Of a DNA stretch of 37,756 nt, positions 1 through 37,756 are shown piece after piece; positions within the stretch are counted from its first letter, which is position 1; every line of letters begins with the position of its first letter. The DNA comes from Cyclobacteriaceae bacterium (GTDB taxonomy: Bacteria; Bacteroidota; Bacteroidia; Cytophagales; Cyclobacteriaceae). The stretch is taken from contig JAGTVG010000095.1 of the NCBI GenBank assembly GCA_018224645.1, positions 1 to 37,756 of the forward strand, given 5' to 3'. Position numbers and translations under genes: made by a program. The notes beneath the pieces were generated by a model. That model was not told where the DNA came from and did not search any database. It saw only the letters and a list, made by a program, of their open reading frames with translations.

Positions 1-1
1 C

Positions 2-1042
2 CAGGGCATGGCGGGGACCGGTGTCATTGCCCTGATACAAGGGAAGAATCCCGGTAAAAAAGTGGTGGCTTTAAGGGCGGACATGGATGCATTGCCGATC
101 CTCGAGCAGAACAACGTGCCTTACAGGTCAGTGAACCAGGGAATCATGCATGCCTGCGGTCATGATGTACATACAGCCTCACTGCTGGGTGCGGCGAGGA
201 TCCTGAGTGAATTAAGGGAATATTTTGAAGGAACCGTCAAACTTATTTTCCAGCCTGGGGAAGAAAAGGCCCCTGGTGGTGCATCCATGATGATCGGGGA
301 GGGCGTCCTGAAAGATCCGGTTCCCGGAGCAATATTAGGTCAGCATGTAATGCCCCAGATCCCGGTTGGAAAGGTGGGATTTAAACCGGGCATCTATATG
401 GCAAGCGCAGATGAAATCTATATCAGGGTGATTGGAAAGGGCGGGCATGCTGCCATGCCTGATTCGATCATCGATCCGGTCCTTATTTCTTCCCATATCA
501 TTGTGGCGCTGCAGCAGATCGTGAGCAGGAATGCCAATCCGAAAATCCCGTCCGTATTATCCTTTGGGAAAATAGTGGCCAATGGCGCAACCAATATCAT
601 ACCGGATGAGGTTCATATCGAGGGTACATTCCGGACGCTGGATGAGAACTGGCGGAAAATGGCCCATGATAAAATGAAGATGATGGGCGAGTCCATTGCC
701 CGTGGAATGGGGGCGGAGATTGAGTTCAATATCCTGAAGGGATATCCTTTTCTTAAAAATGACGAGGAACTGACCAATCAATGCCGGTCGCTGGCCATTG
801 ATTATCTGGGTGAAGACCGGGTTGTGGACCTGGATATCTGGATGGCTGCCGAGGACTTTGCTTTTTACGCTCAACATACGGATGCCTGTTTTTACCGCCT
901 TGGTGTAGGCAATGCCGGCAAAGGGATCGTGTCCTCCGTACATACACCCACTTTCAATGTTGATGAGGATTCCCTGGAAATCGGAGCCGGTCTGATGGCA
1001 TGGCTAACCTGCAAATACCTGGAGGAGCATGATGGCCGGTAA
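2..1042 (+). CDS. M20/M20D-family amidohydrolase (N-acyl-L-amino-acid amidohydrolase / hippurate-hydrolase-like), 5'-truncated by the window edge
   Basis: The frame of ORF 8..1042 stays open back to nt 2. Motifs ALRADMDALP, HACGHDVH and GEEKAPGGA are typical of M20D metal sites. Family members are usually ~390-400 aa, so roughly 50 N-terminal residues should lie upstream. Confidence 0.85.
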   Translation, partial: QGMAGTGVIALIQGKNPGKKVVALRADMDALPILEQNNVPYRSVNQGIMHACGHDVHTASLLGAARILSELREYFEGTVKLIFQPGEEKAPGGASMMIGEGVLKDPVPGAILGQHVMPQIPVGKVGFKPGIYMASADEIYIRVIGKGGHAAMPDSIIDPVLISSHIIVALQQIVSRNANPKIPSVLSFGKIVANGATNIIPDEVHIEGTFRTLDENWRKMAHDKMKMMGESIARGMGAEIEFNILKGYPFLKNDEELTNQCRSLAIDYLGEDRVVDLDIWMAAEDFAFYAQHTDACFYRLGVGNAGKGIVSSVHTPTFNVDEDSLEIGAGLMAWLTCKYLEEHDGR

Positions 1043-1079
1043 AATACAGGTCCGGATACTGTCATCTGCTTTCAACTTT

Positions 1080-3365
1080 CTAAATGCCCTCGACGATATT
1101 GTCGAGCATATGTTCGGATACCTCTTTTGATTTGATGAGATGAACCAACTTGACAAACCTGCCACTCCTGACAATCAGGTTTTTCGTGGAAAACAGGACT
1201 GTCAGAATCAGCTGGCTATTCTTGCTGCTGATCCTTTTTTTATTGGCAAGGGTAAGTTGGTCTGAGATGTTATCTTCAATTTTATGGATCAGGGATTTTC
1301 TCCTGGCTTTCAGTTCCTTGAAATTTTCACTTGATAATTTTTCCTGGTTCAAAGCCGCCAGTATTTCTCGGATGTATTGGCTCAGATTTTCTTCTACCTC
1401 CTTAAATGTCGCTATCTGTTCATCGGTATGATCCTGATGGAGGTTTTTGACATGTTTTTCACAAACTTTTATGATCTCTTCCATGGCATGAAATATGCTT
1501 TCCTGCAGGTCATACACGATCATAAAGATCTTTACGTTCAGGTTCACTTCTCCGGTAATTCCCTGCGCCTGCCGCGTAACCTCGATCTTATTCAGTTCAG
1601 TAAAAAATTTTATATCACCGATATCACTTTTGAGCTTTGATAATTCCTTACCGTTTTTATTGATAAATGCAGTGATGATCCGGGTATATACATTGTCCAT
1701 ATCCGTCAGAATGGCCTGGATCTTTTTAATCACATCAGATTGAACGGAAACATTTTCCAGTTTCATGATATGATCTGTTGAGGTGATTGATTTTTCCATC
1801 TTTTCGATCTTACGATACGAAACCAGGTTCCTGGCGATCAGAAGAAATGCGAACATCACCAGCCCGATGAGGGCGTACACCTTGAAATTAATGAGCAGAG
1901 AGGCAAAAATCATGGATATGATCAGGGCGATCACGGCTGTTAATAACCACCCGCCTATGACGGTTAAGACGCCGGATACGCGGTAAACGGCACTGCCACT
2001 CCCCCAGGCCCTGTCTGCCAGTGAAGTGCCCATTAACACCATGAAGGATACAAAGGTAGTTGAAAGCGGAAGTTTAAAGGAAGTTGCCAGCAAGATGATT
2101 CCTGCAGCAACGGTCAGGTTCACCGAGGCCCTGACCATATCAAATGCCGGTTTATTCTTATCATTCACGAGCCTGTCGCTTTCCTGGCTGGTAAACTTTG
2201 AGTTGATGTAATTTATCGATTGCTGCGGTAGCAGATTTGTGATCGTCCTGCCTATGGCTGAGATTGATTTTACCAGCCCCCGTGCCAGATCGTTTCCCTG
2301 AAACCTTTCAAATCCTTCGGCTTGTCTGCCAAGATTTACGGAGGTCTGAACAACCGACCTGGCTTTTTTTGAAAACCAGAGGGTAAGTGTCATGATGGCA
2401 CCTGCACCCAAAAGAAACAGCGGATTGGACTGAACCGGTTCGGCCAGAACGCCCATCATATAATCCGAAGATCCGGCTCCGAATTGCCGCCAGTGCACAA
2501 AGGAATCATAACTCGCTATGGGTACCCCGATAAAATTCACCAGGTCATTGCTCGCGAAGGCCATGGCTAGTGCAAAGGTTCCAAACAGGGTAATAAACCG
2601 ATAAACATTAAATCCAAACCTCCTGGCAAAAACCTGGAAGAGGATGAATGTTAGCGCCAGGGTGGCCAGGCTGATCATACCGACATGGGATCGTAACTGC
2701 TGCAATTGATCGCCACTGATAAACGGGATGCCCTGGAGGCCCTTCAGAATGATGAAAATGACGATGAGGGTAATAGAAGCCGCACCGAAAACGGACCCGA
2801 AGCTCCGGCTGGCCCTGTTTAAATCAAATGAGATGATCAACCTGGCCACGTATTGTACCAGCCAGCCCAGAATAAAAGCGATGACAACAGAAAGGAAAAT
2901 GCCAAGAATGATAATTATAGCCCTTGAACCATTGATATAATTGCCCCATTCCGATACGGCTTCTCCCTTATTGACTATTGAAAAAAAAGATATGGCAATG
3001 GCAGAGCCCAATCGTTCAAAAACGATGGAAACGGTAGTTGATGTGGGCAGGGCTATTGAATTGTAGAAATCCAGCAAAATGATGTCCGTCAACATAACGG
3101 CAGCAAACAGGAACATTATTTCTTCAATGGTAAAAAACTGTGGGTTGAAAATTCCGCTTCTGGCAACTTCCATCATGCCGCTGGAAAAAATTGCGCCGAA
3201 CATGATCCCGATGCAGGCAATAATAAAAATGTTTCTCATCGTGCCGGCCTTTGCGCCAATGGCGGAGTTAAGGAAATTAACAGCGTCATTGCTTACGCCG
3301 ACAATCAGGTCGGCAATAGCCAGAAGAAACATCAAAACGATAATAAAAATAAAAATTGAACTCAT
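1080..3365 (-). CDS. PiT-family (PHO4) inorganic phosphate transporter with a long hydrophilic C-terminal extension
   Basis: 761-aa ORF with ATG at 3365. The PiT signature GVSNDAVNFLNSAIG recurs later as FASNDLVNFIGVPIA (the two PiT half-repeats). There are many hydrophobic spans. The last ~230 aa (nt ~1080-1790) are helical and Lys/Glu-rich with no TM segments; calling this PhoU-like is inference. Confidence 0.85.
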   Translation of the reverse strand: MSSIFIFIIVLMFLLAIADLIVGVSNDAVNFLNSAIGAKAGTMRNIFIIACIGIMFGAIFSSGMMEVARSGIFNPQFFTIEEIMFLFAAVMLTDIILLDFYNSIALPTSTTVSIVFERLGSAIAISFFSIVNKGEAVSEWGNYINGSRAIIIILGIFLSVVIAFILGWLVQYVARLIISFDLNRASRSFGSVFGAASITLIVIFIILKGLQGIPFISGDQLQQLRSHVGMISLATLALTFILFQVFARRFGFNVYRFITLFGTFALAMAFASNDLVNFIGVPIASYDSFVHWRQFGAGSSDYMMGVLAEPVQSNPLFLLGAGAIMTLTLWFSKKARSVVQTSVNLGRQAEGFERFQGNDLARGLVKSISAIGRTITNLLPQQSINYINSKFTSQESDRLVNDKNKPAFDMVRASVNLTVAAGIILLATSFKLPLSTTFVSFMVLMGTSLADRAWGSGSAVYRVSGVLTVIGGWLLTAVIALIISMIFASLLINFKVYALIGLVMFAFLLIARNLVSYRKIEKMEKSITSTDHIMKLENVSVQSDVIKKIQAILTDMDNVYTRIITAFINKNGKELSKLKSDIGDIKFFTELNKIEVTRQAQGITGEVNLNVKIFMIVYDLQESIFHAMEEIIKVCEKHVKNLHQDHTDEQIATFKEVEENLSQYIREILAALNQEKLSSENFKELKARRKSLIHKIEDNISDQLTLANKKRISSKNSQLILTVLFSTKNLIVRSGRFVKLVHLIKSKEVSEHMLDNIVEGI

Positions 3366-3804
3366 CCTGACGCTAATTTTTTAGGGGGATACATACATTC
3401 ATGATTTTAACATCCTCCCGGACCGTATATCATCCTAAAATAGTAAAATTTCAAACTTATCGTATCCAAACGCAGAAAAATCAGGCGGGTATTAAATATT
3501 AAAAAAATCATTCTCAATTTTCCCAGTTTAAAGGATGACCGGAATTCATCAACGATTTATCTTCAAGATGCATACAAGATACTGGCTCAATACGATTAGA
3601 TATTTCATTTCTTACACCATACTGGAAAGACCTGATATCCATATCCTCCGCAAATGTAAATTTTTAAATTCTGATTAATGTTAAGAAATCATTAAGTATT
3701 GACTTTATCTGAAACACCGCATTGCTTTGCATAAAAATACCGGCATAAAAAACAGGTAACTTTTGCTTCACAAATAAGGTTGTATTTACATAGTTTTTTA
3801 GAAG

Positions 3805-3812
3805 TAGATTTG
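3805..3812 (+). promoter_or_regulatory. Candidate Bacteroidota -7 promoter box (TAGATTTG, consensus TAnnTTTG) for the Na/Pi cotransporter gene
   Basis: Exact match to TAnnTTTG, 41 nt upstream of the ATG at 3853. Only a weak -33-like GTTG lies ~26 nt further upstream. Confidence 0.35.
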
Positions 3813-3852
3813 CGTCAGGATGCATCTGAGTTGACTTCCGGCAATTTTTTCC

Positions 3853-4983
3853 ATGGAAATTAGCACCAACAGGATTAAATCATTGATCAGTACGGTTTTC
3901 ATGGGGTGGTTCCTTAAGATCATCACCTTCATCGGGATATTGATTTTGTTTTTTTTCTCGATAGAATTGATGGTGAAATCACTGACGGTGCTCGGGGAGG
4001 GTGCGGCAAGCCAGCTGATCCAGGGTGCAGAAATGCCATTTATCGCGATATTTATCGGGTTATTATCCACCGCCTTGATTCAGAGCAGTTCCTCCGTTAC
4101 GTCCATTGCAGTTGCCATTGTCGCTTCCCAGGCCATTACGCTTGAAATGGGGATATATATCATTATGGGAGCCAATGTGGGAACAACCCTTACGAGCAAT
4201 ATTGTTTCCCTGGGATTTATAACCAACAGAAGATTATTCCGGCAGGCACTGGCGGCGGCAACGGTTCATGATTTTTTCAATATGATGACCGTTGTTATTT
4301 TATTCCCGCTTGAACACTATTATCATGTTTTATCCAATACCGCAAGAATGGCAGCCAGACTTATTACATCCCGACCGGCGGATGTAAACTATTCCGATAC
4401 TGATTCCGGTATTTACTGGTTACATTCACTGGCTGACAGAATATATGACATTGTGGGAATCCACTGGCTGGTCCTGGCGATATCCGTCCTGATCCTTGTG
4501 TTGTCCATTAAAATGTTTTCTTCTTATTCATATAAATTGCTGATCGGGGGGTCAAGGGATAAACTGAAATCCTATATTTTCAACAAACCTTTCAAATCAT
4601 TTTCCTGGGGGGTGATTATTACAGGTGCCTTGCAATCCAGTTCGATTACCACATCCCTGGTGGTTCCCCTGGTGGCTACCCACAAAATTACCCTGCATGC
4701 TGTTTTCCCATTCATCCTTGGAGCCAACTTAGGGACCACCATCACGGCACTCATGGCTGGTTTTTTTAAATCAGAGGTGGCGCTCAGCCTGGCCATGGCC
4801 CATGTGTTGTTCAATTTAATCGGGGTCCTGATATTTCTCCCTTTTTCGTCAATCCGCGGGATCCCCGAATATCTTGCCATCCACTTTGGCCGTTTGGCCA
4901 GTAAAAGAAGATTGATCGTCTTCTTCTACATACTCATGACCTTTTTCATCATTCCATTTATCCTGATATATCTGTCTAAATAG
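3853..4983 (+). CDS. Na+/phosphate cotransporter family protein (NptA/YjbB-like core, short form)
   Basis: 376-aa polytopic ORF with two copies of the Na_Pi_cotrans half-domain signature: LIQSSSSVTSIAVAIV...GANVGTT and GALQSSSITTSLVVPLV...GANLGTT. Confidence 0.85.
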   Translation: MEISTNRIKSLISTVFMGWFLKIITFIGILILFFFSIELMVKSLTVLGEGAASQLIQGAEMPFIAIFIGLLSTALIQSSSSVTSIAVAIVASQAITLEMGIYIIMGANVGTTLTSNIVSLGFITNRRLFRQALAAATVHDFFNMMTVVILFPLEHYYHVLSNTARMAARLITSRPADVNYSDTDSGIYWLHSLADRIYDIVGIHWLVLAISVLILVLSIKMFSSYSYKLLIGGSRDKLKSYIFNKPFKSFSWGVIITGALQSSSITTSLVVPLVATHKITLHAVFPFILGANLGTTITALMAGFFKSEVALSLAMAHVLFNLIGVLIFLPFSSIRGIPEYLAIHFGRLASKRRLIVFFYILMTFFIIPFILIYLSK

Positions 4984-5003
4984 GGGCCGAAGTTGGGGAA
5001 ATG

Positions 5004-5040
5004 GGTCATTTCAAATGATGAAAGTGTCCGACCTTTTTTT
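5004..5040 (+). terminator. Weak candidate intrinsic terminator downstream of the Na/Pi cotransporter gene
   Basis: Imperfect hairpin: GGTC/GACC outer stem, TTTCA/TGAAA inner stem and an asymmetric bulge, followed directly by a run of 7 T (5034-5040). Confidence 0.3.
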
Positions 5041-5104
5041 ATTTGAGAGAAATAACTTTTAAATTGAGCCTGATTTCGTTAAGATAGAGGAATAAACTTT
5101 TCAT

Positions 5105-5434
5105 ATGTTTAAAAATATCGTCAGTACCCTGATAAATTTCATTGAGACGAAGCTTGAGATCTACAAAATTCAGTTAAAAGAAGAGGCGGCAAAATTATTC
5201 ACCCTTATCGTTCTGATCATTCTTTTTGGGTTGATCGGGTTGTTATTCATCCTGTTTATCAGTTTTTTTATAGCTGAAATTATCAATTCCCTCCTGGTCC
5301 ACCAGTATTTCGGTTATCTCATTGTCGCCGGCGTTTATATCATTCTTGGCGTGATTACATACTATATGAGGGGCAGAATTCGTGAAGGGATCACCAATAC
5401 TATTTTTTCTGAAGAAGTAGAAAACGATGAATAA
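5105..5434 (+). CDS. Small two-TM membrane protein, YqjE / 'holin-X'-like family
   Basis: 109 aa. An amphipathic charged N-terminus is followed by two adjacent TM helices (LFTLIVLIILFGLIGLLFILFISFFIA and GYLIVAGVYIILGVITYY). No phage context. Confidence 0.6.
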   Translation: MFKNIVSTLINFIETKLEIYKIQLKEEAAKLFTLIVLIILFGLIGLLFILFISFFIAEIINSLLVHQYFGYLIVAGVYIILGVITYYMRGRIREGITNTIFSEEVENDE

Positions 5435-5798
5435 AATGAATTCAAAATTAGAAGACAAAAAAGCGAAACTGCAGGAACAATCTGAGAAGATTGAAGATTC
5501 CCTGAGTGAAGAATTTTCCATATTTTCCGATAAAGCCGCTGATCTGGCAGGTAAGATCCTCATCATCGGAGGGGGAGCGTTGTTTTCCTATTTGATCGTA
5601 AAGATGATCCTTGGCAAGGACAAAAAGGTGAAAAAAAATGGGGAGGGAATAAGGGAAAGGGTCATTGTACAGGCCAGTTCTCCCAAATACATATTTTTCA
5701 GGAGTCTTTCGGATAAGGCTGCGCTTGTTTTGCTTGAGCTTGCAAGGGAAATGGTTGTCAGATACCTAAAAGAACTGCCGTCAAAGAATGAAAACTGA
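5427..5798 (+). CDS. Hypothetical single-TM protein
   Basis: 123 aa. It has a charged coiled N-terminus and a central TM (ILIIGGGALFSYLIVKMIL). It overlaps the upstream gene by 8 nt (ATGAATAA) and the downstream gene by 11 nt, suggesting co-translation. Confidence 0.55.
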   Translation: MNKMNSKLEDKKAKLQEQSEKIEDSLSEEFSIFSDKAADLAGKILIIGGGALFSYLIVKMILGKDKKVKKNGEGIRERVIVQASSPKYIFFRSLSDKAALVLLELAREMVVRYLKELPSKNEN

Positions 5799-6555
5799 CC
5801 TTTATTCAGCGTTCATTGGGAAAAAGGAAAAAAATCAGAAATCTATCGCTGTTTTGATCGATCCCGATGAAAACAGGGATCCCGGGAAAATTGAAAATAT
5901 TATCCGGCAGGGGGTGAAGGCAGGGATAGATTATTTTTTTGTTGGTGGAAGTCTTCTGGTCGATCCTGATACTGCCCCGCTTATCCGGGATATCAGGAAA
6001 TTATCCAGTTGTCCGGTCGTTTTATTTCCCGGAAGCAACCTGCATCTGAACTTTGAGGCGGATGCCATATTATTGCTCTCACTGATCTCTGGCCGCAATC
6101 CTGAATTTCTGATCGGTCAGCATGTCACAGTTGCCGCCTCCATCAAAAAAAATGGAATAGAAACCATATCAACCGGATATATTTTGATCGATGGAGGAAA
6201 GCCCACCTCGGTTTCCTACATGAGCTTTACCCATCCGATCCCTCACGACAAACCGGAAATTGTTTCTTCAACGGCCATGGCAGGTGAACTGCTTGGTCTC
6301 AGGATGATCTATCTTGAGGCAGGAAGTGGTGCATTATACCCTGTTCCTGAAGGGATCATCAGGAGTGTGAAAAAGTCGGTGGATGTTCCTGTAATTGTTG
6401 GCGGAGGCATCAATACAACAGAAAAGGCACTCCGTGCCATGCGGGCAGGGGCTGACCTGATTGTCGTGGGAAATCATATCGAAAAAAATCCCGATTTTCT
6501 GATTGAGATTACCGGCATCAAGGAAGAATACAACCAATCCTTAAATATTCATTAG
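5788..6555 (+). CDS. Geranylgeranylglyceryl phosphate synthase family protein (GGGPS / PcrB-type prenyl-glyceryl-phosphate synthase)
   Basis: 255 aa with the family hallmarks of the TIM-barrel PcrB/GGGPS fold: AVLIDPDE, FFVGGS, VVLFPG, YLEAGSGA, VIVGGGI. Confidence 0.85.
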   Translation: MKTDLYSAFIGKKEKNQKSIAVLIDPDENRDPGKIENIIRQGVKAGIDYFFVGGSLLVDPDTAPLIRDIRKLSSCPVVLFPGSNLHLNFEADAILLLSLISGRNPEFLIGQHVTVAASIKKNGIETISTGYILIDGGKPTSVSYMSFTHPIPHDKPEIVSSTAMAGELLGLRMIYLEAGSGALYPVPEGIIRSVKKSVDVPVIVGGGINTTEKALRAMRAGADLIVVGNHIEKNPDFLIEITGIKEEYNQSLNIH

Positions 6556-7461
6556 GGATTCCCTTCTTCTCATTTTTCCGGCCGGGATACCAAACATCAT
6601 TTTAAACCTTCTGCAGAAATAGGCTGTGTCCTTGTATCCAACTTCCTTTCCAATTTCACGGATACTCTTCTTGGAGGTCCGGAGAAGGTTGACAGCCATT
6701 TCCATCCGCTGGTATTCAATATAATCCTGTGGATTGATCCCTGTCAGCATTTTAAAATACTGCCCTACATAATCCTCTGAAACATTGGCGACATTCGACA
6801 ATACCTTGTTTGAAAGATCCCCCTGAAGATTTTCCTTGATAAAGGTGAAAATATCGATCAGCCTGGGATCCTTGAAATAGGTGATATTTGTGGCCAGTTT
6901 TTCCACAAACAATTGATTATCGATAATATACCTCGTAATTTCTACGACAAGATATTCGGTGAGGGCTTTCACTATCCTTTCATGACCTGCTGCTTCCGAT
7001 TCCGATTCCTCGAGTATGATGTATATCAGATCGCTGATCTTTCTACTTTTAATGATGAACGGAGGGATGTCCAGTGAGGCGAAAAAATTCACCGAATCAA
7101 ACACCTTGGCCTCAAAGGTTATGTAGCTGAAATTCTCCTGGCTGGAAGTGGCGATTTCGGCATAATCTATACTTTGCAGAAACGATTCCTTACGGCTGAT
7201 CAGCTTATCCTTGGTGACGGTTGAAGCTTCGACATTACCATATGATATGGAAATGCTTTTCCCTCCGGGAACAAGTAAAATTTCACCCTTCTTAACCTTC
7301 TGTTTATCAGCTCCATAACGTAATTCACCCAGATGGACAATAAATATTGTATTCTCGACATCATAATAATTATCATTCGAAACCGCCTGAATAATTTTTA
7401 TGTTCTTTGATTTATTGTACTTTATTCCTAAAGATTCAATGATTTTATTATAATCTTCCAT
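6541..7461 (-). CDS. AraC-family transcriptional regulator (cupin-like N-domain plus HTH)
   Basis: 306 aa. The C-terminus has the AraC double HTH (..SIREIGKEVGYKDTAYFCRRFKMMFGIPAGKMRR). The N-terminus has a cupin-like GEILLVPGG. The 3' end overlaps the GGGPS gene by 15 nt in convergent orientation. Confidence 0.85.
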   Translation of the reverse strand: MEDYNKIIESLGIKYNKSKNIKIIQAVSNDNYYDVENTIFIVHLGELRYGADKQKVKKGEILLVPGGKSISISYGNVEASTVTKDKLISRKESFLQSIDYAEIATSSQENFSYITFEAKVFDSVNFFASLDIPPFIIKSRKISDLIYIILEESESEAAGHERIVKALTEYLVVEITRYIIDNQLFVEKLATNITYFKDPRLIDIFTFIKENLQGDLSNKVLSNVANVSEDYVGQYFKMLTGINPQDYIEYQRMEMAVNLLRTSKKSIREIGKEVGYKDTAYFCRRFKMMFGIPAGKMRRRESLMNI

Positions 7462-7668
7462 ATCCCTTTATTTATATAACGGAAGCAGAATTGAACTATT
7501 CCATAAAATAATTATACAATATCAGTAAAAAAATTGTTAATAACAAATAATTTATTGTAAAAGTACAATAAAATATGGGAATTGGCGAAAAGAGAATGAT
7601 ATTTTTATTCCGGGAAGGAAAAAAGACTTCGGTTTAGTAAATTGTATTTATTGAAGATGATATCATTT

Positions 7669-8817
7669 TTATATATTTCCCCTTGTCAATTCACGGCCGA
7701 TGACCAGTCGCTGGATCTCCGAAGTGCCTTCGTAAATCTGTGTTATTTTTGCATCGCGCATGAACCTTTCAACATGATATTCCTTGACATATCCATATCC
7801 ACCATGGATCTGAACCGCTTCTGTAGTTACATCCATGGCTGTCTGCGATGCATACAATTTAGCCATGGCGCTTTCTTTTACAAAGGATTTTCCGGCATCC
7901 TTAAGACAGGCAGCCTTGTAGGTAAGCAGCCGGGCTGCCTCTATTAAGGTGGCCATATCGGAAAGTTTAAACTGTATTCCCTGGTGCTTAAAAATAGGAG
8001 TCCCAAAGGATATCCTTTCCTGCGCGTATTTAAGAGATAATTCAAAAGCTCCTGCAGCGATCCCCAGGGCCTGTGCGGCAATTCCGATTCTGCCCCCGTT
8101 TAATATCTGCATGGCTATTTTAAATCCCTGACCTTCGTCACCGATCCGATTTTCCCTGGGGATGATCACTTCGTTGAACATGATCGAATATGTATCTGAG
8201 CCCCTGATGCCCATTTTATTTTCCTTTGGACCCAGCCGGATCCCTGGCCAGTCTTTCTCTACCATAAAGGCATTGATCCCTTTATATCCTTTTTCAGGAG
8301 CGCTCTGGGCAATCAGGATATAATAGGAAGCAATGCCGGCGTTTGTGATCCAGTTTTTTACACCGTTCAGTACGTAATGATCCCCTTTGTCAACTGCCAT
8401 AACCTTCAGATTGGTTGCATCGGACCCTGCTTCCGGTTCAGACAGGCAGAAAGCCCCAAATTTTTCTCCTGAGGCAAGAGGCTTCAGATATTTTTCCTTC
8501 AGGTAGGCTGAGGCAAATTTTTCGATGGGCCAGCAAACCAGTGAATTATTAACCGACATGATCACTGCGGCGGAGGCGTCGATCCTGGCGATTTCCTCGA
8601 TGGCAATCACATAGGAAAGGGTATCCATACCGCTCCCGAGGTAAATGGGATCCACCATCATACCCATAAAACCAAGACCGGACATTTTTTTTAAAAGATC
8701 GGAAGGAAAAAACTGTTTTTCATCACGATCAATGACGCCGGGGAGTAATTCATGACGGGCAAATTCCCTGGCAGCATCCCTAACCGCGAGTTGTTCTTCG
8801 GTAAGGATGAAATTCAT
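7669..8817 (-). CDS. Acyl-CoA dehydrogenase (short/medium-chain, butyryl-CoA dehydrogenase-like)
   Basis: 382 aa with full-length ACAD architecture: N-terminal MNFILTEEQ..RDAAREFA, CLSEPEAGSD, and the C-terminal YEGTSEIQRLVIGREL motif. Confidence 0.9.
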   Translation of the reverse strand: MNFILTEEQLAVRDAAREFARHELLPGVIDRDEKQFFPSDLLKKMSGLGFMGMMVDPIYLGSGMDTLSYVIAIEEIARIDASAAVIMSVNNSLVCWPIEKFASAYLKEKYLKPLASGEKFGAFCLSEPEAGSDATNLKVMAVDKGDHYVLNGVKNWITNAGIASYYILIAQSAPEKGYKGINAFMVEKDWPGIRLGPKENKMGIRGSDTYSIMFNEVIIPRENRIGDEGQGFKIAMQILNGGRIGIAAQALGIAAGAFELSLKYAQERISFGTPIFKHQGIQFKLSDMATLIEAARLLTYKAACLKDAGKSFVKESAMAKLYASQTAMDVTTEAVQIHGGYGYVKEYHVERFMRDAKITQIYEGTSEIQRLVIGRELTRGNI

Positions 8818-8844
8818 ATGTATGGGTTTATGTTCAAATACAGT

Positions 8845-9537
8845 TTAATCCCTCGAGCCTAAAAATATCATCAGATAATAAAGCAAGGAAACCAGGGCAC
8901 CGATCGCCGCTACCAGATAGGTCATCGCGGCCCATTTGAGTGCATCTTTTGCCATATCATATTCAGATGCATCAACGATATTTCTGTCTCTGACCCATGC
9001 CAGGGCGCGTGAACTTGCATTGAATTCCACAGGCAGTGTAATGAAAGTAAATGCCGTCAGGATGGCGTAACATCCGATGATGAGGAGTAAAACATAATCG
9101 ACAGGGAAACTTGCAAAAAGGAACGCGCCTCCGAAAATACTGGCAAAAACTACAATATTGAGAATCCTTCCGCTTACATTCTGTATAGGGACCAGGGCAC
9201 TCCTCAATTGAAGGGCTGCATAACCCGTTGCATGCTGAACTGCATGGCCGCATTCATGTGCAGCCACAGCTGCAGCAGCTGCGGATCTTCCGTAAAATAC
9301 TTCTTCACTCAGGTTAACTGTTTTATTCGATGGATTATAATGATCCGTCAGTGAACCCTGTACGCTCATTACCTTGACATCATGAATGCCATTGTCCCGC
9401 AGCATAAGTTCTGCTATTTCACCACCACTCAGCCCGCTTTTCAGGCCGATCTTTGAATATTTTTTAAACCTGTTTCTCAGCCGTGCACTCACCGCAAAAC
9501 TTACGATCATTAAAATGATGACAATTAAAATAAACAT
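8845..9537 (-). CDS. Membrane zinc metallopeptidase (Zn_peptidase_2 / YugP-like)
   Basis: 230 aa with an N-terminal TM, an HECGHAVQH zinc motif and two or three C-terminal TM helices, which is the typical layout of this family. Confidence 0.8.
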   Translation of the reverse strand: MFILIVIILMIVSFAVSARLRNRFKKYSKIGLKSGLSGGEIAELMLRDNGIHDVKVMSVQGSLTDHYNPSNKTVNLSEEVFYGRSAAAAAVAAHECGHAVQHATGYAALQLRSALVPIQNVSGRILNIVVFASIFGGAFLFASFPVDYVLLLIIGCYAILTAFTFITLPVEFNASSRALAWVRDRNIVDASEYDMAKDALKWAAMTYLVAAIGALVSLLYYLMIFLGSRD

Positions 9538-9541
9538 ATAT

Positions 9542-10021
9542 TTATGCGTTTTTTATTTTATTAATGATACTGGTGGTGGAAACCCCCACAATCAGGTCCA
9601 AAGTTATTACTTTTCCACCATTCTCCATAACGAAATTTGCTCCGACAATGTTCTTTATTTCATAATCATTTCCTTTAACCAGAATATCTGGTTTAACGGC
9701 ACTGATGAGCTCCAGCGGGGTATCTTCATTGAAAAGAATAACCATATCGACAAATGAAAGCGCGGCCAGCAGTCTGCCCCGGGAAATTTCGTCATTTACA
9801 GGTCGTCCTGCTCCCTTGAGTATCCGGACACTCAGGTCGGTATTCAGCCCGATGATCAGTTTATCCCCTGTATTCCTGGCTTTCTCCAGGTAATCGACGT
9901 GTCCGATATGCAGGATGTCAAAACACCCATTGGTAAAAACCACCTTCGATCCCTGTTCTTTCCAGGAATCAATTACCGGGAGTGCTTCCTCCAGGGGTAA
10001 TATTTTGTTTTTCGTTTCCAT
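9542..10021 (-). CDS. Stand-alone cytidylyltransferase-fold protein, RfaE domain II-like (D-glycero-beta-D-manno-heptose-1-phosphate adenylyltransferase family)
   Basis: 159 aa with VVFTNGCFDILHIGHVDYLEKAR (HxGH nucleotidyltransferase motif) and a length typical of rfaE2-type proteins. Confidence 0.8.
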   Translation of the reverse strand: METKNKILPLEEALPVIDSWKEQGSKVVFTNGCFDILHIGHVDYLEKARNTGDKLIIGLNTDLSVRILKGAGRPVNDEISRGRLLAALSFVDMVILFNEDTPLELISAVKPDILVKGNDYEIKNIVGANFVMENGGKVITLDLIVGVSTTSIINKIKNA

Positions 10022-11036
10022 AGGGATCTTTTTTCAGAAAAAAACTGATCAGAAAGCTGAGTCCGCCAAAAAACATTAATGAGATAAACTGGGATGTATG
10101 AACAAGTGTTGCAAACAGCAATCCGTCTTCCTTACCGATCCCGTAGAGAATAAGTACACCGCTTACGAAGGCATGGTAAGTGCCGATTCCGCTCTGCACC
10201 GGCGCCGTCATGCCCAGTCCTCCAGCCATCAGGATAGAAAGCCCGGCGGCAAGACCAAGATTGGAGGTAGCCGGAAATGAAAATACTATGATGTACGACA
10301 TGGTGTAATATAGCCCCCAGATGATCAGGGTAGATATAAAAAAAGCTGATTTGTTTTCTAATTTCCGGATGCTGTTCAGGCCATTGATCAGTTCATAGGC
10401 AAAAGGTCTCAGTTTTTTATAAAATCCCAGCGTCCGGATAAAAGCCTTGTTCCTGCTGATCAGGTAAATCCCCGTGACAAAGATCAGTGCGACCAATCCC
10501 GCGCCGATCAGGAAATTGCCAAGGTCAAAACTTTTATAGGCTGAATGAAGCTGTTCGTATAAAAAATCCTTCAGGGTGGAAAATTCAATTATAAATGTTG
10601 CCACAATAATGAATAATAAAAGGATCAGATCCAGGAGCCTTTCTGAGATCACACTACCCAATGAGGCAGGCATGGGGATATTGTCCGTTTTTTTTAATAT
10701 CGCACAGCGGGTCACTTCCCCCATCCTGGGCACAAGCAGGTTGGCAAAATACCCGACCATGACGGCGATAAATGCCCGGAAAGAATTCAACCTATATCCC
10801 AGGGGCTTCAGCAGGAGAGTCCAGCGGTAGCCCCGGAAATAATGGCTCACGAGGGACATGGCGATGGATATGTATACATAGGCAAAATTTGCAGCCTTGA
10901 GTTTTGCCCACAGAACCTTCAGGTCGATATCCCTGAAAACATATAACAGCAGGGCAATGGCAAGGATCAGGGTTACAAAGTACCAGAGGATGGATTTAAG
11001 CTTCATGTATGGTTTAATCGATCCTGTTCCTGTCAT
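9969..11036 (-). CDS. UPF0104 / LPG-synthase-TM ('flippase-like') family integral membrane protein
   Basis: 355-aa polytopic ORF (about 8 TM) resembling the UPF0104 family. An alternative ATG at 11006 (MKLKSILWY..) would remove the 23-nt overlap with panD. The 3' end overlaps the rfaE2-like gene by 53 nt. Confidence 0.65.
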
Positions 11037-11361
11037 TCGGAAAGATGATGGTGGGCTTATGAATACCAGCTTCTTCCGGCGTCATTGCGGCATAGGAAAT
11101 GATAATGATGATATCCCCAACCTGGGCTCTCCGGGCAGCCGGGCCATTCAGACAAACCTGACCACTGCCTCTTTCGCCTTTAATCACATACGTTTCAAGA
11201 CGTTCACCATTATTGATATTTACGATTTGAACCTTTTCATTTTCAAAAATAAAAGCAGCATCCATCAGGTCTTCATCTATGGTTATGCTTCCCACATAAT
11301 GAAGTTCAGCATGGGTTATTTTCACCCGGTGGATCTTGGATTTTAATACTTCTATTGTCAT
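11014..11361 (-). CDS. panD: Aspartate 1-decarboxylase
   Basis: 115 aa beginning [24 protein letters not shown]|SITID, with the Gly24-Ser25 self-processing site. Adjacent to panC. Confidence 0.95.
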
Positions 11362-11379
11362 ACGATGACCGCAAAGATA

Positions 11380-12231
11380 CTAATTTAACAATACGTTATC
11401 TATTATCCTTATGTTGTCAATGTAACCGGCAATGCACAGGGCCTGCTGCCCGGAATCCATTTTCCGGTTCAGCAAACTGAAGTCTTCAGTTCCCACCAGG
11501 GCTATGTATTCCAGCCGCAGGGGAAAAAAACCGGATAAATAATCATTGGCGAAGGATATGATACCTTCCACATCCTGGCCATCTTTCAGAAGCTGTTTAC
11601 ATTCCAGCAGGCATTCGTAAAATTTACTGGCTACAGGCCGGTATTCCGGTGGAATCCGCCTGTTGCGGGATGACATGGCCAGACCATCTTCTTCACGTTG
11701 TGTGGGAATGCAGTGCAGGCGTATGTCGTAAGACAGATCATGGATGAGCTGCCGGATCAGATAAAACTGCTGAATGTCCTTCTGGCCGAAATAAGCATTG
11801 TGTGGTTTGACGATATTGAATAATTTGGCGACGATCAGGCCAACGCCTTTGAGATGTCCCGGCCTGTACCGGCCCTCAAGGATATTTTCAATTCCGCCGA
11901 AATTGATGGTGGTTCTGAGCATGGATGGGTCATCATACAATTCATGGTCTTCAGGCAGGTAAACCACCTGACAACCCTCGTGTTCAAGTTTGCCGAGATC
12001 CTCTTCCACTTTCCTCGGATATTTTTTAAGATCTTCCTCATTATTGAACTGGGTGGGGTTAACGAATATGCTGCAGACAGAGATATCATTATCTTTCAGG
12101 GCATTCCTGATCAACGCCATATGCCCTGGATGGAGTGCTCCCATGGTGGGTACAAATCCTATTTTATTTCCTTTAATTCGCTCGTTTTCAAGGAAATAAA
12201 TAAGATCCTTATTCGTTTTAAAAACATGCAT
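11380..12231 (-). CDS. panC: Pantoate--beta-alanine ligase
   Basis: 283 aa with FVPTMGALHPGHMALI (HIGH-type motif), FGQKDIQQ and MSSRN motifs. Confidence 0.95.
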   Translation of the reverse strand: MHVFKTNKDLIYFLENERIKGNKIGFVPTMGALHPGHMALIRNALKDNDISVCSIFVNPTQFNNEEDLKKYPRKVEEDLGKLEHEGCQVVYLPEDHELYDDPSMLRTTINFGGIENILEGRYRPGHLKGVGLIVAKLFNIVKPHNAYFGQKDIQQFYLIRQLIHDLSYDIRLHCIPTQREEDGLAMSSRNRRIPPEYRPVASKFYECLLECKQLLKDGQDVEGIISFANDYLSGFFPLRLEYIALVGTEDFSLLNRKMDSGQQALCIAGYIDNIRIIDNVLLN

Positions 12232-12313
12232 GTCAACAGTAACGAAGGGATGAATCGGGTCATAAAACTACCTTTTTAATCTTTAATAAGTTCCAAAATA
12301 GAGTATTTTTTAG

Positions 12314-12321
12314 TACCTTTG
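12314..12321 (+). promoter_or_regulatory. Candidate Bacteroidota -7 promoter box (TACCTTTG) for the glgA-like gene
   Basis: Exact TAnnTTTG match 42 nt upstream of the ATG at 12363, in the 131-bp divergent spacer between panC and the glgA-like gene. Confidence 0.4.
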
Positions 12322-12362
12322 TGAATCTTTTCAAAGACATTAACTAAATTGAACGATAGATT

Positions 12363-13175
12363 ATGTCAAAACTTCGAATTCTCTACGTTGCAAGTGAGAT
12401 TAATCCTTTCCTTCAGACTTCAGAAGTAGCCGATCTGGTTAGAAAACTTCCGCAGGCAATGCAGGAAAGGGGAATGGAAATACGAATTTTAGTACCCAGA
12501 TTCGGATTGATCAATGAGCGGAAAAACAGATTGCATGAAGTGGTCAGGTTGTCCGGAATCAACATTGCGGTTGGCGAGGAGGAAAAACCTCTTGTCATTA
12601 AGGTTGCTTCAATTCCTAATGCCAAACTGCAGGTTTACTTCATAGACAATGAAGACTATTTCCATAGAAAATCTGTCTTTTATGATAAACAGAATAATTT
12701 CTATGAGGATAATGATGAAAGGGCGATCTTCTTTTGCAAAGGGGTGATTGAAACAGTGAAAAAACTTGGATGGGCACCCGACATTGTTCATTGCAATGAT
12801 TGGATGACAAGTTTAATCCCCATGTATATCAAAACGACATACAAAAATGATCCGATCTTTCAAAATACGAAAACCGTATTTACCGTTTACAATAATTCCT
12901 TCGAACATAAGTTTAACGGTGACCTTATCAATAAGGTAAAAATGCTGGACATCGACGACAGTATGCTTTCCAATTTGGAATCAGGTGATTTTGAAGGCTT
13001 CATTAAAATCGGGATAGAATACTCCGATGCTGTGATACAGACGGGCGAGGGGCTTGACAAGGGTGTTGCGAAATTATTCAAAACAATTCCGAATAATAAA
13101 AAAATTGATATAACCGATAAAACAGACGGTTATCTGGAAACATACTATAACCTTTATAATGAACTTGTTGGGTAG
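12363..13175 (+). CDS. Short glycogen/starch-synthase-like protein (GT5 N-terminal domain only)
   Basis: 270 aa. MSKLRILYVASEINPF.. aligns with the N-terminus of GlgA-type synthases, but the KTGGL motif reads QTSEV. The ORF ends after the first Rossmann-like half. Confidence 0.75.
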   Translation: MSKLRILYVASEINPFLQTSEVADLVRKLPQAMQERGMEIRILVPRFGLINERKNRLHEVVRLSGINIAVGEEEKPLVIKVASIPNAKLQVYFIDNEDYFHRKSVFYDKQNNFYEDNDERAIFFCKGVIETVKKLGWAPDIVHCNDWMTSLIPMYIKTTYKNDPIFQNTKTVFTVYNNSFEHKFNGDLINKVKMLDIDDSMLSNLESGDFEGFIKIGIEYSDAVIQTGEGLDKGVAKLFKTIPNNKKIDITDKTDGYLETYYNLYNELVG

Positions 13176-14451
13176 GAGAACTAAAACAGGGCTCATCTGG
13201 ATATGGACCCTGTTTTTATTTCAATGTGAGGATCCAAATGAAATTGGTCTAGATTTGCGCGCCGACTCTGATAAAGTTGGCGCTTTCTATACGGAGATAG
13301 ATATTCCCACCAGTGTCATCAGTGTGGATTCCATTTTAACCTCCTCGAGTGCCCGGTTGCTGGCCGGCCATTACACGGATCCGGATCTGGGAGAGATGAC
13401 TGCTTCCGGTTATACGAGATTCAGTTTTGGTGAATCCAGGTTGAATATCCCTGAAGAAGCAGTTTATGATTCAATATACCTTAATCTGAATGTCGACTAT
13501 ACCTATGGCCCAGGTGTTTCTGGAATACAGAATTTTTCTGTGCATGAACTTACTGAAGATATCATTGATACCCTGGCATACTTCAGGTACAATGAGATCG
13601 CCTATGATCCTGAGCCGGTCGGTACCGGAGCGTTCCTACTGCCTACCGACCAGGATACAACAATTTTTTATAAGTTAAATGATGATTTCGGGAATGCCCT
13701 GTTTGATTCGGCAAGGGATACACTGATCATCGATCCGGACGAGGAATCCACCCTGTATGATTTGTTCAAGGGTTTTGCATTCATTGCTGATCCCGCGAAT
13801 AATTCCCTGTTAAGGTATAACCAGGAATCCGGTGAATCCGATCTATCCCTGTATTATCATGAACCGGGTGATACAGTTGCCCAGTTCTATAAATTCAGGT
13901 TCTTTACCATTGCTAATTTCAACAGGATTGTTACCGACCGGACCGGAACACCCCTGGAGGGCATTGAAGAACAACCATTGACTGAATTTACTCCTTCTGA
14001 CAACAAAACCTATATCCAGTCCGGTGGAGGTCTGATCCCGAAACTGGATCTGACACCGATCCTTGACTATTTCGATACGATCTCCGATCTCGCATTCAAT
14101 AAAGTTGTCCTCGAGGTAAGGATCATCGACCCGGCATTCAATGAAAATCCGCCAAGCCAGCTGACTTTCTATTTCACCGATGAAAATAACCGGAGGATCA
14201 GGAGCGGAAGTGAATTTCTCGGGCTCAGGGTGGAAGGATCAAGCGATCTGGTAAGGCCCCCGTTTGTTGAAGATAATAATAATTACGAAGCACCTGCTAC
14301 GCTATATACAGGAGAGATCCTTCCCGGCATCAATCCGTATCACCAGTTACTCCTTTTTCCACCGGAATTCGGATTCACGCTGTCCATCAATCATTTCAAG
14401 GTGGATCCCGGAAATATCAGGGCGAAGATCTATTATACCCGATTAAAATAA
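13159..14451 (+). CDS. DUF4270-like lipoprotein (probably surface-exposed)
   Basis: 430 aa. A signal peptide ends in a Cys followed by acidic residues (LFLFQC|EDPNE), which is the Bacteroidota lipoprotein surface-export pattern. It overlaps the glgA-like gene by 17 nt. The DUF4270 family assignment is from memory of the conserved glgA-like/DUF4270 pairing. Confidence 0.65.
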   Translation: MNLLGRRTKTGLIWIWTLFLFQCEDPNEIGLDLRADSDKVGAFYTEIDIPTSVISVDSILTSSSARLLAGHYTDPDLGEMTASGYTRFSFGESRLNIPEEAVYDSIYLNLNVDYTYGPGVSGIQNFSVHELTEDIIDTLAYFRYNEIAYDPEPVGTGAFLLPTDQDTTIFYKLNDDFGNALFDSARDTLIIDPDEESTLYDLFKGFAFIADPANNSLLRYNQESGESDLSLYYHEPGDTVAQFYKFRFFTIANFNRIVTDRTGTPLEGIEEQPLTEFTPSDNKTYIQSGGGLIPKLDLTPILDYFDTISDLAFNKVVLEVRIIDPAFNENPPSQLTFYFTDENNRRIRSGSEFLGLRVEGSSDLVRPPFVEDNNNYEAPATLYTGEILPGINPYHQLLLFPPEFGFTLSINHFKVDPGNIRAKIYYTRLK

Positions 14452-14487
14452 TCCCTAAAATTATATTAATTTAATTTAAAATTGTAT

Positions 14488-14495
14488 TATATTTG
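14488..14495 (+). promoter_or_regulatory. Candidate Bacteroidota -7 promoter box (TATATTTG) for glmS
   Basis: Exact TAnnTTTG match 26 nt upstream of the glmS ATG at 14521, within a 69-bp AT-rich spacer. Confidence 0.4.
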
Positions 14496-14520
14496 GTTTT
14501 ACACCAAAATCAAATAGCTT

Positions 14521-16356
14521 ATGTGCGGTATAGTCGCTTACATCGGGCACCAGCAGGCGTATCCCATCATACTCAAGGGGCTGAAGCGTCTCGAATACAG
14601 GGGATATGACAGTGCCGGAATAGCCTTATTGAACGGAGTTGTCAATCTGTACAAGAAAAAAGGGAAAGTAGCCGATCTGGAGGAATCCATATATGAACCT
14701 GTCCCCGGCAGTACGGTGGGCGTTGGTCATACCCGTTGGGCCACACATGGGGAGCCAAGTGACCGCAATGCCCATCCCCATACAACCTCCGACAATGAGC
14801 TTGTGATCGTACATAACGGGATCATTGAAAATTATGGGGCGATTAAGAAAGAATTGATCCGTACCGGGCATTCCTTTAGCAGTGATACCGATTCCGAGGT
14901 TCTGATCCATTTTATTCAGGAAATCCAGATCAATAACCGTTGTTCCCTTGAGGAGGCTGTCAGGATCGCCTTGTCCAAGGTGATTGGAGCTTACGCCATT
15001 GTGATCCTGTCAAAAAATGACCCGGACATTCTTATCGCTGCCCGGAAAAGCAGTCCCCTGGTGATTGGTGTTGGGAATGGAGAATATTTTCTTGCCTCCG
15101 ACGCCTCACCGATCATAGAATATACAAATGAGGTAGTTTATCTGAATGACAATGAACTGGCAATCCTCAGGCGCGATAAACTGGTCGTCAAGGATATTAA
15201 CAATATAACCACAACTCCTTATATCCATACCCTTGAAATGGATCTTGAATCCATTGAAAAAGGAGGGTTTGACCATTACATGATGAAGGAGATCTTTGAA
15301 CAGCCCCGGTCAATCAGGGATTGTATGCGGGGCCGGCTGAATGCATCCAGGGGATACCTCATGCTTGGAGGGATCAGGGAATATGCCAATAAGCTCAAGG
15401 AAGCCAGAAGGATCGTTATGATCGCCTGCGGGACTTCCTGGCATTCCTGCCTGGTTGCCGAGTATTTTTTCGAAGAATTCTGCCGGATACCGGTCGAGGT
15501 TGAATATGCCTCTGAATTCCGTTACCGGAATCCGGTGATTCATGAGGGGGATGTGATTTTTGCCGTATCCCAGAGCGGTGAAACAGCCGACACTCTTGCC
15601 GCCATTGAAATGGCAAAGGAAAAAGGAGCCATTGTGTTCGGGGTGTGCAATGTGGTTGGCTCATCCATTGCCAGGGCTTCCCATGAAGGTGCATACACGC
15701 ATGCCGGACCAGAGATCGGTGTCGCCAGTACGAAAGCCTTTACCGCCCAACTGATCATTCTGAACATGATCGCCTTAAGGCTTGCCCATGAGCGTGGAAC
15801 AATCAGGGAGCAGGATTTCCGTACCCTGCTTGTTGAAATGGAAACCATACCGGATAAAGTTGAAAAAGTTTTAAAGAATAACGATAAGATCAGGGAACTT
15901 GCAGGTATTTATAAAAATGTATCCAATTTCCTTTACCTTGGCAGGGGGTATAATTTCCCGGTTGCCCTTGAAGGAGCTTTAAAATTAAAGGAAATTTCCT
16001 ATATCCATGCAGAAGGATATCCGGCGGCAGAAATGAAACACGGACCCATTGCCCTGATCGACGATGATATGCCGGTCGTATTTATTGCTACGCAGGACAG
16101 CACCTATGATAAGGTGGTGTCAAATATCCAGGAAGTCAGGGCACGCAAAGGAAAGGTAATAGCTGTGGTTACCGAAGGAGACGTGATCATCCGCGAAATG
16201 GCAGATCACGTGATTGAGATCCCTGCCGTGAACGAAGCCCTCACGCCCCTGGTTGCCGTTATTCCTCTGCAACTATTGGCTTATCATATTGCCGTCATGC
16301 GCGGATGCGATGTGGACCAGCCCAGGAACCTTGCCAAGTCGGTAACGGTGGAATGA
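14521..16356 (+). CDS. glmS: Glutamine--fructose-6-phosphate aminotransferase (isomerizing)
   Basis: 611 aa with the MCGIVAYIG N-terminal nucleophile Cys, two SIS domains and the C-terminal ..NLAKSVTVE. Confidence 0.97.
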   Translation: MCGIVAYIGHQQAYPIILKGLKRLEYRGYDSAGIALLNGVVNLYKKKGKVADLEESIYEPVPGSTVGVGHTRWATHGEPSDRNAHPHTTSDNELVIVHNGIIENYGAIKKELIRTGHSFSSDTDSEVLIHFIQEIQINNRCSLEEAVRIALSKVIGAYAIVILSKNDPDILIAARKSSPLVIGVGNGEYFLASDASPIIEYTNEVVYLNDNELAILRRDKLVVKDINNITTTPYIHTLEMDLESIEKGGFDHYMMKEIFEQPRSIRDCMRGRLNASRGYLMLGGIREYANKLKEARRIVMIACGTSWHSCLVAEYFFEEFCRIPVEVEYASEFRYRNPVIHEGDVIFAVSQSGETADTLAAIEMAKEKGAIVFGVCNVVGSSIARASHEGAYTHAGPEIGVASTKAFTAQLIILNMIALRLAHERGTIREQDFRTLLVEMETIPDKVEKVLKNNDKIRELAGIYKNVSNFLYLGRGYNFPVALEGALKLKEISYIHAEGYPAAEMKHGPIALIDDDMPVVFIATQDSTYDKVVSNIQEVRARKGKVIAVVTEGDVIIREMADHVIEIPAVNEALTPLVAVIPLQLLAYHIAVMRGCDVDQPRNLAKSVTVE

Positions 16357-16363
16357 CCATATC

Positions 16364-16939
16364 CTACTCCATTGTATTGATTTCCCAGAAAATGATCGAA
16401 TATACGCCATACCTGAGAAATCGAAAGAGTGCATAAAGTGCATATTTTTTGAAGGGATAACTCACCGAACCCATCAGCATGCTGATGGCCGAATATGGCA
16501 GGGGTGTCAGGGAAGCTACGATGATCAGAAAAAATCCGTATTTGTTGAGGTATTTCTGATATTTCAATAAATAACGTCGTTTGATCCACCGGTATATGAT
16601 CGTTTGATTCAGTTTCACCCCTATCCAGAATCCAAGGATCCCCGCTGCATATGAAATCAGTGCAAGCAGGAATATATAATAGACGTACTGCACGACATCT
16701 CCGGAACGGGTTGACCAGATAAAAAAAACCTCCGGTGGAATGATCCCGAATACGATCTCCGAAACTGTATAGATCAGGAAAACAATGAGTGTATTTTCAT
16801 AAACCGGTTTAAGCCAGGACAAATAATCTACGGAAACATACCGTTTGAAAAGTATGAAGACCGTAATAAAAACGATAAGAAAAGCGATTCCACGTATAAA
16901 ATTTTTCAGGAAAAATCTCCCTCGGCTATCGTCTGACAT
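16364..16939 (-). CDS. YqaA/DedA-superfamily (VTT-domain) membrane protein
   Basis: 191 aa with ~5 TM. Contains the motifs GIIPPEVFFIW and ASLTPLPYSAISMLMG, reminiscent of YqaA-type proteins. It is convergent with glmS with only a 7-nt gap. Confidence 0.5.
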   Translation of the reverse strand: MSDDSRGRFFLKNFIRGIAFLIVFITVFILFKRYVSVDYLSWLKPVYENTLIVFLIYTVSEIVFGIIPPEVFFIWSTRSGDVVQYVYYIFLLALISYAAGILGFWIGVKLNQTIIYRWIKRRYLLKYQKYLNKYGFFLIIVASLTPLPYSAISMLMGSVSYPFKKYALYALFRFLRYGVYSIIFWEINTME

Positions 16940-17095
16940 TTCTGGTGGCGTGATTGTGCAAATAATTAAACAAAAATGTAAAGAAAGAATTTTAATTATT
17001 AACTATCCCAAATAAAATTGTTTTAGTTATTTTGAATCGATGCCTTATCTATCGTTTATTTGAGGCCGAATTCATTTTTGTTAATTATTTTTCTG

Positions 17096-17629
17096 ATGCG
17101 TAACATTTCCATTGAAGAAATTAAAAAATCGATCCGGGATGTACCTGATTTCCCTAAAAAAGGGATCCTTTTTAAAGATCTGACAACTGCATTCAAGGAT
17201 CCGGATATATTAGGAAAAATTACCGATGAACTGGTTTCCCGATACGAAGATGCCGGGATCACGAAGGTTGTCGGCATCGAGGCGAGGGGATTTATTCTTG
17301 GTAGCATCCTTGCATCACGGTTAGGTGCGGGATTTGTTCCCATCAGGAAGCCCGGGAAATTGCCTTCCCAGACCTATTCCGTGTCTTACGAACTGGAATA
17401 CGGTATCGATTCGATCGAGATCCACAGGGATGCCATTAAACCCTCGGATATTGTTTTATTGCATGATGATCTGCTGGCTACGGGCGGAACATCGGCGGCG
17501 GCGGTAGGGCTTCTGAAGCAGTTCCAGGTCAAAAAAATTTATCTCAGTTATATTGTTGAATTATCGTTCCTGATGGGCCGGGATAAAATCGATCCCGATA
17601 TAGATATTTTTACGCTGATAAAATATTGA
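17096..17629 (+). CDS. apt: Adenine phosphoribosyltransferase
   Basis: PDFPKKGILFKD and the PRPP-binding VLLHDDLLATGGT motifs. The track ORF starts at a TTG (17060), but the ATG at 17096 (MRNISIEEIKK..) gives the canonical ~177-aa length. Confidence 0.92.
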   Translation: MRNISIEEIKKSIRDVPDFPKKGILFKDLTTAFKDPDILGKITDELVSRYEDAGITKVVGIEARGFILGSILASRLGAGFVPIRKPGKLPSQTYSVSYELEYGIDSIEIHRDAIKPSDIVLLHDDLLATGGTSAAAVGLLKQFQVKKIYLSYIVELSFLMGRDKIDPDIDIFTLIKY

Positions 17630-17640
17630 TCTTCTTCCCA

Positions 17641-17687
17641 CCTTCAAACTCATGGCATCAGTCGGAGTGATGCCATGAGTTTGAGGG
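17641..17687. terminator. Strong hairpin between convergent apt and metF (probable bidirectional terminator)
   Basis: A perfect 17-bp stem (17644-17660 TCAAACTCATGGCATCA pairs with 17668-17684 TGATGCCATGAGTTTGA) with a 7-nt loop. It is extendable by a G-U plus 2 G-C pairs. No clear U-tract on either strand. Confidence 0.6.
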
Positions 17688-17689
17688 GC

Positions 17690-18559
17690 TTAATGGATCA
17701 GTGCGTGGGGTAGGGATGAAAATATATCAACCGTTGCCCTGGATTTATTCAGGGTATAAAAATGCAACCCCGGAGCTCCCCTTTTCAGGAGATCCACACA
17801 TTGTTCAATGGCGAAATCCACTCCTGCCGAATACAGTGCGGTTGAATCATGCTGGATGGATTCCAGGGCAGTGATAATTCTCTGCGGGATCGTTGCCCCG
17901 CACATTTCAGAAAATTTCTTGATCTGTTTGAAGTTGGTTATCGGCATAATGCCGGGAATAATCCTGGTCTTGATTCCGAACCGGCGGGCCTTATCGACAA
18001 AATTAAAATAATGATCGTTATCAAAGAACATTTGTGTAATGATGAAATCGGCTCCCTGGTCCACCTTGTTTTTTAACCATTTCAGATCCGAATCGATATC
18101 AAGCGATTCAGGGTGTTTTTCGGGATACCCGGCTGCCCCGATACAATACCTGTTTTTTGATCTGGCCAGCGCGATCAGGTCGCTTGCATGCCGGAATTCC
18201 TGGTTCAGTCCTTTAAATCCCTGCTGGGGAAGATCACCCCTGAGCAGCATCAGGTTCAGAATGTTTTTACTGAACAGCATGTCCAGGTCGCTTTCCACTT
18301 TTGTCTTTGAGGCATTGATGCATGTATAATGGGCCATGGCCGTAATGCCGATTTTATGCTGGATATATTCGATCAGATCGAAGGAAAGATCCTGCGTAGT
18401 ACCCCCGGCGCCATAAGTCACTGAAATGAACGAAGGCGCTAATTTGATGAGTTGGCCAATGTTTATGCCCAGTTCAAGCGTGGAAGAATAACCCTTCGGC
18501 GGAAAAAACTCGAAGGAAAAAGTTTTCTCCTGTCTTTTAAAGATATCCGTTATTTTCAA
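17690..18559 (-). CDS. metF: Methylenetetrahydrofolate reductase
   Basis: 289 aa with KTFSFEFFPPKG and overall MetF family similarity. The start codon is TTG (18559-18557), 5 nt after the floA stop. There is no in-frame ATG near the N-terminus. Confidence 0.88.
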   Translation of the reverse strand: MKITDIFKRQEKTFSFEFFPPKGYSSTLELGINIGQLIKLAPSFISVTYGAGGTTQDLSFDLIEYIQHKIGITAMAHYTCINASKTKVESDLDMLFSKNILNLMLLRGDLPQQGFKGLNQEFRHASDLIALARSKNRYCIGAAGYPEKHPESLDIDSDLKWLKNKVDQGADFIITQMFFDNDHYFNFVDKARRFGIKTRIIPGIMPITNFKQIKKFSEMCGATIPQRIITALESIQHDSTALYSAGVDFAIEQCVDLLKRGAPGLHFYTLNKSRATVDIFSSLPHALIH

Positions 18560-18564
18560 GCCTG

Positions 18565-19560
18565 CTATTTTTTCCCTTCACTCTTACTCTTGCCCTGGGT
18601 AGATTCCGGTTTGGCAATGGAATCTCTCATATCGGTATCAGCCTGAATATTCCGCATTCTGTAATAATCCATGATCCCAAGATTGCCTGCACGGAAAGCT
18701 TCGGCAATGGCCTTGGGGATTTCTGCTTCTGCCAGGATCACCTTGGCCCGCATTTCCTGTGATACGGCCTTCATTTCCTGTTCCTGGGCTACCGCCATGG
18801 CTCTCCTTTCCTCGGCTTTTGCTTCAGCCACTTTTAGGTCGGCATTGGCCTGATCGATCTGTAATTTAGCGCCGATGTTTGTGCCTACGTCTACGTCAGC
18901 GATATCGATCGAAAGAATTTCAAAAGCCGTACCTGCATCCAGCCCCCTTTCAAGGACCAGTTTTGATATTTTATCCGGGTTTTCGAGCACTTCCTTATGC
19001 GAGGCAGCCGAGCCGATGGAGGTTACGATCCCTTCACCTACCCGCGCCAGGATGGTGTCCTCGCCTGCTCCGCCCACAAGCTGCTGGATATTGGCCCTTA
19101 CCGTTACCCTGGCTATGGCAATAAGCTGGATACCGTCCGCAGCCACGGCAGCCACTTTCGGTGTGGTGATCACCTTGGGATTTACCGAGATCTGAACTGC
19201 CTCAAAAACTTCCCGCCCAGCGAGGTCGATCGCCGTGGCCTGTTTGAATGAAAGGCTGATGTTGGCTTTATCAGCGGAAATCAAGGCCTTGATCACATTG
19301 GGCACTTTCCCCCCGGCCAGGTAATGGGTCTCAAGTTCATTTGTAGTCACTTTCAGACCAGCCTTTGTGGCGGTAATCATGGATCCTACGATAATGCTTG
19401 GCGGGACCTTCCTGATCCTCATAAAAACAAGCTCAAAAAGTCCTACTTTAACTCCGGAAAATATGGCCGTGATCCAGAGGTTGATGGGAACAAAATATAA
19501 AAACACAAAAAGAAATATTATTGCGGCGACAACCACAACAAGAAGCATCATTGTATCCAT
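18565..19560 (-). CDS. floA: Flotillin-like protein FloA (UPF0365/YqfA, SPFH superfamily)
   Basis: 331 aa. N-terminal TM, ..RIRKVPP..I....I.A.KAGL.., a Glu/Ala-rich coiled region and ..[18 protein letters not shown].. closely resemble B. subtilis FloA. Confidence 0.9.
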
Positions 19561-19565
19561 GTTCG

Positions 19566-20036
19566 TTATTTAATAGGTTCTATAAAAATTTTATTGTTTT
19601 TTATGCTGACTACCCTCACCCGGGTTCCTGACGAAAGGAAGTTCCCAAGTGTGGTCACTTCGAATATCTTATCCCGGAAATCGGCTTTTCCGACAGGCCG
19701 TAATGCCGAGATGGCAATGCCTTCTTCCCCAACCTGCAACCCTTCCATGCTGCCTTCATTAAACTTGCTGTTGCTGGAACTTTTCAGGGCAAACTGTTCC
19801 CAAACACCTGATTTAAAGCTATAGATAATGATACTGATACCCAGCAGAAGGGTAATGGCCAAAATCAGGGTTCCCGTTCCGGTTCCGAATGTTAAATACC
19901 CCAGAACGATCCCGGAAATGGTAAAAAGAATTCCCAGCAGGCCCAATAATGTTGTCCCTGGTATAAAAATAATTTCAGCAACAATAAAACCAAACCCGAA
20001 AAAAATCAGAATGATAACTGCAAGCCAATCAATCAT
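19566..20036 (-). CDS. NfeD-family protein (short form, TM anchor plus C-terminal OB-fold)
   Basis: 156 aa with three N-terminal TM helices and a soluble C-terminal beta-rich domain. It lies immediately upstream of floA (5-nt gap), which is the canonical nfeD-SPFH pairing. Confidence 0.8.
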
Positions 20037-20093
20037 GAAATCCAGAATTCATGATCAAATATAAAGAATCCAGCCATAAATCGTCAATAAAAA

Positions 20094-21569
20094 TCAATAA
20101 GCTTTGGCAAATAAAACCCTTTGGTTTGAAGGTTTGCCTGTCAGGATACATTTTCCAACTTCTTTTTCAATATCCAGGGGGATCAACCGGATCGTTGCTT
20201 TTGTTTTATCCTTTATCAGCGCCTCGGTTTCTGCGGAACCATCCCAATGTGCGTATACGAATCCTCCTTTGGTGTCCAGTAATTCCCGGAATTCCTCATA
20301 TGTATCGGCTTGAAAGGTATGTTCTTCCCTGAATTTCAATGCTTTAAGATATATCGTCCGATGGATGTCCGGCATCAGGGATTCTATTTTCCCTTCCAGT
20401 TGATCCATATTAATAATTTCCTTTTCCCTCAGATCCCGCCGCACCACTTCAATGGTATCCTGGTCGAGATCCTTCGGGCCAAGGGCCAGGCGGACCGGAA
20501 CGCCTTTCAGTTCATATTCAGCAAATTTCCACCCGGGCTTATATGTATCGCGGTTATCAAAATGCACCGAATATCCCCTCGATTGCAGGGATGTTCTGAT
20601 CTTTACTGCTTTTTCCGTCACCCGGTTGAATTCTTCATCATTTCTGTAAATGGGGATGATCACAATCTGGATCGGGGCCAGGTTAGGCGGCAAAATCAAT
20701 CCATCATCATCGGAATGGGCCATGATCAGGGCTCCAATCAGACGGGTACTTACCCCCCAGGATGTCCCCCAGACGTATTCAAGGTCTCCATCCTTCGTCG
20801 CAAATTTAACGTCGAAAGCTCTGGCAAAATTTTGCCCGAGGAAATGTGAGGTTCCCGCCTGAAGTGCCTTTCCGTCCTGCATAAGTGCTTCGATACAATA
20901 GGTATCCACAGCACCGGCAAATTTTTCGCTTTCCGATTTAATGCCTTTGAGCACCGGAATGGCCATGTGTTTCTCCGCGAATTCGCTGTAAATTCCTAGG
21001 ATCTTCAGTGTTTCATCCATGGCTTCCTTCCGGGTTGCATGCGCAGTATGACCCTCCTGCCACAGGAATTCAGCCGTTCTTAAAAACAGGCGGGTACGCA
21101 TTTCCCATCGAACGACGTTTGCCCATTGATTCAACAGCAGGGGGAGATCACGGTAGGATTGAATCCAGTTTTTGTATGTATTCCAGATCAGGGTTTCGGA
21201 TGTAGGCCGGATGATCAGCTCTTCCTCCAGTTTTGCATCGGGATCGACAATTACATTTTTCCCGGATGCGTCATTTTTGAGCCTGTAATGGGTTACCACG
21301 GCGCATTCCTTGGCAAAACCCTCAACATGCGCCGCCTCCCGGCTCATATATGATTTGGGGATAAACAGGGGGAAATACGCATTCGAATGACCGGTTTCCT
21401 TAAACATGCGATCCAGCGTGGCCTGCATTTTTTCCCAGATGGAGTATCCATACGGTTTTATAACCATACAACCCCGGACGGCACTGTTTTCTGCCAGATC
21501 AGCTCTTTTGACCAGTTCATTATACCACTGTGAATAATCTTCCGATCTTTTTGGCAACCCTTTTCCCAT
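20094..21569 (-). CDS. proS: Proline--tRNA ligase (archaeal/eukaryote-like type)
   Basis: 491 aa. [27 protein letters not shown].. and the C-terminal ..FAKAY are typical of the type found in Bacteroidota. Confidence 0.95.
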
Positions 21570-21736
21570 AATCTGTGTCTATATTATTGGTATGGATTTT
21601 GCTTTAATTTATACTGTATGTGTGAAATTACAAATATTGAGAAAATAGAACGGAAATTTGATCAAAAATTGTAATTTGTCGTTAATTAAAAATGATTGTA
21701 TATTTATATCTGGTATCATTGAAAAGGGGTTAAATT

Positions 21737-23128
21737 ATGAAAGCATATAGAACATTGAAAATTTTGACTGTCTCAATTCTGGGATCAATCATGTTACTTT
21801 CTAATAGCACGAATGCACAGGAAGAATATGATGATATGTATTTTACACCCAGGGACAGGAAGGAAGTGAAGACGGAATCAGTTTATGCCCCCAATAATAA
21901 GGATAAAGCAGAAATTGAAGAGAACAGGGATGTCATCAATCCGTCAAGCAGCACACAGCTGTACGGCAATGCTCAGGAAAATTATTCCTCCAAGAATGTC
22001 AACCCGGAATATATTGAAAGATATAAAAGTAATTCCAAGGATTCCGCTTCCCGTGAACCTTTAGCGGACGGGGATTCCTATTACATTGAGAATTACGACC
22101 GTTCCGATTTCAAGGAAGAAAATGCCAGGAATCAATCCTATTCCCAATATGGATATCCGGGTTCCTACCCTGGTTCCAATTACGGATATAATGATCCTTT
22201 CTATTCAGGATATAATTCTTTCTATTCAGGATATAATTCTTTCCATTCAGGATATAACTATTATGGACGTTCGTTTTACGATCCATTCTGGAATCCTTAT
22301 TATGGGCCCGGATGGGGATTCACTCCCGGATTCAGCATGAGTCTATCTTTTGGCAGCGGTTGGGGGTATAACCCATGGTACGCACCTTACGGTGGTTATA
22401 TGGGATATTCCAGGCCATGGTACAGCAGTTATTATTACAGTCCCTGGGCTTATGATCCCTGGTATGGACCGTACTCGAGGTGGGGATTAGCCTATTATCC
22501 GGGATATTATTCCAATCGTTATTATTATGTCGGCACAGGCAATGAAAATATCAGTCCCTATAACCGAAGGGTATCCAGAGGCGCGGATAACTATATCGTC
22601 ACGAATAATGCCGCTCCCAACCGCCGGACTGCTACCGTTAACCAGCAGAAAGTGACGGACGGGGAAAATATAAATAGCCGTGCACGAACGGAAAGGGATT
22701 ATTCAAGATCGCAGAATGAATATTATGCGCGTTCACGTGCGAGGTATGACAATACCACAAGTACGAACAATTCTAACATCAGCAGCAGCAGATCCGGGAA
22801 CACGGTTGGTACAACCAGTACCCCGAGAGTCAGAACATCCCGGAATGATGTAGAATATTCACGTCCGACTTACAGGAATAATACCGGGTCCAGATCAGGG
22901 ACAAGTACGTACAACAGAAGCACGGACAGGTCCTCCTGGTCAAACAGCGGTTATCAGCGGAGCAGGTCTGACAATAATAGCTATTCATCGCCAAGCAGAT
23001 CAAACAGTAGCTATTCCAACAGATCCTATAACTCAGGTTCATCCTCTGGATATTCAGGAGGATCTTCTGCACCATCCAGGAGCAGCGGATCATCCGAAAG
23101 CAATTCCAGGAGTGGTGGAAGACGTTAA
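21737..23128 (+). CDS. Secreted low-complexity protein with an acidic N-region, a Tyr/Trp/Gly/Pro/Ser-rich core and a Ser/Arg/Asn/Thr-rich basic tail
   Basis: 463 aa with a signal peptide (MKAYRTLKILTVSILGSIMLLSNSTNA|QEE). By my count residues ~134-265 contain ~35 Tyr and 8 Trp. Residues ~266-463 are S/R/N/T-rich and end SRSGGRR. No recognisable family. Confidence 0.6.
   Translation: MKAYRTLKILTVSILGSIMLLSNSTNAQEEYDDMYFTPRDRKEVKTESVYAPNNKDKAEIEENRDVINPSSSTQLYGNAQENYSSKNVNPEYIERYKSNSKDSASREPLADGDSYYIENYDRSDFKEENARNQSYSQYGYPGSYPGSNYGYNDPFYSGYNSFYSGYNSFHSGYNYYGRSFYDPFWNPYYGPGWGFTPGFSMSLSFGSGWGYNPWYAPYGGYMGYSRPWYSSYYYSPWAYDPWYGPYSRWGLAYYPGYYSNRYYYVGTGNENISPYNRRVSRGADNYIVTNNAAPNRRTATVNQQKVTDGENINSRARTERDYSRSQNEYYARSRARYDNTTSTNNSNISSSRSGNTVGTTSTPRVRTSRNDVEYSRPTYRNNTGSRSGTSTYNRSTDRSSWSNSGYQRSRSDNNSYSSPSRSNSSYSNRSYNSGSSSGYSGGSSAPSRSSGSSESNSRSGGRR
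22199..22261 (+). repeat. In-frame 21-bp tandem repeat x3 inside the low-complexity gene
   Basis: TTCTATTCAGGATATAATTCT occurs identically at 22199-22219 and 22220-22240. A third copy at 22241-22261 has 3 mismatches. The copies encode FYSGYNS FYSGYNS FHSGYNY. Confidence 0.9.
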
Positions 23129-23175
23129 TGAACATCAATTAACAGCAGCTGTACCTCCTTAAAAAGGTTGACACA

Positions 23176-24714
23176 ATGAAAACGATCAGGAAGCTTATTT
23201 TAATAAGCACAGGAATAATATTGGTCATTATTCACGCAAATGCACAAATTTTTCCAAGTGAACTGGCCTTGACTTTCAGCCGTACCTATCAGGGGGGAAG
23301 TGCAAGGATACTTGGGCTGGGCGGGGTAAATACATCCCTTGGCGGGGATATTACCTCAGTTTCTACTAATCCTGCAGGATTGGGATTTTATAACCGGTCC
23401 GAAATAAGTTTAACCCCTGTGATCAACTTCAATACGAATACGAGTTCCTATCTTGGGTCCTCAGGCAATACATCCCTGACCCGGTTTAATATGGGTAACC
23501 TGGGCGTGGTGGTTAACAATACAAAATCCGACCAGGTCCCCGGCGGCTGGAAAGGAGGCAGTTTCGGATTTTCATTTAACAGGATTAATGATTTCAACAA
23601 TGAAATTTTCTATTCAGGAACAAATGTTGAAAATGACTATATCGATTATCTGTTGAATTTTGCAGATGCTAACGATGCTGAACTCGGTGATTTTTACACG
23701 CTGGATATGGGGTATTATACTTTCCTGCTCAATGATTTCAGCATCGATCAGGATACAGGAGACACACTGGCCATGTGGGATTCCTTTGTTGAATTCCCTA
23801 CGGAAGATTCTCCAGTCAGGCAGAGTGAACGCATCATTACTTCAGGATCCCAGAATAAATGGGACCTCTCTTATGGAGGCAATTTTAACGACCGGTTTTA
23901 TTTTGGTTTGGGCCTGGGTATCGTCACTGTAAGTTATGAAAATGAAAAATATTATTCGGAACAGCGTTATCCCGAGAGCATTTTAAATAATTATACCTTA
24001 TACGAACGTCAGATCGTTGATGGTGTCGGAGTAAATGCGAACCTGGGCATCATCGTAAGGCCTATCAATACCCTTACCGTCGGCATCAATTATACCACAC
24101 CTACCGCATACAGCTTTACAGATGAATATGAGACTTCAATGCATACGGTCTGGAATGCCAGTGCCGATGAATTTTATGGTGATGATCCGAATTTTGAAGG
24201 CGATCACCTGGAAGAAACATTTCTGGATCCCCTTATCTATACGATCAGTACGCCCATGCGCCTCAATGCCGGGATAAGTTATTTTTTCAATAAAAGCGGA
24301 TTTATTTCCGGGGATATTGAATGGGTGGATTATTCCAGGGCAAAGGTCAGGTCGAATGATGTTGATTTCAGCGTGGATAACCAGGAAATTTCAGGAATGT
24401 ACCGGTCTGTGATCAATTACCGGCTGGGAGGAGAATACAGGATGGGCATATTTCGGATCAGGGCAGGGTTCAATTACCAGTCAGATCCAAGGGCTGGACA
24501 ATCAGACATGTTGCTTGCGGTACAAACCTATTCTGCCGGGATCGGTCTCAGGAAAAAATCTTTTTATACTGATTTTGCTTATCTGTATTCCACCACCGAG
24601 GGTACACGGGCACCTTACATCATCGATCCTGCCCAGGAAATTGGACCAACCCCGGTGGCGGATATAAACTATGCCCAGAACAGGCTGGTATTCACTGTTG
24701 GTTTCATGTTCTAG
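23176..24714 (+). CDS. Outer-membrane beta-barrel protein, FadL/OmpP1- or PorV-like
   Basis: 512 aa with a signal peptide (..IIHANA|QIF). The N-terminal motif GGSARILGLGGVNTSLGGDITSVSTNPAGLGF is typical of FadL/PorV-type barrels. It has alternating beta-strand patterns and a C-terminal aromatic ..RLVFTVGFMF. Confidence 0.7.
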   Translation: MKTIRKLILISTGIILVIIHANAQIFPSELALTFSRTYQGGSARILGLGGVNTSLGGDITSVSTNPAGLGFYNRSEISLTPVINFNTNTSSYLGSSGNTSLTRFNMGNLGVVVNNTKSDQVPGGWKGGSFGFSFNRINDFNNEIFYSGTNVENDYIDYLLNFADANDAELGDFYTLDMGYYTFLLNDFSIDQDTGDTLAMWDSFVEFPTEDSPVRQSERIITSGSQNKWDLSYGGNFNDRFYFGLGLGIVTVSYENEKYYSEQRYPESILNNYTLYERQIVDGVGVNANLGIIVRPINTLTVGINYTTPTAYSFTDEYETSMHTVWNASADEFYGDDPNFEGDHLEETFLDPLIYTISTPMRLNAGISYFFNKSGFISGDIEWVDYSRAKVRSNDVDFSVDNQEISGMYRSVINYRLGGEYRMGIFRIRAGFNYQSDPRAGQSDMLLAVQTYSAGIGLRKKSFYTDFAYLYSTTEGTRAPYIIDPAQEIGPTPVADINYAQNRLVFTVGFMF

Positions 24715-25216
24715 CCCGGACAGCCTGAACGATTTGATTTTCCAGATCCTTTTCAAATGGAAGGGTGAATTGAGCTTTTGAATAATATGGCAATCTCTCC
24801 TTCAATTTTTCTTTCAGCCCGTCCTGCAGATTTTCAAGTCCGATCTTTTTTAAGAGAGGCCGTTTGTTAATTCCCTTCAGACTCAGCCGTTCAATAAGGA
24901 AAACAATGTCCGTTTCGATATAGAAGGTTAGTCCATTGGTATTCATAAAATCCATATTGTCAAAATAACAGGGAGCCCCTCCTCCCGTTGCCATAATGAA
25001 ATTCTCATGATCCGACGAAATGGACTTTAACAGTTCAGATTCGATTGCGCGGAAATATTCTTCACCCTCTTCTTCAAAAATAACATTGATGGATTTCCGG
25101 ACATGGTTCACGATCTCTGTATCCAGGTCGATAAATTCCATGCCTAATTGTTCAGAAGCTTTCCGGCCAAAGGTCGATTTCCCACAACCTGGCATACCAA
25201 TCAGAAATAATTTCAT
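24704..25216 (-). CDS. aroK: Shikimate kinase
   Basis: 170 aa with MKLFLIGMPGCGKSTFGR (Walker A) and the ..GGGAP.. motif. The 3' end overlaps the OMP gene by 11 nt in convergent orientation. Confidence 0.9.
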   Translation of the reverse strand: MKLFLIGMPGCGKSTFGRKASEQLGMEFIDLDTEIVNHVRKSINVIFEEEGEEYFRAIESELLKSISSDHENFIMATGGGAPCYFDNMDFMNTNGLTFYIETDIVFLIERLSLKGINKRPLLKKIGLENLQDGLKEKLKERLPYYSKAQFTLPFEKDLENQIVQAVRART

Positions 25217-25224
25217 TGTCTGAA

Positions 25225-26286
25225 TTATTCTGTCAGCCTGATCCTGGGATCGACTGCAGCGTAGAGTATATCCACAAATATATTAATTATTATAAAGATG
25301 ATGGCGATGACCAGGGTTGCACCCATCACCACGGGGAAGTCAAGAGATTGGACTGCCTTGATGGTAACAAAACCCAGGCCTTTCCAGTCAAATATATATT
25401 CAACAAAAAAAGCACCTGCCATCAGGGAAGCTAACCACCCTGTCACTGCCGTTATTACCGGATTAATGGCATTTTTCAGGGCATGTTTCATGAAGATGTT
25501 AATAGAACTCAATCCTTTTGCCCTGGCGGTACGGATATAATCCTTCGACATGACATCCAGCATGGAGCTCCGGGTCAATTGTACGATGATCGACAAAGGC
25601 CGGATACCAAGCGTGACTGCAGGGAGTATGATGTTTTTTAAGTGTAATTGTTCTCCCAGGATCGGATGTGTAACCCATAATTGTCCAGTCAGGTTCAATC
25701 CTGTCCAGTCACTCAGGTAATATCCGAAAATAATAGCAAATATGATGGCAGACAGGAATGTAGGGATGGAAATCCCGAAAACCGATATTGAAATGATCAG
25801 GTGATCGATCCAGTTATTCTGATTGAGGGCGGCAACCACACCGGAAACTATGCCGATCACAGTAGCGAAAAACATGGCAAAAAAGGCCAGTATGAAGGTG
25901 TTTTCAATGTTTTCCAATAATATTTCATCAACCCTCCGGTTGGACTGGAATGATCTTCGCAGGTAGGGTTTCTTCAATACGACGACATGATCCTCTCCCA
26001 GTGTAAAAAGCTTGTTATATTCGTATTTCTTCCGGTTAAAAGGAGTATCCTCATGATAGGAAACAGGCAGCAGATCGTTCAGGTACAGTAAAAACTGTAC
26101 GTGGATCGGTTCACGAAGACCAAGTTCCCTGGCAATTGATTCCCTTGTGGCAATATCAGTCCGCTGTCCGGCCAGCATGGAAACGGGGTCGCCCGGCAGG
26201 GCATGAAAGATGATGAAAACCACCACAATCACGCCGAAAAGTACCAGCAACCCATAACCAAGCCGCTTAAATATGAATCTGATCAT
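25225..26286 (-). CDS. ABC transporter permease, DppB/OppB (binding-protein-dependent) type
   Basis: 353 aa. MIRFIFKRLGYGLLVLFGVIVVVF..LPGDP is the typical N-terminus of peptide/nickel ABC permeases, with an EAA-like region ..YIRTARAKGLS.. No ATPase, partner permease or binding-protein gene is in the window. Confidence 0.85.
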   Translation of the reverse strand: MIRFIFKRLGYGLLVLFGVIVVVFIIFHALPGDPVSMLAGQRTDIATRESIARELGLREPIHVQFLLYLNDLLPVSYHEDTPFNRKKYEYNKLFTLGEDHVVVLKKPYLRRSFQSNRRVDEILLENIENTFILAFFAMFFATVIGIVSGVVAALNQNNWIDHLIISISVFGISIPTFLSAIIFAIIFGYYLSDWTGLNLTGQLWVTHPILGEQLHLKNIILPAVTLGIRPLSIIVQLTRSSMLDVMSKDYIRTARAKGLSSINIFMKHALKNAINPVITAVTGWLASLMAGAFFVEYIFDWKGLGFVTIKAVQSLDFPVVMGATLVIAIIFIIINIFVDILYAAVDPRIRLTE

Positions 26287-26287
26287 T

Positions 26288-27382
26288 TCATTTAATCAGG
26301 TCTGAAATAACTACCGGATCCGGAACATCATTATGATGCCATTTCCCCAGGACAGTACCGTCTTTTAGCAGCAGTAATCCCGGATTGGACCTGATAACTG
26401 CTTCCAGTACTGTCATGTCGGCAAAATAATATGGCACAGCAAATTGATTTTCATGCCTGAATGATTCGAATTGTTCCTCACCCGAGGCTGTCAATGCCAA
26501 CACTTCCACAGCGGGGGGAAGCCGGGAGATCAGGTCATTTATTTCATCAATATGTCTTGCCGAGGCCTTTGTGATATCATAAAACACAATGATCAATTTT
26601 ATGCCTGTTAAGGACTCTTCAGTATAATCCCCTTCATCGGTCCATATATGGTAATCCGTTATTTTTGGCTGTGCTTCAGGATTCAACAATTCAAGGTCTT
26701 TATATTCATAGGTTGTATCCTCAGGAAAATCATTGAATACATAGGTTTCGCCATTCTTTTCAAAAATATACCTGTAACGATAGGGTTCGGAGGGTTCCAT
26801 AAGATCAGGGATATTATTGCCTACCTTGTAAGGCCTGAAATCGATGTAGGGCAGATGACGGATGGCATAGGCGGCAAGAAAGGTATTGATAAGAAGAGCC
26901 ACGAGCATAATGAAATCACCTGTCCGGTGACGAAACAGGGAATGGTAATGTTTTCTTCTGAAAAATATGTACAGGATCAGAACCAGTAGAACCACGTCTT
27001 TCAGAAAAGATTCCCACGGCGTAAGCGGGATGGCATCCCCGAAACAACCGCAATCCGTCACTTTATTGAAGAAGGCTGAATAAAAGGTAAGGAAGCTGAA
27101 TAAAAGGATCAGAATCAGGAACCCCCAGGCTGTCAGAGCGATGCGGTAATTGATAAGCAGGGCGATTCCCAGCAATACCTCGAGGACAACCACAAACACG
27201 GCAATGAACAGGCTGTGGGGAACGAAAAATTCGAAAAATGAACCGAAATCTGTGGCAAACACCTCGAAATATTCCTTAAGCTTAATGGAAGTTCCAAGAG
27301 GGTCGTTGATCTTGATCAGGCCTGAAAAAATAAATAAAATACCTACGATAAAACGAAAAAATTGGTCAAGTGCATATTTCAT
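26288..27382 (-). CDS. MauE/DoxX-family membrane protein with a C-terminal thioredoxin-fold-like domain ('BT_3928-like')
   Basis: 364 aa. The N-terminal 4-5 TM region contains the CGCFGD motif. The soluble C-terminal ~190 aa lacks an obvious CxxC. There is a 1-nt gap to the permease gene and a 4-nt ATGA overlap with the DUF1599 gene. Confidence 0.7.
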   Translation of the reverse strand: MKYALDQFFRFIVGILFIFSGLIKINDPLGTSIKLKEYFEVFATDFGSFFEFFVPHSLFIAVFVVVLEVLLGIALLINYRIALTAWGFLILILLFSFLTFYSAFFNKVTDCGCFGDAIPLTPWESFLKDVVLLVLILYIFFRRKHYHSLFRHRTGDFIMLVALLINTFLAAYAIRHLPYIDFRPYKVGNNIPDLMEPSEPYRYRYIFEKNGETYVFNDFPEDTTYEYKDLELLNPEAQPKITDYHIWTDEGDYTEESLTGIKLIIVFYDITKASARHIDEINDLISRLPPAVEVLALTASGEEQFESFRHENQFAVPYYFADMTVLEAVIRSNPGLLLLKDGTVLGKWHHNDVPDPVVISDLIK

Positions 27383-27927
27383 GTTACATGAAAATTAAGT
27401 TTGATCAGGCAAAAAACAGCATAGTTCAGAATATCCTGGTAATTGGCCCCTACACCTTCGGACATGATGGTTTTCCCCTGGTTATCTTCTATCTGTTTTA
27501 CCCTGTATAACTTCATTAAAATAATATCCGTCATTGAACTCACCCGCATATCACGCCAGGCTTCGTTGTAGTCATGATTTTTATTGGAGAAAAGTCGCAT
27601 GGTTTCATTTACGGCCTCTTCATACAGGTCAACCACCTGTTCAGGGGACAATATTTCTTCAGGCTTATCTGCCAGTTTGATCTGGACCAGTGCGATGATG
27701 CAGTAATTAACAATGCCAATGAATTCTGAGATCACATTGTCAGGGACTCTCTGATTTCCCTTTTCCTGGATGGATCTGATCCGCTGGGCCTTGATGAAGA
27801 TCTGATCAGTGATGGAAGGAAGCCGGAGTACACGCCATGCGGTACCATAGTCGAATGTTTTCTTTTCAAAAACTTCTTTGCATCGCTTTATTACTTGATT
27901 ATATTCGTCCAAGGTTTTCGACTCCAA
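27379..27927 (-). CDS. DUF1599-like protein (internally duplicated all-helical domain)
   Basis: Two homologous halves: FDYGTAWRVLRLPSITDQIFIKAQRIRSIQ and HDYNEAWRDMRVSSMTDIILMKLYRVKQIE. The maximal ORF runs to a TTG at 28065 but would then overlap folP head-to-head. I place the start at the TTG at 27927 (MESKTLDEYNQ..), which gives ~182 aa; the start is uncertain. Confidence 0.65.
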   Translation of the reverse strand: MESKTLDEYNQVIKRCKEVFEKKTFDYGTAWRVLRLPSITDQIFIKAQRIRSIQEKGNQRVPDNVISEFIGIVNYCIIALVQIKLADKPEEILSPEQVVDLYEEAVNETMRLFSNKNHDYNEAWRDMRVSSMTDIILMKLYRVKQIEDNQGKTIMSEGVGANYQDILNYAVFCLIKLNFHVT

Positions 27928-27973
27928 GATTTTATATATTTTGCAGGCAGAATCAACAGGCCATATTTCGGGG

Positions 27974-28837
27974 GTGAAAGATACATTATTTTCAATAAAA
28001 AAAACACTCAACATCAAGGGAAAACTGGTGTGCATCACCCAACCCATGATCATGGGGATCATCAATACCAGTCCGGATTCCTTTTTTCCCGGTAGCCGGC
28101 GGCAGTCCGTCGACGGTGTTCTGGAAATGGCGGCGGAGATGATTGGTTCGGGCGCTGATATTCTCGATATCGGTGGTTATTCGACAAGACCCGGTGCCGA
28201 AGATATATCCCTGGATGAAGAATTAAGCCGCGTCATTCCGCCCATTGCGGCAATTTCGAAAACATACCCGGAATGTATCATTTCGATCGATACCTTCCGG
28301 TCAGCTGTGGCGGAGAATGCTCTGGGAGCAGGTGCCTCCCTGATCAATGATATCTCCGGAGGGCAGCTGGATGAAAATATGTTCCGGACCGTAAGCAGGT
28401 TGAAAGTGCCATATATCCTCATGCACATGAAGGGAAATCCGCGAACAATGAAACTAATGAGTGAATATGACAACCTTTTTAAAGAAATAGCTGTCTATTT
28501 TAATAATAGGATTTCAGAATTGCATAATCTTGGGGTCAATGACATCATTCTCGATGTCGGTTTTGGATTTGCCAAAAAAATTGGCCAGAATTATGAATTA
28601 CTAAGGAATTTATCGTATTTTAATATATTCGGTTTGCCATTGCTTGCTGGAGTTTCGAGAAAGTCAATGATCTATAAGACACTTCATTTGACCGCAGACA
28701 AGGCTATGAATGGAACCACCGTTTTAAATACCATTGCGCTCCTAAAAAAGGCATCAATTTTGCGGGTACACGATGTAAGGGAAGCTACTGAAACGATAAC
28801 TTTGCTCAAAAGAGGGAATTTTGATATACTTAATTAA
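27974..28837 (+). CDS. folP: Dihydropteroate synthase
   Basis: Motifs MGIINTSPDSFF, DIGGYSTRPGA, SIDTF, INDISGG, GFGFAK and GVSRKS. The track start at 27941 is TTG; GTG at 27974 gives a typical N-terminal length. The start is uncertain among 27941, 27974 and 28046. Confidence 0.9.
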   Translation: MKDTLFSIKKTLNIKGKLVCITQPMIMGIINTSPDSFFPGSRRQSVDGVLEMAAEMIGSGADILDIGGYSTRPGAEDISLDEELSRVIPPIAAISKTYPECIISIDTFRSAVAENALGAGASLINDISGGQLDENMFRTVSRLKVPYILMHMKGNPRTMKLMSEYDNLFKEIAVYFNNRISELHNLGVNDIILDVGFGFAKKIGQNYELLRNLSYFNIFGLPLLAGVSRKSMIYKTLHLTADKAMNGTTVLNTIALLKKASILRVHDVREATETITLLKRGNFDILN

Positions 28838-29720
28838 AATAGGGTTTCTGGATTTCAGACTGGTCGATATCCTGGATATTCTGGCCGTCAGTTTTTTGCT
28901 GTATCAGGTTTATAAATTAATGAAGGGCAGCGTAGCGATCCGGATTTTCCTTGGATTCCTTTTCCTCTATCTCATTTACCTTGTGGTCCGGGCGATCGAT
29001 ATGGAATTATTATCTGCCATTCTCGGGCAGTTCATGGGTGTTGGAGTGATTGCAGTGATCATCCTGTTCCAGCAGGAAATCAGGAAGTTTTTACTGATGA
29101 TTGGGAAAACAACATTTTTCAACCGGGATAATTTTTTTAAAAGCATGTGGAGCAGGGAGGAGACCACAGAACTTAACATCACACAGGTGGTGGAGGCGGC
29201 CAAATCGATGGGAGGGTCGAATACCGGAGCACTCATTGTTTTTTCAAGGGACACTGAACTGAAGTTTTATGCTGAATCCGGAGATATCATCGATGCGGAA
29301 GTGTCCAAAAGGCTTTTGTTATCCATCTTCAATAAATACAGTCCCCTGCATGATGGGGCGGTAATCCTGCATAAGAACCGGATCAAGGCTGCCAGGTGTG
29401 TATTACCGGTGACAGAAAGGGATAATCTTCCAGCCCAGTTCGGAATGAGACATCGGGCAGCAGTAGGTATGTCAGAGGTTACCGATACGCTCATCCTTGT
29501 GGTATCAGAAGAAACCGGTCAGATGTCGGTGGCAAGAAACGGCAACGTTTTTCACAATCTTTCCGGCCAGGAGATCAGGGAAAAAATCCGTGAATATCTG
29601 ACAGAGGAGAAAAAAGGATTCGGACAGAAATTGCAGGATATGCTGAAGGATGAGATCACTGAAATGGAGAAAAAAGAAAATGAAGAAAAAAAGGTATCTG
29701 CAACCTCTTCTTCTTCCTGA
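28821..29720 (+). CDS. cdaA: Diadenylate cyclase CdaA (c-di-AMP synthase, membrane-anchored DisA_N domain)
   Basis: 299 aa with three N-terminal TM helices, LHDGAVIL and GMRHRAAVGMSEVTDTLILVVSEETGQMS motifs. The start codon is TTG at 28821 (no ATG available), overlapping folP by 17 nt. It has an unusual Lys/Glu-rich tail ending in poly-Ser. Confidence 0.88.
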   Translation: MIYLIKIGFLDFRLVDILDILAVSFLLYQVYKLMKGSVAIRIFLGFLFLYLIYLVVRAIDMELLSAILGQFMGVGVIAVIILFQQEIRKFLLMIGKTTFFNRDNFFKSMWSREETTELNITQVVEAAKSMGGSNTGALIVFSRDTELKFYAESGDIIDAEVSKRLLLSIFNKYSPLHDGAVILHKNRIKAARCVLPVTERDNLPAQFGMRHRAAVGMSEVTDTLILVVSEETGQMSVARNGNVFHNLSGQEIREKIREYLTEEKKGFGQKLQDMLKDEITEMEKKENEEKKVSATSSSS

Positions 29721-29724
29721 AACC

Positions 29725-30354
29725 TCAGATCAGACTTTTAATTTCAAAGGCATAATAAATCAACCTGAGCCCGAAAAGGATCAAAACAATGCCGACACCC
29801 CTGTTCATGATCCTCATAAAATGCGGCGTGATGATCATCCTCAGTCTGGTGGCCATATAGGATTTGACAATATCCATGGTAAGCACCATGCCAATCACTC
29901 CGATATAGAACAGGGATGCCTGATCGAAATTATATTCCATTTCGATGGTTACAAGTCCTGCTACACCAAGCCAGAATATCCATAAAAAAGGATTCAGGGA
30001 ATTCAGCATGAATCCCTTTAATATTTTTCTTAAATAGGAATTCGAATTCATGGCATCCATGTTGAGGCCTTTTTTCGGGATGGGTTTAAGAATTGAATGA
30101 AGGCCAAATCCGATCATGATCAGCGCCCCCGCCATACCAAGGAAAAATTTCAGCTGGATGTTTTCAGTTAATTTCGATACCCCTGAAAACGTAAGGAATA
30201 TGTACAATGAATCACTCATTGAAACACCCAGTGCCATGAATGCGCCCGCTTTAAATCCTTTTTCAATGGATGTCTGTATCAATGCAAAAAATACCGGGCC
30301 TATGATAAAGGAAAGGATAATCCCGAAGATCAGACCTTTCCAGAGTTCAATCAT
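29725..30354 (-). CDS. LysE/RhtB-family amino-acid (or small-molecule) exporter
   Basis: 209 aa, 6 TM. The N-terminal G.I.GPV.....Q-like pattern (GIILSFIIGPVFFALIQTSIEKG) is typical of the LysE superfamily. Its start overlaps the GH3 stop codon region by 8 nt (ATGATTGA). Confidence 0.75.
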   Translation of the reverse strand: MIELWKGLIFGIILSFIIGPVFFALIQTSIEKGFKAGAFMALGVSMSDSLYIFLTFSGVSKLTENIQLKFFLGMAGALIMIGFGLHSILKPIPKKGLNMDAMNSNSYLRKILKGFMLNSLNPFLWIFWLGVAGLVTIEMEYNFDQASLFYIGVIGMVLTMDIVKSYMATRLRMIITPHFMRIMNRGVGIVLILFGLRLIYYAFEIKSLI

Positions 30355-31903
30355 GTTTTAATTTTATAGTTGTTAGAAAATTCTCCCATGCTTCCTTTTT
30401 TTCTCCTTTCAGCACTCTCGGGAATTTATTCTGACCTCCTTCCTTTCCCGCCGATCGCAGGAAATCATAAAAAACAGCATTGGGAAGCAAGGTAACGAAG
30501 ATTTCCCTCAGGGCATGCTGCCGTTCCGTACGGTAATCATCGTTAAGGATTTTCAGATGGTGATCAAGCAGTTTCCTTACCTGGCCTGAGGATATTTCCT
30601 GTTCCACGCCGACATACCACCGGTGAGCGAACAGGTTCTCATACCTTTCACCGATCACTGTAAATTCTTTCACGCCCAGCTTCAGCTCATCATCGATCAG
30701 CAGGATTGCCTTGTTCATGTTGTCCAAAGAAAGGTGTTCCCCGCATAACGACAGAAAATGCCTGGTCCGACCGGTGATGATAATTTCGGATAGGTCCCGG
30801 TTTACCAGTTGAATGGTATCTCCGATCAGATACCTCCAGGCCCCTGCAGTGGTCGAGATCAGTGGCGCATAATCCCTGTTCAGATCTATTTCATCGATCA
30901 GCAGCGATTCCGGATTGATTGTCATTTTTCCATCCCCGTCAAAGTTTTTGGAGTTGAACGGAACGAATTCAAAAAATATCCCATTGTTCAGGACCAGTTT
31001 CATGCCATCCGCATCCGGCCTGTTCTGGTATGCCAGGAATCCTTCCGATGCAAGATAGGTTTCAATATAGATCAGAGGTTTTCCCAGAAGCTTCTGAAAA
31101 GTGCTTTTATAGGGCTCGAAAGCCACTCCACCGTGAACGAAGATCGAGAAGTCAGGCCAGATCTCATGGATATGGCTGATACCGTAATGGTCAATGATCT
31201 TTTCCAGCAGTATCTGCACCCAGGCAGGAACGCCGGCAATTACTCCAATATTCCATTTATCTGCTTTTCGGGTGATTTCATCAAGTTTCATGCCCCAGTC
31301 CATGTTCCTGGCAATTTTTTGTCCTGGTTTATAAAAGCGTTGAAACCAGAAGGGTATATGTTTGGTGGTAATACCACTCAGATCTCCTTCGAAAAATGTG
31401 CCGTTATAGTTCAAACTGGTGCTTCCACCCAGCAATAATACACCGGTTGTGAACAATTCATCCGGGAGTGAATATTTTGAAAGGGTGACCAGCTGCCATA
31501 CGCTCGTGCGCCTGATTGCTTTGATCTGTTCCTTGGTGATTGGGATGTATTTTGAGGATGTACCGGAAGTTCCTGAGCTGAGTGCAAAAAATTTTATTCT
31601 GCCGGGCCAGCAGATATTCTTTTCACCATTTTTCGACCTGGTCCACCATTGTTCATACATTTCATCATAGGAAAAGGCCGGTACATTCTGCTTGAAAGAC
31701 CTGAAGAACTGATAGAAATCCTTTCCTTTAAAATCAGATAATACGGATTTAAAATGATGTTTCCTGCCAAATTCTGTATCACTGGCGGTAATCAGTAATT
31801 TCCGGAGTTCGTGCTTTTGAAGTTCAGCAGGATTGGAATATTGTTGCTCAAGGCTTTTGCTAAAAATGATTCCTTTCATGATGAGATTACCAAGGATCGC
31901 CAT
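30347..31903 (-). CDS. Bacterial GH3-family protein (acyl-acid amido synthetase / adenylate-forming fold)
   Basis: 518 aa. The N-terminus (MAILGNLIMKGIIFSK...ELQKHELRKLLITASDTEFGRKH), the SSGTSGTSSKYIP adenylation-type P-loop and the length match the 'GH3 auxin-responsive promoter' family common in Bacteroidota. Confidence 0.75.
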   Translation of the reverse strand: MAILGNLIMKGIIFSKSLEQQYSNPAELQKHELRKLLITASDTEFGRKHHFKSVLSDFKGKDFYQFFRSFKQNVPAFSYDEMYEQWWTRSKNGEKNICWPGRIKFFALSSGTSGTSSKYIPITKEQIKAIRRTSVWQLVTLSKYSLPDELFTTGVLLLGGSTSLNYNGTFFEGDLSGITTKHIPFWFQRFYKPGQKIARNMDWGMKLDEITRKADKWNIGVIAGVPAWVQILLEKIIDHYGISHIHEIWPDFSIFVHGGVAFEPYKSTFQKLLGKPLIYIETYLASEGFLAYQNRPDADGMKLVLNNGIFFEFVPFNSKNFDGDGKMTINPESLLIDEIDLNRDYAPLISTTAGAWRYLIGDTIQLVNRDLSEIIITGRTRHFLSLCGEHLSLDNMNKAILLIDDELKLGVKEFTVIGERYENLFAHRWYVGVEQEISSGQVRKLLDHHLKILNDDYRTERQHALREIFVTLLPNAVFYDFLRSAGKEGGQNKFPRVLKGEKKEAWENFLTTIKLKHD

Positions 31904-31991
31904 TTTTTCCTATTTACCACATTCAATATTAACTTTACAGGATGATCAGGTATGTTGTTCAGGCGTAAATATAAAATTATTGAAAGTTAAA

Positions 31992-32666
31992 ATGAAAATT
32001 GCAGAAAATATAAATGCCATGAATCGCAGAATGGAAGGATATCCATGCCGGTTGGTTGCCATCAGCAAGACAAAAACCAACGGTGAAATATTGGAAGCCT
32101 ACCAGGCGGGTCAGCGGATCTTTGGTGAAAACAAGGTTCAGGAACTTGCACAGAAATATGAGCAGTTGCCGAAGGATATCGAATGGCATATGGTCGGGCA
32201 TCTTCAGACGAACAAAGTGAAATATATCGCCCCATTTGTCACACTGATCCATGCTGTCGATTCATGGAAATTGCTTAAGGAAGTAGACAAACAGGCCCGG
32301 AATAACAACCGGCAGATCTTGTGCCTGCTGCAGGTTCATATTGCGGAGGAGGAAACAAAGTTCGGGTTATCAAAAGAGGAAATATTCGTGCTCCTGCACC
32401 GGGAAGATCTTTCAGAGCTGAAAAATATCCGGATACAAGGCCTGATGGGGATGGCGACATTCACTGAGGACGAGGAAAAAATCAGGCGGGAGTTCCGGTT
32501 TTTGAAATCAATTTTCGATGGGATAGCCGAAAGCATTCATCATGAACATGTGGAGATGAAGGAATTATCCATGGGAATGACGGGTGATTATCAGATTGCC
32601 ATGGAAGAAGGGAGTACCCTGGTCAGGATCGGGACAGCTGTTTTCGGTGAAAGGAACCTGGCATGA
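31992..32666 (+). CDS. yggS: YggS-family pyridoxal-phosphate homeostasis protein
   Basis: LVAISKTK (PLP lysine), HMVGHLQTNK and LSMGMTGDY motifs. The track ORF begins at a TTG (31833) inside the GH3 gene; the ATG at 31992 (MKIAENI..) gives the canonical ~224 aa. Confidence 0.9.
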   Translation: MKIAENINAMNRRMEGYPCRLVAISKTKTNGEILEAYQAGQRIFGENKVQELAQKYEQLPKDIEWHMVGHLQTNKVKYIAPFVTLIHAVDSWKLLKEVDKQARNNNRQILCLLQVHIAEEETKFGLSKEEIFVLLHREDLSELKNIRIQGLMGMATFTEDEEKIRREFRFLKSIFDGIAESIHHEHVEMKELSMGMTGDYQIAMEEGSTLVRIGTAVFGERNLA

Positions 32667-33064
32667 AAAACATTAAAATTATTCTGCTGACTGCCGCCAT
32701 TTCCGGTGCCCTTGTTGTGGGTTTGGGGGCCGTTGGTTCCCATGTCCTCGGGGATCTACTGATTTCCAATGAACGTACCGATACCTATCTGACTGCTATA
32801 CGGTATCATTCATTTCATACCATTGCCCTGCTTTGCTTTGGGATTTTAAGCCGGTTGATCCATTCTGAATTTATTACCCGTGGAATATATCTGATGATTG
32901 CCGGAATGGTATTGTTCAGCGGCTCGCTCTATTTACTTAGTCTTTATGATAAGATCTGGTTTGCTTATATCACACCTGTGGGGGGCATTCTGCTGATATT
33001 ATCATGGATGACCCTGTTTTACGGTATTTACCAGGGGAAATGGACCGTTAATAACCGGGAATGA
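32663..33064 (+). CDS. DUF423 (YgdD/TMEM256-like) membrane protein
   Basis: 133 aa, 4 TM, with ..LGAVGSHVL.. and ..AIRYHSFHTIALL.. motifs. It has an ATGA overlap with yggS. Confidence 0.75.
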   Translation: MKNIKIILLTAAISGALVVGLGAVGSHVLGDLLISNERTDTYLTAIRYHSFHTIALLCFGILSRLIHSEFITRGIYLMIAGMVLFSGSLYLLSLYDKIWFAYITPVGGILLILSWMTLFYGIYQGKWTVNNRE

Positions 33065-33449
33065 TATTTGCCTGTATGGTGATCCTGTCCTTCTGGTTAA
33101 CCGAATTTGAAAAAATCGTGATCACCTTATTCTGTTTACCCATTTTCCCTGTGGAATTAAAAACAACCTTAATCTCACCATTTTCACCCGGTGCGACCGG
33201 TTCTTTCGGCCAGGTGGGGGCCGTACATCCGCAGGTGGTCAGGATATTGGAAATGACCAGGGGCTGTGTCCCCGAGTTTTTAAAAGAAAAAACATGTTCT
33301 GTTTTGTTGCCCTGTTCAATATCTCCAAAATCATAACTTTCCTCCTCAAAGTCAATACGGGGTCCCTGTATCTCCTGGCCTATGGCCTGAACTGAGAGGA
33401 AAAGCAACAAAATCCAGATCCGCTTCAATATGGGTTTTACGATTATCAT
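33048..33449 (-). CDS. DUF1573 domain protein (secreted, Ig-like)
   Basis: 133 aa with a signal peptide. Contains ..FDFGDIEQG......F.F.N.G..PL.I.....CGCT.P.W.. , the characteristic DUF1573 pattern. The 3' end overlaps the DUF423 gene by 17 nt in convergent orientation. Confidence 0.8.
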   Translation of the reverse strand: MIIVKPILKRIWILLLFLSVQAIGQEIQGPRIDFEEESYDFGDIEQGNKTEHVFSFKNSGTQPLVISNILTTCGCTAPTWPKEPVAPGENGEIKVVFNSTGKMGKQNKVITIFSNSVNQKDRITIQANIIPGY

Positions 33450-33630
33450 ATATTCGCTTACGTTTTATATGATTATTGGGTTGTTGGTAACCAATTTGAA
33501 TCAGGTTTTATTGACAAAAACAAGTTTCATGTTATCAGCTTCCGCAATTACGGATCTTTCCGCTTTTCCGTTCAAAAAATTCCATATCAATTCAGAATAT
33601 CTTTAAAATTGATCTAAAGATTCTATCAAA

Positions 33631-35037
33631 TTACCTTTCCCCGTTAAAAAATTCAGACAGAAAATTCACAAGATATAATTCACGTGTCGCTCTTGTCATT
33701 CCTGTATACAGCCACCTCATATAGCCTATATCCTGGATCGAATCCTTAAGGTAGCCCTGGTCCAGGAATACCACGGGCCATTGTCCTCCCTGCGATTTAT
33801 GGCAGGTAATGGCGTATGTGAATTTTATCTGAATTGCATTAAGATATGGGTCCAGCGCTATGGCGGCGGCCAGTTCCCTGCCGGATAATCCCGGATAATC
33901 AGCCACGACATGCTCGTAAAGTTTTTTATTTTCCGTTTCGCTCAGGGAAGCCGCCGGGGATTCAAGGGTATCCAGGAGGGCTTTGACGCGGATCACCGGA
34001 TGGGAAGGATAATCAATGAGATGTAGATCAAGATCTGCAAAAGTTAAATCATATATCTCCTGTGTATTGGAGATCTTAAGCACTTCGGCAAAATCGCCGT
34101 TGGCAAGGAACCCGGCAGGAGAATCCTCATCGAGCCAGAAATAATTGTTCTTCACGATCATCAGATGATCCCCCGCATCGATCCGGTTCTCATGGAAAAG
34201 GAGATTTCTTCTGATATACTGATTATACTGGTTGGCCTGCCTGTTGGACCGGCAGATGATAATTACATTTTCAATCCCGTACTGGTTATAGGCATAGCGG
34301 AGACCATCCTCCAGTTTTTCACTGTTCATCGAAAAAATATCCCGGTAATTCCTGGTGTTGAACCGGATCCTGAATTGACCGGCCTGGATATTCTGGCGGA
34401 TACCGGTTGCATTTTCGAGGATCCCGGATAATTTTTCCTGGCGGACCACCTCATTCAGTTCGATCTCTTCCACCTTCAGCTTATATTTCCTTTCCAGATT
34501 ATCTTTATCCAGGGCTCCGCTATAATCCTGTCCAACGGGCGGAAGCTGGGCTGTATCTCCAAGTATGATCAGTTTATTGGAAGTATTCTCAAACACGTAT
34601 TCCCGAAGATCCCTCAACAGGTTCGACTGGGAGGCACTGTATTGATCATAGATCATGGAAGCTTCGTCCACGATAAAAACCGTATCCTTATGATAATTTT
34701 TGATCCTTTTAAAGGATAAAGCCCCGTTTTCCCTGTCCCGTTGCAGTTTATAGATGATCTTATGAATCGTAAATGCTTTTCTTTCCGAATAATTAGCCAG
34801 TACTTTTGCCGCTCTGCCTGTAGGGGCCATCAGGAGATATTTCAGGTTAAAGAGCGGCAGGATCTTAACAAGGGTGGAAACGATGGTGGTTTTCCCGGTA
34901 CCGGCGTATCCTTTGATCAATAAGGCATCCGGTCCGTTTTTTTCCAACAGGCGGTCGAATAATTGAAAAAGTTCTTTCTGGCCTTTTGTCGGTGCATAAT
35001 TAAATTTATTTGATAAAATGTCGGAGATTTTTGGCAA
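33631..35037 (-). CDS. RecD-like SF1 DNA helicase (AAA_30 plus UvrD_C_2 type)
   Basis: 468 aa with Walker A GYAGTGKTT, Walker B VDEASM, ILGDTAQLPPV and the C-terminal ITCHKSQGGQWPVVFL. The start codon is TTG at 35037. Confidence 0.85.
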   Translation of the reverse strand: MPKISDILSNKFNYAPTKGQKELFQLFDRLLEKNGPDALLIKGYAGTGKTTIVSTLVKILPLFNLKYLLMAPTGRAAKVLANYSERKAFTIHKIIYKLQRDRENGALSFKRIKNYHKDTVFIVDEASMIYDQYSASQSNLLRDLREYVFENTSNKLIILGDTAQLPPVGQDYSGALDKDNLERKYKLKVEEIELNEVVRQEKLSGILENATGIRQNIQAGQFRIRFNTRNYRDIFSMNSEKLEDGLRYAYNQYGIENVIIICRSNRQANQYNQYIRRNLLFHENRIDAGDHLMIVKNNYFWLDEDSPAGFLANGDFAEVLKISNTQEIYDLTFADLDLHLIDYPSHPVIRVKALLDTLESPAASLSETENKKLYEHVVADYPGLSGRELAAAIALDPYLNAIQIKFTYAITCHKSQGGQWPVVFLDQGYLKDSIQDIGYMRWLYTGMTRATRELYLVNFLSEFFNGER

Positions 35038-35089
35038 TGGGATAGAATATTTATCTTTAATGTTTCACCGGGATCATTGTACAAAGTTC

Positions 35090-35572
35090 ATGGAAAATAA
35101 GATCATTAAAAAATTCGGGAACCGTTTGCGTGTCAGGGTATCAGGAATCCTTGTTGAAGATGATCGTATTTTACTTGTAAGGCATAAATCACTTGGTAAG
35201 GGAGGGATCTTATGGGCCCCTCCAGGGGGGGGGATGAAGTTCGGATTTTCAGCTCATCAGAACCTGATCAGGGAATTTATGGAAGAGACAGGTCTGGAGA
35301 TCAGCATTTCCGGTTTCCTTTTTATCCATGAATTTTTACGGACTCCCCTGCATGCCATTGAATTGTTTTTTGAGGTCAGAAAAACTGGCGGCTCCCTCAG
35401 GACAGGCAAGGATCCGGAAATGAAGGCCAATGAGCAGATCATTGAAAAAGTGGAATTCATTGACTTTAAAAGTCTTATCCGGATGGAAAAGATGCAAATA
35501 CATCAAATATTGTGGGATTGTACATCCTATGAAGAATTAACCAGTAAAAGAGGATATTTAAAATTTGTATAA
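35090..35572 (+). CDS. NUDIX hydrolase
   Basis: Nudix box GGGMKFGFSAHQNLIREFMEETGLEI. The ATG at 35090 (MENKIIKKF..) is preferred over the track start at 35018, which overlaps the helicase start. Confidence 0.8.
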   Translation: MENKIIKKFGNRLRVRVSGILVEDDRILLVRHKSLGKGGILWAPPGGGMKFGFSAHQNLIREFMEETGLEISISGFLFIHEFLRTPLHAIELFFEVRKTGGSLRTGKDPEMKANEQIIEKVEFIDFKSLIRMEKMQIHQILWDCTSYEELTSKRGYLKFV

Positions 35573-35653
35573 ATCCTTTAATAAGGAATTGAATAAATTG
35601 TAAATTTAACTTTAATTTCCTTATTATTGCACAAGTAAACAAATTCCGGAAAC

Positions 35654-36445
35654 ATGGTAACACGCATAATATCCTACGTTTTTTTAGCCATTGCCCTCTA
35701 TTTGGGATACTTTCTTTTTGATAGCGTAAAGTCTGTTATCGATCAGGAAAAATATATTCAACGGGTGGAAACAAATACTATCGAAAAACTTCGGCTCATC
35801 AGGGATACGGAAGTAGCATATCAGATGGTTCATGGAAATTATACCTCCAACTGGGATTCACTGGTTAATTTTCTGCAGAGGGGAACGATTTATATCACGG
35901 AAAGAAAAGAGGAAATTGTACAGAAGGAATATGGGGCAGAGGAGGTAATCGTGCATATCGATACGGTTGGAAAAATGCCGGCCAAGGAATATGTGTTTAC
36001 CGAACTGAACCTGCTGACTGCCGGGGATACCGGAGTTATCACCAGCATTAACTTTGAAGAAGGAGACATAATCACCAAAAACTTCCAGTTGTATAGCCTG
36101 CAGACGAAGGTACGGCTCTTTAAAGTGAGATCACCCTATGAAGGTACTGTAACCAAAGTATATGTTTCTGAAGGAGCCCGCGTTAACAGGGGGGCAAATA
36201 TAGCGGATATTGTACGGTATAAATATCCCCCCGAAATTGATATCACCAGGTTACCTTTTGTACCCGGATCCAACAGGAAATTCGATATTTTTGCCGATGA
36301 GATCAACAGGAGTGGTGTGACCATTGATGTATTCGAGGTAAAAGACCCTAACCCGGTCAATCCGGCAAGGCGCAAGAATAATAATGAAAGAGCACTCCGG
36401 GTTGGATCAAGAACAGATGTTACAATAGCAGGAAATTGGGAATAA
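35654..36445 (+). CDS. N-terminally membrane-anchored hypothetical protein with an internal biotinyl/lipoyl-like (single hybrid motif) domain
   Basis: 263 aa with one N-terminal TM (IISYVFLAIALYLGYFLF). Residues ~124-186, DTGVITSINFEEGDIITKNFQLYSLQTKVRLFKVRSPYEGTVTKVYVSEGARVNRGANIADI, follow the lipoyl/biotinyl barrel-sandwich pattern. Confidence 0.6.
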   Translation: MVTRIISYVFLAIALYLGYFLFDSVKSVIDQEKYIQRVETNTIEKLRLIRDTEVAYQMVHGNYTSNWDSLVNFLQRGTIYITERKEEIVQKEYGAEEVIVHIDTVGKMPAKEYVFTELNLLTAGDTGVITSINFEEGDIITKNFQLYSLQTKVRLFKVRSPYEGTVTKVYVSEGARVNRGANIADIVRYKYPPEIDITRLPFVPGSNRKFDIFADEINRSGVTIDVFEVKDPNPVNPARRKNNNERALRVGSRTDVTIAGNWE

Positions 36446-36448
36446 ATT

Positions 36449-37342
36449 TTGTTGGCCATATCATCTATACAATTCAAATTATTACGCAAAGAAAAAGATC
36501 CTAAATTTGACATTGATAACCTGGAACATTACAACCTTTTGTTGCAGGTAGGATTCAGTGACATACAGGTATGCATCACTGACAGCCGGAAAAATAAAAT
36601 CATGTTACTTGAGGATTATATCATGCCAGGCGTCATCAGTCATGAGGAACGCGTGGATATTCTTGAATGTCTTTTTGATGATCACCACCTGTTGTTAGCC
36701 GGCTTCTGGAACCGGATCAAGGTGATGGTGAAAAATAGAAAGTTCTCGCTTGTCCCTTCCGCGCTTTTCCAGCATGAGAATGTCCAGGATTATATCAATC
36801 TGAATACTCAGGTCGATCAGGCCTCGGAGAATTTTTTTTACCGTGGGAATGAATCTATGGGATTGACCAATACGTTTGCCGTCAATAAGGAAGTCACCCG
36901 GTTCCTGACGCAGCAGACTTATCCGCACAAGGAGGTTCAGTTTTATCATCAGAGCAGTTCATTCATTGAAGGATTCCAGAAATATTTCGCAGGAATGTCA
37001 GGCAATGTAGTCGCCATTTACCTGGACAGGTTCAGGCTGCATGTAGCCTATTTCAGGGATGGGATCTTCAAGTTCTATAATCAGTATCCGGTAAAAACAT
37101 TCGATGATTATTACAGGTACATCGGATTCGTTGTGGATGAATTTTCGGTGGATCCCCATCAGGATCAATTTTATATCTGGGGTTACCTCCATAGGAGTTC
37201 CAAACATTTTAACACGCTTAAATCAAAATATCCCACCCTGATAACAGGAGAACGTCCTGCAGATCTATCCATGAGCTATGTATTCGATGAGATAGCAGAC
37301 CATCAGTATTTCGATCTTCTCAGCTTCAATCATCTTTCATGA
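36449..37342 (+). CDS. DUF3822-like protein
   Basis: 297 aa. The N-terminal ..YNLLLQVGFSDIQVCITD.. pattern, the size and the position just upstream of coaD resemble the Bacteroidota DUF3822 family. The track start is TTG, 3 nt after the upstream stop, and there is no early ATG, so the start is uncertain. Confidence 0.6.
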   Translation: MLAISSIQFKLLRKEKDPKFDIDNLEHYNLLLQVGFSDIQVCITDSRKNKIMLLEDYIMPGVISHEERVDILECLFDDHHLLLAGFWNRIKVMVKNRKFSLVPSALFQHENVQDYINLNTQVDQASENFFYRGNESMGLTNTFAVNKEVTRFLTQQTYPHKEVQFYHQSSSFIEGFQKYFAGMSGNVVAIYLDRFRLHVAYFRDGIFKFYNQYPVKTFDDYYRYIGFVVDEFSVDPHQDQFYIWGYLHRSSKHFNTLKSKYPTLITGERPADLSMSYVFDEIADHQYFDLLSFNHLS

Positions 37343-37346
37343 TCCA

Positions 37347-37756
37347 ATGGACAAAGTGGCACTTTTCCCAGGATCGTTCGATCCCTTTACCATGGGGCAT
37401 TATGACATTGTCATCAGGGGGTTGAAATTATTTGACAGGATCATCATTGCCATTGGCCATAATTCCACAAAGGAACGTTATTTTTCAATCGGGCTCATGA
37501 CGGACCGGATCAAGCGGGCTTTTGAAAAGTATGATAACATTGACGTGATCACCTACCAGGAACTGACGGCTACCGTCGCCAGAAAATACGGGGCAAAATA
37601 TCTGCTGCGGGGACTACGGAATACCACCGATTTTGAGTATGAAAACAGTATTGCCCAGGTGAATAGCCATCTTAATGAAGAACTTGAAACGGTTTTTTTA
37701 ATTACCTCTCCAAGATATGCCTCCATTAATTCATCGATCATTCGGGAAGTACATCG
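37347..37756 (+). CDS. coaD: Phosphopantetheine adenylyltransferase, 3'-truncated by the window edge (not in the supplied ORF track)
   Basis: My translation from the ATG at 37347 is MDKVALFPGSFDPFTMGHYDIVIRGL...YLLRGLRNTTDFEYENSIAQVN...ITSPRYASINSSIIREVH. It shows the canonical CoaD motifs (PGSFDP..GH, RGLR..DFEYE, SS..RE). The frame is open to the window end. Confidence 0.93.
   Translation, partial: MDKVALFPGSFDPFTMGHYDIVIRGLKLFDRIIIAIGHNSTKERYFSIGLMTDRIKRAFEKYDNIDVITYQELTATVARKYGAKYLLRGLRNTTDFEYENSIAQVNSHLNEELETVFLITSPRYASINSSIIREVH

Follow-up and report, generated by a model that had tools for sequence, protein, structure and literature searches.

A disordered exported protein and a divergent FadL-superfamily barrel encoded as a conserved gene pair in Cyclobacteriaceae-type Cytophagales

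Two adjacent genes in a 37,756-nucleotide contig from a Cyclobacteriaceae bacterium (GCA_018224645.1, JAGTVG010000095.1; this whole stretch is referred to here as the window) raise the question of what a Tyr-rich, low-complexity exported protein is doing beside an outer-membrane barrel. Neither the first protein, encoded by ORF1, nor its barrel, encoded by ORF2, has been studied before. An earlier note, made from the DNA letters alone, had proposed a substrate with a dedicated secretion channel and an amyloid or matrix as the product. The layout that it described, including the ORF coordinates, the 47-nt spacing on a shared strand and the opposite orientation of proS and aroK, is correct (Table 1).

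Table 1. Features of the ORF1-ORF2 locus, in positions of the window
Feature	Position	Strand	Basis or remark
proS	20094-21569	-	neighbour upstream of the pair
Candidate Bacteroidota-type promoter	21675..21706	+	upstream of ORF1: TTTG, 20 nt, TATATTTA; sequence scan, consensus match only
ORF1, three-block protein predicted to be intrinsically disordered and exported, 463 aa	21737..23128	+	ORF, homologues, dN/dS, AF2
ORF1 signal peptide, residues 1-27	21737..21817	+	read from sequence; signal peptidase I site between TNA and Q28
Acidic-aromatic motif QEEYDDMYFTPRDRK	21818..21862	+	conserved, at the mature N-terminus of ORF1
Conserved motif ENYSSKNVNPEYIERYK	21977..22027	+	ORF1 homologue alignment
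Uncharged Tyr/Trp/Phe/Gly/Pro block, ORF1 residues 134-265	22136..22531	+	residue counts
21-bp in-frame tandem repeat, 2.9 copies	22197..22257	+	Tandem Repeats Finder, 97% matches
Conserved anchors YDPFW and PGFSMSLSFGSGWGYNPW in the aromatic block	22277-22381	+	
Cationic Ser/Arg/Asn/Thr tail, ORF1 residues 266-463	22532..23125	+	composition, motif conservation
Intergenic gap, ORF1 to ORF2	23129..23175	+	47 nt
ORF2, divergent FadL-superfamily outer-membrane barrel (modelled), 14 strands by our reading of DSSP output, 512 aa	23176..24714	+	Pfam, AF2, Foldseek
ORF2 signal peptide, residues 1-23	23176..23244	+	read from sequence; site between ANA and Q24
N-terminal hatch/plug, ORF2 residues 24-75	23245..23400	+	contains GGSARILGLGG and the NPA motif
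NPA motif, N65-A67 of ORF2	23368-23376	+	within the hatch
Barrel strands 1-14	23401..24711	+	our reading of DSSP of the AF2 model
aroK	24704-25216	-	neighbour on the other side of the pair

ORF1 is a real gene. It has 282 homologues, its relatives are present in 279 GTDB species, and its profile matches 1068 representative clusters (50% identity). Its low complexity, the lack of a Pfam or NCBIfam match and a public gene call that uses a different start might suggest that biased DNA has produced a spurious ORF. This explanation is refuted, and we give it practically no credence: each uncut locus that was examined has an unbroken frame of 335-505 aa in which the motifs and the signal peptide are retained, and the overall dN/dS is 0.03-0.16. 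Purifying selection acts on each of the three blocks of the protein (dN/dS 0.02-0.22), including the aromatic block (0.04-0.19) and the cationic tail (0.04-0.22). The two objections foreseen in the earlier note, missing homologues and frame-breaking indels, thus do not arise.

The signal peptide of ORF1 comprises an n-region (MKAYRTLK) followed by a hydrophobic core and the cleavage site, and the succession of three compositional blocks behind it is as had been described. Residues 29-133 are acidic (net -9), while residues 134-265 hold 35 Tyr and 8 Trp, exactly the numbers given previously, along with 21 Gly, 20 Ser, 14 Pro, 8 Asn, 8 Phe and 7 charged residues in 132 positions. Against the Tyr background of 4.1% in the other 30 ORFs of the window, in which no 132-aa stretch holds more than 16, such an enrichment has a binomial P of 9e-19. 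Across all orthologues examined the aromatic content of this block is 21-41%, Tyr being replaced by Phe, Met or Gly. Its Wimley-White interfacial energy is -37 kcal/mol, whereas the flanks are at +52 and +56 and the background does not go below -21, and it is predicted from this composition to have a very high affinity for the membrane interface. Residues 266-463 (49 Ser, 29 Arg, 27 Asn) have a net charge of +17 and end in SRSGGRR, and the whole protein is free of Cys. In the orthologues, the last 150 aa have a median Ser content of 34% and a net charge of +9 to +28, and ..RGN is the C-terminal end of 55 of the 79. ORF1 has about a dozen conserved short motifs, and its N-terminus is likewise conserved among the aligned homologues. 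The first motif, of the form EYDD[ML]YF..DRK, begins at the mature N-terminus, where D32, Y35, F36 and D40 of the QEEYDDMYFTPRDRK region are invariant in the homologue alignment (A1); S84, N89, P90, Y92 and Y96 are likewise invariant in ENYSSKNVNPEYIERYK, which holds residues common to at least 80% of 80 orthologues. The tail contributes the islands YNRRVSRGA, RDYSRSQNEYY (22694-22726), SRPTY and APSRSS and the C-terminal GRR/GRGN.

The AlphaFold2 (AF2) model of ORF1 has a mean pLDDT of 41 and shows disorder throughout, with residues 3-27 as the sole confident helix, zero strands and no beta-solenoid; as modelled, the protein is disordered along its whole length and has no folded domain. Because no Pfam or NCBIfam family was matched at E <= 1, neither a type A nor a type B C-terminal sorting domain was detected and the protein was rejected as type IX secretion system (T9SS) cargo, in agreement with the earlier description of an end that lacks such a fold and consists here of the disordered Ser/Arg tail. 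By composition alone, the ORF1 protein belongs with prion-like, FUS-type proteins, and the resemblance proposed earlier is borne out in composition and in block order, since an uncharged Tyr/Gly/Ser/Asn block is followed in both by a basic Arg/Ser/Gly tail. Unlike FUS, however, the ORF1 protein is extracytoplasmic by its export signal and has no RNA-binding domain, and it contains Trp, Phe, Pro and conserved short motifs. The proposal of an amyloid or matrix found no support. The 21-bp repeat encodes (S)FYSGYN three times, a 7-aa unit that is absent from the aligned homologues and hence private to this lineage, and long imperfect repeats of the CsgA/FapC kind are missing. With this sole repeat, no AF2 strands and a FadL-type barrel whose plug is conserved, a CsgA/FapC-type amyloid subunit was rejected. 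CsgA/CsgG, FapC/FapF and Slam/type 11 systems share with this locus the logic of a substrate gene adjoining an outer-membrane barrel gene, which is an analogy only; CsgA/CsgG and FapC/FapF have no relationship to the pair in sequence or fold, none being among the Foldseek matches.

The second gene encodes, on the evidence of its predicted structure, a FadL-superfamily barrel. Its length, signal peptide and motifs (GGSARILGLGG, TNPAGLGF and the terminal FTVGFMF) had all been read correctly, and Q24, the first mature residue, is invariant in the barrel alignment (A2, 36 sequences), as are N65, P66, A67, G68, L69 and G70. Residues 237-459 alone match Pfam PF03349 (Toluene_X/FadL), with an E of 1.8e-10 and 40.4 bits where 29.7 is the cut-off, and the ORF2 sequence matched no solved structure when compared with PDB chains, those of BamG included. 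The AF2 model (pLDDT 87.8, pTM 0.83) has FadL, TodX, TbuX and CymD as its top Foldseek matches (probability 1.00, TM by target 0.6-0.7), with E-values of 1e-15 to 1e-12 for FadL, TodX and BamG, and the FadL family (3dwo, E. coli FadL, TodX) provides the best. Like FadL, TodX and TbuX, ORF2 would form a 14-stranded barrel, by our own reading of the DSSP output for strands and loops, with a hatch at the N-terminus that contains an invariant NPA, which hhalign places over N33-P-A of E. coli FadL; the beta-signal at its C-terminus ends in F. The hatch (mean conservation 0.71) and strand 9 (0.73) are among its most conserved parts, and the conservation of hatch and NPA fits a plugged FadL-type channel. 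It differs from FadL, TodX and TbuX in exceeding them by about 90 aa, in its large extracellular loop 2 with two helices (roughly residues 140-213), in sharing just 12-13% identity with them, and in being preceded, in all loci examined, by the gene for a disordered exported protein. Of the FadL/PorV likeness proposed earlier, the FadL half holds and the PorV half does not. PorV, the T9SS cargo shuttle, is likewise a protein-binding Bacteroidota barrel of the FadL superfamily, and ORF2 has a weak C-terminal similarity to NCBIfam PorV_fam, but the scores (39.7 bits against a cut-off of 90, and 14.9 against 250 for T9SS_OM_PorV) led us to reject ORF2 as PorV or PorQ, and PorV structures match it far worse (TM 0.42-0.46) than those of FadL or BamG (0.6-0.7). 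The public annotation of the barrel is long-chain fatty acid transporter.

Conservation of both genes and a constant gene order are evident throughout. In every uncut locus (about 85), the ORF1 gene is followed on the same strand by the barrel gene, between proS and aroK, and the pair, which had been called self-contained, is never split; its persistence next to proS had been put forward for checking and holds in all of them. In 80 loci the two genes are 0-283 nt apart (median 75) with never another gene in between, the distance narrowing to 14-21 nt in one subfamily and to 14-48 nt in several lineages, and insertions were found after the barrel gene, ahead of aroK, none of them separating the pair. 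A scan for TAnnTTTG, where assignment as a promoter means a match to this consensus only, located the motif in front of the ORF1 gene in 39 of 80 loci and in the gap before the barrel gene in 3 of 80; the gap in the window has neither a promoter nor a terminator match. ORF1 and ORF2 are probably co-transcribed. A search for expression or proteomic data on the pair found none. The surroundings are equally constant, with FloA-NfeD-ProS on one side of the pair and AroK-MauE on the other syntenic in every locus found, and FloA, NfeD, ProS, AroK, MauE, DUF1599, folP and cdaA making up the wider neighbourhood in each. As the whole neighbourhood is syntenic, the adjacency of ORF1 and ORF2 is inseparable from general synteny and constitutes weak evidence of coupling, and mirror-tree analysis of the two proteins gave a partial correlation of -0.02, below most control pairs. 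Both observations would be expected of independent neighbours, an ordinary FadL importer of hydrophobic compounds and an unrelated periplasmic or outer-membrane protein lying side by side through regional synteny, and the retention of the hatch and NPA as in transporting FadLs and the public annotation point the same way. In such a case the ORF1 protein might, for example, be a tether or spacer from the outer membrane to the peptidoglycan. We consider this a real though doubtful alternative, as the pair has stayed together despite insertions immediately downstream, the gap is a very short 14-48 nt in several lineages, the promoter motif lies ahead of ORF1 and not in the gap, and the N-terminal motif of ORF1 is retained where the lipid anchor is not.

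This last point emerges from the export signals, which both proteins bear. All 79 unique ORF1 orthologues examined have either a signal peptidase I site or a lipobox signal, the lipobox Cys being present in 53-55 of them (about two thirds), so the absence of a lipobox reported earlier is true of the window lineage, whose signal peptidase I form is not a lipoprotein, and not of the family at large. In the signal peptidase I forms the first residue of the QEEYDDMYFTPRDRK motif is +1 or +2, and in the lipoprotein forms it lies 10-13 residues past the lipidated Cys. The former have lost the lipid anchor yet retain the motif, which implies a docking site for a protein. For lipoproteins of Bacteroidota, the mark of surface export is a lipobox Cys whose next six positions include at least two acidic residues (PMC12578637). 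By this rule, which comes from Bacteroidia and Flavobacteriia and may not apply to Cytophagales, none of the about 53 lipoprotein orthologues qualifies, the residues after the Cys being C[ST][ST][NS][KQ].. with 0-1 acidic, and this argues for a periplasm-facing location.

The same result weighs against export of the ORF1 protein through the barrel to the surface, where an adhesive, matrix, condensate or amyloid-like coat would form. The conserved order of substrate and then barrel would suit such a system, as would the adhesive-like or FUS-like composition and a cationic tail that could bind anionic lipopolysaccharide. Sequences of this kind do exist outside the cell, since extracellular loop 3 of Bacteroidota BamA is a 38-residue, surface-exposed, disordered segment rich in Tyr, Gly and Asn (PMC12578637); the likeness is compositional, and the loop is part of BamA whereas ORF1 encodes a separate protein. 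The conserved plug and NPA, however, argue for a closed lumen of the FadL type. The FadL-like barrels characterized in Bacteroidota, BamG and PorV, serve to dock proteins and not as conduits for them, and no protein-conducting member of the FadL family is reported in the two studies concerned (PMC12611786, PMC12578637). The undetected T9SS domain and the lack of a beta-solenoid and of CsgA- or FapC-like imperfect repeats in ORF1 also speak against a secreted coat. We therefore regard surface export as unlikely, and the dedicated secretion channel of the earlier note as unsupported by the conserved hatch, the docking precedents and the missing export signal.

BamG itself, a FadL-like subunit of the Bacteroidota beta-barrel assembly machinery (BAM) whose barrel holds the N-terminal part of its envelope partner BamH (PMC12611786, PMC12578637), suggests a further possibility, namely that ORF2 is a BamG-like paralogue and ORF1 a lineage-specific accessory in outer-membrane protein biogenesis, such as a Tyr/Gly-rich holdase or a BamP-like subunit reaching into barrels. 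BamG structures match ORF2 as well as FadL does (Foldseek TM by target 0.65-0.69), and the stretch from the mature N-terminus to the NPA motif is nine residues longer in ORF2 (41) than in E. coli FadL (32), BamG being defined by an N-terminal extension of about 10-12 residues through its lateral opening (PMC12578637). BamG2 and BamH2 share one operon (PMC12611786, PMC12578637), BamP offers the example of a lineage-restricted, partly extended BAM subunit, and the BamA loop has the same composition as ORF1. A true BamG of about 410-430 aa is, however, detectable by BLAST elsewhere in Cyclobacteriaceae genomes, and ORF2 was rejected as its orthologue; the genomes of Algoriphagus, Echinicola, Belliella and Cyclobacterium yield BtBamG matches that stop at subject residues 406-435, and in Algoriphagus sp. 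NBT04N3 the only match ends at residue 427, the 503-aa barrel of that strain not being among them. BamH is a carbohydrate-binding-module-like surface lipoprotein with an export signal, whereas the ORF1 protein has no folded domain and no acidic export signal and is not a lipoprotein in the window lineage, and it was rejected as a BamH-like partner. A BAM-related role thus appears highly improbable.

The reading that we favor, tentatively and with well under even confidence, is that the barrel, as a FadL-type channel or a docking platform, has in the ORF1 protein a partner associated with the outer membrane and probably facing the periplasm, and not a cargo that it secretes. The ORF1 protein would stay in the envelope, on the periplasmic side of the outer membrane, without passing through the barrel. 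In some two thirds of the examined orthologues its anchor to that membrane would be a lipid, and in the signal peptidase I lineages, including that of the window, the N-terminal motif may hold it in place by docking onto the barrel. The aromatic block could then rest on the membrane interface beside the channel, with the cationic tail extending into the periplasm toward peptidoglycan or anionic lipids, while the barrel may serve as a lateral-diffusion channel of the FadL type or, by analogy with BamG and PorV, as a docking platform. We acknowledge that a protein with such a cationic tail and aromatic block would be just as well suited to bind lipopolysaccharide or extracellular surfaces. Whether or not the two proteins touch, the pair is a core-genome envelope module of Cyclobacteriaceae-type Cytophagales.

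The locus encodes an exported, fully disordered protein built of three blocks (ORF1) and an outer-membrane barrel of FadL fold with a conserved plug (ORF2), and the two genes are kept together. Both reading frames and the spacing between them were recovered as an earlier note on this DNA had given them, on the forward strand, and other features that it had read from the sequence also held: the approximately 35 Tyr and 8 Trp of residues 134-265 of ORF1 count exactly so, composition confirms the lack of Cys in ORF1, and the GGSARILGLGG, TNPAGLGF and FTVGFMF motifs of ORF2 are present, with Phe as the C-terminal residue.

Features of the disordered protein and barrel genes, with the sequence islands conserved in the disordered-protein family
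Feature	Position	Strand	Details
ORF1	21737-23128	+	463 aa
ORF2	23176-24714	+	512 aa; 47 nt separates ORF1 from ORF2
21-bp in-frame tandem repeat	22197-22257	+	2.9 copies, 97% identical; encodes (S)FYSGYN x3
Candidate Bacteroidota-type promoter	30 nt upstream of ORF1	+	TTTG, 20 nt, TATATTTA; consensus match
Conserved islands			EYDD[ML]YF..DRK; ENYSSKNVNPEYIxRY; YY.E.Y; YDPFW; PGFSMSL.FG.GWGYNPW; Y..R..RG; RD[FY]S..QN[ED]YY; SRPSY; PSRSS; C-terminal GRGN or GRR

The signal peptide of ORF1, as read from its sequence, comprises a basic n-region, a hydrophobic core and a cleavage site between TNA and Q28, and ORF2 has a signal peptidase site between ANA and Q24. Both mature proteins would begin with Gln, as substrates of signal peptidase I in Bacteroidota usually do. 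In the public gene call ORF1 starts at Met19 (445 aa), so that 21737-21790 is left out and the signal peptide is lost; homologue N-termini show that the true start lies at 21737, and localisation predictions automated from the public call would be wrong. Residues 29-133 carry a net charge of -9. Only 7 of the 132 residues from 134 to 265 are charged; beside Tyr and Trp, this block includes 21 Gly, 20 Ser, 14 Pro, 8 Asn and 8 Phe. Residues 266-463 have a net charge of +17, with Ser occurring 49 times, Arg 29 times and Asn 27 times. The Tyr content of the central block has P = 9e-19 against the 4.1% Tyr background of the window's other 30 ORFs, in which the richest 132-aa stretch holds 16 Tyr. 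Because homologues aligned to ORF1 are without the 21-bp repeat, it looks like a recent expansion within the Tyr-rich block.

Homologues of ORF1 number 282 in a large protein collection, and a pattern scan of one genome per species found relatives encoded by 279 GTDB species. A search of 1.84 billion cluster representatives with the ORF1 profile matched 491 clusters at E <= 1e-10, a number that rises to 1068 at E <= 1e-3; the matches listed are 129-560 aa long, and none of the best 150 of the 1068 clusters has a domain fused to the disordered protein. Homologous frames, their adjacency to a barrel gene and freedom from frame-breaking indels, on which the earlier note had made its case depend, were all found in the uncut loci, every one of which carries an intact ORF1-type frame of 335-505 aa. 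In nine close species pairs, dN/dS (Nei-Gojobori) is 0.03-0.16 for ORF1 and 0.04-0.10 for the barrel; taken singly, the three blocks of ORF1 give 0.02-0.22, and purifying selection thus acts on its 'low-complexity' parts too. A spurious reading frame, which the compositional bias of ORF1 might have brought to mind, is ruled out by these ratios and has a negligible probability. All named sources belong to the Cytophagales, namely Algoriphagus, Echinicola, Rhodonellum, Cecembia, Shivajiella, Fontibacter and Lunatimonas among the Cyclobacteriaceae, and further Roseivirgaceae, Flammeovirgaceae, Fulvivirga, Catalinimonas and Porifericola. Some metagenome-assembled genomes (MAGs) labelled Planctomycetota, Limnohabitans or Spirosoma fluviale (L018, L070, L021, L049, L066) carry an Algoriphagus-type locus with full Cyclobacteriaceae synteny; such labels are implausible for this locus, and these MAGs are probably mis-binned or mislabelled.

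The disordered protein falls in no described family. Searches of Pfam and NCBIfam with ORF1 matched no family and detected no T9SS C-terminal domain, and T9SS cargo was rejected as an identity on these results. Its public names are 'hypothetical protein' or, in UniRef, 'Vitellogenin II' (P0115 of Echinicola jeungdonensis and P0491 of Algoriphagus ornithinivorans), the latter probably an artefact of spurious similarity to poly-Ser regions, while the barrel is called a long-chain fatty acid transporter, an aromatic hydrocarbon degradation membrane protein or a hypothetical protein. Current annotation of both proteins thus hides the pair, and literature searches found no published description of it.

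An AlphaFold2 model of ORF1 from a 22-sequence alignment has a mean pLDDT of 41 and a pTM of 0.16 and is confident in the signal helix only, and conservation across the family, as seen in homologue alignments, centres on short islands. A signal peptidase I site occurs in 24-26 of 79 unique orthologues, in which the mature protein starts Q-(E/D)-(E)-Y-D-D, and a lipobox Cys in 53-55, where 10-13 residues separate the Cys from the same EYDD-type motif. Since both forms share the motif, the family alternates between a lipid anchor and none while keeping its N-terminal motif. A surface-export signal, defined as at least two acidic residues within six positions after the lipobox Cys (PMC12578637), was found in none of the lipobox orthologues among the 79. 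All orthologues retain the aromatic block: Tyr, Phe and Trp together account for 21-41% of their best 120-aa window, and the median share of charged residues is 7%. Algoriphagus-type proteins have Phe, Met and Gly in place of much of the Tyr. Its summed Wimley-White interfacial energy is -37 kcal/mol in ORF1 (orthologue median -26) with flanks at +52 and +56, and any 120-aa stretch of the other window ORFs, membrane proteins included, is less favourable (minimum -21). The last 150 residues of the orthologues contain 20-52% Ser and 11-20% Arg and have a net charge of +9 to +28. A shorter subfamily of 330-400 aa (P0342, P0359, P0360, P0368, P0370, P0373) has the variant motifs ENDDMYF and NPTDSYSARNVNPEY.

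ORF2 belongs to the FadL superfamily by sequence model, fold and NPA motif. It matches Pfam Toluene_X/FadL above the gathering score, and its AlphaFold2 model (pLDDT 87.8, pTM 0.83) has an N-terminal helical plug at about residues 27-71, a long extracellular loop that is helical, and strands that we count as 14. Conservation is highest in the plug, where G41, R44, G56-D58 and N65-P-A-G-L-G70 are invariant or nearly so, and in strand 9, and lowest in extracellular loops 3, 4 and 7; from mature N-terminus to NPA there are 41 residues, compared with 32 in E. coli FadL. In Foldseek searches of the PDB, FadL of P. aeruginosa and E. coli, TodX, TbuX and CymD matched the model at E 1e-15 to 1e-12 (TM 0.6-0.7 by target), as did BamG chains from BAM complexes of B. 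thetaiotaomicron, P. gingivalis and F. johnsoniae, in the same ranges. PorV chains scored far worse (E 1.5e-6 and 6e-5, TM 0.42-0.46), so the modelled fold is FadL/BamG-like and not PorV-like. Together with NCBIfam PorV models, for which ORF2 is far under the cut-offs, this poor match led us to reject PorV as its identity; the FadL half of the earlier description of a FadL/PorV-like barrel stands, and the PorV half does not. Neither the ORF2 profile nor the single sequence matched PDB sequences even at E <= 10, and hhalign of the barrel profile with E. coli FadL aligned the NPA region alone, with a probability of 1%. The E. coli FadL sequence likewise does not match BamG, and sequence dissimilarity alone is therefore a weak discriminator in this superfamily.

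The likeness in fold raises the question of whether ORF2 is BamG. BLASTP with BtBamG is reported to give one to three matches in almost every free-living Bacteroidota genome (PMC12578637). In Supplementary Table 3 of that paper, alignments that reach the C-terminus of the query stop at subject residues 406-435 in Algoriphagus, Echinicola, Belliella and Cyclobacterium. Because the query C-terminus ends there, BamG orthologues in these four genera are about 410-435 aa long, in comparison to 487-546 aa for the barrel family. Algoriphagus sp. NBT04N3, with a complete genome of 4,797,669 bp, has the pair, and its sole BtBamG match, in the same table (PMC12578637), ends at residue 427. From this length gap, and from the NBT04N3 match being another protein, we conclude that ORF2 is not the BamG orthologue. 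The longer stretch ahead of NPA, of 41 residues, may be a BamG-like trait. A role of the pair in association with the BAM complex, with the shared fold on its side and the lack of orthology against it, is in our judgment very unlikely.

The genes are ordered FloA-NfeD-ProS (-), disordered protein (+), barrel (+), AroK-MauE (-) in all uncut loci, among 80 GTDB loci, five contigs reached via the disordered protein or the barrel, and three contigs of the short subfamily, and the pair, a self-contained unit in the earlier note, is kept together in each. The gap within the pair is 0-283 nt (median 75). The three short-subfamily members with contigs examined (L086-L088, 6001-7131; 335-376 aa) have the same proS/aroK context and lie 14-21 nt from the barrel gene. 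Insertions were found between the barrel gene and aroK, where a 916-aa gene, alpha-amylase fragments and a further ~1.4 kb occur (L007-L010 and L014 at about 9250-12000; L084 at 5860-7506; L060), and none inside the pair in the loci examined. The 916-aa protein appears from its sequence to be a glycoside hydrolase; the 3-kb insert that encodes it, found downstream in some lineages, was rejected as a member of the system, since its product is unrelated. Of 80 loci, 39 have TAnnTTTG ahead of the disordered-protein gene and only 3 have it within the gap, and no terminator match lies in the 47-nt gap of this window. The short gap, the downstream-only insertions, the promoter position and the lack of a gap terminator favour a single, predicted transcription unit. 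The barrel gene and aroK are convergent, and their 3' ends overlap by 11 nt (24704-24714), with no terminator-like site between the two. In MAG contigs the barrel gene is split into pieces of 173 and 386 aa (L003, 7427-9065) or truncated (L071, 7428-8513), and proS lies in three pieces (L087, 4358-5831); such breaks may reflect frameshifts introduced during assembly and not pseudogenes.

All loci reached, including those of distant disordered-protein homologues and distant barrel matches, share the proS/aroK context, and because the whole neighbourhood is syntenic adjacency cannot by itself prove functional coupling. A mirror-tree test of the two proteins gave a partial correlation of -0.02 with neighbouring genes controlled for, which lends no support to specific co-evolution. 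That the two genes are independent neighbours, adjacent without coupling, agrees with both of these observations and less readily with a pair free of insertions; we regard it as somewhat improbable.

We tentatively propose that the disordered protein associates with the outer membrane as the partner of a FadL-type channel or dock. It would remain at the periplasmic face of that membrane, given a plugged barrel, lipoprotein forms without the export signal and searches that detected no T9SS C-terminal domain. The N-terminal motif may be a docking site, as it stays at the very N-terminus once the lipid anchor is lost and so needs a holder, for which the co-encoded barrel is the obvious candidate; a precedent exists in the N-terminal tail of BamH, which lies in a groove of BamG (PMC12611786, PMC12578637). 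The aromatic block would lie on a membrane interface, and the cationic tail would bind peptidoglycan, lipids, lipopolysaccharide or other anionic partners. Such a module could handle lipophilic cargo released through the FadL wall, tether or space the outer membrane, or be accessory to its biogenesis. The working hypothesis of the earlier note was instead that the disordered protein is a substrate, which could form an amyloid, matrix or adhesive, and the barrel its dedicated outer-membrane channel or anchor. The pair is real and conserved as that model has it, but secretion and amyloid formation found no positive support, with the barrel plugged and the export signal absent, and we consider the model unlikely. 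Its counterparts curli, Fap and Slam are analogous to the pair in gene logic only.

A bolder reading, which we rate as distinctly unlikely, makes the disordered protein the envelope counterpart of FUS- and FG-type proteins, forming a condensate or interfacial layer on the outer membrane that is functionally coupled to a FadL-type lateral-gate channel; the likeness to FUS-type proteins is compositional only. It possibly forms a periplasmic hydrophobic phase that takes or gives lipophilic cargo moving through the channel wall, or, also possibly, an adhesive or matrix at the cell surface whose release the barrel assists, and either, if true, would be an outer-membrane system of a kind not described before. 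Bacteroidota BamA has a disordered extracellular loop of 38 residues with 13 Tyr that is also rich in Gly and Asn (PMC12578637). This Tyr/Gly/Asn-rich loop 3 and the aromatic block of ORF1 are alike in composition only, and by analogy they may share a physical role.

The window otherwise looks like ordinary chromosome, and an Rfam search of it gave no matches. It also encodes a PcrB-family protein (geranylgeranylglyceryl-phosphate-synthase-like) at 5788-6555, a protein that matches the transmembrane region of lysylphosphatidylglycerol synthase at 9969-11036 and, at 30347-31903, an acyl-acid amido synthetase-like member of the GH3 family, which is better known from plants.

FadL-like barrels in Bacteroidota have recently been shown to do much beyond fatty acid import, in that BamG is essential as a subunit of the BAM complex, whereas PorV is a shuttle for secretion cargo (PMC12611786, PMC12578637). 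A FadL-like barrel with a partner is thus already known, and the partner family here is one not described before; if the two proteins are coupled, the pair would be a third, lineage-specific, barrel-plus-partner module beside BamG and PorV. In every related locus examined from a large clade, in which 279 GTDB species encode a relative, the disordered protein stands beside its FadL-superfamily barrel, and the two form a core-genome pair. A strongly constrained, fully disordered envelope protein in all of these loci is unusual, and we infer its function and its coupling to the barrel. To our knowledge, it is rare for an envelope protein to lack order along its whole length while purifying selection acts strongly on each of its blocks, and proteins of this kind are poorly understood. 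The pair could bear on how hydrophobic molecules exit the outer membrane after lateral release by FadL channels, on outer-membrane tethering in bacteria without Braun's lipoprotein, and on the role of Tyr/Gly-rich disordered segments, such as BamA loop 3, at the Bacteroidota surface.
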